A stretch of DNA of 64,000 nucleotides, from contig CAVPSB010000014.1 of assembly GCA_963708025.1 (NCBI GenBank), positions 1-64,000 of the forward strand. Reading direction: 5' to 3'. Of this stretch, positions 1 through 64,000 are shown one piece after another. The DNA is from an uncultured Candidatus Rokubacteria bacterium. GTDB taxonomy: Bacteria; Methylomirabilota; Methylomirabilia; Rokubacteriales; DASRDR01. The notes under the pieces are model-generated. The model was given only the letters and a program-made list of their open reading frames with translations. It was not told the origin of the DNA and searched no databases. The stretch's first letter is position 1, and every line of letters begins with the position of its first letter. The translations under genes were made by a program, and so were the position numbers.

Positions 1-41
1 GCCGCGAGAGGGCGGACTCATGATCGGTCGGCCCATGCCCA

Positions 42-230
42 TCACTTGGCCGGGCGGCGGGATCGGCGGCCCGTCAGTGCGTCCTTCTACCCTCACCGCC
101 TTCTCCACGGTGCCCTTCGCCTTCCCCACCACCTGATCCAGCTGCCCCTCTCTCTTGAGGCGGTCGTCACCCGTCAGCACCCCCGCTGCCTCTTTGATGC
201 GCCCCTTGACCTGGTCACTCTTCCACCCAT
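42..230 (-). CDS. CsbD-family general stress protein (frameshifted in assembly)
   Basis: Manual translation with indel correction gives MGG-SDQVKGRIKEAAGVLTGDDRLKREGQLDQVVGKAKGTVEKAV, a typical CsbD pattern; 3' end approximate. Confidence 0.7.
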
Positions 231-317
231 GGCGCGTGCTCCCCTTCGTACCGAATCGACCGCGCGGGCGGTCGCCTCGGATGGCGTGGCAGCGCCCGTG
301 TCGGCAGGGTCGCCGCC

Positions 318-1365
318 CTAGGCCGGCGCAACGCGCAGATCGTCCTCGACCGCGCGCACGCCCGAAATCGAGCGCGCGAGCACCGCCGCTTCCAGGCGCC
401 GCGTCCCCGTGGGGACGGTCCCGGTCAGCCGCACGACGCCGTTCTTCACCTTCACCGTGACGTCCTTGAAGTCCTGGGCGTCAAAGGCCTTCTTCACGGC
501 GCCCTCCACTTCCTCGTCGCGCACCTTCACCGCCGCCTGCTTCGCGCTCGCCACCACCTGCAGTTCGTTCACGACGCGCGTGACGCCGCTCACCTTGCGG
601 GCATCGTCCGCGGCTGCGGCCTTCGCGTCCTGCGTCGGCACCATGCCGAAGAGCGTCACGACCCCGCGCCCGCGTGTCCACATTGATGTCGAGCGCCGGC
701 GTTCTCGGGTCGGCCAGCAAGCGCATCTTGGTCGCGAGGTCGATCCACATATCACTGGCCGCCGCCCCGATGCCGGACGCCTGGCTCGCGGGCGGTCGCG
801 GCGTAGGGCTCGCGCCAGATCTGGCGTCGGCCAGCATGTCGGGGCTCTGGATCTCACTGGCCACCCGCTGCACGCCGGCACCCCGGCCACCACCTCGACC
901 GCGCGCAGGTGCGCGCTCAGGTCTTTGCCGTGCCGGTCAGCAGCACCAGCCCCCTTGTTCACGGACTGGACGGAGATACCGCTTCCCGGAGGGCCGGATC
1001 GGCCTGCAACGCCTTCTCGATCCGCGTCTTGAGGGCGTCATCGGCCACCTGCACCGTCTTGACGTGCTGCGGGGCCACCACCTGCAGCAGGTTGCGCACG
1101 CCCTGCACCCCCTCGATCTTCTGCGCGACGCTTCTCCGCTTGCGCCTTCTCCCCGGCGGAGGGCACCTTGCCGTACAAGGTGACCCGGCCGAGGACGGTG
1201 TCCACGTGGATGGCGGTCCCGCTCACGCCCTCGGTGGTCAGGAGGGCCAGCTTCGTCTTCGTGGTGATCCCAGGCGTCCGGCGTGGCCGCCGCGACCGGT
1301 GCGGCCAGCGCCGCGCCCAACCCTACCGCGAGCACGCTGGCCTTGATCCATGATGGTCCGTTCAT
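318..1365 (-). CDS. Multi-BON-domain (OsmY-like) periplasmic protein, split by several frameshifts
   Basis: Signal peptide MNGPSWIKASVLAVGLGAALAAPVAA with GGAGGAG RBS; BON motifs in successive frames (IHVDTVLGRVTLYGKV, ATKMRLLADPRTPALDINVDT, VKVKNGVVRLTGTV...GVRAVEDDL). Confidence 0.8.
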
Positions 1366-1529
1366 GACTCTCCTCCTGTGTCTGGAGCGTGGGTCACAGC
1401 AGGGTCCGCCGGGCGACCGAGCGGCCGCCACGCCGTTGCGTCCTCGGCGACGCCGAGGCCAAACGCACGCTCGACGCGTTCACGCCGGGATCGCGATCGC
1501 GTGGGAACGGTACCGGTACCGTCGCTCAT
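1362..1529 (-). CDS. Possible 55-aa leader ORF coupled to the BON gene
   Basis: GGAGG 7 nt before ATG; its TGA overlaps the BON start (ATGA). Confidence 0.35.
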   Translation of the reverse strand: MSDGTGTVPTRSRSRRERVERAFGLGVAEDATAWRPLGRPADPAVTHAPDTGGES

Positions 1530-1604
1530 CCGAGACCTCCCCTGGGCTGCTTCACCACTGTCGCCTCCTCGATCTGCCGACTGGGCGTCATCTACGGCTG
1601 ACAT

Positions 1605-1621
1605 AGCAAGGCGAATGCCAT
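1605..1621 (-). promoter_or_regulatory. Putative sigma-54 promoter
   Basis: Minus strand TGGCATTCGCCTTGCT fits GG-N10-GC (-24/-12), upstream of the BON gene. Confidence 0.65.
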
Positions 1622-2194
1622 GGCCACGACTTCCGAGAGACGGCCTCGAGCGGCAAGGCCGTCGCCCCCGCCCGGGTCCTTCGCCGACAGGCGACCGCCG
1701 ATGGCGATCCTCAAGGACCCGACGCTCTTCGAGGCGGCGGAGGCCCGCGCATTCTCGGGGCCGGACGAAGCCGACAGGCAAGACGCGGTCGCCGGCCTGC
1801 CGCGCGCGCCACCACCGCGCCCTGCAGCGTCCAGGGTCCGCGGACCGGAATGCGGCGCGCATGGAGCGTTCCACGCGGCCGGCCCGAACGGCGGCCGAGC
1901 GGTATCGCTTCACTGGGGCACCGGCGCCCCGCGTTGGGTCATCCTTGCCCCACCGGAGCCGAACGTGGAGCCACCTCGGGACGAGCAAATCCGCGGAGAC
2001 GAGCCCGTCTCGACCGCAACCCCCGACGGCATCCGAGATGCACATCAAGAGCAACGGTCGCGGGAGGGGGACCAGCACGTCTCAGGTCCGCTGGACGGAT
2101 CCGACCTCGCCGAAGCGATCCGCCCGCTCATCAGAAGGAGCGTGGTTTCGTCCGGTACTCGAGGACCTCGTGGCCGAGACATGGGAAACTCGTG

Positions 2195-2740
2195 GTGTTG
2201 ATCCAGGAATTGACGAGGCAGGCGAGTCTGGATCTGCTGGCTCGCACGCGTCTCTGTCACCTCGCGTGCGCCAACGGGACCCAGCCGTACGTCGTGCCAG
2301 TTTATTGCGCCTACGACAATGAGCATCTCTACAGTTTTTCTACGGTCGGCCAAAAGATCGAGTGGATGCGCGCCAACCCGCTGGTCTGTGTCGAAGCGGC
2401 CGAGGTGGTGAGCCCGGAGCAGTGGGTGAGTGTCATTGTCTTCGGTCGTTACGAGGAGCTGCCCGATACGCCCGAATGGCAGAGCGCCCGCCGATCCGCC
2501 CACACACTGCTGAAACGGCATGCCGTGTGGTGGGAACCCGCGTATGCGAAAACGATCCTCCACGGCACGCCACGCGAGCTCGCGCCGGTCTTCTACCGCA
2601 TTCACGTCCTGCGGATTACGGGCCATCGCGCCACCCCCGAGCCGGTGACGCCGCCTGATACAAGGCTCTCGACGACCGACCCGAAAGACGGGTGGCTGCA
2701 ACACCGTCTGCGACAGGTTCGCGATAGGTTCAAGGAGTGA
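2195..2740 (+). CDS. Pyridoxamine 5'-phosphate oxidase-like flavin-binding protein
   Basis: LAC..PYVVPVY...YSFSTVGQKIEWMRANPLVCVE...WVSVIVFGRYEEL. Confidence 0.85.
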   Translation: MLIQELTRQASLDLLARTRLCHLACANGTQPYVVPVYCAYDNEHLYSFSTVGQKIEWMRANPLVCVEAAEVVSPEQWVSVIVFGRYEELPDTPEWQSARRSAHTLLKRHAVWWEPAYAKTILHGTPRELAPVFYRIHVLRITGHRATPEPVTPPDTRLSTTDPKDGWLQHRLRQVRDRFKE

Positions 2741-3187
2741 TCCAAGTCAGGGACGCGGACCCCGGGACCGCCTCCAGGACGTTCTGGAAGACGATCACGC
2801 CCATCTTGGAGGCGTAGGCCCCGCCCTCGGCGATTCCGGAACGCCTCGGTGTGGACGCGGAACCCTGACCGAGCGGGTATTTCTTCACCTCGTCGAACCG
2901 CCCCTCCTTGAGGGTCGTCTCGGCCGCTTCGTCCGGCTCGACTGCCATGTACTTCTCGCCCCGCTCGTCGGGGATCATCATCGTGCCGAGGCGGTCGACC
3001 GACTCGATCAGCGCGTTCCACGCCGCGATGGCGCGACCAAAGGCGGAGTCCGCCGCACGACGCCCGCTCTCGCGATGGCGTCCGTCTCCGCCACGGCGGC
3101 TGAAGAGAAATCTGGCAATAGTCCGCGCTGGACCATCGCCCGTCGCGCGATGACCCGCGGTGTGCCGCGGGTGGAAATCGTCCACCG

Positions 3188-3530
3188 TCACGCGTCAGCC
3201 ACGGGCCCGTCGCTTCCCGGCAGCCGGATGACCCATGTCGCACCTTTGCCGGCCTGAGAACGAAGCTCGATCGTCCCCTCATGGTCCTGCACGATGCCGC
3301 GGGTGATCCAGAGCCCGAGCCCCATCCCATTCGATTGGTCGTGTGGAATGGCTCCCAGAGGGGCACGCGGATCGCGTCGGCGGTCCCCGGACGGGCAGTC
3401 CCTAAGAGGAGGCGTACCCCTGGCGATCGGTCATCCGTGCGCGCCGTCTCGACCAGAGCGCTCCGCCCGCCGGCATGGCCTCGCGCACGTTGAGCAGGAG
3501 GCTCATCACCACCTGCCCGCCCGCGACCGG
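3188..3530 (-). pseudogene. Degraded histidine kinase HATPase C-terminus
   Basis: Fragments in different frames: QVVMSLLLNVREAMPAGG, LWEPFHTT..GWGSG, GIVQDHEGTIELRSQAGKGATWVIRLP. Confidence 0.65.
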
Positions 3531-3700
3531 ATCCCCCGGGACGTTCCATAGCGCAATCCGCCGAACAGGTACAAGATCACCACGATGATCAGGACCAGCC
3601 CGACGATTCCGACGCCGCCACCCGTCCCCCACCTGGAATATCCGTAATAGCCGCCGCCGCCGCCAAACAGGAGAAGCAAGATAAGAATCAGCAGTGGCAT
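3506..3700 (-). CDS. Small Gly-rich membrane protein (DUF3309-like)
   Basis: MPLLILILLLLFGGGGGYYGYSRWGTGGGVGIVGLVLIIVVILYLFGGLR; AAGGAG RBS. Confidence 0.7.
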   Translation of the reverse strand: MPLLILILLLLFGGGGGYYGYSRWGTGGGVGIVGLVLIIVVILYLFGGLRYGTSRGIRSRAGRW

Positions 3701-4021
3701 GGGACTCTCCTTTCTGCGGAGGCGTGTGTCAGGCATGAACATGACCCCGCGGCAGTTGCCGCTTCTCTAGAGAAGTCTTGTCAAAGAGTGTGTAAATGAT
3801 TGTGTAAATGATTCTTTTGCACACCCCTTGAGGCTACCTCTCTCTAGATCGCACAAAGTCCTCGCGCACATCCACACGCTTGCGGATCGCCCGCAAGGAC
3901 TCGTGGCCTCGCTCCGTGTTGTGGTTTGCGCCCTCTGTCGGGCATGGGTCTTCTTCCTCTGCCGTGTCTGCGATCGAGGCGATCGCTCCTGCTTGCATCG
4001 CCTACGCGCCCGATGGCCCGT

Positions 4022-4492
4022 TCAACGTGGGCCACATTGAAACGTCACGGTCTTGGTTCCGTTCGGGTTGGTCATGATGCTCGACGTCATCGGCTGCGAG
4101 CTGTATTGCAGACAGTAGGCGCCAGCGGTCTGCGACGCTTGCACCAACTCTTGATCCGTCCGATACGTGTAGCTCTGGCTGGGAGTGGTCGGCGCCGGCA
4201 CGGGAAGTGTGGTCCGCACGCATTCAAAGATCACGGCTTTGCTGCCGTCCGGATTGTTTGTGATGTTCGTGGTCCGTGGGATCGTTTGATATTGATTACA
4301 ATACGTCGTCGCGTTCTGGTTGGCCTGAAGCAGTTCCTGGTCCGTCCTGTAGTTGTAGGTCACGGTCGGGTTGCTCGACTGCACCGGCTGTTGCGACGAG
4401 GGGAACGGGGCACAGGCGGCAACGGCCCCGGCCGCCAGGAACGCGACAGCCCACACGTTCACCCTCCGGAAACAGCGAGAGATCGTGATCAT
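4022..4492 (-). CDS. Putative lipoprotein with two Cys-containing internal repeats
   Basis: Lipobox-like VAAC; two copies of Y-Y-RTDQEL-QA-Q-A--YC-QY...NP-G-K-V-F-C. Confidence 0.7.
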   Translation of the reverse strand: MITISRCFRRVNVWAVAFLAAGAVAACAPFPSSQQPVQSSNPTVTYNYRTDQELLQANQNATTYCNQYQTIPRTTNITNNPDGSKAVIFECVRTTLPVPAPTTPSQSYTYRTDQELVQASQTAGAYCLQYSSQPMTSSIMTNPNGTKTVTFQCGPR

Positions 4493-4841
4493 CTGACCCT
4501 CCTTCACGCATTCGGTGTAGGTACCCCCACAGAGTGACCCGATGTCTTCCCAAGCCTCTTCAACCGGGAGGGGCGAACCGTCAGGCGCACCCGGCTCTTC
4601 ATACTGTGTGTCTGGCTTGTGTGGGGCACAGCTATGTGCACCGGGCGACCGGGCTATCGCCGCGCCCCTGCGCCCTCGGTGGCCCCGAGATCCAACACAG
4701 ACGCTCGACGAGCTCACGCCGGGATCGCGGTCGCGTGGGAATGGGACCGGTGCCGTCGCGTATCTCAAACCTCCCCGGGGCCGCTTGGCCACCGTCGCCT
4801 CCCACGATTGGCCTCCCGGGGCGCCCCTCATGGCTCACGTA

Positions 4842-4858
4842 CGCAAGACGAATGCCAT
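4842..4858 (-). promoter_or_regulatory. Putative sigma-54 promoter
   Basis: Minus strand TGGCATTCGTCTTGCG, GG-N10-GC, homologous to the site at 1605-1621. Confidence 0.6.
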
Positions 4859-5582
4859 GGCCACGACTTCAGGGCGGACCGGCCGTCGTGCGCGAACGCC
4901 GGCGCCCGCCCGGGTCAACGGTCGACAGAAGACCGCCCATGGGGCGATTGGCACGAACACGACGCGCTCCTTGAACGGCGGGCGATTCCGGTGACACCCA
5001 CCGCGAGGATTCTGGCATCCCCCACGCGTTAACTCAGCTTCCAGGGCTTGCGAGCCGGAGCGCCCCACGCAGCCGGCCGCCACGGCGGCCGGGCCGGGTC
5101 GCCCCACTAGGGCACCGGCCCGCTACCGGGTCACCCATCCCTACCGAAGCCGCATAGTGCTCCGCCGGATGGTGGGGCACCCATGCCCCGGAGTGGCGAG
5201 ACTGCCCCACTCAAGACGACATCCCGTCGGCTTGAGGTTCGCTCGACCGATACCTGTACGGTGTACACCGACGCGCCACAGCCTTCGTCTGGCCTGAGGC
5301 GTCGAATCCGGGCCTCAGCACCCGCGCATGTTCTTCCGGGTATCTCCATTGCAGAGGTCAGGGACCTTGCGGCAGGCGGAGCTGGCTCCCTGAGCAATGC
5401 TCACCGTGATCGTCGTGCGAATGGAGGCCTGGTCAAACTACTGAGAGGGATCGGAATGCTGGTCCTCGCCGTCATGGTGGCGCCTGGGGGTGCGCGTTGA
5501 CAGCAACGAAGGAGGGAACCGGCGAGTACGTTGATGACTCCGTGATCACTGTCCGTGAACCCGCCGAGAAGGAGGGCACGCC

Positions 5583-5726
5583 ATGAATCCACTGCTTCTC
5601 ATACTTGTCGTGTTGCTTCTTGTCGGTGTCCCTGGCGGTTGGCGTTACGGCGGCCCGTACATGGGCGGTGGCGTCGGTCTGATTGTTCTCATTCTCATCA
5701 TTTTGGCTCTAACGGGCCGACTATGA
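5583..5726 (+). CDS. 47-aa membrane protein (DUF3309-like), below the ORF-track cutoff
   Basis: MNPLLLILVVLLLVGVPGGWRYGGPYMGGGVGLIVLILIILALTGRL; AAGGAGG RBS. Confidence 0.75.
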   Translation: MNPLLLILVVLLLVGVPGGWRYGGPYMGGGVGLIVLILIILALTGRL

Positions 5727-6463
5727 GGGCGAGACATCCGATCCCGGCCCTCAGGTAGCGATCGTTTCGCAGTCGCCTACGCAGTAAGGCGTGAAACATC
5801 GGCGAGGTACGCCGATAGACATTGCGGCTTGCGCGAGGCTGAAGCGGCCGCCAGTGTCAAGCGATAGTTGTGTGTGTGTGGTGTCCCTCTCTTCCTCCGT
5901 CCTCGGTCAGCGGTCCACTGCGATGGACCCACGGTTCCCGCGAGGTTGGGTCATCGTTCTATCTCGCGCTCGCCAGGGGCGAGCGGGGCTCGCCGGCGCA
6001 TGAGGGAGTCGAAGAGTGGGGGTGCGCCATCTACGCAACGGCGCTCGGACAGCGGCCACGTTGACACACGCGCTCCCCCACCCGTCGAACCCGTGCCGCC
6101 CCTCAGACGGGAGTGGTCGCCTCGGCCGCGTGGCGCAAGACCCGTGGGGGTATACGTCGTCGTCCCGGCGCTGCTGTCGCTCGGTACCGAATAGGCACCG
6201 GGTAATGGGCGAGATACGGCGGGATCGCGGGGGACAACGCTCTTGCACCGACTTCCATATGGACGCCATGATCCGGCCATTGACGACCCTCGGCTTCGGC
6301 CTGCTCTGCCCACGGTAACAACGTCCCCGGTCTCAGGGCCCCCTCTCCTGCCCATGACGGGACCGTTCGTAGTCGACCTCTCACCAATTACATGCGCCAT
6401 GGGGAAAGAAGCCGGCCCTATCGCAATAGCTACACGTGGTACAGGATGCCAGAGCTTGCCACG

Positions 6464-7139
6464 TCAGCCGCGTCGTGTTCGACGCGTCCAAAGACGATAT
6501 CCTCCAAGGAACGCGTGCGCGTTCGACCCCAGGCGGACTCCGGGCAGCCGGCCGTCGAGCTTCTTGGCGTTCCCGCCACCCACTACGACATCGTCGGCCT
6601 GAAACGCCGCTTTGAATCGCATCACGACATCGATGACATGGCGTCGCCACTTCTTCTTCCCGAGTCGCTTCCGTCCCGCATCGCCGATGTACTCCTCGTA
6701 GGTGCGTCCCTTCCGATACGGAAGGTGCGCAAGTTCCATCGGTTCCAGCACCCCGTCGACGATCAGCGCGGAGCCCAGACCGGTGCCCAAGCCGAGAAAC
6801 AACATGCGCCCGCCCCGATAGCTGCCCAGCGCCTGCATGGCCGCGTCGTTGATGATTTTGACCGGACGGCCGAACGCTTTCGTGAAGTTGAAGCCGACCC
6901 ACCCGGGCCCGAGGTTCTTCGGCTCGGCCACCGGCTTGCCGTGCACCACCGGCCCGGGGAATCCGATCGACACCGCATCGAAGCTCCAGCCCGCGGTGGC
7001 CTTGCGCACACGTCGCACCCATATCCTTCGCCTTCATCGCCGGCCCTGCCGGGATCTTGACCGGCACGCGGCGCCCCGTCACGAGCGCCTTGACGTGGGA
7101 TCCACCCACATCAATGACCAAGATGCGCGTCACTTTCAC
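6464..7139 (-). CDS. ROK-family sugar kinase / polyphosphate glucokinase-like (one frameshift near 7020)
   Basis: VIDVGGSHVK, SIGFPGPV, INDAAMQALG, LGLGTGLGSAL, MELAHL. Confidence 0.85.
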
Positions 7140-7470
7140 GTTCGGCTCGCCGCGGCCGGATAATCACGCCGTCCGGCTCGCGTCGCGGCATCGTCGCCGT
7201 CCCGTCGGACACGTGCTGGCCCGAGATTCCCGCGCCCTGGGTACCGTGCTCGGCCCCTCGAGGCGCGCAGCACGAGGAGAAAGCCGTTGAGCGTGAAGGT
7301 CAGCACGCCGGGCATCATGAATCAGACCGGTCGGAAGTTCTGTTGACACGTCGGATGGTAAGGAGAAACGGTCAGCCGGGCATTCCTTCACTGAACGAAG
7401 AGGGGACGTCTTATCGACGCGTTGGACTCTGAACGCTGTTGACAACCTGCCGCGGCGGGCGCGCCGCCCG

Positions 7471-9162
7471 TCACACCGGCTCGCGCATGGCCGCGTGGCG
7501 ATGCTCGATCAGCCAGCGCTGGCTCTCCAGGGGTTCCGTCCCCGGGTCCGGCTTCACCGGCTCGTAGGTGCCGTCGGCCCGCAGGCGGCGGGCCTTGGCC
7601 GAGTCCGCCAGATAGGTGGCCAGCACATGGTCCCGCAGGTACCGGACGAGCCGCGAATCCTGGATGGGGAAGAGGATCTCCACGCGGCGGTCCAGGTTGC
7701 GGGGCATCAGGTCGGCGCTGCCCAAGTAGAGCTCTTCGCTCCCCCCGTTGCGGAAGTAGAAGACGCGGCTGTGCTCCAAGAAGCGGCCCACGATGCTCAG
7801 CACCCGGATGTTCTCGCTCAGTCCCGTGACGCCGGGCCGCAGACCGCAGATGCCACGCACCAGCAAGTCCACGATCACCCCGGCCTTGGAGGCTTGGTAC
7901 AGCAACTGGATCATCGGCTGGTCCACGAGGTGGTTGAGCTTGAAGATCAGGTGCGCGGGCTCACCCCGGCCGGCGCGCTCGATCTCCCGTTCGATCAGGG
8001 CCTGCAGGCCGGCCCGAAGGGTGAGCGGTGCCACCAGGAACTTCTGATAGTCTCGCTTGGCCGAATAGCCGGTCAGGTAGTTGAACAGATCCGAGGCATC
8101 CCTCCCCAGAACCTCGTCGCAGGTCAGCAGGCCGATGTCCGTGTAGACCTGAGCGGTGATGGGATTGTAGTTGCCGGTGGACAGGTGCACGTACCGGCGG
8201 ATGCTCTCTTCCTCCCGGCGAACGACCAGCGCGATCTTGGAGTGGGTCTTGAGTCCCAACAGCCCGTAGACGACGTGGACCCCCTCGTTCTCCAGGGACC
8301 GCGCCCACTCGATGTTGCTCTCTTCGTCGAAGCGCGCCTTGAGCTCGACCAGCACCGCCACCTGCTTGCCGTTGCCCACCGCCTCCAGCAAGGCTTCCAC
8401 CACGGGCGAGTTGCCGCCCACCCGGTAGAGCGTCTGCTTGATGGCCAGCACGTCCGGGTCTCGGGCGGCCGCCTGCAGGAAGTCCAGGACCGGGGCGAAG
8501 GAATCGTAGGGATGGTGCAGCAGGATGTCCTGGCGCCGGATGGCGGCAAAGATCCCGCCCTCCCCGTGGAGAAGTGAAGGGGGGGATTGCGGGTCGAAAG
8601 GGGACATCCTTCAGATCGGGCCGATCCAGCGCGTACAGCTCTTTGAGGTCGCTCATGCCCAGCGGGGGGTGACGGTATAGATGTCGGCGGGGCCGACCTC
8701 CAGGTTCTCCATGAGGATGTTCCGGCTGGCCGCCGTCATGGCGGGATCCATGGTGACGCGCACGACACTGCCGAAGCGTCGTTCCCATACGCTCCGCTCG
8801 ACCGTCTCCAGGAGGTCCTCCGCCTCGAGCTCCTGAATGGCCAGCTCGGCATCCCGCGTCACCCGGAAGGGGTGGACTTCGACGATTTCCATTCCGGGGA
8901 AGAGGCGATGCAGGTTGGCGGCGATGATCTGTTCCACCCAGACGAAGAGCCGGGGTGGCCTCGTCGGGTTCTCCTCGGACGCCTCGCCCGGCACACTGAC
9001 GGGCACGAGCCGCGGCAGGGTGGCGGGAGCTTTGACGCGAGCAAACCCCTCGTGGCCCAGCGGATCACGGACGCGTACCGCCAGGTTCAGACTCATGTTG
9101 GAGATGTGGGGGAAGGGTCGGCCAGGGTCGTAGGCCATCGGCGTCAAGATGGGGAAGATCAT
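7471..9162 (-). pseudogene. ppk1: Polyphosphate kinase 1, N-terminally truncated by an IS end; frameshifts near 8600-8660
   Basis: [68 protein letters not shown]. Confidence 0.9.
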
Positions 9163-9253
9163 CCGGTAGTGTCCGAAAACTCAGCCCATGCTCGGGCTCA
9201 GGCCGCCCGGTGGTAGTACCGCAACAGCCCGCCCAGCCGGTCCCGACAGCGGA
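9163..9253 (-). mobile_element. Terminal remnant of the integrase-core element also present at 19043-19133
   Basis: Near-identical to 19043-19133 (GTAGTGTCCGAAAACTCA...; encodes [17 protein letters not shown]). Confidence 0.85.
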
Positions 9254-9539
9254 ACTGAGTCCGCCAGCGCCAGGTATGTTGCATCGACGACGATGCGCAC
9301 AAATCGGGCCCGTGGAAATCAACTGTACAGACAGATGTCGAGTTGAAGCTGCGGCAGGCCAGCCTTGCAGTCGTCGCGGCAGAAGCAGGCGACGCATTGC
9401 TGGAAGTCGATCTGGTCGTACTGAAGCGCGATGACGAGCCGCGCTATGCCTATGCGATGAAGTTTCAGTTGTTGCAGAAAGTCATCCTAGAATAGTCACA
9501 GTAGGCGGCGATCACCTCGATCGCCGAGAAGATCGGGCC

Positions 9540-9642
9540 TGCCCGGTCCTTCATTCGCCAGCTGGCCGAGAGCCACTTGACGCGACGTCTCTTTCGGCAA
9601 ATCCTGGGGTGCATCGAGCGACGGGCGTGGCACCCGACCTGA
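9540..9642 (+). mobile_element. Transposase C-terminal remnant (IS1380-like)
   Basis: RSFIRQLAESHLTRRLFRQILGCIERRAWHPT* resembles IS1380-type tails (from recall); second copy GCVERLAWHPT* at 9901-9936. Confidence 0.5.
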
Positions 9643-10093
9643 GCCCAGAGTCTTCCACTGACGCGGGGGCGACGGAATGCTGGGAACGCTCCGGCGAAGC
9701 CGTCCCGAACGGCCCGGTCGGGGAGATCTGGTGCGGAAGGACGAGCTTGATCATGACCTCGGCCTTGCGATACTGCTCTTCGCCGGGAGGGCCGGACGGG
9801 GAAATGAGCGGCCCGACGGGATGACTCGCTCGTGCAACACGCTGGCGAGGGCAGCACTGCGGCCATATCGGGACCCCCGTGTTAGTTAGACCGATCCCTC
9901 GGGTGCGTCGAGCGGCTTGCGTGGCACCCAACCTGAGCGCGAGTGCGGCACCCGGAGCGAGGGCGATGAGAAATCGATTCAACTGGCGGGGGTGTCTCGG
10001 ACGGGTTGGCCGGGGCGGGGCAACGTGCGAAGCACTGTGTTGCACGCCGTCCCTGCTCGGCGAGAAAGCCTTACGCCACTATCGGACATTTCG

Positions 10094-11032
10094 GTGAAAG
10101 ATCTTTATCGGTACGTTTGGAAGGTGAGTGGTCGGGATCAGGTCATCCTGTCAGTGCTGTCGGTCGCCCTGTTCCTTCTTGAGCTCGCACCACTCGAGCT
10201 TCAGCGACGTATCGTCAATGGTGCGGTCGCTCACCACGAATTCGAGCTCATTGGGCTGCTCTGCCTCCTCTACGTCGCGGTGACACTCGTGCAGGGGAGC
10301 CTCAAACTGATCTTGAACATCTACCGAGGTTCCGTGAGCGAGGCCGCGAATCAGCGCCTGCGCCTGGAACCAAACTTGATCGCGGTCGCCCGTGCCGCAC
10401 CTGGGGGCGAGTCAGAGGATGAAGGCGTCGCGATCTCGATCATCGTGTCTGAGGTGGAGGCGGTCGGGGGCTTCATTGGCAGCAGTTTCTCCGAGCCCTT
10501 GCTTAACGGCGGCATCCTGCTGAGCGTGTTCGGCTACATGATCTTCATGCAGCCATGGATGGCCGTCGTCGCGCTCCTGCTGTTCTGCCCGCAGTTCTTG
10601 TTCATTCCGTTTTTGCAGGGAGCGATCAACCGCCGCACAAAGGTACGCATCGAGACCCTGCGGGCACTCAGCGTCGACATTGTCAACGAGACGGCCGATC
10701 CAGCGGGCGCGCGTACAGAGAAGACGTACCGGCACCGGGTCAGCGATGTATACCGGTTGAACATGGAGATCTTTCGCCGCAAGTTCGGCATGAACTTCTT
10801 GATGAACCTGCTGTATCACTTGGGCATCATTGGCATCCTGTCTGTCGGCGGGTGGCTGTTGCTTCACGGGAAGACTGAGGTGGGCACGGTCGTCGCCTTC
10901 ATTTCGGGACTTAACCGAATGAACGACCCGTGGGGCGACTTGGTGAACTACTTTCGCGACCTGACGAATGCGGGCGTGAAGTACCGGATGATCGCTTCGG
11001 CGCTGGACAAGCGGTTGGCCGAGCCAGCGTGA
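10094..11032 (+). CDS. ABC exporter transmembrane-domain-only protein
   Basis: LYRYVW...PLELQRRIVN, several TM helices, GTVVAFISGL.RMNDPWGDL; no NBD. Confidence 0.8.
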   Translation: MKDLYRYVWKVSGRDQVILSVLSVALFLLELAPLELQRRIVNGAVAHHEFELIGLLCLLYVAVTLVQGSLKLILNIYRGSVSEAANQRLRLEPNLIAVARAAPGGESEDEGVAISIIVSEVEAVGGFIGSSFSEPLLNGGILLSVFGYMIFMQPWMAVVALLLFCPQFLFIPFLQGAINRRTKVRIETLRALSVDIVNETADPAGARTEKTYRHRVSDVYRLNMEIFRRKFGMNFLMNLLYHLGIIGILSVGGWLLLHGKTEVGTVVAFISGLNRMNDPWGDLVNYFRDLTNAGVKYRMIASALDKRLAEPA

Positions 11033-11678
11033 CCCGTTGGAGCGTCGTCAGGATGCCAGAGAGTGCGCCAAGAAACGCGCTCATCCAGGACGTGGACTTT
11101 GCTTCCGCCCTTGGGAATCTCGTTGCGCCGGTTCCGCGGCTGCCATAAGGTAACGTGTGATCAAACGAGGTGCCGCTGCGGGTGCGGGCCCTTTCCTGTG
11201 AGCTCCTGCGTCAGATGATGGAGGGCGCTCGGCGTGATCGCGGTTTCCGCCCGAGACGCGCTCAGGCGCTCGACCTCGTGCAGCGGCACCGGCCGCACGT
11301 AATGCCGTCTGGTGTGCTCATGCTCACATGTCCATCACAGGATCACCCATCGGTCGCGCCCTTTTCCACCGGCAGGGCAATGCCGGCCTACCCTGCCAGG
11401 TACCGCCGGCGGGGGGGCGCCACCTGGCGGTTATCGGTCTAGCAGGATGCGGAAACATCGGGTGAAAGGCCACGGGTGTCGGCTCCAAGGTATCGCGAAG
11501 ACGCTCGCTCGGCTCCGCTCGCTGCGGCGACGGTCCGCGTGGCCTCGAGGCCGCGCTCCGGCTCATCCGGTAGCCTCCGCCAAGTTGCGAATCCGGACTA
11601 CACTTCCCGATCCTCCTGGGCGGCGACGTTCTCGGGGTGATGGTGTTCTTCAGCTTCACGATCTGAACGGAGGCAGCC

Positions 11679-14483
11679 ATGTCCGAGCAAATCCACGACT
11701 CCGCCTTTCCCGACGGCGACGCGGGCAAGGCGGAAGCCGTCACCGAAGTCCGGCATGAAGCAGCTCTGCTCAAGACGGGCGCCTTGCAGAACGCGATCTT
11801 TAACAGCGCCAACTTCTCCAGCATCGCCACCGACGAGAAGGGTGTCATTCAATTATTCAATGTCGGTGCGGAGCGCATGCTGGGCTACGCGGCCGCCGAT
11901 GTGCTGGACAAGATCACCCCGGCCGACATTTCCGATCCGCAGGAAGTGATCGCGCGCGCCAAGGCGTTGAGCATCGAGCTCGCCACCCCGATTACGCCGG
12001 GCTTCGAGGCCTTGGTTTTCAAAGCCTCGCGCGGCATCGAAGACATTTACGAGCTGACTTACATCCGGAAAGATGGCAGCCGCTTTCCGGCCGTCGTGTC
12101 GGTCACGGCATTGCGCGACGCGCAAAACACCATCATCGGTTACCTGTTGATCGGCACCGATAATACTGCGCGCAAGCAGGTCGAAGCGGACCAGAAGCAG
12201 CTCGATCAGCGCCTGCGCGACCAGCAGTTCTACACGCGCTCTCTCATCGAGTCGAACATCGACGCGCTGATGACCACCGATCCGTCCGGCATCATCACCG
12301 ACGTCAACAAGCAGATGGAGGCGCTCACTGGTTGCACGCGCGACGAATTGATCGGCGCGCCGTTCAAGAACTACTTCACCGATCCGGAGCTGGCCGAGAC
12401 GGCTATCAAACTGGTGTTGAGCGAAAAGAAGGTCACCAACTACGAACTCACCGCGCGCGCCAGGGACGGCAAGGAAACCGTGGTGTCCTACAACGCGACT
12501 ACCTTCTACGATCGGGATAGGAGGTTGCAGGGCGTGTTCGCCGCAGCGCGCGACGTCACCGAGCGCAAACGCTTGGATCAGGTTCTGCAGGAGAAAAATG
12601 TCGAGCTCGAGAGCGCCAAGTCCGCGGCGGAAAGAGCCAATCTGGCGAAATCGGATTTCCTCGCCCGCATGAGCCACGAGATCCGGACGCCGATGAACGC
12701 CATCATCGGCATGGCGGACCTGCTGTGGGAGACCTCGTTGGTCTCGGAGCAGCGCGAGTACGTCCGCATCTTCCGGAAGGCGGGGAACCAGCTCCTGGAC
12801 CTGATCAACGACATCCTGGACCTTTCCAAGGTCGAGTCCGGCCATCTGGTGCTCGAGAGCATCGACTTCGATCTCGGCGAGGTCCTCGACAAGACCCTCG
12901 AGATGATGGCGATTCGCGCCCACGAGAAGGGGCTCGAGCTGGCGCTCCGCATCGCTCCGGAGATCCCCACCGCACTGCTCGGCGATCCGGCCCGACTCCG
13001 GCAGGTGCTCATCGATCTCATTGGCAACGCCATCAAGTTCACGGAGCAAGGCGAGGTGATCGTGCGGGTCGAGCGTGATCCCGAGGACGCCGCCCCTGGC
13101 GCACTGCGGTTCGCGGTCTGCGACACCGGGATTGGGATTCCCGAGGAGACGCGCGAGCTGATCTTCGCCCCCTACTCCCAGGTCGACACCTCCACGACGC
13201 GCAAGTTCGGCGGGACCGGCCTCGGACTGACCATCTCGCGGCGCGTCGTCGAGCTGATGCAGGGGCGGATCTGGGTGGACAGCAGCCTCGGCGCCGGAAG
13301 CACGTTCTACTTTACGGCTCGGTTCGCGGTCGGCAGCAAGCCCCCGCTCAGGGTCCCCTCCGGGCCGATGGATCTCAAGGACGTGAAGACCCTGGTCATC
13401 GACGACAACACGGCGAACCGGCTGATCCTCAAGGAGATGCTCTCGCAATGGGGCGCCGTGGTGATGGAAGCGGCCGGGGGCGCGCAGGGGCTCGCGGAGC
13501 TGCTGCGGGCACAGCAGGCCAACGTCCCCTATGCCCTCGTGTTGCTGGACCGCCGCATGCCCGGAGTCGACGGGTTTCAGGTGGCCGAGCACATTCACCA
13601 GAGTCCTACCATGGCCGGGACGACCATCCTGATGCTCACCTCGGACAACCGCGCCGGGGACGCCGCCCGAGGCCGCGCGCTGGGGGTCGCGGCGTACCTG
13701 GTAAAACCGGTGAAGCGCGCCGAACTCCTGGAGGCGATCCAGGAGGCGCGCGCCGGCACGGCCCCTCTAGTGGAGCGGCCCGCAGCGCCACCTGGAGGCA
13801 TGCTGGAAGGCGCGCCAGGGCTGCGGATCCTCCTGGCCGAGGATTCCCAGGATAATGTGCTGCTGATCCAGTCTTACCTGAAAGCCAGCGGGTGCAGCGT
13901 GGACCTGGCCGGCAACGGCGAGGTCGCCTTGCGGATGTTCATCTCCGGCACGTACGACGTCGTGCTCATGGATGTCCAGATGCCGGTCATGGACGGGTAC
14001 GCCGCCACACGCAGGATCCGCCAGTGGGAAGGTGAGAACCGTGCCAGGCCGGTGCCGATCCTGGCACTGACCGCACACGCGCTGCCGGAGGAGGTCCGCA
14101 AGAGCCTCGATGCTGGCTGCACGGCCCACCTCACCAAACCCATCCGCAAAGCGATGCTCCTGCACGCCATCGAAGAGCACACCATGGGACGCGTCCGCGT
14201 CCGGGTGGACTCGAGTCTCGCGGAGCTGGTTCCCGGCTTCCTGGAGAACCGACGGATGGACGTCGAGGCGATAGTTGCAGCGCTCAAAAACGCGGATTAC
14301 GAAAACGTTCGCATCCTGGGCCACAACATGAAGGGATGCGGCGCCGGCTACGGCTTGAACCGGATTACGGAGATCGGCGCATCCCTGGAGCAGGCGGCCG
14401 GACGCCGTGAGCCCGAGGAGATTCGCGCGCGGGCCGCGGAGCTCGCCCGGTACCTCGACGGTCTCCAGGTGGAGTACGAATAA
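11679..14483 (+). CDS. Hybrid sensor kinase PAS-PAS-HisKA-HATPase-REC-REC-Hpt
   Basis: MSHEIRTPMN, GNAIKFT, DTGIGI, GGTGLGL, LLDRRMP, LMDVQMP, GHNMKG. Confidence 0.95.
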   Translation: MSEQIHDSAFPDGDAGKAEAVTEVRHEAALLKTGALQNAIFNSANFSSIATDEKGVIQLFNVGAERMLGYAAADVLDKITPADISDPQEVIARAKALSIELATPITPGFEALVFKASRGIEDIYELTYIRKDGSRFPAVVSVTALRDAQNTIIGYLLIGTDNTARKQVEADQKQLDQRLRDQQFYTRSLIESNIDALMTTDPSGIITDVNKQMEALTGCTRDELIGAPFKNYFTDPELAETAIKLVLSEKKVTNYELTARARDGKETVVSYNATTFYDRDRRLQGVFAAARDVTERKRLDQVLQEKNVELESAKSAAERANLAKSDFLARMSHEIRTPMNAIIGMADLLWETSLVSEQREYVRIFRKAGNQLLDLINDILDLSKVESGHLVLESIDFDLGEVLDKTLEMMAIRAHEKGLELALRIAPEIPTALLGDPARLRQVLIDLIGNAIKFTEQGEVIVRVERDPEDAAPGALRFAVCDTGIGIPEETRELIFAPYSQVDTSTTRKFGGTGLGLTISRRVVELMQGRIWVDSSLGAGSTFYFTARFAVGSKPPLRVPSGPMDLKDVKTLVIDDNTANRLILKEMLSQWGAVVMEAAGGAQGLAELLRAQQANVPYALVLLDRRMPGVDGFQVAEHIHQSPTMAGTTILMLTSDNRAGDAARGRALGVAAYLVKPVKRAELLEAIQEARAGTAPLVERPAAPPGGMLEGAPGLRILLAEDSQDNVLLIQSYLKASGCSVDLAGNGEVALRMFISGTYDVVLMDVQMPVMDGYAATRRIRQWEGENRARPVPILALTAHALPEEVRKSLDAGCTAHLTKPIRKAMLLHAIEEHTMGRVRVRVDSSLAELVPGFLENRRMDVEAIVAALKNADYENVRILGHNMKGCGAGYGLNRITEIGASLEQAAGRREPEEIRARAAELARYLDGLQVEYE

Positions 14484-14500
14484 GTGACACTGGAGGGAGT

Positions 14501-15835
14501 ATGCGAGTACGATTCTGGGGCACCCGGGGGTCGATCGCCGCGCCGGGCCCGGGCACCGTCCGTTTCGGCGGCAACACCTCGTGTGTGGGAGTGACGACCA
14601 GCGGGGGCGCCTGCTTCATATTTGACTGCGGGACGGGCGCCCGCCCGCTCGGCGCGGAGCTCATGGCGCACACCCCCAAGCCCATCTCGGCGACGATCCT
14701 GCTCAGCCACACGCACTGGGATCACATCCAGGGCTTTCCCTTCTTCGCCCCGCTCTTCGTTCCCGGGAACCAGATCACGGTCTGCGGTCCAGAAGGGAGC
14801 GGACATTCTCTGCGCGAAGTCCTCTCCGGCCAGATGGAGTTCACGTACTTCCCCGTCGAGATCGGCCAGCTTCCGGCCACCATCACCTTCCGAGAACTCG
14901 GAGAAGGCACGCACGAGATCGGCGGCGCGCGGATCGTCGCGCAGTACCTCCATCATCCGGCAATGACGCTGGGCTATCGCGTCGAGGCCGACGGCGCGGC
15001 TGTTGTGTACCTGTGCGACCACGAGCCCTTCTCCGAAACGCTCTGGCACGACGACCCCGCGTCCAGCCACGCCGAGTCCATCGTGCACGAGGGGGACCGG
15101 CGCCACGCGCGAATCATGGCCGGCGCCGGCCTGGTGATTCACGATGCGCAGTACACTCCGGAGGAGTACCTATCCAAAAAGAATTGGGGCCACAGCACCT
15201 ACGAGTATGCCGTGGGGCTGGCCGCCGCGGCGGGGGTGCGTCAACTCGCTCTTACCCACCACGATCCTACCCACGACGACGCTTTCGTCGAGGCGATTGA
15301 GAAGCGCGCCCGCGGGTACACCGAGCAGCTTGGTTACGCTGTCCGGGTCTGCTGCGCCTATGAGGGCCTCGATCTGGCCGTCGAGCCGCACAGCGTCCGG
15401 CAACTAGCCAGCACGCCACTGGCTCCGCACTCGGGTCGGGACGCCCTGCGCGGTAGCCACATCCTGGTCGTGGACGACGACCCTGACCTCCGTACCCTCG
15501 CGAACAAGGCTTTGAGCCAGGACGGCCACATCGTAAGCGAAGCTTCCAGCGGCCAGGAGGCACTCGCGTTGATCGACGCGCAGGCACCCGATCTTCTTGT
15601 GCTGGACCTGCTGATGCCGGAACAGGGGGGCCTGGAGGTGCTCAAAGTGCTTCGTTCCAGGCCCGCGACGGCGGCGCTGCCAGTCCTCGTGTTGACGGCC
15701 CTGGATGACGAGGTCAATACGCGGGCCGGCTTCGATCTCGGAGCCACCGACTATCTGACCAAGCCCTTCTCGATCCCGCAGCTCGCGGCGCGCGTGCGTG
15801 CCTGCCTCGCGCGCACCGGCCGCGGAGTGACCTGA
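14501..15835 (+). CDS. MBL-fold metallohydrolase with C-terminal receiver domain
   Basis: FWGTRGSI, GGNTSC, SHTHWDHIQG, WGHS, THHDP; VVDDD...LDLLMP...DYLTKPF. Confidence 0.9.
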   Translation: MRVRFWGTRGSIAAPGPGTVRFGGNTSCVGVTTSGGACFIFDCGTGARPLGAELMAHTPKPISATILLSHTHWDHIQGFPFFAPLFVPGNQITVCGPEGSGHSLREVLSGQMEFTYFPVEIGQLPATITFRELGEGTHEIGGARIVAQYLHHPAMTLGYRVEADGAAVVYLCDHEPFSETLWHDDPASSHAESIVHEGDRRHARIMAGAGLVIHDAQYTPEEYLSKKNWGHSTYEYAVGLAAAAGVRQLALTHHDPTHDDAFVEAIEKRARGYTEQLGYAVRVCCAYEGLDLAVEPHSVRQLASTPLAPHSGRDALRGSHILVVDDDPDLRTLANKALSQDGHIVSEASSGQEALALIDAQAPDLLVLDLLMPEQGGLEVLKVLRSRPATAALPVLVLTALDDEVNTRAGFDLGATDYLTKPFSIPQLAARVRACLARTGRGVT

Positions 15836-15837
15836 CC

Positions 15838-16100
15838 GGTAGGTTCCATGGACCGTCTCGACGCCGACCTGTCCACCCTTGACGCGCTCAGCGGCATAGA
15901 GCGCCACCTTGGTCTTGGCCGTCAACCACGAGTCGGTGATCCCGGTTTTTGCGTCCTGCGCGGCCGCCTTGGTTTTTCTGCTCCACCTTGTCGGCCGTCG
16001 TCTGGGACGCCACGTACGTTGGCACGGCCACGATGGCTGCGGCTCCGAATACGGCTGCTACGGGGAAAGCCACGGCTCCGAAAATCCATGAACCACGCAT
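15838..16100 (-). pseudogene. Truncated BON/OsmY gene
   Basis: Signal-like segment, then ITDSWLTAKTKVALYAAERVKGGQVGVETVHGT, cut off at the convergent MBL gene. Confidence 0.65.
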
Positions 16101-16364
16101 ACTTCTTGCCCTTCCATCATGCTAGTGGTTATAAGTCGCCACGGTGCCTTCCGCCTATTGGACCTAGGTCCAATAGGTGCTCTCGCGTGAAGCGCGTATC
16201 CTCCCTACCGGTAAGTGGAGTGCTTGGGTGGGCAGCGTTTCAGGTCGCGGGTGGACTGATTCACCTGCGCCTGGTGGTGGCGGTCATCTCGTTGATCCTC
16301 CACTTCGCACGTGGCTGCGGGGCCGGGACGTAGAATGGCTCCAGCCGTGAAAGAGGACACAGTC

Positions 16365-17008
16365 ATGCGGCGATTCAGCAGCGTGATCGCGATCTTCATA
16401 CTCCTGAGCGGATGCGCGGCGTTCAAGGGCAAACCCGTCGGCACCCCTTTTACGAACGGCGAGCTCATTGCTGAGTTACAGAAGCAGGGCGTCGGCTGGG
16501 CAGGGCTGAACCAACAGGCGACGGGCCGGTCAGCGGAAGACCGGAAGCCCGGAGTCAGGTCTGGGACGGGCTGGGCCTGGCCGAGTTCGTGGTGGCCGCA
16601 AGTCCAGCGGATCGCGCTCATCGAGGAGACGGCCAAAGGGGTGATGGTGACCCTGCCGCCCGCGCTCTTCGCCTTCGACAGCGCGGACCTCGAACCCGAA
16701 GCGCGCCTGGTGGTGGATCGGATGGCGGCCGTGCTGAATCACCCGCGGGCGATGAGCCGGAAGATTGTCTTGGAGGGACATGCCGACGCCATTGGCACCG
16801 AGGCGTACAACCTCGGTCTTTCGCGCAGACGGGCGGAAACGGTCGTTCAGGAGTTGATCGCAAGCGGGGTGCGCCGGGAGCGCCTTGCGCTACAGCCCTA
16901 TGGGAGACGCGCCCGGCCGCTCCAAACACCGCGCCCGACGGCACGGACAACCCGGGCGGTCGGGCGCAGAACCGGCGCGTCGAGACACTCATCCTGAACC
17001 ATCAGTGA
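16365..17008 (+). CDS. OmpA-family lipoprotein (frameshift near 16910)
   Basis: Lipobox LSGC; LFAFDSADL, LEGHADAIG..YN.GLS.RRA, GRAQNRRVE. Confidence 0.9.
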
Positions 17009-17095
17009 TTGCGGTCTTGGACCCGCTAACTCGGAGTCTCGAGAGCGGCGTTCCATCGCTCGCAGGTCGCAGCGAGCCGGTCGCACTGCGTAGCG

Positions 17096-18899
17096 ATGTA
17101 TAGCGTCCACTTCGGTTTTCGAGAGCAGCCGTTTGCCCTCACGTCCAATCCAGTCGTCTTCTACACGAACCCCAGCTACCCGGACGCCTGTGCCAACGTG
17201 CTCTCCGCCATCCACGCACGCGAAGGATGGGTCGTGCTGATCGGCGAGCCCGGAACGGGCAAGACCACTGTGCTCCGCCGGGTGCTGAGCGCCTTAGAGG
17301 CGCCAGTTCCCTTCGTGTTCTCTTTCAACGTGATCCTAACCTTCGACGAGATGGTGGCCTTGCTCGGCCAGCGACTGAACTGGGCGAATCCCGGCGGCAC
17401 CCAATTCGAGCGCCTCCAGGCGCTGAAGGCCTCTTTGCGGGCGCAGTTCGAGGCGGGGACTCTAATAGTTGTAGCGATCGACGACGCGCACGGGCTGCCC
17501 CAGGAGGTGTTCGAGAATCTGCACCGGCTGTCGAGCGACGAACCGGGCGGCATCAACCTCCTGCAGATCGTGGTGGCTGGACTCTCCGAGCTGGAAGCCA
17601 AGGTCGCTGCACTCCGATCGCGGTCAGACGGGCCTGGCACCCTAGTGCGGTGTCGGCTCGAGCGGCTCACAGCTCGGGAGGTGGGTCCGTATATCGACTA
17701 CCGGCTGCGGCGCGTGGGCTGCGAGCGGACCGATCTCTTTCCGCCGGTGGCGATCGAGCGTATCGCGGCTTATACCGAGGGGATTCCGCGGCTCATCAAC
17801 CAGATGTGTGACAACGCGTTGAGGATCGCGTGTGACGCGGGTCGGGAGACGGTCTCGGTGGCGATCATCGAGGAGGCCGCTCATTACCTCCAGCTCGCCG
17901 AGCCCGACAGGCTCCTCACAGAGGAGAGCGCCCCGACCTCAAGGAGGGAGACAGGCAGGATCTGGGGCGGGCTCCGCAGCCTGGAGGGCCGTCTCCTTCG
18001 GTTCTGGCCTCGGCGCCGGTTCTGGCTTCAGCGCCTGGGCTGGTCTACGCTCGGCATTGTGTTGGCATCGTTCCCCTTGTTCTTCCTCACGCGGAGTCTT
18101 CACCTGCCTCCCTCGACTTATTCCTCTCCACCCGTGCCCGTGGAGCGCTCGGGAGGTAGTAGTCCAGCCACCAGCGAGCCCGTCGCGCACGTCGCGCCCG
18201 CCGTTGAGGAGGTCGCGCGAGAAGGTCCGGAAGTGACTCGGGAGGCTCTGCCGGCAGAGAGCCGAGAGCACCCGGGATCTGCGGTATCGGTCAGAGACAC
18301 GGCCGGCCAGGCCATCGGCCGAGACGGCGGCGGGATGGCGTCGTCAGAGAGGGGCGGTGCCCGCGCCGGTGGCGAGCACAGGCGTCGCGTCGCGTGAGCA
18401 CGCCCTTCTGAGGAAGGCAGAGGATGGAGACATTCGGGGCGTTGACGTCCTGTTGACCGCCGGGGTGCCACCGGACGCGAGAGATCGGCGGGGCTTGACC
18501 CCGTTGATGCTGGCGGTCATCCATAACCACCCCACCATCGTGAAGGCCTTGATCGAGCGTGGCGCCGACGTCAACGCACGCGACAATGGCGGCGCCACCG
18601 CGTTGATGCTGGCGGTCATCAACGACCGCCCCGCCATCGTGCGGGCGCTGTTCGCCCACGGCGCCGACATCAATGCGCGCAGCAAGGCCGGCTGGGCCGC
18701 GCTGACATATGCCGCCTGGAAGGGAAATACCGACCTCGTGCGAATGCTGCTCGACAGCGGAGCCGACGTGACCTTCACCGACAAGCGGGGCTGGACCGCC
18801 CTTCAATATGCCGCCTGGAAGATTACCCGCTCTGGTCAAGCGGAAGACAGCTACCCCGAGATCCTCGCGCTCCTAGAGGAGGCTGGGAGGAAGAGATAA
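17096..18899 (+). CDS. ExeA/GspA-like AAA ATPase with TM helix, probably fused to C-terminal ankyrin repeats (frameshift near 18350)
   Basis: HFGFREQPF, GEPGTGKTT, IDDAH, GIPRLINQMCDNAL; overlapping ORF 18357-18899 has GxTPLMLA-type ankyrin repeats. Confidence 0.8.
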
Positions 18900-19922
18900 C
18901 AGTGACGGGGCGCGGCGGGGGTGACCCCTTATCCGGACGCGGCCTCCGTGGAAGGGCTTCGGAAGCCTACACCCTTATTCGCCTCTTTTCACCAGCGCTT
19001 CGAGCCACGAGGTGGCCCGTAGTGTCCGAATATTCGGCCCGGCCCGTAGTGTCCGAAAACTCATCCCGTGCTCAGGGCTCAGGCCGCGCGGTGGTAGTAC
19101 CGCAACAGCCCGCCCAGCCGGTCCCGACAACGGACGTGGGTCCCGCCCGGGGCCGGGGCTGCCGGGGTGATCAACTCGTTGCCGAGCCCCTGATGGTTCC
19201 GCTCCCCGTGGTAGTGCGCCACGAACTCGTCGAAGGCGCGGAGCAGCCGACGCTCCCCGAACAGGATCAGGCGGTCGAGACACTCCGCGCGGATCGAGCG
19301 CACGAAGCGTTCCGCGTAGGCGTTGGCATTCGGCGCCTGGACTGGCGTCAGCACGATCCGCACGCCCGCGCCTTGGACGATGCGGCGGAAGCCGTCCGTC
19401 CACTTGCTGTCGCGATCGCAGATGAGGACGCGGTGGCCCGCCAGGAAGCCATCGACCGCGTCGGTCAGTCGCCGCGCCGCCTGCGCCATGAACCACGCAT
19501 CCGGGGTCGGGGTCGAGCCCGCCACGTGGACCCGTCGGCTCCGGAGATCGATCACGAAGAGCGTGTAGTACGTGATCAGCCCTCGAGGGGTCCAGACCTC
19601 GCTGGTGAAGAAGTCGGCCCCCGCGATCGCGCCCCAGTGGGCCCGCAGGAAGGTCCGCCAGGACGACGGCCGGTCCGGCGCGGGCGGGATCCCGTGGTCT
19701 TTCAGGACTCTTGGCGACCGTACTCCGGGCCACGTCGTGACCCAGGTTCTTCAGCGCGCCCTGGATTCGCGTGTAGCCCCACGCCGGATTCTCCGTGGCC
19801 ATCCGCACAATGAGCGACGAGATCTCCTTCATGATCCCGGGACGGCCTGGCCGGTTCGGCGTGACCGTCCACTTCCGGGGCGATCAGCTGCCGGTGCCAT
19901 CGCAGACTTTCTCTGGTCCATG

Positions 19923-21152
19923 TCAAGCGATTTTTTTCGCGCGCTGCCGCAGCTGCTGTCGCGTCATCGTCGCCAGGTGGTACTGCTCGTCATACGGCAC
20001 CTGGCGCTCCCACAGGACGAAGATGATCTTCACCCACTTCGCGCCCAACGCCCGGAGGGCCTCGCGATGCGAATGGCCCCGCGCCCGCTGCGCGTCGTAG
20101 TACGCTCGCGTCCACTCACTCGAGCGCAGCGAGAGGAAGGCCACCTGGTCGACCACGTACCGCAACATCTTGTCGCAAGCGAAGCGGAAGTGGACGACGT
20201 GCTGCCTGCCGCTCTTCACGGTCACGGGCACGGCGCCGGCGTGCGCCTGCAGATGCTGAAACGACTCCCACCGCCCGGGGGCATCCCCCAGCCGCGCCCA
20301 GAGCGTGGGTGCGGTGACCCCATGCTCACCGATCGGGAGCGTCCGGATCCACTGCGCCGCCGGCATGGCTGCGAAAAAATCCTCGACCGCCTGCCGGTAG
20401 GCCCCGACGGCCGCGACCACCGCCCCCAGCTCGGTCACCAGGGCCTGCATCAGCCGGGCCTTGGCCCGCACGACGTGGGCCGGCACCGGCAGCTGCGGCC
20501 GCTGCAGGACGGCCCAGAGCTCCTGGGTTCGGGCCTCGCTCAGCCGATGGGCGCGCGCCCACCGCTGCCACTGGCGTTCGGTGAGGGCCGCCACGGCCGC
20601 CGGCGTGGGATAGGCCTTCAGGAACTCCCGCGCCAGAGCCGTCGTCAACTCCGCCACCTCCAGGCCGCGGGGATAGTACGCCTTCAGCGTGGCCGTGAGC
20701 TGGTTGACCAGGCGCGTCTGCTGCCGGATCTGCCGCTGGCAGTCCTCCGTGAGGAGCTTGAGCTCTTGGGCCGCCTCCGAGCTCGGCTGCAAGGCCTGGA
20801 GGCGTCCGTGATCCGTGCGGAGGAAGTCGGCCAGCACGCGGGCGTCAAACGGATCACTCTTCGCCCCACCCTGGCGAAACCGATCCCGCGCCCGGTCCAA
20901 TGCCTTGGGGTTCACCGGGTAGACCACGACGCCATGGTCGAGCAGGAAATCCACCACCCGGCCCTCGGGTCGCTCAATCGCCGCCCACAGCTCGATCCCC
21001 TGGGCCTGCCACTCGTGGAGCTCGCGGCCCCACTCGCTGAAGCCCGCCGCCGTGTGCGGCACCGTGCGACTCGTGACCTTCGTGCCGTGCTCCTCCAGGA
21101 CCCAGACCGCATGCTGCTGATCGGCCCAGTCGACTCCCAGGTAGTAGCGCAT
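19923..21152 (-). CDS. IS110-family DEDD recombinase
   Basis: GVDWA, AIE, KSDPFDA (DEDD); C-terminal AHAGAVPVTVKSG with the conserved Ser; intact 409 aa. Confidence 0.95.
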   Translation of the reverse strand: MRYYLGVDWADQQHAVWVLEEHGTKVTSRTVPHTAAGFSEWGRELHEWQAQGIELWAAIERPEGRVVDFLLDHGVVVYPVNPKALDRARDRFRQGGAKSDPFDARVLADFLRTDHGRLQALQPSSEAAQELKLLTEDCQRQIRQQTRLVNQLTATLKAYYPRGLEVAELTTALAREFLKAYPTPAAVAALTERQWQRWARAHRLSEARTQELWAVLQRPQLPVPAHVVRAKARLMQALVTELGAVVAAVGAYRQAVEDFFAAMPAAQWIRTLPIGEHGVTAPTLWARLGDAPGRWESFQHLQAHAGAVPVTVKSGRQHVVHFRFACDKMLRYVVDQVAFLSLRSSEWTRAYYDAQRARGHSHREALRALGAKWVKIIFVLWERQVPYDEQYHLATMTRQQLRQRAKKIA

Positions 21153-21194
21153 TCAGCGTCTCCTCCCGCTCAGTCTCGGTCGTGCCCGGCCCGG

Positions 21195-21443
21195 AGAGGT
21201 GTGAACGGCAAGGTTGGCCTTATACCGGCCCTCCGGGGGGCGACTTTCTCTGGAACCTTCGGCGCCGTTCTCTTGTCGACCGGGACAGTCTGCGATTGAG
21301 CCTCCGGGGGCTCGGAACGTGTTGGTCCTCTGGTCAACAAGTCCCCTCATGCTTGGTGAAGGGCCGCCTCTCTCACCTCTACCAGCCATCTCTTCCTGCC
21401 ATCTCTTCCTAACGGCCGGATAGAGCATCTCTTCGTCGGCCGG
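21195..21443 (-). ncRNA. Predicted IS110 bridge RNA (target-binding and donor-binding loops)
   Basis: Two stem-enclosed internal loops whose strands match the insertion target and the circle junction; ends approximate. Confidence 0.82.
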
Positions 21444-21999
21444 ACAGAGTATAAGGATCGTGTCGGGCGTGACGATGGTCGCGACCTGCCTCAAGACCAG
21501 TCGGCCGAGTCGGCGACCTTTCGCCGCAAAGCGACGGCGCTGATCATCGGTCAGCCGGAGGCGGCGCCCCTTCACCCGCTCCTTCAGGACGCGGTTCTCC
21601 TCCACAAGGTACTCGATGACGTGCTGTTGGTGCGGTTGACCCATCCCGCGAGGGTCACGAGCAGCACGCGCAAGGGCGAGAGGTCGGCAATCATTCGAAG
21701 ATTCTACCGTGGCCGACCACGGGCAGCCCAGAGCTACAGCTCGGCCGAATATTCGGACAGTACGGGAGGACGCGACCTTCGTGAACCCGGGGGTTCTCCA
21801 CGCCGGGACAGGGGAGAACATCGTGTCGCACGCTGAGCTCCGCTTCAAGGTCCGAGGGAAACGGATGAGATCTGCGGGGGAGGAGCCCCCCCGGCGTGTC
21901 GGGGCGGTGACCAGGGAATCACCGTCGTGATAGGCTGCTCCCGGAACCCAGGTTGCACTACGGTTGCACTGTTTGGTGCGGTTTGGAGGAATTTGGAGA

Positions 22000-23181
22000 A
22001 TGCCACCCTCGAAAGTATGGGCACTTGAGCCCGGAATTACGTTCCTCAACCACGGCTCCTTCGGTGCCTGCCCGCGGGCGGTCCTGGAGGCGCAGCGGGG
22101 CCTCGTGGAACGGCTGGAGGGGGAGCCGGTGCGCTTCCTGAGCCGCGAGCTGGAGGGCCTCCTCGACACCGCCCGGGCCGAGCTGGGTGCATTCGTCGGC
22201 GCCCCGCCCGACGACCTCGCCTTCGTGCCCAACGCGACGGCCGGGGTCAACACGGTGCTGCGCTGGCTCACCTTCCGGGCCGGCGAGGAGCTGCTGGTCA
22301 CCGACCACGGCTACAACGCCTGCCGGAACGCCGTGGAGGCCGTCGCCGGCCGGGCGGGCGCCCGGGTCGTCGTCGCCGAGGTGCCGTTTCCGATCGGCTC
22401 GCCCGACGAGGTGGTCGGCGCCGTCCTGGCCCGGGTCACCCCGAAGACGCGGCTCGCGCTCCTCGACCACGTGACGAGCCCGACGGGGCTCGTGTTCCCC
22501 ATCGCGCGGCTGATCGGCGAGCTGGCCGCCCGCGGCGTCGACACGCTGGTCGACGGCGCCCACGCCCCGGGCATGCTGCCGCTCGACCTGCGTGCCCTGG
22601 GCGCCGCCTACTACACCGGGAACGCCCACAAGTGGATCTGCGCGCCGAAGGGCGCCGCGTTCCTCTACGTGCGTCCCGATCGGCAGCCGGGCATCCGGCC
22701 GCTGTCGATCAGCCACGGCGCCAACTCGCCCCGCACCGACCGTTCGCGCTTCCGCCTGGAGTTCGACTGGAACGGGACCGATGACCCCACGGCGTACCTC
22801 TGCGTCGGCGAGGCGATCCGCCACGTCGGCTCGCTCCTGCCGGGTGGCTGGCCCGAGGTGATGGCGCACAACCGGGCACTGGCCTGCGCGGCCCGCCAGG
22901 TCCTCTGCCAGGCGCTCGACCTCGCGCCGCCCAGCCCGGAGTCCATGCTCGGCTCGCTGGCGTCGGTGCCCCTGCCGGACGGCCGCGCCACGCCGTCTCC
23001 CCGGCGTCCGCGGCAGGACCCGCTCCAGGATGCGCTCTTCGAGCGCTTCGCGATCGAGGTCCCGGTCATGATCTGGCCGACCCCGCCCCGGCGGCTGATC
23101 CGCATCTCGGCCCAGCTCTACAACGCGCCGGCCGACTACGAGCGCCTGGCGGGAGCGCTGCGGACGCTGCTGTGCGGCTGA
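22000..23181 (+). CDS. Class V PLP enzyme (isopenicillin N epimerase / EgtE-like)
   Basis: [42 protein letters not shown]. Confidence 0.9.
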
Positions 23182-23430
23182 CTCGGCCGCCTGGGCGGAA
23201 CGTCTTCGTGCCCCCCGGCGCCGCACTTTCTTCTTGACACGGTTTCTGATCGGGCGCTCGCCGTGGTCGCGGCCTCGGCACCAGTCCCGCCCAGGGGGCC
23301 AGGTCGGCCCGTCGCACCGCGGACCGCCGGGCACCGAGTCAAGAATCATTCCTGTTGCATTGATCGCCGTCTGACGGCCTCCCAGGGCAGTCGAAAATCG
23401 CGTGGTAGGGTGCGAGGCAGGAGGCTCGCC

Positions 23431-24489
23431 ATGCACCTCGCCCCGATGCGCACGCCCACACCCGCGACGGCCGACCTCGACCGGCTCGGCGACGAGATCG
23501 CCGAGCTCTCGGCCCACCTCGACGCCGCCATCGCGCGGCTGCTCGCGCTGATCCGCGAGTTCGACGCGCGTGGCGGCCGGGGGAACGGCTTCCGCTCCTG
23601 CGCGGCGTGGTTGAGCTGGCGGGTCGGGCTTGACCTGGGGGCGGCCCGGGAGCGGGTGCGGGTGGCGCGGGCGCTCGGCGAGCTGCCCCGGCTGGCCGCG
23701 GCCTTGGCCCGGGGGGAGCTCTCCTACTCGAAGGTCCGCGCCCTCACGCGGGTCGCCACCCCGGAGACCGAGGCGCGGCTGCTGGCGGTGGGGCGGGCGG
23801 GGACGGCGGCGCACGTGGAGCGGATCGTGCGGGGGTGGCGGCGAGTGGACCGGCAGATGGAGGCGCGGGAGGCAGCGGCGCGGCACCGGGGGCGGTCGCT
23901 CCAGGTGTACCCGGACACGGACGGGATGCTGGTGGTGCGGGGGCGGCCGGAGCCGGAGGTGGGGGCGGTGCTGATCCGGGCGCTGGAGGCAGCGCGCGAG
24001 GCGCTCTTTGTGAAGCGGCGGGCCGCCGTGGTGGGGGGCGCCGAGATGGACCCGCCGAGCCAGGGCCAGCAGCAGGCCGACGCCCTGGCGCTGGTGGCGG
24101 AGACGGCCCTCGCGCAGGGGCTCGATCCGGGCTCGGGGAGCGAGCGGTACCAGGTGGTCGTGCACGTGGACGCCGCCGCGCTGGCCGACCCCGGGCAGCC
24201 GGGGCAGTCGGCGCTCGAGGACGGCGTGCACGTTTCCGCGGAGACGTCCCGGCGGCTGGCCTGTGACGCGACCCGGGTCCTCCTCCGCCACGCGGGCGAC
24301 GGGCAAGTGCTGGACCTGGGGGCGCGGCCAATCTACCGTCCTCGCCCGTCTGCCGCTTCACCGGGTAGGCTGATTCCGGGAAGGCGCGCTCGGGGTTCGC
24401 TGGGTGTGGCCACTCCGCGGTGGATGGCCCAGAGGCAGCCCCTGCGGAGGCAGCCCCTGCGGTTGACGGTCCCCGGGTCCCCGCCCTAG
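23431..24489 (+). pseudogene. DUF222-domain protein lacking the usual C-terminal HNH nuclease
   Basis: SCAAWLSWRVG, GELSYSKVRALTRVA, ETSRRLACDA, VLDLGAR, then homology is lost near 24330. Confidence 0.75.
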
Positions 24490-24545
24490 ACTGGCCTCCA
24501 TCACCCGGCTCGAGTCAGCGGGCCGGGGCAGGCTCCGAGGAGGCC

Positions 24546-25745
24546 ATGGGGCTCGACTTCGAGCTGTCCCCCGAGCACGAGCTCATCCAGAAGGCGACCC
24601 GCGAGCTGCTGGCGCGCTTCGAGCCGCGCCGCGCGGAGTTCCGCCGGATGATCCAGGAGGAGCGGCGCTACCCGCAGGAGCTCTGGGACGCGCTGGCCGA
24701 GATGGGCTTCATGGGAAGCCTGATCCCCGAGGAGTACGGGGGCTCCGGCCTGGGGCTCACCGCGCTGGCGCTGGGGCTGGAGGAGCTGTCGAGCGCCGGG
24801 ATCGCCGCCAGCACCCTCCTGCTCCTGACCGGCATGGACGCGCTCTGCATCCTGCGCAACGGCTCCGAGGCCCTCAAGCAGCGGTTCCTGCCGGGCATCG
24901 CCACCGGCCGCCTCAAGTTCTGCTTCGCGATCACCGAGCCCGACGCCGGCTCGAACTCTTTCCGCATCAGCACCCGCGCCGAGCGCCAGGGCGACGCCTA
25001 CGAGATCACCGGCAGCAAGGTCTTCATCACCGGCGTGGACGTCACCGACTACATGCTCCTCGTCACCCGGACCACCGCGTACAAGGACGTCGCGGCCCAG
25101 AAGCTCCCCAAGGCCCACGGCTTCTCGCTGTTCGTGGTGCCGACGGACGCCCCCGGGCTCGAGAAGCGGAAGCTCCCCATGCGGGGCATCGAGGGCCACA
25201 ACCAGTTCCTGCTCTTCTTCGACCGGGTCCGGGTGCCGGCCGAGAACCTGGTGGGGGTGGAGAACCAGGGCGCCACCGCCCTGTTCAACTCGCTGAACCC
25301 GGAGCGGATCCTGGCCGCCGCCTCCGCCTGCGGGACCATCGCCTACCTCCTGCGCCGGGCCTGCGAGTACGCCCGCGAGCGCAAGGTGTTCGGCGATCGG
25401 CCGATCGGCGCCTACCAGGGGCTGGCCCACCCGCTGGCCGAGGTCCGGATCGAGCTGGACGCGGTGCGGCTCCTGACCTACCGCGCGGCGTGGGCGTTCG
25501 ACCGCGGCGACCCGCCGGCCACCGTGGGCGCCTACGCGAACATGGCCAAGTACATGGCCGCCGAGACGGGGGTCAAGGCGGCCGACCGGGCCATCGAGAC
25601 CCTGGGGGGCTACGGGTTCTCGGAGGAGTACGGGATCATCCACGCGTGGGAGGGCATGCGGCTCCTCCGGACGGCCCCCGTCTCGCGCGAGATGATCCTG
25701 AACCACATCGCCGAGCACGTGCTCGAGCTGCCCCGCTCGTATTGA
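24546..25745 (+). CDS. Acyl-CoA dehydrogenase
   Basis: IPEEYGGSG, FAITEPDAGS, ITGSKVFIT, RKVFGDRPIGAYQ, LGGYGF. Confidence 0.95.
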   Translation: MGLDFELSPEHELIQKATRELLARFEPRRAEFRRMIQEERRYPQELWDALAEMGFMGSLIPEEYGGSGLGLTALALGLEELSSAGIAASTLLLLTGMDALCILRNGSEALKQRFLPGIATGRLKFCFAITEPDAGSNSFRISTRAERQGDAYEITGSKVFITGVDVTDYMLLVTRTTAYKDVAAQKLPKAHGFSLFVVPTDAPGLEKRKLPMRGIEGHNQFLLFFDRVRVPAENLVGVENQGATALFNSLNPERILAAASACGTIAYLLRRACEYARERKVFGDRPIGAYQGLAHPLAEVRIELDAVRLLTYRAAWAFDRGDPPATVGAYANMAKYMAAETGVKAADRAIETLGGYGFSEEYGIIHAWEGMRLLRTAPVSREMILNHIAEHVLELPRSY

Positions 25746-25893
25746 GCCGATGACCGGGCTCAACATGGCGGCCAGCATCCACTTTCTGGCCGCCATCGAC
25801 AACGCCGGCTACTTCGAGGCCGACGTCTCGAGGCCTTCCTATCAAGCACCCGGTCATCGAGGGGCCGAGCTACGTGTGAAGAGGAGTCACGCC

Positions 25894-26355
25894 GTGAGTC
25901 ACAAGCTGGACTTGCTGAAGCAGGCGGCCGAGGAGTACCGGGCCTTCCACGACGCGATCGAGGGGCTCAACGAGGAGCAGCTCACGACGCCCTGGCTCGG
26001 GACCTGGAGCGTGAAGGAGATCGTCGCCCACATCGTCGGGTGGCATCGCGAGATGCGGCCGGCGCTCGAGCGGATGGCCCGGGGCGAGCGGCCGATCCCG
26101 CCCGGGGTGAGCTACGAGGACGTGGACGCCTGGAACGCCCGGTTCGCGGCGGCCGCCCGCGAGAAGCAGGTGACGGCCGTGCTGCTCGAGTTCGACGAGT
26201 CGCACGAGGACTTCATCACCGCGGCCGCGGCCGTCCCCGACGAGCGCTTCGAGCCCGGCAAGACGGCCTACAAGATCGTCGATCTGAACAGCGCCCACCA
26301 CTACAAGGCGCACCGAGACGAGATCCGCGCCTGGCGGGAGTCTTCGGGCATCTGA
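25894..26355 (+). CDS. DinB/ClbS-like four-helix-bundle protein
   Basis: WSVKEIVAHIVGW, VDAWNA, terminal HHYKAH; GAGGAG RBS. Confidence 0.8.
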   Translation: MSHKLDLLKQAAEEYRAFHDAIEGLNEEQLTTPWLGTWSVKEIVAHIVGWHREMRPALERMARGERPIPPGVSYEDVDAWNARFAAAAREKQVTAVLLEFDESHEDFITAAAAVPDERFEPGKTAYKIVDLNSAHHYKAHRDEIRAWRESSGI

Positions 26356-26545
26356 TCCGCTCCGTTCGCGCTCCGGGCGCGGGAGGAAGGCCGGCCGGCT
26401 CTCGACCCGATCATGGCGGCCAGGCTGGCCGGCTCGGCGTAGAATGAAGTCGATGTCAGCGTCGATCTCGGAAGCTCTTCCTCGAGCACCTGGCGGAGGT
26501 CGCCAGGTCGGGCAGCCGATGAGCCGCTCCGGGGACGGTCGGGTG

Positions 26546-28009
26546 ATGCCGCGGCGAGCTCGAAGAGGCCGTGTCCGCCTCGCGATCGCGCTGCTCGGCG
26601 GGGGTCTCCTGGCCGCCGGGGCCGTCGCGACACCCGTGCGCGCCCAGACCGGCTCCGGTCCCGTCAGCTGGGAGGTCGTGGACATCACGCAGACCGTGCG
26701 GTCCGACGGTCGCGGCATCCGGTGGGATTTCCTGCTGGTCCTCCGGGAGACGAAGGGCCGCGCGATCCAGTTCGAGAGCCGGGAGAGCCTGATGCTGGGA
26801 GCGACGAAGTCGGCACCCCGGGCGGTGCCCTACCGTGAGCGCCTGGCGCCCAACGCGGAGCTCAAGTTGCCGCTTGCGAGCACGATCCAGTCGTCCTCCG
26901 GGCTGCCCGCCGCCAAGAGCGTGACGGTGCGGTGGGTCTTCACCGGCAAGGACGACGCCGGCCAGCCGGTCAGCTTCGAGGTCCGGCTCCCGCTCGACCG
27001 GGGAACCGGACGGCGGCTGCCTGCTCCACCGGTCGCGCCCGGCCCGAGCGCTCTGCCCCGGATCCCGGTGACCACGACCACGCTGGTCGTGGGGGAGTGG
27101 CAGGGACACTACCGGACATCGGACGGCTACGATCTGCCGCTCAGGCTCGTCCTCGGGGAGGGGTCCTTCGAGGCCTGGGAAGCCGATCCGGTGCGCCGCC
27201 GATTCCGGGGCCGCCTGGGCGTCCAGGACGGGCAGCTCACCTGGTCCACCTCGAACAGCACCGGAACGCTCACGCTGCACGACGACGGTGGCAAGCGGGT
27301 CCTGGCCGGACGCCTTGTCCTCACGGCTCCGGACCGCCCGTCGCAGAACTACGACATCCGGGTGGTGGAATCGAGGCTCGCCATCGCGTCGCCGGCGGCA
27401 CCCGCCTCGGCGGCTCCGGCCGCCCCCGTGCCCGGTCCCACGATCGCGTTCCGCTACCCGCCGGATCAGGCGCGGATGACCGAGCAGACCAGCAGTGTCG
27501 TCGCCGACGTCTCGTCCGACCGTGGGCTCTCGGGGATCGGGGTCAGCGTCAACGGCGCTCGCGTGTACGAGCAAAGGGTCTCGGGCGCGAAGGCGGTACC
27601 CCTCAACATCCCGATCACCCTCCGGGAGGGGGCGAACGTCATCGTGGTCATCGCCGCCGAGGCCGGGGGCGGCGTCCGCCAGGAGGTCCGGACGGTGACC
27701 TACCAGCTGCCGGCCGGGATCCGCGTCTCGTACCGGGTGCTCGGGAGCGCGATGAACCTGAACCTCAAGTACCGGAGCCCGGACGGGCGCACCGAGGAGA
27801 AGAAGGTGCTCCTGCCCATCGACGCCGCGTGGGAGCTGCTTTTCAGCGCGCGGGAGGGCGACACGCTCGAGGTCACCGCCCAGAACGCGGGGGAGGCGGG
27901 CTGGGTGACCTGCGAGATCGTGGTCGAGGGCACGGCCATCGCCGCCCGGACCCAGGAGGGGCGCGAGCCGACCGTGACCTGCCGGGGCACCGTCAGCCCC
28001 CCTCGCTGA
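26546..28009 (+). CDS. Secreted multidomain beta protein with C-terminal MmpS-like domain (paralog 1)
   Basis: Signal peptide ending VRA-Q; Ig-like segment; SYRV.GS...W...VTAQN...VTCEIVVEG...VTC. Confidence 0.7.
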   Translation: MPRRARRGRVRLAIALLGGGLLAAGAVATPVRAQTGSGPVSWEVVDITQTVRSDGRGIRWDFLLVLRETKGRAIQFESRESLMLGATKSAPRAVPYRERLAPNAELKLPLASTIQSSSGLPAAKSVTVRWVFTGKDDAGQPVSFEVRLPLDRGTGRRLPAPPVAPGPSALPRIPVTTTTLVVGEWQGHYRTSDGYDLPLRLVLGEGSFEAWEADPVRRRFRGRLGVQDGQLTWSTSNSTGTLTLHDDGGKRVLAGRLVLTAPDRPSQNYDIRVVESRLAIASPAAPASAAPAAPVPGPTIAFRYPPDQARMTEQTSSVVADVSSDRGLSGIGVSVNGARVYEQRVSGAKAVPLNIPITLREGANVIVVIAAEAGGGVRQEVRTVTYQLPAGIRVSYRVLGSAMNLNLKYRSPDGRTEEKKVLLPIDAAWELLFSAREGDTLEVTAQNAGEAGWVTCEIVVEGTAIAARTQEGREPTVTCRGTVSPPR

Positions 28010-28217
28010 CGACGCGGCGCGGTCAGGCGCCGGGGCTCCTCGGGACGACGACTCCCGGCGTAACGTCCGGTCCCCTTGACAGCCCGGCCGGGCTCGTTGG
28101 CTAATACAGCCCGACGAGAATCGCCTAGGGCCGGGGCACCGCCGCGAGCCGGCGTGCGTCCTCGATGCCTCCACGGGCTAGACCCTGTCGGCGCCGTCGG
28201 GGGAGGGGAGGGTTGAC

Positions 28218-29780
28218 ATGCGCCACCGGAGTGCTCTCCACGTCACGGCCGTCTTGCTGGCCGCCTGGCTGTCCGGATGTGCCACGACGCCGGGCGACCG
28301 TCCCGGGGCGACCTCGGGCCCGGTGAGCTGGGAGATCGTTGACATCACACAGGCCCTGCGATCCGACGGTCGAGGCACCCGATGGGACTACTCCATCGTC
28401 CTGAAGGAAACGCGGGGCACGGCAATCCTGTTCGAGAAGCGGGAAACCGTCATGCTGGGCCAGAATGTCAATTCGGCTCCTCATGTGGTGCCTTACCGCG
28501 AGCGTCTGGGCCCAAACTCCCAGATCAAGCTCCAGACGTTCAGCACGTTCACCTTCACCGCCAGCGTTCAGAGCGGCTTCGGAGGGATCCCCCTGGACCG
28601 GGTCCTGACGATGGTGATTCGCTTCTCTGGAAAGGACGACAACGGCCGGCCGATCAGCTTCGACGTTCGCGTCCCGCTCGATCGGGGGACCGGGCGACGG
28701 CTGATCGCTCCGGCGGTCGCACCTGGCCCCGCCTCGCTCCCGCGCGTTCCGGTGAGCACGGTCGGGGCCCTCACCGGAGAATGGTCCGGCCACTACCGGA
28801 ATCCCGACGGCTACGACCTGCCCCTCAAGCTCACCATCAAGGACGACGGATCCTTTCAGGCCATCGAAGGAGACCCGGCAAGGAATCGCTACTCGGGTAC
28901 CATCAGCGTTCGTGATGGCCAGGTTCTCTGGTCTCAGCGGACGAGTAGCGGTCCGCTCACGCTTCACGAGGAGGGGGGCAAGCGAATCCTGGCCGGGCGT
29001 GTTCTCATCACATCCGGCTCTCAGCCGCTGAACTACGACATCCGGGTGGTCGAGTCAAAGCCTGCGATGGTGTCACCGGCCTCCGAGACGCCGCGGGTTG
29101 CGACGCCCACGTCCATTGCCGCCCCCACCCCGACGCTCGCCCCCCCGGTCTCGTCGCGCGCCGGGTCGCCCGCGGTCACCGCCCCGGAGGCTCGGACCGC
29201 TTCGGGTCTCACGATCGCGTTCCGCTACCCGCCGGACCAGGGGCGCGTGACCGATGCGGCCACGGCCGTCGTCGCCGACATCTCCTCCGACCGCGGGCTG
29301 GCGACGGTCGGGGTGAGCGTCAACGGCGCCCGCGTCTACGAGCAGAACGAGTCGGGGGCGAAGGCGGTGCCGTTGAATGTCCCGATCAGCCTCCGGGAGG
29401 GGGCGAACGTCATCGTCGTCAGCGCGACGGAGGCCGGGGGCGGCGTCCGCCAGGAGGTCCGGACGGTGACCTACCAGCTCGCGGCCGGGATCCGCGTCTC
29501 GTACCGGGTGCACGGGAGCGCGATGAACCTGAACCTCAAGTACCGGAGCCCGGACGGGCGCACCGAGCAGAAGAAGGTGCTCCTGCCGATCGATGCCGCG
29601 TGGGAGCTGCTCTTCAGCGCGCGGGAGGGCGACACGCTCGAGGTCACCGCCCAGAACGCGGGAGAAGCGGGCTGGGTGACCTGCGAGATCGTGGTCGAGG
29701 GCACCGCCATCGCCGCCCGGACCGAGGAGGGGCGCGAGCCGACCGTGACCTGCAAGGGGATCGTCACCCCGCCTCGCTGA
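28218..29780 (+). CDS. Lipoprotein paralog 2 with C-terminal MmpS-like domain
   Basis: Lipobox LSGC; colinear with 26546-28009. Confidence 0.75.
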   Translation: MRHRSALHVTAVLLAAWLSGCATTPGDRPGATSGPVSWEIVDITQALRSDGRGTRWDYSIVLKETRGTAILFEKRETVMLGQNVNSAPHVVPYRERLGPNSQIKLQTFSTFTFTASVQSGFGGIPLDRVLTMVIRFSGKDDNGRPISFDVRVPLDRGTGRRLIAPAVAPGPASLPRVPVSTVGALTGEWSGHYRNPDGYDLPLKLTIKDDGSFQAIEGDPARNRYSGTISVRDGQVLWSQRTSSGPLTLHEEGGKRILAGRVLITSGSQPLNYDIRVVESKPAMVSPASETPRVATPTSIAAPTPTLAPPVSSRAGSPAVTAPEARTASGLTIAFRYPPDQGRVTDAATAVVADISSDRGLATVGVSVNGARVYEQNESGAKAVPLNVPISLREGANVIVVSATEAGGGVRQEVRTVTYQLAAGIRVSYRVHGSAMNLNLKYRSPDGRTEQKKVLLPIDAAWELLFSAREGDTLEVTAQNAGEAGWVTCEIVVEGTAIAARTEEGREPTVTCKGIVTPPR

Positions 29781-29861
29781 CCGGACCGTCAGACCTCGCC
29801 CGGCCTCGCCGAACGCGCTGGACGTCGTTCGCCGTCTCGCGCGGTCACCCGCCCGCCATCC

Positions 29862-30346
29862 TCAGGACGACGACTCGCGGCGGAACGCCTGGACCCGCTG
29901 GACCAGGAGCGGACGTCCCGACACCGTGAAGGCCTGGATCTCGGCGTAGTGCTGGCCGGACGTGTGGACCAGCTCGGCGTCGAGGCGGGCCGGGGGCTTC
30001 GGGAAGCGCGGTAGCTCGAAGGTGACCATCGCGTAGCAGGCGGGGCAGGCGGCGGTGACGACCGTCAACTCGCCGCCGGCCAGCCCGGTTGTCGGGAGCC
30101 CGTCGCCGCGCATGATCGTCGCCATGAAGAAGGAGCCGACCGGGCGCTGCTGGCGTCGGTCGGCCCGGCGCCGGTCGCCGTCGGGCGACTGGCCGCCGCT
30201 CCGGCGGCGGTCGCGCCGCCGGCGCTCCGGATCACGTGGAACGGCGCGCCCGCCTTCAGACTCTGGCGGAGCCGCTCGTAGAGCTCCTTCTGCTCGTGCG
30301 GGATGACGACGAGCCAGCGCGGATGGCCCGGATCCGGCCCGACCAT
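29862..30346 (-). CDS. Hypothetical protein with RR-x-DRR motifs and CxxC (frameshift near 30230)
   Basis: LVVIPHEQKELYERLRQSL...RRRDRR...DRRRADRR...CPAC...HYAEIQAF. Confidence 0.6.
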
Positions 30347-30457
30347 GGGCGGGCGTCAGCGATGCCGGACGGGACGGGGAACGTCTTCGAGACAGGCGAG
30401 CATCGACCCCTCCCCGGGATGTCCGTCGGTCTTGGCGGAGTGCTCGCCCGAGATCCG

Positions 30458-30474
30458 AGCAGGGATCGTGCCAG
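30458..30474 (-). promoter_or_regulatory. Putative sigma-54 promoter
   Basis: Minus strand CTGGCACGATCCCTGCT, GG-N10-GC. Confidence 0.6.
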
Positions 30475-30649
30475 CCGGTTCCGAGTCTCAAGCGCGCGTG
30501 GCCAAAAGACCCGCCGGGCCGTGTCCCACCCGGGAGCGGCCCGGTTTCGTCCGCACCGGTCAGATCCCGGCCGGTCGGAGCCGGACCGGCGCCGTACCGA
30601 TCGGCAACCTCGGGGCCTGCATGGGGGCTGCGTGTAGTATTGAGGAGCC

Positions 30650-31588
30650 ATGGCCGCCCCGCTGGATCTGATCCGCCGGCTGGAGGAGAACCTCCGCCGC
30701 GCGCTCGTGGGCAAGCCGGACGTCGTGCGCCTCGCCGTGATCGGCCTGCTCGCCCGCGGACACCTCCTCATCGAGGACGTGCCCGGGGTGGGGAAGACCA
30801 CCCTGGCCGCGGCGCTGGCCCGCTCCATCGGTTGCGGCTTCCAGCGCATCCAGTTCACCTCGGACATGCTGCCCTCGGATGTCCTCGGCGTGACGGTCTG
30901 GGAGCCGCAGCGCGGCGACTTCGTGTTCAAGCCGGGTCCCCTCTTCACCAACGTCGTCCTCGCCGACGAGATCAACCGGACCACGCCCAAGACGCAGTCG
31001 GCGCTGCTGGAGGCGATGAACGAAGCGCAGGTCTCGCTCGATCACACGACCTACCCGCTGCCGCGCCCGTTCATGGTGCTGGCAACCCAGAACCCGCGCG
31101 AGTACGAGGGGACGTACCCGCTGCCGGAGTCCCAGCTCGACCGGTTCCTCCTGCGGATCCGTATCGGCTACCCCGATTCCCCCGACGAGAAGACCATCCT
31201 GAGATCTGCGGCGACGCCGTCGCTGCCCGCGCTGGCGCCGGTAGTCGACGCGGCTGATGTCCTCGTGCTCCAGGACACGGCCGACCACGTCCGGGCCGAC
31301 GAGTCGGTGCTGGACTACCTCCTGGCCCTGGTGACCGCGACCCGCGCGACGCCGCTCCTGTCGCTGGGGGTGAGCCCACGGGGCTCCCTCGCGCTCCTCC
31401 GCGCGGCCCGGGCCCAGGCCCTCGCCGACGGCCGCGACTACCTGGTCCCGGACGACGTGAAGTCGCTGGCGGTGCCCGCGCTGGCCCACCGGGTGCTGAC
31501 GCGGGCGCCGGTCTCGGACCTGGCCGCGTCCGGCGACGCCGAGGTCGTGGTGCGAGCGATCGTGCAGGACGTCCCGGTGCCCCGGTGA
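30650..31588 (+). CDS. moxR: MoxR-family AAA+ ATPase
   Basis: [42 protein letters not shown]. Confidence 0.95.
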
Positions 31589-32568
31589 CCCGCGTCATCC
31601 ACCGGTGGTGGACGGCGCGGCAGCTCACGCGCGACGGCTGGCTGTACAGCCTCGTCACGCTCGGTCTCGCCATCGCCGGCCTGAACACCGGCAACAACCT
31701 CGTCTACCTCCTCGTCTCGATGCTCCTGGCCGTCATCCTGGTCTCCGGCATCCTGTCCGGGCAGTCCATGCGGGGCCTCCGGCTCACGCCGCTCTTGCCG
31801 GAGGAGGTCTACGCCGGGCGACCGGCGATCTCCGGTGCGATCCTCCGCAACCGGAAGCGGCGCCTGGCCTCGTACGCGATCAGGGTGGAGATGCCCGGGC
31901 CGGCGCCGGGCGGGCGCGCGCTCCACGTCCCGCGCCTGGGACCCGGGGCCGAGCGCCAGCTCACCTGGCAGGTCGCGCTCCCTCGGCGTGGCCGGCACCG
32001 GCTGCCGGCGGTCTGGATCACCACGCGCTTCCCGTTCGGGCTCTTCGTGTGGAGGGAGCAGGCGGCGTCCGAGGCCGAGGTCCTCGTCTTCCCGGCGATC
32101 GATCCGGTTCCGCCGGAGCGCCTCCGTCGCCACGGCGGCCTCGGGCAGATCGCGACCCGCCGCCGGGGGCGCGGCGATGACCTCTACAACCTCCGCCCGT
32201 ACCGGGCGGGCGACGATCCGCGGCTGATCCACTGGCGCTCGAGCGCGAAGACCCCGGAGCTGATGGTCCGGGAGCTGGCGGAGGACGCCGCCCGGGACGT
32301 CCGGCTGATCCTGACCGGCGATGCCCACCGCGATGCGCCGCGCTTCGAGCGCGCCCTCTCCGAGGTGGCCTCCCTGGCGGTCCACTTCCTGAGAACCGGG
32401 GTCGGCGTCGAGCTGCGCGGTCCCGACCTCGACGTGCCACTCGGCCGGGGACGTCATCAGGAGCGTCGGATCCTCACCGCGCTCGCCCTCTACGAGCCGG
32501 GGACGGCGCCCGGCGCGGACCGGCCGGCCGCCCGCTCGCTCCGCGAGATCCGCGTCGGGCTCGACTGA
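31585..32568 (+). CDS. DUF58 protein
   Basis: [37 protein letters not shown]. Confidence 0.9.
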
Positions 32569-32619
32569 GGCTCCGTGATCCCGCGCGGTAGACGGGCCAA
32601 GCAATCGGCTTCTCCGGCT

Positions 32620-32735
32620 CCCCCCTCCCCCCCGCCCCAGGCCGAAGGCCGTCCAACGGTCGGGGGAGGGGGGCCAAGGCCGAAGGCCGTCGGCCAAAGG
32701 CCGAAGGCCGTCGAAGGATCGGGTGGGCGGGAGGT
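32620..32735. repeat. REP-like intergenic element with three GGCCGAAGGCCGTC units
   Basis: Three units plus a tail shared with 34851-35026. Confidence 0.8.
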
Positions 32736-32744
32736 CCCCAACTA

Positions 32745-34820
32745 GTGGCGCTCCCGCCCCTCCTCTGGCTCGTCCTCTCCCTCCTCGTCGCCGACGGGCT
32801 CGTCGCGCTCTATCTCGCCGAGCTGCTCGGCCCGGCGGGGGTCGCGGTCGTGGCCCTCGGCGTGGCGGGGAGCTGGGTCGCCGGCGCCAGCGCGCGCCCC
32901 CCGGTGCGACCCCACTTCACCTGGCTGGTGGTGCCGGCCGGGGCCGCCGCGTCGGCCCTCGACGTCCTCGTGCTGGCGCCCTCGATCCTGGACGGGTTCG
33001 TCCGGTTCCTGCTCTTCATCGTCGTCTACCGGCTCTGGACGCTGCGCTCCGTGCGCGAGACCCGCACGGTGGGCGTCATGGCCTTCCTCATGCTCACCGC
33101 GGCCTCGTCGTCGTTCTTCGGCGTCGGCTTCCTGTTCGTGTTCGTCGTCTTCGTGGTCCTCGCGACCTGGTTGACCATGCTCCAGCAGGTGCTGATCGAC
33201 GCCGAGCCCGCGCCTGGCCGGACCGTGGTCGGGGCGGAGGACGCGCTCGGCGCCGGGCGGGCGCTGCTCGGGCTGGCGGTGGCCGCCTCGGTGGCGATCA
33301 TCGCCATCACCGCGGTCTGGTTCTTCGTCATTCCCCGCGTCATGCTGGCGGCGCTGCCGTTCCGCGCTCGGGTGGGGCCGATGGTCACCGGCTTCTCCGA
33401 TCGCGTCGAGCTGGGGAGCTACGGGGAGATCGAGAGCGACTCGACGGTCATCATGCGCGTCCACATCGCGGACTGGATGCCGGATCCCGACAAGCTGCCG
33501 AACCTCCGCTGGCGCGGCGTGGTCCTGGACCACTTCGACGGCCGGGTCTGGACCATCCGGCAGCCCCGGCGGATCGGGTCCCGGAAGGTCGTCGAGGGGG
33601 ACGTGCCGATCGCCATCCTCCGGGGGACCGGCCGCATCCTGGTGCAGGAGTTCTACCTCGAGCCGCTCGGGACGGACGTCATCTTCGTCGCGCCGCGCCC
33701 GGTCCGGCTCCGGGTGCGCGCGGCCCAGGTCAACCAGGACGACATGGACAGCCTGATGGTCCCGGCGGCCACCGCGCGCCTGAACTACGTGGTCGTCTCC
33801 GAGCTGGACGAAGGGCTGGCCGGCCGACCCTGGATCCGGCCGGCCGCGCCCCTCGACGAGGCGGCCATGGCCCGCTACCTTCAGCTCCCCCCGATCGCCC
33901 CCCGCGTCGCCGCCCTGGCCCGCGACGTCACCGCCGGCAGCCGCGACCCCCAGGACGCGGCGCTCCGGCTGGCCGCGTTCCTCTCCCGCGAGTACCGCTA
34001 CACGCTCGCCCTCGAGCGCCGCACGACGCTCGATCCGGTCGAGGAGTTCCTCTTCGTCCGCCGGTCGGGGAACTGCGAGTACTTCGCCGCCGCCATGGCC
34101 GTCATGCTGCGGAGCCTCGGCATCCCGGCCCGCGTCGTGAACGGCTTCCAGCGGGGAGAGTGGAACCCGTACGGGCGCTACTTCATGGTGCGGCTCGCCG
34201 ACGCCCACTCGTGGGTCGAGGCGCACGTGGGGCGGGCGGGCTGGGTGACGCTCGACCCCTCCCCGCGGCTCCCGGCCGAGGGTGGGGGCGGCCTCGGCAC
34301 GGTGGGCCTGCACCTCGATGCGCTGCGGGTGCGCTGGCACCGCTACGTCATCAACTGGAGTCTGCGCGACCAGCTCGAGACGGCCATGGCGCTCCGGCAC
34401 CAAGCGACCTCCGCGTGGGGGAGGGGAGGCCCGTGGCTGGCCTCGCTGCGCGACGTTCAGCCCGGGCCGGCCGCCCGGGCGGTGGCCGCGGTGGGCGTGC
34501 TGCTGGGGGGGCTGGTCGTCTGGCGGTGGCGGCGCGCCGCGGCTTCCCGTCGGCCCGCGGCCGGGAAGCCGCTCCCTCCGTACTACGCCCGCGCCCTCCG
34601 GAGCCTGGCCCGGGCGGGGCTGGCCCCGGCGTCGGGGGAGACGGCCCGGGAGTTCTGCGCGCGCGTCGCGGGGCGGGCACCGGGGTGCGCGGGCCCGCTC
34701 GAGACGCTGACGGCGGCCTACGAGCGCGGCCGCTTCGGCGCGCGCCCGCTCTCGCCCGGTGACCTGACCGAGCTGAACGCCTGCGTGACCGCGCTCCACC
34801 GGGCCCGCCCCCGCCACTGA
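32745..34820 (+). CDS. DUF3488/transglutaminase (TgpA-like) membrane protein
   Basis: GNCEYFAAAM, ARVVNGFQ.GE.N, DAHSWVE, W.TLDP; C-terminal ETAREF...YER.RF. Confidence 0.92.
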   Translation: MALPPLLWLVLSLLVADGLVALYLAELLGPAGVAVVALGVAGSWVAGASARPPVRPHFTWLVVPAGAAASALDVLVLAPSILDGFVRFLLFIVVYRLWTLRSVRETRTVGVMAFLMLTAASSSFFGVGFLFVFVVFVVLATWLTMLQQVLIDAEPAPGRTVVGAEDALGAGRALLGLAVAASVAIIAITAVWFFVIPRVMLAALPFRARVGPMVTGFSDRVELGSYGEIESDSTVIMRVHIADWMPDPDKLPNLRWRGVVLDHFDGRVWTIRQPRRIGSRKVVEGDVPIAILRGTGRILVQEFYLEPLGTDVIFVAPRPVRLRVRAAQVNQDDMDSLMVPAATARLNYVVVSELDEGLAGRPWIRPAAPLDEAAMARYLQLPPIAPRVAALARDVTAGSRDPQDAALRLAAFLSREYRYTLALERRTTLDPVEEFLFVRRSGNCEYFAAAMAVMLRSLGIPARVVNGFQRGEWNPYGRYFMVRLADAHSWVEAHVGRAGWVTLDPSPRLPAEGGGGLGTVGLHLDALRVRWHRYVINWSLRDQLETAMALRHQATSAWGRGGPWLASLRDVQPGPAARAVAAVGVLLGGLVVWRWRRAAASRRPAAGKPLPPYYARALRSLARAGLAPASGETAREFCARVAGRAPGCAGPLETLTAAYERGRFGARPLSPGDLTELNACVTALHRARPRH

Positions 34821-34850
34821 AGAGCGTGTGAAGCCACCGGTGCGTCCGAC

Positions 34851-35026
34851 CCCCCCCTCCCCCCAGTGCCTGCCGGAGGGACGGGACGTCGCCCACAGGC
34901 CGAAGGCCGTCCGATCGGCCGGAGGCCCGAGCCGTCCCCCCCAGGCCGAAGGCCGTCCGATCGATCCGGACAAACGGGAGGGGGGCCAAAGGCCGAAGGC
35001 CGTCGAAGGATCGGGTGGGCGGGAGG
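34851..35026. repeat. Second REP-like GGCCGAAGGCCGTC element
   Basis: Three units and an identical GGCCAAAGGCCGAAGGCCGTCGAAGGATCGGGTGGGCGGGAGGT tail. Confidence 0.8.
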
Positions 35027-35061
35027 TTTCAAGAATCAGCCCGTACCTGGTGCCGGCCGCC

Positions 35062-36204
35062 ATGTTCTGCGACAGCTTCGCCTGGTCGTTCGTCTTCATC
35101 AGCCTGCCGTTCTACATTCAGGTCCTCTCGACCGCCGACGGCGCCGCCACGCTCCGCTGGACCGGGTGGATCGTCGGGATCACCTCGCTGGTGTCCGTGC
35201 TGACCAACCCGGTGTGGGGTCGCCTGGCCAGCCGGGGCGACCCCAAGGTCTGCTACGTGCTGGTCGAGGCGCTCCAGGGCATCGGTTTCTTCGGGCTCGC
35301 CCTCGCCCGGACGCTGCTCGAGCTCTTCCTGGCGCGCTTCGTCCTCGGCTTCATGGGGTCGAGCTCCACCTTCGCCTTCATGGCGGCGGGACGATCCGGG
35401 GACGCCGCCGAGGTCCGCCGCCAGGTCGCCTGGGTGCAGGCGGCCATGATGGTCGGCGGAGTGATCGGCCCCCTTGCCGGCGCCGTGGCCGCCACCCGCT
35501 TCGGCTTCCGGGCGTCGTTCGTCATCGGGGGGCTCGTCCTGCTCGGCTCGTCCGGCCTCGTGTACGTCTTCGTGTCGATCCCGCCCGCGCCCGACGGCTC
35601 GCGCGCGGACGGGCGGCAGCTTCGCGCGCGCGACGTCGTCGTCGCCACCGCCATCGTCCTGGCCGGGTCCATTCACCTGTTCTTCCTCGCGCCCGTGCTG
35701 CCCCAGGTCCTGGCCAGTCTCGGCGTGGCCGCGGCCGACACCATCGAGGCGGGCGGGATCCTGATCTTCGCGTCGTCGGTGGCCGCCGCCCTCGGCTCGC
35801 TGGGCGCCCCCCACCTCGGCCGTCTCGCCAGCGAGCGGCGGCTCGTCGCGGCCCTCCTGGTCGGGTCCTCGGCCCTGCTGGCCGGCCTCGGGGCCGTCGG
35901 CTCGGTGTGGGCCTACACCGCCGTCCGGTTCCTGCAGGTGCTCTGCATCGCCCCGGTGTTCCCGCTGGTCGTGGCGCGGGTCGCCCAGCACGCCGGCGGC
36001 GACGTCATCGGGATCGTCAACTCGGCGCGCATCGCCGCCTCGTTCGTGGGGCCGGTGGTCGTCACCTCCGTCCTCGCGGTGGCGTCGCCGGCGGTGGTCT
36101 ACGCCCTGCTGGCCGTCATCGGGGTGGCCTGCCTCCCGCTGGTCGCCCTGCGCGGGCCAGCGGATCGGGGCCGGGGCGCGGAGGGAGCCGGGGCCGGGAC
36201 GTAG
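35062..36204 (+). CDS. MFS transporter (start uncertain, possibly near 35035)
   Basis: About 12 TM helices; WGRLASRGDPK, LFLARFVLG, IGPLAG. Confidence 0.85.
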   Translation: MFCDSFAWSFVFISLPFYIQVLSTADGAATLRWTGWIVGITSLVSVLTNPVWGRLASRGDPKVCYVLVEALQGIGFFGLALARTLLELFLARFVLGFMGSSSTFAFMAAGRSGDAAEVRRQVAWVQAAMMVGGVIGPLAGAVAATRFGFRASFVIGGLVLLGSSGLVYVFVSIPPAPDGSRADGRQLRARDVVVATAIVLAGSIHLFFLAPVLPQVLASLGVAAADTIEAGGILIFASSVAAALGSLGAPHLGRLASERRLVAALLVGSSALLAGLGAVGSVWAYTAVRFLQVLCIAPVFPLVVARVAQHAGGDVIGIVNSARIAASFVGPVVVTSVLAVASPAVVYALLAVIGVACLPLVALRGPADRGRGAEGAGAGT

Positions 36205-36242
36205 CCCGGGGTCGGGACCTGGCCTCGCCCGCGCGGGCGCGG

Positions 36243-36698
36243 CTACAGGTGACGGCGGATCGCGGCGATCGTCGCGGCCGCCTCTTCCGGCGTCGGCGCC
36301 AGCGGAGGCCGCGCGCGCTCCCAGACGGGCCGCAGCGGGTCGGGATCGTCCGGGTAGCGTGGGAAGACGTGCCAGTGGAGGTGCGGCACGGCGTTCCCGA
36401 GAAGCTCGTAGTTGAGCTTGCGCGGCTGGAAGGCCGCCGCCATCGCCCGCGCCACCCGGAGCATGTCCTGGAAGTACTGTGTGCTCTCGGGCTCGGGCAG
36501 GTGAAACAGCTCCGTCGCGTGCCGCCGGGCGACCACCAGGGTGTAGCCCCGATACGTCTGGTCGAAGCCGAGCAGCGCGACCGAGGCCGGAAGATCGGCG
36601 ATCTTCCGCACCAGCTCGCCCTCGGTCGGGTGCACGCACGTCTCGGCGTCGCGGAGTGCCGCCACCACCTGGCAGAAGGGACAGCCCGCTTCACTCAT
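36243..36698 (-). CDS. HIT-family protein
   Basis: CPFC; GNAVPHLHWHVFPR. Confidence 0.92.
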   Translation of the reverse strand: MSEAGCPFCQVVAALRDAETCVHPTEGELVRKIADLPASVALLGFDQTYRGYTLVVARRHATELFHLPEPESTQYFQDMLRVARAMAAAFQPRKLNYELLGNAVPHLHWHVFPRYPDDPDPLRPVWERARPPLAPTPEEAAATIAAIRRHL

Positions 36699-37117
36699 GC
36701 CGACATTGTAGCGGTTTCGGGGGAGCGGGCCGCCGTCCTCTGACCCGATCGCCGGTCCGGGGCAACCCCGGGCTCGGCCGGCGCGGCCCTTGCTGCGCGG
36801 GGCCTCATCGTCTATTCTTACGCTCTGCCGTCGGCGACCCGCGCATTCCGGCGCACCAGCTGGCGGCGATGCCTCGGTCGTGTGCCGCCCCGGGAGCTGT
36901 CGGCGCCCACCCGGGCGCGGCCGTGGGAGCGGTGGGCGCCTGGCCCTGCGGTCGCTCCGGGGAGGGTAGGCGTGGCTGGATTGCGCCTCCGGACATCCCT
37001 TCGGGCTCCTGCGTGCGGCACGGTCGGTTGCCGTGGCGATCCGCGGTCGAGGATCACCGCGGGCGGCGCCGCCCCGCCTCTCACCCGCCTCGTCCGCGCG
37101 GCGTCGCCGGCCATCGC

Positions 37118-39352
37118 GTGAGACGCCTCGTTCCCGCGCTGCTCCTCGGCGTCTTGACCGCCACCGCCGGCGGACTGGCGACCCTCGTTCCGCTGGCGGC
37201 CCGGCTCGAAGAGAACTTGGGACTCGACCTCCTGTTCACGCTCCGGGGCTCCCGGCCGCCGCCGGCGGAGGTCGTGATCGTGAGCATCGACAAGCAGTCG
37301 GCCGACGAGCTGGGAGTTCCGCGGGACTCCGCGAAGTGGCCGCGCACGCTCCACGCCCGCCTCCTCGACACGCTGTCTCGCCAGGGGGCGGCCATGGTCG
37401 CGTTCGACATCGTGTTCGATCAGCCGGGCGTCCCGGACGACGACCGGCGCCTGGCGGAAGCGCTCGCGCGCGGGCGCAACGTGGTCCTGGGCCAGTACCT
37501 GACCCGGGAGACGGTCCCCATGCCCGGGACTCCCGGCGGCCACCTCATCGTCGAGCGCGCCGTCCCGCCCGTGGCCCTCCTCGACGACGCCGCGCTGGCC
37601 GTCGCGCCGTTTCCCTTGCCCAAGACCCCGGTGCGGGTCAGCCAGTACTGGACGTTCAAGACGAGCGCCGGTGACCTGCCAACCCTCCCGGTGGTGGCCT
37701 TCCAGGTCTTCACCCTGGACGCCTACGACCGCTTCGTCCGGCTCTTCGAGGAGGTGAGCCCCTATCACGCGGAACGCCTGCCGCGCGATCGAGCGGCCGT
37801 CGTCGCCGCCGGACACGCCGAACGGCTCGTCCGTCTGGTCCGGGACATCCTGCAGCACGAGGCGCCGACGATCGACCGGATGCGCGAGCGGCTGCGGTCG
37901 GAGCCGGCGGGCGCGCCCGGGACGAGGCGGCCCGGGCGTCGTCTGCTCGCCCTGCTCGAGATGTACCGGGCGCCGCCGAGCCAGTACCTGAACTTCTACG
38001 GCCCGCCCCGGACCATCACGACGCTGCCGTACCATCGGGTCCTCCAGGCCGACCCTCCCGCCGCCGACCTGCGCGGGAAGGCGGTGTTCGTGGGCCTGTC
38101 CGAGAACCTGCGTCTCGACCAGAAGGACGGCTTCTACACCGTCTTCTCGGAGCCGACCGGCTACGATCTCAGCGGGGTGGAGATCGCGGCCACGGCGTTC
38201 GCGAACCTCCTCGAGATGATGCCGGTCCACCCCCTCGCCCCCGCGTGGCAGCTCGCGACCCCGGTCCTCTGGGGGCTCGTCGTCGGGCTGCTCACGGGGC
38301 TGCTGGCGCCGGCCGTGGCCGCGGCCAGCCTGGTCGCCGCCGGCTGCCTCTACCTGCTCGCCGCCCTGCGGGCCTTCAAGACCGAGGCCGTCTGGTGTCC
38401 GGTGGTCGTGCCGCTGCTCTTCCAGCCGCCCCTCGCCTTCGTCGGGGCGGTCCTGTGGCGATACCGCCGGACGTTCCGCGAGCGCGAGAACGTCCGCCGG
38501 GCGCTGGGCTTCTACGTGCCGGCCCAGGTGGCGGACCAGGTGGCCAGGACCGTCGGCAACGTGCGGGAGAGCGGCGACCTCGCGTACGGGACCTGCCTGT
38601 CCACCGACGCCCACCGCTACACGGCGCTCGCCGAGACCATGGACCCCAAGGAGCTGGCGGCGTTCATGAACGAGTACTACGCCGTCATCTTCGGGCCGGT
38701 GAAGCGTCACGGCGGGATCGTGTCGGACGTCGTCGGGGACTCCATGCTGGCGATCTGGGCGACGGCGGAGCCGGACGCCGGGCTCCGCGGCCAGGCGTGC
38801 CGCGCCGCGCTCGACATCGCGAGCGCCACCGATCAGTTCAACCTGCGATCGGGCGCCCGGCGGCTGCCGACGCGCGTCGGCCTGCACTCCGGCCCGATGG
38901 TGCTCGGCAACATCGGGGCCATGGACCACTTCGAGTACCGGGCGGTCGGCGACATCGTCAACACCGCGACGCGGCTGGAAGGACTCAACAAGCAGCTCGA
39001 GACCCGCGTCCTGGCCAGCGACGACGTGCTCCGAGGCGTCGACGGGTTCCTCACCCGGGAGCTCGGGACGTTCCTGCTCGCCGGCAAGACCCGGCCGCTC
39101 CTGGTCCACGAGCTGCTGGGCCGGGAGGCCGACGCCGACGCCGGGCAGCGGGACCGGTGCGCCACGTTCGCCGCCGGGCTCGCGGCTTTCCGGGAGCGGC
39201 GGTGGAAGGAGGCGATCCAGTGCTTCGACGAGTGTGTCCGGGCCGACGAGAATGACGGGCCGTCACGCTTCTACGGCCGGCGGTGTGACCAGCTCGCCGC
39301 CAGCCCACCGGAGGGGATCTGGGATGGCGTCATCCAGATCGACTGGAAGTAA
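37118..39352 (+). CDS. CHASE2-domain class III nucleotide cyclase
   Basis: VIVSID..WPR..HARLL..AFDIVF, SGVEIAA; three TM; STDAHRYT, DVVGDS, RVGLHSG, VGDIVNTATRLEGLNK. Confidence 0.92.
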   Translation: MRRLVPALLLGVLTATAGGLATLVPLAARLEENLGLDLLFTLRGSRPPPAEVVIVSIDKQSADELGVPRDSAKWPRTLHARLLDTLSRQGAAMVAFDIVFDQPGVPDDDRRLAEALARGRNVVLGQYLTRETVPMPGTPGGHLIVERAVPPVALLDDAALAVAPFPLPKTPVRVSQYWTFKTSAGDLPTLPVVAFQVFTLDAYDRFVRLFEEVSPYHAERLPRDRAAVVAAGHAERLVRLVRDILQHEAPTIDRMRERLRSEPAGAPGTRRPGRRLLALLEMYRAPPSQYLNFYGPPRTITTLPYHRVLQADPPAADLRGKAVFVGLSENLRLDQKDGFYTVFSEPTGYDLSGVEIAATAFANLLEMMPVHPLAPAWQLATPVLWGLVVGLLTGLLAPAVAAASLVAAGCLYLLAALRAFKTEAVWCPVVVPLLFQPPLAFVGAVLWRYRRTFRERENVRRALGFYVPAQVADQVARTVGNVRESGDLAYGTCLSTDAHRYTALAETMDPKELAAFMNEYYAVIFGPVKRHGGIVSDVVGDSMLAIWATAEPDAGLRGQACRAALDIASATDQFNLRSGARRLPTRVGLHSGPMVLGNIGAMDHFEYRAVGDIVNTATRLEGLNKQLETRVLASDDVLRGVDGFLTRELGTFLLAGKTRPLLVHELLGREADADAGQRDRCATFAAGLAAFRERRWKEAIQCFDECVRADENDGPSRFYGRRCDQLAASPPEGIWDGVIQIDWK

Positions 39353-42300
39353 CCCGCGCCGCTCGACCAGGGTCCACCTCGCGGCCGCCGCGGTCGTCCT
39401 CGGCCTCCTGGGAGCGACTCCGCTTCCCGCCCCGGCGGCCCTGGCCACCTGCGCGGACTGGATCGCCGCCGTGGTCTCGGTGCAGGGCGACGTCCAGGCC
39501 CGGCGGGTCGGGGAAGCCCAGTGGGTGCGCCTCCGGCTCGACGACACCTACTGCGTGGGGGACATGGTCCGGGTGGACGCCCGGAGCCGGGCGGCCATCC
39601 GGCTGCGGAACGGCAGCGTGCTCCGTCTCGACCAGAACACGACGATCACCTTCTACGCCCCGCCGGCACCGGAGACGTCGTGGATCGGCCTCCTGCGCGG
39701 GGCCGTGCACTTCGTGAGCCGGGTGGCCCGGAGCCTCAACGTCCTCACGCCCGTTCGTGAACGCCGCGGTGGAGGGCACGGAGTTCTGGATCGAGGTCGG
39801 AGCCGATCAGGCCCTGCTGGCGGTGATCGAGGGCCGGGTGGCCGCGTCGAACCCGGCCGGAACCCTGACGCTGGTCGCCGGGCAATCGGCGATTGCCCGG
39901 GCCGGACAGGCACCGAGCCTCGCGACGGTGGCGGTCCGTCCCCCGGACGCGGTCCAGTGGGCGCTCTACTACCCGCCCGTCCTCGACCTGCGGCCGGCCG
40001 ACTTCCCCGACCGGCCCGGCGAGAGCCTGGCCGGCGCTGGTGCGGAGCTCCCTGGAGGCGTACGCCGCCGGGGACCTGGCGGAGGCCTTCGCGCGCCTCG
40101 CGGGGGTGCCGCCCGATGTCACGGATCCCAGGTTCTTCGTCTACCGGGCCGGCTTGCTGCTCGCCGTCGGCCGCGTCGACGAGGCGACCCCCGACATCGA
40201 CCGGGCCCTCGCGCTGGACCCGACCAGCAGCCGGGCGCTCGCCCTCGGCGCGGTGATCGCCGTCGTCCGCAACGACAAACCGACGGCACTCCGGCTCGCC
40301 CGACGCGCCGTCGAGCTGGACCCCCGGTCTGCTGCCGCCGCCCTCGCGCTTTCCTACGCGGAGCAGGCGAGCTTCGACCTGCCCGCCGCGCTGGCGAGCG
40401 CCCAGCAGGCCGTCCAGGCTCAGCCCGAGAGCAGCCTGGCCCGCGCCCGGCTCGCCGAGCTGTGGCTGGCCTCCGGCGAGCTGGACCGCGCGCTCGAGAG
40501 CGCGACAGAGGCCGTCGGCAAGGATCCGCGCAACGCGCGGGCCCAGACCGTGCTCGGCTTCGCGGCGCTCACGCAGATCGACTCCGCCAGGCCGCCGAGG
40601 CCTTCGAGCGCGCCATCGAGCTCGACCCGGCCGCGCCCCTGCCGCGGCTCGGGCTCGGCCTGACCCGGATCCGCGGCGGTGATCTGGAGGAAGGCCAGCG
40701 CCAGCTCGAGATCGCCGTCAGCCTCGACCCCGCCGACTCGCTCCTGCGCAGCTATCTCGGCAAGGTCTACTACGAGCGACGCGAGAGTCGGTCCTCGCGG
40801 CCGACCAGTTCAAGCTCGCTCAGGACCTGGACCGCCAGGATCCGACCCCCTGGCTCTACGACGCCATCCGGCTCCAGAGCGTCAACCGGCCAGTGGAAGG
40901 CGCTCGGCGGCGTTGCAGCGCTCCATCGAGCTGAACGACAACCGCGCAGTCTATCGGTCCCGCTTCCTGCTGGACCAGGACGAGGCTGCCCGCAGCGCCA
41001 GCCTGGCGCGCATCTACGACGATCTCGGTTTCCAGCAGCGCGCGCTCGTCGAGGGCTGGATCTCCGTGAACGCGGATCCCGCGAGCGACTCGGCGCACCG
41101 GTTCCTGGCCGACGCCTATTCGGTTCTGCCACGCCACGACACGGCGCGCGTGAGCGAGCTGCTGCAGTCCCAGCTCCTCCAGCCGATCAACGTGCTGCCG
41201 ATCCAGCCGCAGCTCGGGCTCAGCAACTCGTTCATCCTCGCTCGCGCCGGGACCCGCGGACCCGGGATTCGGTGAGTGGAACTCACTGTTCGCTCGAAAC
41301 GGCGTTCATCTCCTGGCCAGCGGCCTGGTGGGGGGCAACGGCACCTACGGGGACCAGGTGGTCGTCACGGGGATCTGGGACCGCCTGTCGGTCAGCGTGG
41401 GCCAGCTCCACTACGAGACCGACGGGTTCCGCCCCAACAACGACCTCGAGGAGAACGTCTACCAGGTCTTCGCTCAGCTGCAGCTGTCGGCCAGCACGAG
41501 CGTCCAGGCCGAGTACCGGCATCAGCGAACGCGAGGTGGGCGATCTCCCGCTCCGATTCGACCCCCAAAACTTCGAGCTGGACCTCAGGGACGACCTCCG
41601 CACGGACTCCGTACGCCTCGGTCTCCGTCACGCTGTGAGCCCCGCCTCCCTGTTCGTCGGGTCGTTCATATACGAAGACCTTCGCTTGACGTCCGAGATC
41701 TTTGGCACCAGCTCCCGGACGGATCGCACCGCGTACAATCCAGAGCTGCAATATCTTTTCCGAGGGAGGCGCTTCAGTGCGGTGAGCGGCGCCGCGTATT
41801 TCGGATCGGAGGTCACCAGCGGCTCCGGCAGTTCCAGGACCGACTTCGCCAACATGTACATTTACACCTATCTCCGTCTCCTGCCCCACACGACCCTCAC
41901 CGTCGGAGCAAGCGTGGACACGCTGTCGAGCCCAGTGGACGACGACACCGAGGTCAACCCGAAGCTGGGTATCGTATGGAATCCGGTTCCTTCCACAACG
42001 GTGCGCGCCGCCCTCTTCAGGACTCTGCAACGCCCCTTGATCTCCGGCCAATCGATCGAGCCGACGCAAGTGGCGGGATTCAACCAACTATTCGACGACG
42101 CGGGCGTCGGGACCGACACGTGGCGGTACGGTGTCGCCGTCAACCAGCGGTTGCCCCGAAACATGTACATCGGCGCCGAATTTGCGCACCGGGAGCTCGA
42201 CATCTCGTTTGTAGGCATCGATCTCGACACGGGAATCACAAAGCCAGACCGGGTGACGTGGACGGAAAGCCTGGCTCGCGCATACTTCTACTGGGCGCCA

Positions 42301-42699
42301 ACCGATTGGCTCGCTCTCAGCGCCGAGTACCAGTACGAACGTCTGAAGCGGTCCGCGGAGTTTCCTGGCGCCGCCGAAGTCGTCGAGAGTGACACGCATC
42401 GAGTCCCCCTCGGCCTCTCCGTCTTCACGCCCGGGGGATTCACCGCGCGCGTGCGCGGCACGTACGTGAACCAAGACGGAGTGTTCGGGGATTTTTCGCG
42501 AGGGACCGTCGAAGGAGGCGACCAATTCTGGATCCTGGACGCATCCATTTCCTACCGCCTACCGAGGCGCTGGGGACTCATCACGTTGGAGGGAAGAAAC
42601 CTGCTGGACCAGCGGTTCCGCTACAACGACTCGGACTTCGGAAACCCGACCTTCTACCCAGAACGTCTCGTCCTGCTGCGGCTGACACTGGCTTTCTGA
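39324..42699 (+). CDS. FecR-TPR-beta-barrel outer-membrane receptor (NsrA-like), about 7 frameshifts
   Basis: Signal peptide; FecR (LRLDQNT, NAAVEGTEF); DAVQWALYYPP; TPRs (LLRSYLGKVY, SIELNDNRAVYRSR); QPINVLPIQP; EPTQVAGFNQLFDD; C-terminal LTLAF. Confidence 0.85.
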
Positions 42700-42839
42700 C
42701 GCGCTGACCTCAACGGGAGAGGAGGTGTCGGTCGGCGTACTGGCCGTGCGCGAGATCTGCTGCGAGAGCCGGGACGGCTCGCACGGCACAAGAGAGCGAC
42801 CAGTCCATCAACGACCGGTACCAGAGAGGAGAGCAGCAA

Positions 42840-43322
42840 ATGCCTGCCAACGGTCCCTCACAGGCGGAGCGTGGCTATGTCATTCAGCAGGAAGTGCACG
42901 GGGCAGTGCTGACGTACGATCGGGCTGGTCACATCATCGACAAACCAGCCAGCACCACACAGGACGCCGGACCCTTCTCCCACTTGGAGATCCGATTGAA
43001 CAGGGCGAGCGAGACCTGGCGGCAAGTTGAAACCGCCCATACTCCCGGTGACAAAGTTCACATCAAGGTAGCTGGAGCGGAAGGGGGGTTCACGTACAAG
43101 ATCAAGCGGGATCTTACGTTCGATCGAACTCGTCCACCTGTGTCGGGGCAGGTCTCGGAGCTTCGCGTGAGGGTCAATTCGGGTAACGAGGAATCCGTGA
43201 TCGATATCTTCCAGGGTTGCGGCCCGGACGATGACGTGGTCTTCATTGTCACACAGAGCAGCCCCACCTGCCGGTACCGGCTGAACCAAGCCACCGGCCA
43301 ATGGGAGCGCGTCTGCGGCTGA
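42840..43322 (+). CDS. Hypothetical protein ending in a Cys-x14-Cys loop
   Basis: GAGGAG RBS; C-terminus VVFIVTQSSPTCRYRLNQATGQWERVCG. Confidence 0.7.
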   Translation: MPANGPSQAERGYVIQQEVHGAVLTYDRAGHIIDKPASTTQDAGPFSHLEIRLNRASETWRQVETAHTPGDKVHIKVAGAEGGFTYKIKRDLTFDRTRPPVSGQVSELRVRVNSGNEESVIDIFQGCGPDDDVVFIVTQSSPTCRYRLNQATGQWERVCG

Positions 43323-43703
43323 GTCGGAACGCGAGCACCTAGGCACCGGGGAGCATCGTTTCCGGTCACTGCTCAGGAGACCGGTGTCGGGAATCTCCTC
43401 CTGAGGATGCGTGCGCCGGACTGGCGATCGCCGCGGCCACTCGGGGCGGGAGTGGGAGTACAGGACTGTAGGCAGATGGTAGATGGCAGTGCTCGGCCGG
43501 TACAACGCTGTCGGTGTCAACATCGTCGGCATCGTGTTCGTCAAGAGTGAGAACGGCCCGGCCACCTGCTCGGCGTGGCTCGGAACTCGTGAAGTATACT
43601 TGGTCATGCTGAGCGAGAGCCACGCCTGATCGGAATATCGGCGGCTGGGCCCGGCGCTGTCACGCAGCCCGGGCCCGGACCGCGTCAGCCAGGGAGGCCA
43701 CTC

Positions 43704-45137
43704 GTGCCCGACCGGGATCTCTGCTTCACCCCCGCCACCGAGCTGGTCCGGCTGTTCCGCGCGCGGAAGGCGTCGCCGCTCGAGGTCATGCAGGCGGTGC
43801 TGGCGCGCATCGACGCCGTGAACCCCCGGCTCAACGCCTACGTCACGCTGGCCCGGGAGTCGGCGCTGGCCGGTGCCCGGGCCGCGACCCGGGCGCTCAA
43901 GCGCGGCGCCAAGCTGCCGCCGCTCCACGGCGTGCCGGTGTCGATCAAGGACCTGACGCCGACCAAGGGCCTCCGCACGACCTGGGGGTCGAAGATCTAC
44001 GCCGACCACGTGCCCGACGAGGACGCGCTGATCGTCCAGCGCCTGAAGGCGGCCGGCGCCATCGTCGTGGGCAAGACCAACACGCCGGAGTTCGGGGCGG
44101 GCGGGAACACCTTCAACGCCGTGTTCGGCGCGACGCGGAACCCGTGGAACCCCGCGCTGACCTGCGGGGGCTCGAGCGGCGGCGCCGCCGTGGCGCTGGC
44201 CACCGGGATGGGGCCGCTGGCCCAGGGCTCGGACCTGGGCGGCTCGCTGCGGATGCCCGCGGCCTTCTGCGGCGTGGTCGGGTTCCGGACGACGGCGGGG
44301 CTCGTCCCGGTCTACCCGAAGGAGCTGGGCTGGGACGGGCTCGCCGTCTCCGGCCCGATGGCGCGGACGATCGCCGACATCGCGCTCATGCTCTCGGTCA
44401 TCGCGGGCCCCGACGACCGGGCGCCGCTCTCCTACGCGGTGGACACCCGGGAGTTCCCGCGGGCCGTGAAGGCGCCGTCGGTCAAGGGCTGGCGGGTCGC
44501 CTGGACGCCCGACCTGAACGGCCTGATCCCGGTGGACTCCGAGGTGATCCGGGTCGCGGAGGGCGCGACGCGCGTCTTCCGGTCGCTGGGCGCCCGGGTC
44601 GAGGCCGCCTGCTGCGACTTCTCGGAGGTGGAGGAGATCGTCATGGCCACCCGGGGCCTGTCGATGGTCGCGCTCCACGCGGACAAGCTCCCCCGCTGGA
44701 AGGCCGAGATGCAGCCGGGCCTGGTCTGGAACATCGAGCAGGGGCTGGGCCTCACGCCCCAGGCCATCGCGCGGGGCGAGAAGGCCCGCACGGCGCTCTG
44801 GCACCGGGTGCGGACGTTCATGGAGGGCTACGACCTCCTGATCCTCCCGACCACGGCGGTGACGCCGTTCCCGGTCGAGCAGCCCTATCCGACCGAGCTC
44901 GACGGGAAGCCGCTCGACAACTACATCCAGTGGGCCTACCTGACCTACGGCATCACGGTGACCGGGCTCCCGGTGATCTCGGTCCCGTGCGGGTTCACGC
45001 GGGCCGGCCTGCCGGTCGGCCTGCAGATCGTGGGGCGCCGGCGCCAGGAGACGGCGGTGCTGCGGGCGGCGGCCGCCTTCGAGGCGGCGGCGCCGTGGGC
45101 CGATCGGATCCCGCCGGTGGTCCCGGGAAGGGCGTGA
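43704..45137 (+). CDS. Amidase-signature family amidase
   Basis: GVPVSIKD, GKTNTPEFG, GGSSGGAA, GSDLGGSLR. Confidence 0.95.
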   Translation: MPDRDLCFTPATELVRLFRARKASPLEVMQAVLARIDAVNPRLNAYVTLARESALAGARAATRALKRGAKLPPLHGVPVSIKDLTPTKGLRTTWGSKIYADHVPDEDALIVQRLKAAGAIVVGKTNTPEFGAGGNTFNAVFGATRNPWNPALTCGGSSGGAAVALATGMGPLAQGSDLGGSLRMPAAFCGVVGFRTTAGLVPVYPKELGWDGLAVSGPMARTIADIALMLSVIAGPDDRAPLSYAVDTREFPRAVKAPSVKGWRVAWTPDLNGLIPVDSEVIRVAEGATRVFRSLGARVEAACCDFSEVEEIVMATRGLSMVALHADKLPRWKAEMQPGLVWNIEQGLGLTPQAIARGEKARTALWHRVRTFMEGYDLLILPTTAVTPFPVEQPYPTELDGKPLDNYIQWAYLTYGITVTGLPVISVPCGFTRAGLPVGLQIVGRRRQETAVLRAAAAFEAAAPWADRIPPVVPGRA

Positions 45138-45144
45138 GCCGTCG

Positions 45145-46092
45145 ATGACCGCCGACCGAGCGCACCGACTCGACGCCAGCCTGGTCCACTACGAGTGGAA
45201 CAACGCGATCCCCCCGCGCCTGACCATCGGGCCCGGCGACACGGTCGTGGTCGACACCCGGGACGCCGCCGACGGCTACTACACCCTCGACTCCACCGAC
45301 GCCGACGTCGCCGCCCGCGGCGCGTTCCGGGGCCACCCCCTGACCGGCCCGATCCGGGTCGAGGGCGCCCGGCCCGGCGATGCGCTGGCCGTGGAGATCC
45401 TGGAGGTGCGCCCGGCGACCTTCGGCTGGACCCATATCCGCCCGGGGCGCGGTCTCCTGCCGGAGGTCGAGTTCCCGAAGCCGTTCCTCCAGCTCTGGGA
45501 CCTCGGCGACCGGACCCACGCCCGGATGCGCGGGCGGCGGAAGCCGGCGGTGGCCGTCCCGATGGCGCCGTTTCCCGGGGTCCTGGGTGTCGCCCTCGAC
45601 GAGCCGGGCGGCCACAGCACGATGCCGCCCCGGAAGAACGGCGGCAACATGGACATCCGGCAGGTCACGGCGGGCTCGACGGTCTACCTGCCGGTCTGGG
45701 TCGAGGGGGCGCTCCTGAGCGTCGGCGACGCCCACGCGGTCCAGGGCGACGGCGAGGTGTGCATCAGCGCGGTCGAGATGTCGGCGCAGGTCACGATGCG
45801 GGTCGGCCTCCAGCCGGGCCGGTCGCTCTACGAGCCCCAGCTCCGCACCCGCGGCCCGCTGGCCGTGGACGGCGGGCCCTACTTCGTGACGACCGCGCAC
45901 GGTCCCGACCTCTTCCCGGCCGCCCAGCAGGCGATCCGCTACATGGTCGACCACCTGGTCGCCGAGCGCGGCCTCTCCCGCGAGGAGGCGTACGTCGTCT
46001 GCAGCGTGGCGGTCGATCTCAAGATCAGCGAGATCGTCGACGCGCCGAACTGGATCGTCTCGGCTTTCCTGCCGGAAGCGATCTTCGCGTAG
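45145..46092 (+). CDS. Acetamidase/formamidase family
   Basis: HPLTGPI.VEGA.PGD, GGNMD, GDAHAVQGDGEV. Confidence 0.93.
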   Translation: MTADRAHRLDASLVHYEWNNAIPPRLTIGPGDTVVVDTRDAADGYYTLDSTDADVAARGAFRGHPLTGPIRVEGARPGDALAVEILEVRPATFGWTHIRPGRGLLPEVEFPKPFLQLWDLGDRTHARMRGRRKPAVAVPMAPFPGVLGVALDEPGGHSTMPPRKNGGNMDIRQVTAGSTVYLPVWVEGALLSVGDAHAVQGDGEVCISAVEMSAQVTMRVGLQPGRSLYEPQLRTRGPLAVDGGPYFVTTAHGPDLFPAAQQAIRYMVDHLVAERGLSREEAYVVCSVAVDLKISEIVDAPNWIVSAFLPEAIFA

Positions 46093-46183
46093 CCGCCGCG
46101 CCCGGTTGTTCGCGGACACGCCGCCGCGGTACAGTGGCTCCACCGCGTGGCGCGGTTCACCAACCAACCGACAGGAGGGCGGC

Positions 46184-46507
46184 GTGATCTACGAGATGCG
46201 GATGTACGAGGTGCTGCCGGGCCGGATGCCGGCCATGCACGCGCGCTTCCAGAACCACACCCTCGGCTTCTTCAGGAAGCACGGCATCAAGGTGATCGGC
46301 TTCTGGGAGGCGGAGATCGGCACCAGCGGCGTGCTGAACTACCTGGTCGCCTTCGACGACCTCGCCCACCGCGAGCGCGCGTGGGCCGCCTTCCGGTCGG
46401 ACAAGGACTGGCAGCGGGTCCGCGACGAGTCCCATCGGGACGGTCAGATCGTGGCCCGCATCCGCAGCGAGATCTGGCAACCGACCCCGTACTCGCCGCT
46501 CCAGTAA
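46184..46507 (+). CDS. NIPSNAP-family protein
   Basis: IYEMRMY, RERAWAAFRSDKDW, PTPYSPLQ. Confidence 0.9.
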   Translation: MIYEMRMYEVLPGRMPAMHARFQNHTLGFFRKHGIKVIGFWEAEIGTSGVLNYLVAFDDLAHRERAWAAFRSDKDWQRVRDESHRDGQIVARIRSEIWQPTPYSPLQ

Positions 46508-46551
46508 CCACGACGACCGACCACCCGCCACCACCCGAAGGAGGTCTTCCC

Positions 46552-46827
46552 ATGGCCGTGTACATGGTCGAGCGAGAGCTGAAGGGCATCACGATGGACC
46601 AGCTGGCCGCCGCCCAGAAGAAGGCGATCGAGACGGGGAAGCAGATGACCGCGCAGGGGAAGAAGGTCCGCTACATCCGGAGCACCTTCGTTCCGGGCGA
46701 GGCGCGCTGCATGTGCCTGTTCGAGGCGCCGAACCCGGAGGTCGTGAAGGAGCTGAACGAGACCGCCAAGATCCCGTTCTCGCGGGTCGTCGAGGCGATG
46801 GACCTGACCCCGAGCGGGTCGGCGTAG
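46552..46827 (+). CDS. DUF4242-family protein
   Basis: YMVER, VRYIRS, CMCLFEAPN.E.V...N. Confidence 0.85.
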   Translation: MAVYMVERELKGITMDQLAAAQKKAIETGKQMTAQGKKVRYIRSTFVPGEARCMCLFEAPNPEVVKELNETAKIPFSRVVEAMDLTPSGSA

Positions 46828-46837
46828 GACGGATCGG

Positions 46838-46884
46838 CCCCACCCTCACCCCACCCCTCTCCCTCCCGAGGGAGGGAGAGGGAG
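46838..46884. repeat. REP-like hairpin between convergent genes
   Basis: CCCTCACCCCACCCCTCTCCCTCCCGAGGGAGGGAGAGGG; close copy at 52998-53046. Confidence 0.8.
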
Positions 46885-46891
46885 CGGAGAG

Positions 46892-47485
46892 TCACCTCTT
46901 GCGTTTCTTGGGCGCGGTCTTGCGTGCCGCTACTCGGACCGCGCGTTTCGGGGCCGGCGGCCGGGGCGGCTTGCGTCGGGCCTTGAGCAGGCCGCGGATG
47001 TAGGACGCCTCGCCGGCGTGCAGGTGGCAGTCCGTCAGGATGCTCACGAGGCGGACGCCGACCGTCGGCAACGGTCGCTGCCACGGCTCGTCCAGCTCGC
47101 GGTCGAGCTCCGAGGCGGCGAGCGCGCCCAGGTACTGCTTCGTCCGCTCCACCGTGGCCCGCAGGTAGTCGAGCTGGATCTTCGCGCTGGGAGACCTGAA
47201 GGCTCGCACCTGCGCCGCGGTGTGCTGGTACCCCGAATCCTCGGGGTCGGGGGGCCGCCCGAACTTCGCGTGCCAGCCGTCGCGCGTCCAGAGCGACGCC
47301 TCGCCCATGAGGTCGGCGATCTGGCCGTCCTGCACCCGGGTCAGGTGCCAGGCCGTCCAGCCGATGCTGTTGCAGTCCGGGTGGGGCTGCCAGTCGAGAT
47401 CAGCCGCGGGAAGGCCGCGTAGCACCCCCTCCATCAGCTCCGGCAACCGGTCGTAGCCGTCCACGATCAGCTCGCGCCATTCCAC
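46892..47485 (-). CDS. DinB-family protein
   Basis: NSIGWTAWHLTRVQD, VGVRLVSILTDCHLHAGE. Confidence 0.85.
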   Translation of the reverse strand: MEWRELIVDGYDRLPELMEGVLRGLPAADLDWQPHPDCNSIGWTAWHLTRVQDGQIADLMGEASLWTRDGWHAKFGRPPDPEDSGYQHTAAQVRAFRSPSAKIQLDYLRATVERTKQYLGALAASELDRELDEPWQRPLPTVGVRLVSILTDCHLHAGEASYIRGLLKARRKPPRPPAPKRAVRVAARKTAPKKRKR

Positions 47486-47606
47486 GCCCTGCTCCTTGGC
47501 TGGCTGTTTCGGTCGCACGAGGTTGAAGCGGCTGCCCGCACTTGTAGCGCGACGTCTGGCCGCGGTCAAGACCCCGAGCGGCAGCGGGCGGCGGCGGGTG
47601 TCCGGG

Positions 47607-48734
47607 CTAGGGCTTGGCCGGACAGGCGGCCTTCAGCGCGGCCCACCCCTCGGGCGACAGCAGCGGCGTCGGGGGGGCGGCGGGCGCGGCGGCGGCGAGG
47701 GCTCGCAGGCCCGCGATCCGCGCCTCGGTCGCCGGATGCGTGGAGACGTAGGCCAGGGCGCCGGGAAGCTTCAGCTCGGTCTGCCGGAGTGACTCGAAGA
47801 AGGCGATCATCCCCCTCGGGTCGATGCCGGCGGACCGGAGCAGCCGGAGTCCCTCGACGTCCGCCTCCTCCTCGTTCTGGCGGCTGTAGCGAAGCGTCCC
47901 GAGCGTGCGGGCGGCCTCGACGGCGTAGGCGGCCGTGCCGGTGGCGTCGCCGGTCACCGCGGCCAGCAGGATCCCGGCGGACGCGTGCTGGAAGAGCGCG
48001 CGGGTGACGTGGCGCCGGAGGACGTGCTGCACCTCGTGCGCAAGGACGCCGGCCATCTCTTCCGGGCTATTCGCCCGCTCGATCAGGCCCCGGTAGACGA
48101 CGACGTACCCGCCGGGGGCCGCGAACGCATTCACCGGCTTCCGGTCGACCGCGAAGACGCGGAAAGTGTACGGCGAACCGGGGACCGCGGACGTCAGCCT
48201 CGTCACGATCGCCTCGAGCTGCCGGATCCCCTCCGCGCCGGTGCACCGCTCCCGGACGGGCGCGAACTGCTCCACCACGCTGCGGCCGAGCTGCTCCTCC
48301 CACGACACCGGCACCCGGGCGGCGACGACCGACGCGGCGAAGGGGATCACCCACAGATAGAGGACGGCGGCGGTGGCGATGGCCGCGACGCCTGCGGCCA
48401 GGACGAGGGGGATGCGCCGCCGGCGCCGGGCCGGGTCGTGGAAGTGACGGGCGGCGCGGGGCGCGATGCGGTGGAGGGCGGTGAGGACGCCGACGTCCGG
48501 GATCAGGAGGGCTTCGGCCAGCTCGCCGCCGTGCTCGAGCCGGACCAGCTCACCCGCGTAGGTGCCCTGCGTCTGCCGGATCTCGCCGTACGGCCACCAG
48601 AGCCGGGCCCCGTCCTCGGTCACGATCTCCAGGCCGGTGGGCTGGAGATGGACCCGGGCGCGCTGGCGGGCGGCCGTCCGGCCGTCCAGGTAGTGCGCGT
48701 CCCACTCCCGGGCGACGGCGGCCGGCCGCGTCAC
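47607..48734 (-). CDS. M48-family metallopeptidase
   Basis: VNAFAAPGG, VLAHEVQH, YSR..E.EAD, STHP. Confidence 0.92.
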   Translation of the reverse strand: MTRPAAVAREWDAHYLDGRTAARQRARVHLQPTGLEIVTEDGARLWWPYGEIRQTQGTYAGELVRLEHGGELAEALLIPDVGVLTALHRIAPRAARHFHDPARRRRRIPLVLAAGVAAIATAAVLYLWVIPFAASVVAARVPVSWEEQLGRSVVEQFAPVRERCTGAEGIRQLEAIVTRLTSAVPGSPYTFRVFAVDRKPVNAFAAPGGYVVVYRGLIERANSPEEMAGVLAHEVQHVLRRHVTRALFQHASAGILLAAVTGDATGTAAYAVEAARTLGTLRYSRQNEEEADVEGLRLLRSAGIDPRGMIAFFESLRQTELKLPGALAYVSTHPATEARIAGLRALAAAAPAAPPTPLLSPEGWAALKAACPAKP

Positions 48735-49849
48735 CCGTCGAGGTCGAGTCCCGCGTCGAGGAAGCCGGCCAGCCCTTCGCCGGTCGCCGACGCCGGCTGG
48801 GCCTCCTGGGCGATGCCGTCCAGGTCGAGGGGGCCGGCGAGCGCGAGGTACTGGAAGGTGAACCGCGTCGTCCGCACCATCACCCACGGCAAGGCGAAGC
48901 CGAGCGTCAGCAGGAGGAGCAGGAGGTTCACGGCGTGCAGCCCGAAGAGCCCGCCGCCGGTCACCGTGGAGCGGAAGCGGGCGCCGCCGAAGGAGGTGTG
49001 GTCCCACATGTACCGCTGCCGGCGCGCCCGGAACCAGAACCAGTAGAGGCCGAGCGTCGGGAGCCACAGCAGGAATGCCACGGCGTAGATCCGGAAGAGG
49101 TCGCGCGGGCTCCCGTCGAACGCGAAGCGCCGGCTCCCGAAGTACGAGTGGGACACCAGGAACGTCTGTCGGCGCGCCACGAACACGGGATAGTACAGGC
49201 CGAGGGTGACCAGCGTCAGGAGCCCGCCCTTCAGGAAGAGCTTCATGAAGTCGAGGGCCCGACCCCGGAAGGAGAAGCGGATGCCGCGCCAGGAGGTGCG
49301 GCTCAGGCGATAGCGTCGGGCGCCGACGATGGCGAAGGGGATCAGCACGCCGATGATCGCATACGCCAGCACGATGGCGCCGACCGTCAGCCAGACGTCG
49401 AGCTCGAGCGACGGGACCACGTTGAGGATGAGGGCCGGCACCATGAAGAGCAGGCCGGCCTTCAGCGTGCCGTTGAGCAGCTCCCGGCCGGTGCCGTGAT
49501 ACGCGAAGCGATCGCCCTCGAGCTCGGTCTGGCTCATGAGATAGCGGCGGATCCGCACCTTCGCCCAGAAGCTGTAGATGCCGAGGGTGACGAGCGACAG
49601 CAAGACGGTGACGACGAAGATGCCGAACAGCGCCGCGCCCGTGCCGTGGAAGGTGAGGTGGTGCTCGGGGCCGCCGGACGCGGGCGGGGTCGCGGCCGCG
49701 GTCGCGGGCGTCGGGGGCGGCGCCGCCCGGGGCGGTGCCCCCCGGGGCGGGGCGGCGTCCCCCCACAGGCTTCCCATCGCCGCCGTCGGGTCGATCGGTG
49801 CGGTGCGCTTGCCGGCCCGGGTGTCGGTTCCGCCTGATGGCTCCGCCAT
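48731..49849 (-). CDS. YjgN/DUF898 membrane protein
   Basis: TLGIYSFWAKVR, F.YHGTG.EL, SRTSWRGIRF. Confidence 0.92.
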   Translation of the reverse strand: MAEPSGGTDTRAGKRTAPIDPTAAMGSLWGDAAPPRGAPPRAAPPPTPATAAATPPASGGPEHHLTFHGTGAALFGIFVVTVLLSLVTLGIYSFWAKVRIRRYLMSQTELEGDRFAYHGTGRELLNGTLKAGLLFMVPALILNVVPSLELDVWLTVGAIVLAYAIIGVLIPFAIVGARRYRLSRTSWRGIRFSFRGRALDFMKLFLKGGLLTLVTLGLYYPVFVARRQTFLVSHSYFGSRRFAFDGSPRDLFRIYAVAFLLWLPTLGLYWFWFRARRQRYMWDHTSFGGARFRSTVTGGGLFGLHAVNLLLLLLTLGFALPWVMVRTTRFTFQYLALAGPLDLDGIAQEAQPASATGEGLAGFLDAGLDLDG

Positions 49850-50035
49850 GACATGGCCCTCCCTGGCCCACGTGTGGAACCTCCGTCGGGTGGCGGCACT
49901 CTAGCGGGTGGGGCCCGACGGAGTCAAGTTTTCGGGCGGTCCCGGGCTGGACGGTCGCGGGACAGGCGCGCGGACGGGCCTGGGTCCGCGGTGGGTCGGG
50001 GAGGGCGGCCTCCCGGGCGCGAGGAGCGCCGAAGA

Positions 50036-51716
50036 TCAGGGGATCGGGACCGGGCCCTCCATGACGACGTCCACGAGCGACGGCCCCTCGTGGGCGAGCG
50101 CGTCGCGCAGGGCGGGCGCCAGCTCGTCCGGGTGCTCCACGCGCCGGCCGGGCACGCCCATCGACTCCGCCATCCGATCGAAGCGCAGCTCGGGGTCGGT
50201 GAGGTCCATGCCGATGAACCGCCGGTCCCGCGCCGCCGTCCCCAGGTACTCCACCATGTTCAGCTTGAGGATGCGATAGGACGCGTTGTTGAGCATGACG
50301 AAGGTGGCCGGGATCCGATGGTGGGCGGCGGTCCACAGGGCGGTGATGCTGTACATGGCGGCGCCGTCGGAGCACACCCCGACCACCTTGCGGGAGGGCT
50401 GGGCGAGCTGGGCGCCCAGCGTTCCGGGCAGCCCGGGCCCGATGCCGCCGCCCCGCGACCGCATCAGGCGGCCGGGCGCGGTCGGCGACATCGCGGCCGC
50501 CAGGTGGTGCGCGTTGGTGATGGCCTCCGCGAACACCATGGCGTCGTCCGGCAGCGCGTGGCGGATCTCGTGCATCAGGCGGGGGGCGCTGATGGGTTTG
50601 GCGTCCCAGCTCTTCTTGGCCTCCTCCCAGTAGCGGGCGCGCTGGGCCCGGGTCCGCTCGCCGATGCGGGCCGCGCGCTCGGCGGCCACGCCGGCCTGGG
50701 CGGGCGTACGGAGGCGCCCGACCTGCTCGGCCAGCTCGGCCAGGGCCGCCTTGGGATCGGCGAGCAGCGCGACGTCGGGGGTGAAGTTCTTGCCGATCTC
50801 CCAGGCGTCGAGGTCGATCTGGATGACCCGGGCGCCGGGCGGGAGCGGGCTCCGCTCGGGCTCGGGGAAGATCAGCCGGAAGAGCGGCGCGCCGACCACG
50901 AGGAGCACGTCGCACCCCTCCAGGATGGCGCGCACCGGGCCCGGCCCGACGAAGTTGACGCTGCCCAGGTAGAGCGGGTGCTTGGTCGAGACGTTGAACT
51001 CGGAGGCGTAGCACTCGAAGATCGGGGCGCCGAGCGCTTCGGCGACCGCCGCCACCTCGGGCTGGGCCTCGGCCAGGGCCACGCTGTCGCCGACCATCAG
51101 CATGGGACGCTCGGCCGCCAGCAAGAGCCGCGCCACCTCCGTCATGGCCGCGGGGTTGACCCGCCCGCGCCAGTTCGTGAACGTCGTCGGCACGATGTTC
51201 GACCTCGGCCTCGCCGTCGAGGACGTCGAGGGGGAGCGAGAGGAAGACCGGTCCCGGGGGCGGCTCCATGGCGGTCTTGAAGGCGCGCCGCAGCGCGCGC
51301 GGCACGTCGTGGGCGTGCTGGACCTCCGCCGCCCACTTGGTCAGGGGGCGCGCCATCTCGACCAGGGGGCTCGACAGGAGCGGCTCCTGGAGCGCGGCGC
51401 TGCTCGGCGAGTGGCCGGCGTAGACCACCATCGGGGTCTTCCCGGTCCGCGCGTTGTAGATCATTCCCAGGGCGTTCCCGAGCCCGGGGCCGGTGTGGAC
51501 CTCGACGAAGGCCGGACGGCGCGCGGCGCGCGCGTAGGCGTCGGCCATCCCGACGGCGACGCCCTCGTGGAGGGCCAGGATGAACTCGACCTGCGGATAC
51601 TCCTGGAGGACGTCCATGAAGCCCTGCTCGGTGGTGCCGGGGTTGCCGAAGACGTACCGCACCCCGTCGGCGACGAGCTGCTCCACGAGCGCGCGCTTTC
51701 CGGTCAATCGTGCCAC
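50036..51716 (-). CDS. TPP-dependent enzyme, benzoylformate decarboxylase-like (frameshift near 51195)
   Basis: VFGNPGTTE, LHEGVAVGMADAY, SDGAAMY...NN. Confidence 0.9.
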
Positions 51717-51875
51717 GATGATGTCTCCTCGGTGAGGGGCCCCCGAAGCCGAGGACGCTCACCGCCATGTCGGTCCGGCCGAGCTGCCGTCGCTCCATCG
51801 CTGAGGGTGGATCGTAGCACGGCCCCTCGGGCCGCGCTGACGCCCTCCGGCGCCGGCCTCGTGTACGATGGCGAG

Positions 51876-52982
51876 GTGCTGCCCCGGTTCGGTCTGAACC
51901 GCTTCGAGGCCCGCTCGGTGGAGGCGTTCGCCGCGGACGTGCGCCGGGCGGAGACGCTCGGGTGGGATGCGGCGTTCCAGCCGGACTCCCAGCTCCGGCG
52001 CCGCGACACCTACGTCTTGCTGGCGGCGGCGGCCCGGGCGACCGAGCGCATCGTGCTGGGGCCGCTGCTCGCGAATCCCGTGAACCGGCACCCCACGGTG
52101 ACCGCGTCGTCGATCGCGACGATCGACGAGCTGGCCCCCGGGCGCACGCTGCTCGGCTGGGGCGTCGGCGACACCGCCGTCCGGCTGGCCGGGCTCCGGC
52201 CGGCGCGCGTCGAGGAGCTCGAGGCGAGCACGCGGCTGATGCGCGCGCTCCTGGACGGCGAGCCGGTTGACGTCGGGGCGGCGCGGCCCGCGCGGCTGCC
52301 GCACCACCGGCCGGTGCCGATCTGGATCGCGGCGGGGGGCCCCCGCACGCTGCGGATGGCCGGCGGCGTGGCCGATGGCGTCTTCATCCGCGTCGGCACG
52401 CATCCGGCGAACATCGCGAGCGCCGTCGAGGCGGTCCGCGCCGGCGCCGTCGACGCCGGGCGGGACCCGGCGGCCGTCCGCCTGGGCGCCGTGTTCCACA
52501 CCGTGCTGGTGGACGACGCGGAGCGCGCGCTGGCGATGGCCCGGTCCATGGCGGCCGGCTACTACGAGTACTCGCCGACGCTCTTCGCCGCCCCGGGTCT
52601 CGCCTGGGCGGGCCCGGACCCGGAGACGCTCAAGCGCCAGCACGGGGTCTGGCCCGACTTCCACCACGCGCCGGACCTCGAGGCCAGCGGGCACGCCGTC
52701 GGCTTCCTGCCCGACCGCGCCGCCGATGCGTTCAGCCTGCGGGGCGGGCCGGCCGAGGTCGCCGAGCGGCTGACCGCCCTGCTCCGCGCGGCGCCGGCCC
52801 GGTTCGACCACGTCGTCCTGCAGCCGATCCCGAGCCCGCCGGAGCCCGACGATCCCGAGCGCGGGTACATGACGCGGATGGCGCGCGAGGTGCTGCCTCG
52901 CGTGCGCGGGGCGAGGCCGGTCGCCGGGCCCCTAGCCCGGAGCTTCTTTTCCCTCTCCCCCAAAGGGGGAGAGGGAGGGTGA
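51876..52982 (+). CDS. LLM-class flavin-dependent oxidoreductase
   Basis: NPVNRHPTVTASSIATIDELAPGR, PIWIAAGGPRTL..AG.VADG. Confidence 0.9.
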   Translation: MLPRFGLNRFEARSVEAFAADVRRAETLGWDAAFQPDSQLRRRDTYVLLAAAARATERIVLGPLLANPVNRHPTVTASSIATIDELAPGRTLLGWGVGDTAVRLAGLRPARVEELEASTRLMRALLDGEPVDVGAARPARLPHHRPVPIWIAAGGPRTLRMAGGVADGVFIRVGTHPANIASAVEAVRAGAVDAGRDPAAVRLGAVFHTVLVDDAERALAMARSMAAGYYEYSPTLFAAPGLAWAGPDPETLKRQHGVWPDFHHAPDLEASGHAVGFLPDRAADAFSLRGGPAEVAERLTALLRAAPARFDHVVLQPIPSPPEPDDPERGYMTRMAREVLPRVRGARPVAGPLARSFFSLSPKGGEGG

Positions 52983-53046
52983 GGGGTAAAGCGTCGTGCC
53001 CCACCCTCACCCCAACCCTCTCCCTCCCCGAGGGAGGGAGAGGGAG
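52950..53046. repeat. Inverted pair of REP-like hairpins between convergent genes
   Basis: TCCCTCTCCCCCAAAGGGGGAGAGGGAGGGTGAGGGG followed by CCCTCACCCCAACCCTCTCCC...GGGAGAGGG. Confidence 0.8.
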
Positions 53047-53062
53047 CGGAAGGGAAGGGAAG

Positions 53063-54409
53063 CTAGCACGTCGCGTCGGTCTCGAGGCGGGCGATGCTGG
53101 CCGCCACGATGTCGACGAGCTGGTCCACCTCCTGGCGGGTGATGCAGAGGGGCGGGGCCAGGCGGACCACGCTTCCGCGCGCGTACACGATGGCCCCGCG
53201 CTCCCACGCCAGGCGGTCGAGCTGCTCCACGCGGGCGGGGTCGAGCGGCCGGCCGGAGCCGTCCGGCTCGACCAGCTCCACGCACACCAGGAGGCCGCGC
53301 CCCCGCACCTCGCCGACGAGGGGTCGGCCCTTCACCGCGCCCTCGAGGCCGGCGAGGAGCCGCGCGCCCATCGCCTCGGCGTTCTCGACGAGGTTGTCCT
53401 TCTCCATGATCTTGATGTTCGCCAGCGCCGCCGCGCAGGCCACCGGGTGGGCGGCGTAGGTGTTCGGGTGCACGTTCTCGTGCTTCGCGTCGCCGGGGAA
53501 GGCGTCGGCGAGCCGCCCCCGCGCGATGCTGGCCGAGAGCGGAATGTACCCCGACGTGATGCCCTTGGCCACCGACATGAGGTCGGGCACCACGCCCTCG
53601 TGCTCGCAGGCGAACCACCGCCCGGTCCGCCCGAAGCCGGTGATCACCTCGTCGGCGATCATCAGCACGTCCAGCTCGTCGCAGATCGCCCGCACGGCGC
53701 GGAGCCAGCCGAGGGGTGGGATGATGAAGCCGCCCGCGGACAGCACCGGCTCCATGATCACCGCCGACACCGTCTCCGGGCCCTCGCGCACGATCGCCTC
53801 GCGCAGCTCCCGAGCCCGGCGCTGGACCAGCTCCTCGTCGGTGCCGGCGCCCCGGTCACGGAACGGGTAGGGTGGCGCGACCTTCACGAAGCCGGGGACG
53901 GCCAGCGGGGCGTACGCCTCGGCCATCTGGGGCAAGCCACAGACCGCGAAGGTGCCGGCGGTGGCGCCGTGGTAGCCGCCCTGGAGGGAGATCACCTTGT
54001 ACTTGCCGGCCTGGCCCCGGGCGAGCCAGTAGTGCCGGGCGATCTGCATCGAGCGCTCGTTGGCCTCGGAGCCGCTCACCGCGAACATGGTGTAGTCGAG
54101 ATCGCCCGGTGTCAGGGTCGCGAGCTTCGCGGCCAGCTCGGCCGCCGGTGGGTTGGAGAACTGCCGGGTGGTCGGATAGTACGCGAGCCGCACCGTCTGC
54201 TCGGCGATGGCCTCGGCGATCTCGCGACGGCCGTGGCCGACGTTGACGACCGCGAGTCCGGCGAACCCGTCCAGGAGCTTCTTGCCCTGCTGGGTCCACA
54301 CCCACACACCCTCCGCCCGGTCGACGACCAGCTCCTCGTCGGAGAGCCACGGGTGGTCCTGCGTCCGGTGGGTCCAGAGGTGCCGGATCTCCTCGGCCGT
54401 CGTCGTCAT
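53063..54409 (-). CDS. Class III aminotransferase
   Basis: SGSEANE, GYHG, IADEVITGFGRTG, PDLMSVAKG. Confidence 0.95.
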   Translation of the reverse strand: MTTTAEEIRHLWTHRTQDHPWLSDEELVVDRAEGVWVWTQQGKKLLDGFAGLAVVNVGHGRREIAEAIAEQTVRLAYYPTTRQFSNPPAAELAAKLATLTPGDLDYTMFAVSGSEANERSMQIARHYWLARGQAGKYKVISLQGGYHGATAGTFAVCGLPQMAEAYAPLAVPGFVKVAPPYPFRDRGAGTDEELVQRRARELREAIVREGPETVSAVIMEPVLSAGGFIIPPLGWLRAVRAICDELDVLMIADEVITGFGRTGRWFACEHEGVVPDLMSVAKGITSGYIPLSASIARGRLADAFPGDAKHENVHPNTYAAHPVACAAALANIKIMEKDNLVENAEAMGARLLAGLEGAVKGRPLVGEVRGRGLLVCVELVEPDGSGRPLDPARVEQLDRLAWERGAIVYARGSVVRLAPPLCITRQEVDQLVDIVAASIARLETDATC

Positions 54410-54437
54410 CGGGTCGGTCCTCCGTAGCGCTTCAGGG

Positions 54438-54936
54438 TCACGGCTCGGAGCGCCGGCGCCCCGGCCGTCGCTCCATGAGCGGCAGCGCGATCGTCAGCGC
54501 CTCGTTCAGCGTCGTCTCCAGGCTGGCTCGTCGCTTCGTGGCCAGCTCGTAGAGGCGCTCGAGCGGCTCGTCCTCCACTCCCGCCGTCCGGTACATCGTG
54601 AACTTGACGCCGAGCGGGCGGCTCCGCCAGCCCCGCCATCGCATCCCCACTCTGCCACGGAACGGCTTGGGTTGGGGCTCCGATGTCGGGGAGACGGACG
54701 CCTCGGCGCCGTCCCCGCGCTTGCTCTCCCAGACCAGGCGCGCCGAGCTCCTCGACCGGCGTGCCGGTGAGGTCGGCGAGCCGGCGCTGCATCGCGACCG
54801 AGGGCAGGACGTTGCCCGCCCGGTAGTGGTACGGCGTGCTCGCGCTCACACCGAGCCGTCGGGCCAGCTCGCGGAGCGTCCAGCCGCGCGAGCGAAGGAC
54901 CGACTCGCACCATTCCTGGAAGGGTGTGCCAGCCAC
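54438..54936 (-). CDS. XRE/Cro-type HTH regulator (frameshift near 54740)
   Basis: RGWTLRELARRLGVSASTPYHYRAGNVLPS....RRLADLTG.PVEEL. Confidence 0.75.
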
Positions 54937-54973
54937 GCCGGGAGTGTTGCATGTTGCACAACACTTGACAAGC
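54903..54973. repeat. 71-bp element, copy 1
   Basis: 63/71 identical to 63803-63873 by manual alignment. Confidence 0.9.
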
Positions 54974-55046
54974 CGGGACTCGTCCAGCATGAGGCCTGGG
55001 ACCGCACCCGGTTCCGTGGACTGAGTTGAAAGGTCAGTCATGCTGG

Positions 55047-55622
55047 TTAGGACCTCGTCGAGCTAACGAGGAGGCTTTGCCGGCAGACGCCGGCCGCCCG
55101 CCACCGACGGGCGAAGCTGCGGGGCGAGACACGCGAGTTGGCATATGGAAGGTCGAGAGCACCTCGCCGAACTCCGAAGAGCGGCGAGAAGTGCCCGTCT
55201 CCACCGATCTCGTCGTAGAAGACTATCGGGATGCACTGAGGAGCAAGGTGGTCCAGCAAGAAAGCGAGCGGCACCGCCGGTCGAATGGGAATGCCGAGGC
55301 GACGTGCCGTGGCGTAGAGCTTCCGCTCCAGTGCATTCGGGGCCGGGTCTGGGTCGGTGTGCATGATGACGGTGAGTCCCAGCTCCGACAGCCCAATCGC
55401 CATCCCGATCGTGAACGTGCCGTGCTGCGACGACCAGCGGCAGCGGCGGACAATCTCATCGACGCTGACGCGCCGCCGGAAATGCTTGAGCACACTCCAC
55501 GCGACGAGCGGACCGCAGTTCCCATCCAGGGTCCAGAGCATCCGAGGTCCTGCCTGCGGCCGCGGGTAGCCTGCTGCCCACGCGACACTCCTGCGAGGTA
55601 CCAAGCGGGAAGTGGTTGACAT
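55047..55622 (-). CDS. Papain-like (C39-like) cysteine peptidase
   Basis: GNCGPLVAWSVL...PIVFY....GHFSPL. Confidence 0.6.
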   Translation of the reverse strand: MSTTSRLVPRRSVAWAAGYPRPQAGPRMLWTLDGNCGPLVAWSVLKHFRRRVSVDEIVRRCRWSSQHGTFTIGMAIGLSELGLTVIMHTDPDPAPNALERKLYATARRLGIPIRPAVPLAFLLDHLAPQCIPIVFYDEIGGDGHFSPLFGVRRGALDLPYANSRVSPRSFARRWRAAGVCRQSLLVSSTRS

Positions 55623-55774
55623 GCCAGCGTCACCTCCCGACCTCTTGATCTGGCAAAGCCGGGCCGGATGAAGGTCGGAGTCGGAGTGGCTGGGCGTACT
55701 TGTAGCGTGGCACCTTGCCGTGGTCAAGAGCCCCGGCCCGGGTCGGGCCGATGGGCGTCTGCTATGATCCCGGC

Positions 55775-57811
55775 ATGTTCGTTGTCGGGATCGACGTGGG
55801 GGGGACGTTCACGGACCTCACCGCGGTGGACGCCGCCACCGGCCGGGTCGCCGTCACCAAGATCCCGTCGCGGCCGCGTGACGAGGCCGCCGCGGTGCTG
55901 GGTGGGCTGGACGCCCTCGGGATCGCCGGCCGCGAGGTGCGGCGGCTCGTCCACGGCACCACCGTCGGAACCAACGCCGTCCTCGAGCGCCGGGGCGCCC
56001 GGGTCGCGCTGCTGACGACGGCCGGGTTCCGGGACCTGATCGAGATCGGGCGGACCAAGCGCAACATCCCCGCGCTGTTCGTGCCGACCTTCGTGCGACC
56101 GAAGCCCGTGGTCGAGCGGCGCCACCGCTTCGAGGTCACCGAGCGGCTCGACGCCGACGGCACCGTGCTGGTGCCGCTCGACCGGGGCAGCGTCGAGCGG
56201 GCTCTCGCCGCCGCCTTCGACGCCGGCGCGGAGGCCCTCGCCGTGTGCCTGCTGCACTCCTACCTGGACCCCGCGCACGAGCACGCCGTCGCCGATCTCG
56301 TCAAGGGCCGGCAGCCCGGGGTGCCGGTGTCGTGCTCGGCCGACGTGGTCGCCGAGTACCGGGAGTTCGAGCGCTTCTCGACCACCGTGCTCAACGCCTA
56401 CCTCCAGCCGCTCATGGACCGGTACCTGGCCGGGCTCGAGGAGCGGCTCACCGCCGCCGGCTACGCGCACGGCGTCCTGACCCTGGGCTCGAGTGGCGGG
56501 ATGATGACCACGGACACGGCCCGGCGGCTGCCGATCAAGACCCTCTTCTCGGGCCCGGCCGGCGGCGTGAGCCAGGCGTGCCACGTGGGCGAGGCCACCG
56601 GGGTCCGCGACTTCATCACCTACGACATGGGCGGCACCTCCACCGACGTCTGCCTCGTCCGCGACCTCGCCCCGGTGATGACGTCCGACAGCATGGTGGG
56701 GGCTTTCCCGGTGAAGGTGCCGCAGCTCGACATGCACAGTGTCGGGGCTGGCGGCGGCTCGGTGGCCTGGCTCGACGTGGACGGGAGCCTCCAGGTGGGA
56801 CCGCGGAGCGCCGGCGCCACGCCGGGCCCGGCGGCGTACGGCCTCGGCGGCACCGAGCCCACGGTGACCGACGCCAACGTCGTGCTGGGCCGGATCGGCG
56901 CGAACCGGCGGCTGGGCGGCAGCATCGCGCTCGACCCGGCGCGGGCGCGGGAGGTGGTCGGGGCGCTGGCCGCCACGCTCTCGGGCGGGATGGCGATCGA
57001 GACGCTGGCCGAGGGCATCCTCCGGATCGCGGTGGCCCGCATGACGTCGGCCATCCGCGAGATCTCCATCCAGCGCGGCCACGACCCGCGGGACTTCACC
57101 CTGATCGCCTTCGGTGGCGCCGGCCCGATGCACGCGCTGGCGCTGGCCGGCGAGATCGGCATCCCCCGCGTGCTGGTGCCGCGGCACCCGGGCAACTTCT
57201 CGGCCCTGGGGCTGCTCGCCTCCGACATCAAGCACGACGACGTGCGGACGCGGGTCGGCCCGCTGCGGGAGCGCGTGGCTCTCCTCGCCGACGTCTTCGC
57301 CGGGATGGAGCGGGCGGCCCGGCACCGGCTCGAGGGCGAGGGCTTCGGCGCCGACCAGCAGCGCCTGCTCCGATCGCTCGACCTCCGGTACCGCGGCCAG
57401 GCGTTCGAGCTGAGCGTCCCGGCGCCGGCCGGGGCGCCCCTCGCCACCATCGAGGAGGAGTTTCACCGTCGCCACCTCGGCGCCTACGGCCACGCGAATC
57501 ACGAGGCCGCCATCGAGCTGGTCAACGCGCGGCTGACCGCCTACGGCGTCGTGGCGAAGCCGACCGCCGCGCCGTATCGGAGCGGGACGCGCGCCCTGGC
57601 CGGGGCGCTGGTCGAGCGGCGGCCGGTGTGGTTCGACGGCGTCGCCCACGACTGTGACGTGTGGGAGCGCGAGCGACTGCCCGAGCAGGCCCGGCTCGAG
57701 GGGCCGGCGATCGTCGAGGAGTTCGGCGCGACCACGGTGGTGCCGCCCGGGTGGCGGGGCGCTCTCGACGAGCACGGCAATCTCTGCTTCGATCTGGAGG
57801 ATCCGGCGTGA
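55775..57811 (+). CDS. Hydantoinase/oxoprolinase subunit A
   Basis: GIDVGGTFTD, HGTTVGTN, SGPAGG, DMGGTSTD, FGGAGPMH. Confidence 0.95.
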   Translation: MFVVGIDVGGTFTDLTAVDAATGRVAVTKIPSRPRDEAAAVLGGLDALGIAGREVRRLVHGTTVGTNAVLERRGARVALLTTAGFRDLIEIGRTKRNIPALFVPTFVRPKPVVERRHRFEVTERLDADGTVLVPLDRGSVERALAAAFDAGAEALAVCLLHSYLDPAHEHAVADLVKGRQPGVPVSCSADVVAEYREFERFSTTVLNAYLQPLMDRYLAGLEERLTAAGYAHGVLTLGSSGGMMTTDTARRLPIKTLFSGPAGGVSQACHVGEATGVRDFITYDMGGTSTDVCLVRDLAPVMTSDSMVGAFPVKVPQLDMHSVGAGGGSVAWLDVDGSLQVGPRSAGATPGPAAYGLGGTEPTVTDANVVLGRIGANRRLGGSIALDPARAREVVGALAATLSGGMAIETLAEGILRIAVARMTSAIREISIQRGHDPRDFTLIAFGGAGPMHALALAGEIGIPRVLVPRHPGNFSALGLLASDIKHDDVRTRVGPLRERVALLADVFAGMERAARHRLEGEGFGADQQRLLRSLDLRYRGQAFELSVPAPAGAPLATIEEEFHRRHLGAYGHANHEAAIELVNARLTAYGVVAKPTAAPYRSGTRALAGALVERRPVWFDGVAHDCDVWERERLPEQARLEGPAIVEEFGATTVVPPGWRGALDEHGNLCFDLEDPA

Positions 57812-59859
57812 TCGATCCCATCACGCTGGAGGTGCTGCGCGAGGCGTTCGTGTCGATCGTGCGGGAGATGCGCGTCACCCTGGTGCGCACCGCCTACTCC
57901 TCGATCCTCTACGAGGGCGAGGACTTCTCGTGCGTCTTGATGGACGGGCACGCGCAGATCGTGGCCATGTCCAGGGGGCAGGACCACCCGCTGCACATCG
58001 TGCCCATCGCCTGGTCCATGCGAGCGGTGCGCGAGCGGTTCGGCGACGACATCCACCCCGGGGACATCTTCCTGCACAACGACCCGTACACCGGCGGCAC
58101 CCACCTCAACGACGTGGCGATGATCTACCCGCTCTTCGCGCCCGGGGGCCCGGGCGGCAGCGACGAGCTCTTCGTGTTCCCGGTCGTCCGCGCCCACTGG
58201 GGTGACGTCGGCGGGATGAGCCCCGGGAGCCTCTCCGGGGGGGCCACCGAGATCTTCCAGGAGGGCGTCCGCATCCCGCCCATCCGGATCGTCGACCGCG
58301 GCCGGCCGAACCAGGCCGCGCTCGACCTGCTCTTCGCCAACATGCGGGGCCCGCGCGAGCGCCAGGGCGACTTCCAGGCGATGATCGGCACCTGCCGGAA
58401 GGCGGCCGAGCGCGTCGAGGGGCTGGCCGCCCGCTACGGCTCCGCCACCGTCCGCGCCGCCGTCACCCTGCTGATGGACCGCGCGGAGGCGCGCATGCGG
58501 TCGCAGATCCGGGAGCTGCCGGACGGCGAGTACGTGTACGAGGCCCACCTCGAGAGTGGTCGCGAGCGGCTCGAGCCCTTGACCGTGCGCGCCCGGGTGA
58601 CCGTGGTGAGCGACACCATCACCGTGGACCTGACCGGCACCTCGCCCCAGACCGCCGGCCCGACCAACGTCGGCCCGGCGATGGCCCCCACCGGCGCCTT
58701 CACCGTCATCAAGGCGTTCCTCGACCCCGGTTCCGACGTCAACTCCGGCGCGTTCCGCCCGCTGACCGTCATCACGCCGCTCGGCACCATCGTCAACGCC
58801 AACCCGCCGGCGCCCTGCGGCGGCATGGTCGAGGTGAAGTACTGCGTGGAGTCGGCGGTGATGGGCGCCCTCGCTCAGGCCCTGGACGGCCGGGTGACCG
58901 GCGATCTCAAGGGCGGCGGCAACCATTGCTACGTGGGCGGTCCCCATCCCGCGACCGGCGAGACGTTCATCTTCTACGAGTACCCGGCCGGCGGCACCGG
59001 CGGCTTCGAGGGCGGCGACGGCAGCAACGCCGTCCGAGCGTGGACCGAGAGCGACATGACCACGCTCCAGCCGGTCGAGGCGGTCGAGCAGCGCTACCCG
59101 GTGCGGGTCGAGCGCACCGCGCTCCGGGAGGACTCCGGGGGTCCCGGGCAGTGGCGGGGCGGCCTTGGCCTCGCGCGCGAGGTGCGCGTCCGGGCGGCGG
59201 GCACCCGGCTCTCGGTCCTGGCGGAGAAGGCGGTGCTGCCGCCGTTCGGCGTGCGGGGCGGCGGGCCCGGCGCCCCCAACCGCTTCCGGGTGCGCCGCGG
59301 CGCCCAGCCGATCGAGCCCTCCTCGCTGCCCGGCAAGGTCAGCGGCTTCCCCCTCGAGCCCGGCGACGTCGTCGTCATGGAGAGCTCGGGCGGCGGCGGC
59401 TTCGGGGATGCCCTCGACCGGGACCCCGCGCTCATCGCCGCCGATCTCGCCGAGGGCTACGTGACGCCGGCCGCCGCCGAGGCGGCGTACGGCGCCGTCG
59501 TCACCGGCGGCGCCATCGACGCCAGGGCCACCGCGGCGCGCCGGGCCGCGCTCCGGGCGGCACGGCTGCGGATCCGGCTCAGCGCCGGCCCCGGGCTCGA
59601 GACGGAGCGCGGGCGGGCCATCCGGCTCGACGCCGGGACCGCCGCGCGCCTCGGCGTCGGCGAGGGCGCGGTCGTCGAGCTGGTCAACCTCAGGGGCGCC
59701 CCGCTCCGGGCCTGGGTCACCGTCATCACGCCGGGAAACGGCGGCCGCGCCGAGGTCGCGCCCATCGCCCTCCGCATGCTGGGCATGACCGACGGCGCCG
59801 ACCTCGAGATCCGCGCGGTCCACGGCGGCCTGCTCGGCAGCGGCCCCGGTCCGTCCTGA
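57808..59859 (+). CDS. Hydantoinase B/oxoprolinase with C-terminal extension
   Basis: NDPYTGGTHLND, RAHWGDVGG, EIFQEG, DSGGPGQWRGG, GGGGFGD. Confidence 0.95.
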   Translation: MIDPITLEVLREAFVSIVREMRVTLVRTAYSSILYEGEDFSCVLMDGHAQIVAMSRGQDHPLHIVPIAWSMRAVRERFGDDIHPGDIFLHNDPYTGGTHLNDVAMIYPLFAPGGPGGSDELFVFPVVRAHWGDVGGMSPGSLSGGATEIFQEGVRIPPIRIVDRGRPNQAALDLLFANMRGPRERQGDFQAMIGTCRKAAERVEGLAARYGSATVRAAVTLLMDRAEARMRSQIRELPDGEYVYEAHLESGRERLEPLTVRARVTVVSDTITVDLTGTSPQTAGPTNVGPAMAPTGAFTVIKAFLDPGSDVNSGAFRPLTVITPLGTIVNANPPAPCGGMVEVKYCVESAVMGALAQALDGRVTGDLKGGGNHCYVGGPHPATGETFIFYEYPAGGTGGFEGGDGSNAVRAWTESDMTTLQPVEAVEQRYPVRVERTALREDSGGPGQWRGGLGLAREVRVRAAGTRLSVLAEKAVLPPFGVRGGGPGAPNRFRVRRGAQPIEPSSLPGKVSGFPLEPGDVVVMESSGGGGFGDALDRDPALIAADLAEGYVTPAAAEAAYGAVVTGGAIDARATAARRAALRAARLRIRLSAGPGLETERGRAIRLDAGTAARLGVGEGAVVELVNLRGAPLRAWVTVITPGNGGRAEVAPIALRMLGMTDGADLEIRAVHGGLLGSGPGPS

Positions 59860-60043
59860 GCTGCGCCTCGGCGTCCCCGGGTCATGCCGAGGCCCGTATC
59901 CGGGTTTTTCCCGTCACGATTCTCACCTCTGAGGCAGTGAACCCGCTCCACTCCCACGTTTGAGAACGATGGCGGCTCGAGCGCCGCGGCCATCCCGGCC
60001 TGACCCCTGCGTGGCGTAAGACCTTTCGGGGCAACCCGAGAAC

Positions 60044-60060
60044 TTGGCACCAGGTTCGCT
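60044..60060 (+). promoter_or_regulatory. Putative sigma-54 promoter of the copper operon
   Basis: TTGGCACCAGGTTCGCT, GG-N10-GC. Confidence 0.45.
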
Positions 60061-60238
60061 CAGCTTTCACGGGGTGTGCTTGCCTCCGCGTCGTGATCGG
60101 CGAGGCGATTTTGCCCCACCGCCGTGGAGGACGAGTGGATCGGCTGAGCCGCCGAGGTACGAGACCCCCAGGTCGGCCGCCACGGCCCACCCGGTCTTGG
60201 GGCTGTCCGGCCCGGGGTCGGCGGAGAAGGAGAGAACG

Positions 60239-61960
60239 ATGCGAAGGGGACCACGGCGTTTCTCGATGGAACGGCGAGCCTTCCTGAAGCTGGGCGGCGC
60301 GGCCGGAGCGACCCTTGCCCTGGGAGGTGGGGCCCTGTCGCTGCTCCGGGTCGGACGAGCCGAGGGACAGAGCGTCGGCGGAGCCCTGGCCAAGTTCGTC
60401 GACCCGCTCTCCATTCCCAGCGTGATCAGTCCCAGCGGGTTCCCGCACGGGGTCCCGCTCTTCACGGTCACGATGCGACAGTTCACGCAGCGGCTCCATC
60501 GCGACCTGGACCCGACGACTCTGTGGGGCTACAACGGCGTCTACCCCGGCCCCACGTTCGAGGCGCGCCGGGGCCGGCCGATCGCCGTCCAGTGGCGAAA
60601 CGGCTTGCCCGCCACGCACATGCTCCCGCTGGATCCCACGCTGCACGGCGACGAGCCGCCGACGCCGGAGGTGCGCACGGTCGTCCACCTCCACGGCCAC
60701 AAGGTGCTGCCCGACAGCGATGGCTATCCGGAGGCGTGGTTCACGAACGGCTTCGCCCAGACCGGGCCCTTCTTCGAGACCCGGACCTATCACTATCCGA
60801 ACGACCAGCAGGCGACCACGCTGTGGTACCACGACCACGCGCTCGGGATCACGCGCCTGAACCTCTACACGGGGCTCGAGGGCTTCTACCTCCTCCGGGA
60901 CGACGTCGAGGACGATCTCGACCTCCCGAGCGGGCCGTACGAGATCCCGCTGATGATCCAGGACCGGTCGTTCAACGAGGACGGATCGCTCTTCTACCCG
61001 GTACAGGCGCCGGGTGATCCGGACATCCCACCGGTCTGGGTTCCCGAGTTCTTCGGGGACACCGTGCTCGTCAACGGTACCGTGTGGCCATTCCTCGAGG
61101 TCGAGCCGCGGCGCTACCGGTTCCGCATCCTGAACGCCTCGAATGCCCGGTTCTACCACCTCACCCTCAACCAGAGCACGCATGCCGGCGTCAGCCTCGG
61201 CCGGCCCGGGCCGGCGTTCGTGCAGATCGGGACCGATGGGGGCTTCTTGCCGGCGCCGGTGCGGCTGGCCGACCTGACCATCGCCCCCGCCGAGCGCTTC
61301 GACGTGATCATCGACTTCTCGGACGCCGAGGGCCGGTTCTTCGTGCTGAACAACGACGCGAAGGCCCCCTTCCCGGATGGCGACGACGTCGTGCCGCCCG
61401 ACGTGATGCTGTTCAAGGTCACCCGGCGCCTCCGCGGGCGCGACGGCAGCGCGGTGCCCAGGCGCCTCGCCCCCGTTCCTCTGCTGAGCCCCCGGGACGC
61501 CGTCAGGACCCGGGACCTGGTCCTCATCGAGCTGGCGTCGGTCCAGGACAATCCCATCATGGGGCTGATCAACGCGCCGTGGGCCGACCCGGTGACCGAA
61601 GACCCCCGGGAGGGGTCCATCGAGATCTGGCGGCTCATCAACACGACGGGGGACGCCCATCCGATCCACGTCCACCTCGTGGAGTTCCAGATCCTGGACC
61701 GACAGCCGTTCGACGTGGAGCAGTATCCCGGCCGCCTGATGTTCACCGGACCCCGCGTGACCCCACCGGCCAACGAGCGGCCGGCCTTCAAGGACACGGT
61801 GCAGGCGTTCCCGGGCGAGGTCACCCGGATCATCGCCCGGTTCGACCTGCCGACCGGGACGCCGGTCAGGCGGGGCGAGAAGTTCCGTTACGTGCTCCAC
61901 TGTCACATCCTCGAGCACGAGGACAACGACATGATGCGGCCGTACGACGTCGTGGGCTAG
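60239..61960 (+). CDS. Tat-exported multicopper oxidase (CotA/bilirubin oxidase-like)
   Basis: ERRAFLK; VHLHG, WYHDH, HPIHVH, HCHILEHEDNDMM. Confidence 0.95.
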   Translation: MRRGPRRFSMERRAFLKLGGAAGATLALGGGALSLLRVGRAEGQSVGGALAKFVDPLSIPSVISPSGFPHGVPLFTVTMRQFTQRLHRDLDPTTLWGYNGVYPGPTFEARRGRPIAVQWRNGLPATHMLPLDPTLHGDEPPTPEVRTVVHLHGHKVLPDSDGYPEAWFTNGFAQTGPFFETRTYHYPNDQQATTLWYHDHALGITRLNLYTGLEGFYLLRDDVEDDLDLPSGPYEIPLMIQDRSFNEDGSLFYPVQAPGDPDIPPVWVPEFFGDTVLVNGTVWPFLEVEPRRYRFRILNASNARFYHLTLNQSTHAGVSLGRPGPAFVQIGTDGGFLPAPVRLADLTIAPAERFDVIIDFSDAEGRFFVLNNDAKAPFPDGDDVVPPDVMLFKVTRRLRGRDGSAVPRRLAPVPLLSPRDAVRTRDLVLIELASVQDNPIMGLINAPWADPVTEDPREGSIEIWRLINTTGDAHPIHVHLVEFQILDRQPFDVEQYPGRLMFTGPRVTPPANERPAFKDTVQAFPGEVTRIIARFDLPTGTPVRRGEKFRYVLHCHILEHEDNDMMRPYDVVG

Positions 61961-61965
61961 GCGGG

Positions 61966-62361
61966 ATGGGTGCGCCCTCACCGAACGCCTGGCCCCGCCG
62001 GGTGGTCGGGGCGTGGGGCGCGCTGGCTGCGCTCGCGCTTCTGCTTTCTCAGGACGGCGCGTGGGGGCACGCCTTCCTGAAGCGGTCCGATCCCCGGGCG
62101 GGCGCCACGGTCAGCGGGCCGCCCGCCCAGGTTCGCGTCTGGTTCGATGGCCCGATCGAGCCGGTGTTCAGCACGATCCGCGTCGAGAATCGCGACCGGC
62201 AGCGGGTGGACCGCGGGGACGGTCACGTGAGCCAGGGCGACCCGAGCCTCCTCGAGGTGGGGCTGCCGCCGGTACCGCCGGGACGGTATCGCGTCGTCTG
62301 GAGCGTGGTCGCGCGGGACGGCCACCGGAAGGACGGCGACTTCGCCTTCCGCGTCCAGTGA
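61966..62361 (+). CDS. copC: CopC copper-binding protein
   Basis: Signal peptide, then HAFLKRSDP; YRVVWSVVARDGH. Confidence 0.92.
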   Translation: MGAPSPNAWPRRVVGAWGALAALALLLSQDGAWGHAFLKRSDPRAGATVSGPPAQVRVWFDGPIEPVFSTIRVENRDRQRVDRGDGHVSQGDPSLLEVGLPPVPPGRYRVVWSVVARDGHRKDGDFAFRVQ

Positions 62362-62382
62362 CCGGCGCGACCGGTGCCCTTG

Positions 62383-63801
62383 ATGATCTCGCAGCCCCTG
62401 GCCGCCACGCTGATCCACGGGCTGGGGCTGGCGGGCCTGGCGGCCGCCATCGGTGGGCTGGTTCTCGACGGGTTCATCCTGCCGGCGGGCGCCCCCGAGC
62501 TGGTGGCGGCCCGCGTTCGCCTCCGCCGGTGGATCACGGCCGCCCTCGTCGGCCTGGTTCTGACGACCGCGGCCGACCTGCTCGTTCGAACGCAGGTCAT
62601 GGCGCAGGCTCCGCTCGCGGTCGCGGTCGGGGCGGTGCCCGACGTGCTGACGCGGACGCACTTCGGCTCGATCTGGATCGCGCGCAGCGCGGCGCTGGTC
62701 CTGGCGGTGGCCCTCTCGCTCGCGCGCCCCACCGGGCTCCGGATCGGGTGCCTGCTCGTCGCCCTGGGCGTGGCGCTGACGACCACCCTCGCCGGTCACG
62801 CGGCCGAGTGGGGTGATCTGACCCTCAGCGTCGCGGTCGACTGGACGCACGCGGTGACGGCGTCCGCGTGGACCGGCGGACTGATCGGTCTTCCGCTCTT
62901 CGTTCTGCGCCGGGAGCCTCCGTGGCCGCCGATGGTGCTGGCCACCCTCGCGCGGCGCTTCTCCCGGCTGGCGGGTGCGTGCCTGCTCGCGGTGGTCCTG
63001 ACCGGCGCATACAGCGCGTGGACGCAGCTCGGGCCGGTGTCCACGCTGTGGACGAGCCCATACGGTCGCGTGCTCATCCTCAAGCTGCTCGTCGTGACCG
63101 CGCTTGCCGCGCTGGGGGCCGCCACCCGTTATCTCATCGTTCCGCAGCTCGGAGCCGGGCGCCCCTCTCGCGGAGCCGGCGCCCGGCTGTCTCGCCTGGC
63201 CCGGCTCGCGCTCCTCGGCCGCCCGAGCGTGGCGAGGCCGGCGGCGCCCGCGCGATTCGCCGCCTACCTCGCCGGCGAAGCCGTCCTCGCGGTCGCGGTG
63301 TTCGCGTGCACCGCCGTCCTGTGCGAAGGGACGCCCGGGCGCCATGCCCAGCAGCTGGACCGGAAGGCGGCGAGCCACGTGTCGGTCAAGGAGTTTCTCC
63401 AGAGCCGCGGCGCCGGAAGGGGGGCGAGCCTCACCCCGCCGGCCGGCGACGCCGCCCGGGGCCGCGCGGTCTTCGTGAAGCTCCGGTGCTTTGCGTGTCA
63501 TGTCGTGCAGGGTGAACCGTTTCCGCCGCCCGAGCGGCCGGGGCCGGAGCTGACCGACATCGGCCGCCAGCATCCGGCCTATCTCGTGGAGTCGATCATG
63601 AATCCGGACGCGAAGATCGTCGATGGACCGGGCTATGCCGGTCCGGACGGATCGTCGATCATGCCGGACTACCGGGAGAAGCTGACCGTCGGCGAGCTGA
63701 TCGACCTGGTGGCATACCTGAAGGGCCTCCAGGGGACGGCGCTGCCGTCGGCCGGCGCCGAGATCCGCCCCCAGCGAGCGCGCCCTGGAGCCGCCCGGTG
63801 A
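62383..63801 (+). CDS. copD: CopD membrane protein fused to a c-type cytochrome
   Basis: THFGSIW, LAGHAA, H....SAWTGGL, RRFSRLA, YGRVLILKL; CFACH and IMPDY. Confidence 0.9.
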   Translation: MISQPLAATLIHGLGLAGLAAAIGGLVLDGFILPAGAPELVAARVRLRRWITAALVGLVLTTAADLLVRTQVMAQAPLAVAVGAVPDVLTRTHFGSIWIARSAALVLAVALSLARPTGLRIGCLLVALGVALTTTLAGHAAEWGDLTLSVAVDWTHAVTASAWTGGLIGLPLFVLRREPPWPPMVLATLARRFSRLAGACLLAVVLTGAYSAWTQLGPVSTLWTSPYGRVLILKLLVVTALAALGAATRYLIVPQLGAGRPSRGAGARLSRLARLALLGRPSVARPAAPARFAAYLAGEAVLAVAVFACTAVLCEGTPGRHAQQLDRKAASHVSVKEFLQSRGAGRGASLTPPAGDAARGRAVFVKLRCFACHVVQGEPFPPPERPGPELTDIGRQHPAYLVESIMNPDAKIVDGPGYAGPDGSSIMPDYREKLTVGELIDLVAYLKGLQGTALPSAGAEIRPQRARPGAAR

Positions 63802-63802
63802 C

Positions 63803-63873
63803 ACTCGCACCATCGCTGAAAGGGCGTGCCAGCCTCGTTGGGAATGTTGCATGTTGCACAACACTTGACAAGC
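63803..63873. repeat. 71-bp element, copy 2
   Basis: 63/71 identical to 54903-54973; last 29 bp identical. Confidence 0.9.
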
Positions 63874-64000
63874 TGGGGGACGTCCGGCGGAAGGGGGGAA
63901 GAGCAGCCCGGCGTGTCAGCGGGATGGGGGGCCGTGGATCTGGCCAGCTCGACGGCAGCAGGAACTCACCCCCGGAGGGTTCGTCAATGGTTCCAGAGAA

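Follow-up and report, generated by a model that had tools for sequence, protein, structure and literature searches.

Here we describe an insertion sequence which is very probably an intact, bridge-RNA-guided element of the IS110 group, with a strong promoter split between its two ends and rebuilt when they are joined in a circle. It lies in the window, by which we mean the whole analysed stretch of 64,000 nucleotides from an uncultured Candidatus Rokubacteria bacterium, and its features are collected in Table 1. The split-promoter mechanism as such was described earlier for IS621 and ISPpu10 and is a known behaviour of the IS110 family; the circle formation, promoter activity and order of events proposed here are modelled on these two systems.

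Table 1. Positions of the element, its flanking half-sites and its predicted functional parts in the window.
Feature	Position	Strand	Remark
Whole IS110-family element	19904..21455	(-)	1552 nt including the CT of both junctions
Left-junction core dinucleotide CT	21454..21455	(-)	
Right-junction core dinucleotide CT	19904..19905	(-)	
Left target half-site in interrupted IS481-like transposase pseudogene	21456..21465	(-)	
Right target half-site in interrupted transposase pseudogene	19896..19903	(-)	
-10 half, TATACT	21448..21453	(-)	directly after CT 21455-21454
-35 half, TTGACA	19921..19926	(-)	overlaps recombinase TGA stop
A7 tract, about -46 to -40 of the joined promoter	19931..19937	(-)	also encodes Lys-Lys
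TCGTCA in flank	21470..21475	(-)	weak hybrid with element -10 when integrated
Variable leader between -10 and conserved bridge RNA core	21341..21447	(-)	
Bridge RNA target-binding stem-loop, predicted	21273..21340	(-)	guide matches and covariation
Left target guide (LTG)	21323-21314	(-)	8/10 match to flank
Right target guide (RTG)	21297-21290	(-)	7/8 match to flank
Bridge RNA donor-binding stem-loop, predicted	21204..21269	(-)	guide matches and covariation
Left donor guide (LDG)	21252-21242	(-)	11/11; equals last 11 nt before the right end's final T
Right donor guide (RDG)	21226-21218	(-)	7/9; complementary to left-end CTTATAC
Shine-Dalgarno GGAGGA of recombinase gene	21166-21161	(-)	
Recombinase gene, 409 aa, stop included	19923..21152	(-)	Pfam PF01548 and PF02371

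Judged by its sequence, the element is an intact IS110-family insertion sequence, present in one copy in its own genome. Its boundaries are fixed by four lines of evidence: an uninterrupted paralogue of the target, contigs that skip the element, relatives in different flanks, and the matches of the bridge RNA guides. The paralogue (C41, same genome) has exactly 2 nt between the two flanks, and this one 2-nt gap in the empty site, together with the CT at both junctions, is what the 2-nt core of an IS110 element leaves. Metagenome contigs (Logan contigs from four runs) skip exactly 1550-1551 nt, two of them in X2 and one each in X5 and X15; their sides there measure 21-27 nt at 90% likeness. We take these contigs to come from other organisms whose homologue of the target gene is uninterrupted, and not to be excision products. 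Alignments of relatives run to the exact right end, and out of 48 related loci examined, all 33 in which both ends could be recovered end alike, in different flanks. Copies with other ends, named in the preliminary description as the case that would speak against it, are thus absent from the recoverable loci, and its boundaries, CT core, IS110 identity and bridge RNA are upheld by the paralogue, the flanks, the protein domains and the guides. Terminal inverted repeats are absent, as 5 of 30 positions match in the inverted register. The interrupted transposase gene is a decayed, frameshifted pseudogene, and because of the frameshift its 285-aa open reading frame (18975..19832) has no Pfam match.

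The recombinase reading frame is of full length and contains all catalytic residues: D8, E60, D100 and D103 align with D11, E60, D102 and D105 of IS621 (with the chain numbering 2 ahead in this alignment), and S314 in KSG aligns with S241 in ESG; the roles of these residues in IS621 are described in PMC11208158. The N-terminal RuvC-like DEDD domain was recognized by PF01548 with 119.2 bits (cut-off 29), over profile positions 1-155 of 155, and the C-terminal Tnp domain by PF02371 with 32 bits (cut-off 21.3). The best-matching model at full length is the NCBIfam equivalog NF033542 (IS110 family RNA-guided transposase), covered at profile positions 1-342 of 343 with 124.7 bits (E 4.6e-36); this score lies under the equivalog cut-off of 140, and by this stricter measure the protein is a divergent member. 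The most similar copies reside in metagenome-assembled genomes (MAGs) labelled Rokubacteria/Methylomirabilota, and a literature search pairing IS110 with Rokubacteria gave no match.

The predicted bridge RNA is supported by covariation, and its loops match the element's own target as well as its joined ends. In the alignment-based structure 96% of the cells pair, 14 of 34 pairs are compensatory, and none of 500 shuffles reaches the observed values; the window has every invariant column of this alignment. Between the guides and the targets of their own elements 13-17 of 18 positions match (mean 15.2, n=25), versus 8.35 +/- 2.1 for the targets of other elements (n=600), and in relatives where the core is CC (L027, L028) or CA (L035) both loops change along with it. 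The leader is conserved neither in sequence nor in length (about 30 to 190 nt in relatives), and in the window it contains a 13-nt tandem repeat (21410-21385). A fold of the whole left-end RNA was no better than shuffles (z-score -0.58), so that only the alignment-based structure is informative. A search of Rfam gave no match to a bridge RNA family, the sole hit being p27_CRE (E 0.4), which is at chance level and outside the element.

The two halves of the putative promoter lie at the very ends of the element. On the minus strand the TGA inside TTGACA (19925-19923) is the stop codon of the recombinase, and the hexamer is followed by 15 nt (19920-19906) and then by the CT; at the other end, CT is followed at once by TATACT. 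Joining the ends through one CT adds 2 nt to these 15, which gives a spacer of 17 nt, and the junction TTGACA-17 nt-TATACT agrees with the sigma-70 consensus in 11 of 12 positions. The A7 tract upstream of the -35 presumably resembles an UP element. Inside the element, on both strands, there is no other promoter site of at least 9/12. The preliminary description had placed the TTGACA over the recombinase stop correctly to the base, its distances of both hexamers from the cores were exact, and its joined promoter directed toward the bridge RNA and the recombinase is borne out by the sequence. Its remark that junction promoters are established for IS110 agrees with PMC11208160, PMC13626964 and PMC12288879.

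Chance expectation was taken from the genome to which the window belongs (8.17 Mb, 71% G+C, 16.33 million strand positions), which contains 836 copies of TTGACA and 132 of TATACT. Sites of at least 11/12 that retain A2 and T6 of the -10 number 10, 9 and 20 for spacers of 16, 17 and 18 nt (39 in total). With 54 registers that allow a promoter to span a junction, arithmetic from the genome counts gives about 4 such promoters in 100,000 random junctions. Regions upstream of tRNA genes of the same genome reach at least 10/12 in 6 of 50 cases, versus 1 of 3000 random windows, and by this measure host tRNA promoters use the same sigma-70 consensus.

Conservation was followed in 31 distinct insertions (the 33 of 48 loci with both ends plus the window, minus 3 duplicates). 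Their junctions score 12 (three insertions), 11 (19), 10 (seven) and 9 (two). The -35 reads TTGACA in 24, TTGACG in six and TTGATA in one, and was not part of the search rule. The -10 is TATACT in 20 of 31, with A2 and T6 kept in 30 of 31 (L024 has TATATC, without T6), and its first five bases are partly selected for, since the left-end rule demanded core+T[AT]TA[CT]. The stretch of 9 nt at -46..-38 contains five or more A in 25 of the 31 insertions, versus 0.35% of the genome's 9-mers. The conservation is partly due to other causes, because bases 1 to 5 of the -10 double as the right-donor half-site for the donor-binding loop, and the -35 overlaps the stop codon in close relatives. Both hexamers might therefore be kept for recombination or coding, TATAC as the half-site and TTGACA as stop-codon context or as a subterminal contact of the recombinase, with the likeness to a promoter being incidental. 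The complement of the right donor guide indeed spans CTTATAC, the overlap of TTGACA with TGA is shared by the window and its close relatives, and for IS621 the donor shows higher conservation than the target (PMC11208160). Against this stands the fate of the -35 after the coding sequence ends: in distant relatives it is in non-coding DNA, 8-25 nt past the stop codon, and TTGAC[AG] persists there (L020, L023-L027, L029-L031, L040) while its neighbours, including the bases between the -35 and the donor half-site, vary. In L020 the stop has moved and TTGAC[AG] was retained; the A-tract is likewise non-coding in L020, L023-L027 and L040. In addition, the almost invariant T6 is outside the guide pairing, TTGAC[AG] stays 13-15 nt from the core and the spacing at 16-18 nt, three relatives are perfect, and sites of this kind are rare genome-wide. 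We consider an incidental likeness very improbable. The predicted split junction promoter is, on these comparisons, real and conserved in the insertions examined. It is not universal in the IS110 family: an element of this family in the same genome (C13/C15) has no junction site of at least 9/12, with its ends taken from one BLAST alignment only, and ISPpu9 forms circles without such a promoter.

In the integrated state the -35 in the right end and the -10 in the left end are 1.5 kb apart, and the bridge RNA and recombinase would be made only at a low level. The source of this expression may be twofold. The element is co-oriented with the interrupted transposase gene, which makes read-through transcription possible, and TCGTCA of the flank forms with TATACT, at 16-nt spacing, a hybrid of 9/12. 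The earlier claim that the promoter is assembled only on circularisation is consequently slightly overstated. It could even be argued that expression is independent of circularisation, coming from this hybrid or from read-through, and that the junction adds little. In IS621 read-through is enough for excision (PMC13626964), and ISPpu9 uses a native promoter (PMC12288879). The integrated left ends with their own flanks, however, score 6-9 (n=31; right ends with their own flanks likewise 6-9, n=30) and never 10 or more, versus 9-12 for the junctions, and expression of this kind leaves the conserved -35 at the far end without a role; we regard it as improbable, only slightly less so than an incidental likeness. 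With a promoter rebuilt in the circle, rare excision would link the right end through one CT to the left end, giving A-tract/TTGACA-17 nt-TATACT, a burst of RNA and protein could follow, the circle would insert at a site matching the target-binding loop, and insertion would split the promoter again.

The intact parts suggest that the element may be active at present, yet it has one genomic copy. That single copy, the decayed gene serving as its host site, and the only paralogous target in the genome, which has TT in place of the core CT and is unoccupied, would also suit a fossil, immobile in this genome, whose promoter halves and bridge RNA were inherited from a mobile ancestor. The full-length recombinase with its catalytic residues, the invariant bridge RNA columns, the guides which still match the occupied site, both intact promoter halves, and the presence of the family in soil metagenomes with at least 54 distinct flanks argue for an element that may still move; a fossil copy is unlikely, though a reading we take seriously.

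In the metagenome scan the right end of the close family alone was found in at least 120 stretches and its joined ends in none, in assemblies not expected to hold rare circles. Likewise, the right end is followed by TATA at none of the 80 loci read, again in assembled sequence where rare circles are not expected, and no go-back joint (circle junction) is listed for the four runs of Logan contigs, in which rare forms are dropped. Contigs from the RNA library X15 cover parts of the element at 90-95% likeness, with neither start nor strand readable from them.

These results leave the understanding of the mechanism unchanged. They would extend the IS621-type switch, in which a split promoter rebuilt in the circle drives a bridge RNA, to a divergent IS110 lineage that is abundant both in soil metagenomes and in MAGs from phyla without cultivated members. 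By MAG labels, the clade spans several phyla. Natural triplets of bridge RNA, target and donor, including those with CC and CA cores, could serve recombinase engineering as orthologues. Tentatively, and with slightly less than even confidence, we propose that in this clade the right-donor half-site is the -10 hexamer itself and that the -35 and A-tract are placed within or immediately behind the last recombinase codons, so that promoter, donor recognition and coding are superimposed. If this is true, it would account for the constancy of TATA in the right-donor half-site, in contrast to the changing target guides, left-donor half-sites and even core dinucleotides, and any natural reprogramming of the donor-binding loop would destroy the junction promoter.

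Among the closest known parallels is IS621 of E. coli, an IS110-group element for which a bridge RNA and a sigma-70 promoter at the RE-LE junction are described (Durrant et al. 2024, PMC11208160; Hiraizumi et al. 2024, PMC11208158; PMC13626964). Both elements have a DEDD plus Ser recombinase, a CT core, a left-end bridge RNA with target-binding and donor-binding internal loops, and a right-end -35 that falls outside the minimal donor, so placed that the spacer contains the core. They differ in that the protein described here is only distantly alike (PDB 8wt6, E 7.5e-7, two short stretches matched) and has 409 aa versus the 328-residue IS621 chain, that the left end is 303 nt long and has about 100 nt of variable leader ahead of the loops, that the -35 overlaps the stop codon, and that the closest copies are in Rokubacteria/Methylomirabilota MAGs and not in an enterobacterium. 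ISPpu10 of Pseudomonas putida KT2440, also of the IS110 family, combines a weak native promoter with a strong minicircle promoter, Pjunc, a hybrid of a right-end -35 and a left-end -10, which was demonstrated by reporter fusions (PMC12288879); the promoter presented here is predicted, and the two are likened by description. ISPpu9 of Pseudomonas putida, sharing the family, is transcribed from its native promoter according to the same source, in contrast to the window element, which lacks an internal site of at least 9/12 but has the split promoter. Pjunc promoters are further named, in PMC13626964 and PMC12288879, for ISEc11, IS492 (IS1111/IS110) and the IS3, IS21 and IS30 families, where the -35 and -10 also come from opposite ends and are properly spaced in the circle, raising transcription of the transposase. 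In contrast to the element presented here, the IS3, IS21 and IS30 families rely on DDE transposases and have terminal inverted repeats, and the transcript expected from our junction would encode the guide RNA first.

The two halves of a sigma-70-type promoter lie at opposite ends of the IS110-family element, and the positions and 17-nt spacing proposed for them in the preliminary description were all found on the minus strand (table below). Once the ends are joined via a single CT, a spacer of 17 nt separates TTGACA from TATACT.

Features of the IS110-family element and its surroundings (window coordinates)
Feature	Position	Strand	Remark
Left-end core CT	21455-21454	minus	TATACT immediately after
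-10 half TATACT	21453-21448	minus	
Leader tandem repeat	21385-21410	minus	two copies of 13 nt
Bridge RNA stem-loop 1, internal loop (predicted)	21340-21273	minus	in 303-nt left end
Bridge RNA stem-loop 2, internal loop (predicted)	21269-21204	minus	in 303-nt left end
409-aa ORF	19923..21152	minus	
-35 half TTGACA	19926-19921	minus	its TGA is the stop codon of the 409-aa ORF
Right-end core CT	19905-19904	minus	15 nt after TTGACA
Possible outward hybrid promoter	19896-19926	minus	TTGACA-16 nt-TGCGAT
Interrupted IS481-like gene	18975-19903 and 21456-21720	minus	two halves
180-aa ORF	18357-18899	plus	putative ankyrin repeats

In the window's own genome (8.17 Mb, 71% G+C; 16.33 million strand positions), sites matching at least 11 of the 12 bases of the two consensus hexamers, with A at base 2 and T at base 6 of the -10, number 10, 9 and 20 at spacers of 16, 17 and 18 nt, respectively. 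With 54 registers in which a junction-spanning promoter is possible, the chance of a junction of such quality is calculated at about 4 in 100,000. That the host uses a sigma-70-type consensus follows from the enrichment upstream of its tRNAs, where 6 of 50 regions reach at least 10/12 with a -10 that ends 9-20 nt ahead of the tRNA, versus 1 of 3000 random control windows. At the sequence level the split-promoter observation is correct and well supported.

The element, present in one copy in its own genome, had been assigned to IS110, and this identity holds. Its ORF carries both IS110 transposase Pfam domains above cut-offs (PF01548, 119.2 bits; PF02371, 32 bits), and its D8, E60, D100, D103 and S314 align with D11, E60, D102, D105 and S241 of IS621, the catalytic roles of which are described in PMC11208158. 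The only solved structures related to the ORF are IS621 and ISCro4; against the NCBIfam equivalog NF033542 it scores 124.7 bits, below the curated cut-off of 140. The element ends are not inverted repeats of each other, agreeing at 5 of 30 positions.

Four independent lines agree on the claimed boundaries: a paralogue, contig skips, the ends of relatives and bridge RNA guide matches. The flanks together make up an IS481-like transposase gene, decayed and frameshifted, which is co-oriented with the element and interrupted at a conserved 13-residue protein motif. In a second decayed, uninterrupted copy of this gene in the same genome (C41:10256-11149) both flanks stand exactly 2 nt apart, with TT in place of the CT core. 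In soil metagenome contigs (sets X2, X5 and X15) a gap of exactly 1550-1551 nt falls between 19903/4 and 21454/6; its sides are shorter than 30 nt at 90% likeness, and the contigs therefore represent uninterrupted homologous genes of other organisms. Contigs of set X1 bridge both insertion junctions without differences. Of 48 related loci, 33 allowed both ends to be recovered, and when these copies were checked for different ends, all 33 started with core+TATA and finished with the same right-end motif and core, within differing flanks. Beside the target pseudogene lies a 180-aa ORF, in the translation of which putative ankyrin repeats were noticed by eye.

For the promoter itself, 31 distinct insertions were scored, the window included and three duplicate insertions left out. 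Joined ends reached 12/12 in 3 insertions, 11 in 19, 10 in 7 and 9 in 2. Left ends with their own upstream flank scored 6 (9 insertions), 7 (11), 8 (9) or 9 (2), and right ends with their own downstream flank 6-9 (n=30). Among the -35 hexamers TTGACA accounts for 24 insertions, TTGACG for 6 and TTGATA for 1; the -10 reads TATACT in 20, TATGAT in 4, TATAAT in 3, TATCCT in 2, and TATGCT and TATATC in 1 each. The rule for finding left ends demanded core+T[AT]TA[CT], so bases 1-5 of the -10 were partly selected for, the -35 lying outside the rule. In related loci L020, L023-L027, L029-L031 and L040 the -35 lies past the stop codon, in non-coding DNA, and is retained 13-15 nt from the core amid variable adjacent bases. 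Base 6 of the -10 falls outside the stretch paired with the donor guide, yet is T in 30 of the 31, and spacing stays within 16-18 nt despite a variable -35-to-core distance. Retention of the non-coding -35, the T at base 6 and the narrow range of spacing separate the predicted promoter function from other constraints. In 25 of 31 insertions an A-rich tract resembling an UP element precedes the -35 by 3-11 nt; the threshold used, at least 5 A per 9 nt, is reached by only 0.35% of the genome's 9-mers.

The bridge RNA predicted earlier was borne out by covariation and by its guides. When 22 left ends are aligned, 96% of cells are paired, with compensatory changes in 14 of 34 pairs; none of 500 shuffles reached the observed values, and slid controls pair at 30-48%. 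The 5' side of loop 1 equals the left target flank at 8 of 10 positions, and its 3' side is complementary to core and right flank at 7 of 8; loop 2 matches the right end at 11 of 11 and is also complementary to the left-end CTTATAC. This guide strand arrangement is the one published for IS621 (PMC11208160). Scored on 25 distinct target sites, guides agree with the target of their own element at 13-17 of 18 positions (mean 15.2), versus 8.35 +/- 2.1 of 18 for targets of other elements (n=600). Where CC (L027, L028) or CA (L035) replaces the CT core, both loops change correspondingly; L035 also carries an internal stop. The leader that separates the -10 from the conserved bridge RNA contains the tandem repeat AGGAAGAGATGGC. 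Leader length among relatives ranges from roughly 30 to 190 nt (alignment A1, columns 10-200), and L015 has an additional block of some 85 nt.

The right end is present in at least 120 metagenome stretches. Among the matches listed (80 loci), 54 distinct 12-nt sequences occur among 79 downstream flanks, and the left end, sought by a rule that fixed CTTATAC, is also present in 32 of the 80. No joined ends turned up in assembled contigs, which are uninformative for rare circles. The commonest soil-metagenome target of the close family (L051-L130) is ...CTGCTGCGC|CT|CGGCGGCGAG..., found in 17 of 79 downstream flanks among the matches listed. Judging flanks by eye, relatives L008, L037, L011, L038 and L012 appear to sit within transposase-like genes that belong to other insertion sequences; for L008 and L037 the site is some 20 nt upstream of the same ...VLRWH... 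motif. The lineage thus appears to target other mobile elements.

In the integrated state, a scan of 18500-23000 found a single site of at least 9/12, TCGTCA-16 nt-TATACT, composed of flanking DNA and the element's -10, and none internal to the element. The right-end TTGACA faces outward and forms with the flank a 9/12 combination lacking A2, possibly a weak hybrid promoter into the remainder of the interrupted gene.

Six more IS110-family DEDD domains occur in the same genome (C13:384521-384946, C15:73035-73460, three places on C31, and C18:42594-42896). The copies on C13 and C15 are 98.7% alike across 1288 nt; they have subterminal inverted repeats that look IS1111-like by eye, and their junction, with ends defined by BLAST, contains no sigma-70-like site of at least 9/12; the feature is therefore not universal among IS110-family elements. 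A strong hybrid promoter has been published for ISPpu10, with ISPpu9 as the exception (PMC12288879). A split junction promoter driving bridge RNA has already been published for IS621 (PMC11208160, PMC11208158, PMC13626964), and at the sequence level the window element is a further case of it. In IS621 read-through transcription was shown to be enough to allow rare excision, and the junction promoter then raises expression (PMC13626964); by analogy, the same order most likely applies here, and read-through would permit rare excision, upon which the assembled junction promoter would boost expression.

Follow-up and report, generated by a model that had tools for sequence, protein, structure and literature searches.

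A divergent IS110-subgroup element predicted to encode a bridge RNA with a 15 bp target site

IS621 of E. coli, the reference for the locus described here, has been reported to combine a recombinase of 326 aa with a bridge RNA of 177 nt and a site of 14 nt (Durrant et al. 2024, PMC11208160; Hiraizumi et al. 2024, PMC11208158). According to these two reports, its left guide has 9 nt, spans the second core base (T) and reads 7 flank bases, its right target guide has 4 nt in the natural element and can be extended to 7, and its right donor guide is a discontiguous 9 nt with two flipped-out U's. Durrant et al. (PMC11208160) also describe orthologues in which the right target guide is longer than in IS621. 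IS622, or ISCro4 (Perry et al. 2025, 10.1101/2025.05.14.653916), is a system of the same class as the present element that differs from it in clade and host (Citrobacter), and its recognition sequence is given as 14 nt. In Pseudomonas putida, the IS110 element ISPpu10 is described as bridge-RNA-guided, with a left guide that tolerates distal and some internal mismatches and a right guide that is stringent over 5 positions (10.64898/2026.03.19.712850). Bridge recombinases are under development as programmable tools to insert, invert and excise DNA, and most of this work concerns the enterobacterial IS621 and IS622. In a search of the literature on guide-length variation, none of the papers listed used the phrase "guide length".

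The window (the whole stretch of DNA analysed, 64,000 nt) contains an intact IS110-group element on the minus strand. The first-pass annotation had recognized in its left end a bridge RNA with four readable guides and, possibly, an extended recognition site of 18 bp. The features discussed below are the following.

19904..21455, minus strand: IS110-group element, intact, including the CT core copies of both junctions, identified from the sequence
21466-21456, minus strand: left flank, CCGACACGATC
21456..21463, minus strand: left target, positions -8 to -1, ACACGATC, read by the left target guide
21455-21454, minus strand: left core, CT
21453-21449, minus strand: start of the left end (LE), TATAC
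21448..21453, minus strand: TATACT, -10 box formed only on circularisation, including the right donor TATAC
21342..21441, minus strand: predicted 5' leader of the bridge RNA, about 100 nt, with a putative start
21272..21341, minus strand: target-binding loop module (folds, and covariation of helices 1 and 2)
21314..21322, minus strand: left target guide (sequence and covariation)
21290..21296, minus strand: right target guide AUCGCAG, reverse complement of CT plus GCGAT (7/7)
21288..21289, minus strand: handshake guide of the target loop, AC, which complements the final GT of the right end
21204..21269, minus strand: donor-binding loop module (fold, and covariation of helices 3-5)
21243..21251, minus strand: left donor guide AGAGAAAGU, identical to 19914-19906, the 9 nt in which the right end terminates
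21219..21225, minus strand: right donor guide GUAUAAG, exact reverse complement of CT plus TATAC
21218-21217, minus strand: donor-loop handshake guide GC, directly 3' of the right donor guide
21167-21160, minus strand: ribosome-binding site, GGGAGGAG
19923..21152, minus strand: recombinase gene, 409 aa, intact (Pfam, NCBIfam and alignment to the IS621 structure)
19921..19926, minus strand: TTGACA, -35 box in the right end, overlapping the recombinase stop codon
last base 19906, minus strand: right end (RE), ...CCAGAGAAAGT
19905-19904, minus strand: right core, CT
19903-19899, minus strand: right flank GCGAT, the right target (+1 to +5), which the right target guide reads along with the core

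The element proper corresponds to 19906-21453, and its insertion adds 1550 bp if one core copy is counted. As read from the sequence, the termini (TATACTCTGT and ACTTTCTCTG) are not inverted repeats; this lack of terminal inverted repeats, the 2-nt core at both junctions and the precise insertion are features of the IS110 subgroup. A non-coding left end of 301 nt (21453-21153) lies 5' of the recombinase gene, and the right end is minimal, with 17 nt past the stop codon (19922-19906). That the boundaries are real is confirmed by an empty site in the same genome. Another contig carries an uninterrupted paralogue of the host gene, ...CCCCCGACACGATC-TT-GCGATGGCACC... (left target, core and right target being ACACGATC-TT-GCGAT), with 87% identity to the left flank and 93% to the right flank, and at the junction it differs from the occupied site only by the 1550-bp insert and by TT instead of CT. 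Since this paralogue lacks the 1550 bp, the insertion corresponds exactly to the element plus one core copy. Public runs were compared as assembled contigs (four runs). Contigs of two of them (X2 and X10, the latter labelled as possible RNA by a guess in its record) jump over exactly 1550 bp between 19903 and 21454, with an ambiguity of 2 nt, and two runs show the TT-core form; this is a weak indication, the short sides being of 24-26 nt and the matching sides of 21-48 nt at 90% likeness. No joint of the right end to the left end was listed for these runs.

Both flanks are parts of an integrase gene of IS481/IS3-like type (rve_3, 2.2e-10; NCBIfam IS481, 9.6e-14). This IS481-like transposase gene is itself a pseudogene broken by frameshifts (window 18975-19903 and 21456-21700), and the insertion lies in the Leu codon (CTG) of its D-T-I-L-R-W-H (DTILRWH) motif, where CTG versus TTG is a synonymous difference. 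Several relatives of the element (L011 and L038) are likewise inserted in transposase-like genes. A whole-genome pattern search allowing one mismatch yielded three other near-target sites, with cores TT, TT and CA, and no CT-core target elsewhere in the genome. These paralogous sites (G000 C41:10256-10576, C2:367301-367315 and C11:65754-65768) carry the same 13 flank bases with a TT or CA core and are unoccupied.

The recombinase presented both the N-terminal DEDD RuvC-like and the C-terminal Tnp (Ser) domains in Pfam, with DEDD_Tnp_IS110 (PF01548, 1.8e-34) and Transposase_20 (PF02371, 1.6e-7) passing their cutoffs, and it matched NCBIfam NF033542 ("IS110 family RNA-guided transposase") over the full length with 124.7 bits, under the cutoff of 140. 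Among relatives, structures have been solved only for the IS621 and ISCro4 transposases: the IS621 structure 8wt6 aligned at E 7.5e-7, a weak similarity, and the C-terminal Tnp domain of ISCro4 (PDB 9t56) at E 3.7e-5. In the alignment to 8wt6, D8, D100, D103 and S314 stood opposite D11, D102, D105 and S241, which are given together with E60 as the catalytic residues of IS621 (PMC11208158). The Glu was not cleanly placed, E60 falling opposite W55 with E52 and E59 close by.

Besides the four catalytic residues that could be aligned, the locus shares with IS621 a long non-coding left end before the recombinase and a very short right end, a CT core, a predicted promoter rebuilt across the circle junction, and a 5' part preceding target- and donor-binding internal loops, both of which hold a small hairpin. 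The left guides are in top-strand sense, the right ones are its reverse complement, core included, and each of the latter is followed 3' by handshake bases. As far as can be judged from sequence, the locus would work like IS621, and among the defining features examined the exceptions are the unplaced Glu and the lack of an Rfam match. It is, very probably, a complete IS110-subgroup insertion sequence of 1550 bp whose left end encodes a bridge RNA with an 8 + 2 + 5 target, transcription, RNA binding and recombination being attributed to it by homology with IS621. Structure, covariation of guides with targets, donor and handshake matches, protein domains and the empty site all agree with the first-pass annotation in its reading of a bridge RNA of the IS110 type, in which the two target guides (left, then right) precede the two donor guides (left, then right), with a polarity of strands as in IS621 and with CT as the core. 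The element is nevertheless unlike IS621 in several traits. Its recombinase has 409 aa instead of 326 aa, with the weak sequence similarity mentioned above, and the predicted RNA has about 240 nt versus 177 nt, being longer because of a poorly conserved leader of about 100 nt. Its left target guide takes in 8 bases of the flank and, at most, the first base of the core, the right target guide in its natural form has 7 nt rather than 4 nt, and the 7 nt of the right donor guide are contiguous.

We predict that circularisation would create a sigma-70 promoter, TTGACA-N17-TATACT. In the joined ends, TTGACA is followed by 15 nt plus the 2-nt core (17 nt) and by TATACT; the integrated copy has ATCGTC at the place of the -35 box. 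Junction promoters have been reported for IS110 elements (PMC11208160). Among the related right ends, a hexamer was found at the same spacing in 30 of 41 (TTGACA in 25, TTGACG in 4 and TTGATA in 1), and it was one base closer in 10 and two bases closer in the remaining one. The left end started with TATACT in 26 of 39 relatives and with TATATG, TATATC, TATATA or TTTATG in the other 13.

In the mechanism that we propose, excision to a circle would join the right end to the left end and build this promoter across the core, and the promoter would drive a bridge RNA of about 240 nt (approximately 21441 to 21204) made of a variable 5' leader and two stem-enclosed internal loops. AUCGCAG would read the top strand of the core and right target, whereas in the donor-binding loop AGAGAAAGU would read the right end and GUAUAAG the core and left end. 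Once strands are exchanged, the two bases 3' of each right-hand guide would serve the other DNA as handshake guides, and the 409-aa DEDD/Ser recombinase, together with the RNA, would recombine the circle junction and the target at the CT core.

The leader displays three exact copies of GAAGAGAUG (21434-21426, 21408-21400 and 21395-21387), and a 16-nt direct repeat of the left-end terminus is present at 21452-21437 and 21428-21413 (88% identical). It is not conserved, relatives carrying instead a purine-rich stretch and a different hairpin. In four relatives (L014, L015, L017 and L018) the left end is about 80-90 nt longer, for an element of 1602-1611 bp versus 1477-1550 in the others. L034 and L041 probably belong to the same subgroup, as judged from the left-end distance; their right ends were not found, and no element length is given for them. 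The extra sequence of this subgroup sits between the terminus and the target loop.

The element is present in one copy in the 8.17-Mb assembly, where besides itself only a weak match of 76 nt was found. An IS110 element that looks intact and no longer moves in its host, even if its RNA may still be made, could account for this single copy, for the TT, TT or CA cores of the three other near-target sites and for a left target guide that is mismatched to the site it occupies. Against this, the ORF is full-length with the catalytic residues in place (those four that could be aligned), the stems, guides and promoter boxes are all intact, and relatives with 90% identity are multicopy in another assembly, a single related assembly contributing 12 loci. 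In natural elements, moreover, one or two guide mismatches are usual according to Durrant et al. (PMC11208160). We believe that such an immobile relic is unlikely, although it is an explanation to be kept in mind, and we favour a complete bridge-RNA element.

Because of the single copy in its own genome, the comparison of targets was moved to related genomes. A scan of one genome per species yielded 48 loci with 32-90% identity in the best aligned segment, mostly from Methylomirabilota/Rokubacteria assemblies, and 39 of them (59-90% identity) could be parsed, providing 30 distinct target loops. BLAST and MAFFT showed that conservation of the left end was confined to the part matching 21341-21203. 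When 37 related loci were aligned with the window (38 rows), the scaffold was conserved and both target guides were hypervariable. The near-invariant scaffold comprised GAGGACC, the GAGCC/GGCUC hairpin, AGACUGUCCC and the entire second loop.

As proposed in the first-pass annotation, both loops were enclosed by stems in the minimum-free-energy folds. In the target module, an outer stem (21341-21325 with 21286-21272) surrounds an internal loop and the hairpin GAGCC/GGCUC at 21313-21298. The donor module has an outer stem of AACGGCG (21269-21263) with UGCCGUU (21210-21204), an inner stem of AGGUU (21258-21254) with AACCU (21215-21211) and a GCCC/GGGC hairpin at 21241-21228; the pair A21258-U21211 is specific to the window copy and lies outside the pairs counted for covariation. 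The fold energy was no better than that of shuffles (z of -1.39, -1.03 and -1.30 for stretches of 293, 151 and 100 nt, not significant) and, since it is not distinctive, the structure rests on covariation. An Rfam 15 scan of 19800-21600 with E up to 10 gave no relevant match, the four hits listed being at chance level (E 3-10) and to unrelated families. Covariation was counted on 32 distinct aligned sequences for 5 helices and 36 pairs. Standard pairs were formed in 93.0% of the cells versus 86.7% in shuffles, changes on both sides were seen in 18 of the 36 pairs versus 8.5 in shuffles, and none of 500 shuffles reached any of the five structure measures. When the 3' partner was slid by 1-3 columns, the paired cells were 30-48%. 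By module, helices 1 and 2 of the target loop had 93.7% and 93.1% of their cells paired, with 10 pairs changed on both sides, and helices 3-5 of the donor loop had 89.9-98.4%, with 8 such pairs. This covariation supports two internal loops that are enclosed by stems and have a hairpin at their centre.

All four guide strings were found where the first-pass annotation had placed them and, read on the minus strand, they matched as it had described. In the window copy, ACACGUUC (21322-21315) matched the left target from -8 to -1 in 7 of 8 positions, the mismatch being U21317 versus A at -3, and C21314 matched the first core base. For the longer string CCAACACGUUCC (21325-21314) compared with the left target plus the first core base, 10 of 12 positions matched, with mismatches at 21323 and 21317. 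To compare each left guide with its own left flank we allowed register offsets of -1, 0 and +1, applied equally to the permuted controls. A fixed register across all loci had been tried and failed in the subgroups with another hairpin length.

Under these conditions, guides and flanks varied together, far above the permuted pairings (39 loci, 30 distinct loops). From -8 to -1 the matches were 21, 31, 29, 33, 31, 27, 33 and 35 of 35 distinct pairs, for permuted means of 0.34-0.82, with at most 1 of 1000 permutations reaching each observed value, and the result was unchanged with one locus per distinct loop (n=30). Position -3 was the weakest of the left target within the footprint, and internal guide mismatches were common among the relatives. 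On the right side, the second core position matched in all 27 distinct pairs and positions +1 to +5 in 27, 26, 25, 26 and 23 of 27 (permuted, about 0.3; 0 of 1000 permutations reaching these values). The CC-core elements L027, L028, L043 and L044 and the CA-core element L035 were changed accordingly in their right target guide as well as in their right donor guide. Their CC or CA cores are present at both junctions. This match profile agrees with the left-guide tolerance and right-guide stringency described for ISPpu10. The latter is reported to use 6 left-guide positions (6 + 2 + 5) and to need a target stem-loop (10.64898/2026.03.19.712850); the footprint found here is 8 + 2 + 5, and the target lies in a coding motif.

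Two of the 30 distinct loops were off-pattern: L035, with a one-base shift in the register of the left guide, and L011, with 5 matches at best to its own flanks. L011 (556-1776 match), which belongs to the multicopy related assembly, sits at GTGGCGCGC-CT-TTCTC, a site that is not specified by its own guides, and this site is specified exactly by the guides of its siblings L012 and L038, which have the same donor ends. Mobilisation in trans by the bridge RNA of a sibling, recombination between copies or an assembly chimera could each explain L011.

In the donor loop, the 9-mer of the left donor guide matched the right end in 28-29 of 29 relatives at every position, and it tracked the right-end subtype, following the G/T and A/G differences between subgroups. 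The right donor guide was a contiguous 7-mer, with the eighth position matching in 5 of 35. It followed TATAC versus TATAT as well as the CT, CC and CA cores, the complement of the core being GG or UG with a CC or CA core. Handshake bases of the kind described for IS621 (PMC11208158) were also consistent across relatives. The first position of the target-loop handshake guide was complementary to the right end in 29 of 29 and the second in 25 of 29, and the donor-loop handshake guide complemented the left-target -1 and -2 bases in 34 and 27 of 35, respectively, with GG pairing with targets ending in CC.

The first-pass annotation had counted 11 + 2 + 5 = 18 bp in the target and 12 contiguous bases in the donor, and neither length was borne out by the relatives. 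In the window copy, CCAGAGAAAGUC (21253-21242) does match the right end plus the core C in 12 of 12 positions, since C21253, C21252 and C21242, beside the 9-mer, match too. Across the relatives, the base before the left donor guide (-10) matched the right end in 9 of 29 and the base after it was the core C in 8 of 29, being instead a G paired within the hairpin in 16 of 32. These comparative data exclude a lengthened donor match as a trait of the family, as far as the aligned sequences tell. It could still be that the window copy alone has gained C21253 and C21252 (RE -11 and -10) and C21242 (core C) in its donor loop, for a contiguous donor duplex of 12 bp, and that the scaffold CC could stack on left-target -10/-11. 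We consider this very doubtful. For C21242 to match the core C, a base pair of the hairpin is given up, and this pair is retained in half of the relatives. If the extra pairs did form, they would be a natural example of lengthened bridge-RNA recognition.

On the target side, the whole 12-mer had been taken as left target guide. Its loop bases from 21322 down did covary with the flank (-8 to -1), whereas C21325, rather than being a loop base, closes the stem of the loop as a C-G pair in 32 of 32 sequences, C21324 is an invariant linker C (31 of 32) and 21323, opposite -9, is a mismatch in the window copy. For positions -9, -10 and -11 the matches were 9/35, 13/28 and 4/6 among the 35 distinct pairs (permuted means of 0.36, 0.53 and 0.45) and, with one locus per distinct loop (30), 7/30, 11/24 and 4/6 (0.38, 0.56 and 0.46), values that were reached by 978, 880 and 113 of 1000 permutations. 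A fixed-register count of the 19 loops with the length of that of the window gave a match at -8 in 14 of 19 and at -9 in 4 of 19, and right positions +6 to +10 were at background (6, 6, 2, 6 and 13 of 27). Because the left-target covariation stops at -8, the footprint on the target is 8 + 2 + 5; we predict a specified target of 15 bp and a donor of 9 + 2 + 5 = 16 bp. The difference from the 14-nt site of IS621 is one base, not four. The loop base opposite -9 matched below the permuted level (7/30 versus a mean of 0.38), which may be noise or may reflect avoidance of pairing at the loop entry.

A recognition more specific than that of IS621, with the window copy reading 18 bp of target and 12 contiguous donor bases, is consistent with the identity of CC at 21325-21324 to left-target -11 and -10 and with the 12/12 donor match, and at donor positions -9 and -11 neither the RNA nor the DNA varies among relatives, which puts them outside the reach of covariation. 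Considering, however, that this CC is scaffold, that -9 is mismatched in the window copy itself, that -9 to -11 do no better than permuted pairs in the 30 loops and +6 to +10 stay at background, and that the donor matches at -10 and at the core C are found in a minority of relatives and opposed by the hairpin-paired G, we find extended recognition highly improbable, and retain the 15 bp target. That the left end is instead a transposase 5' UTR or promoter, with the four matches a coincidence or a by-product of terminal repeats, would suit the ordinary fold energy and the lack of an Rfam match, but it is almost certainly wrong, given guides that change with the flanks locus by locus on a fixed scaffold, compensatory stem changes in half of the pairs, and a core, right target guide and right donor guide that change together in CC- and CA-core elements.

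To judge from the alignments, the element and its approximately 40 relatives, mostly of Methylomirabilota/Rokubacteria, form a divergent clade of putative IS110 bridge-RNA elements. The clade is characterized by a larger recombinase (409 aa), an RNA that is longer, a right donor guide without interruption, a footprint of 8 nt on the left target, and natural CT, CC or CA cores with matching guides. It represents a clean natural data set on the positions that are read and a possible source of new orthologues, without the jump in specificity that could be hoped for from an 18-bp site.

Contigs of other samples also carried related left ends with other guides. The X1, X2 and X10 contigs matched on the hairpin side and then diverged within the left guide or the target-loop hairpin (21304-21315). 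Among the four such contigs listed, three began at the 3' end of the guide (21313-21315) and one was identical to the L009/L015/L041 type. These divergent guides indicate that many guide variants of the element circulate in soil and bog metagenomes.
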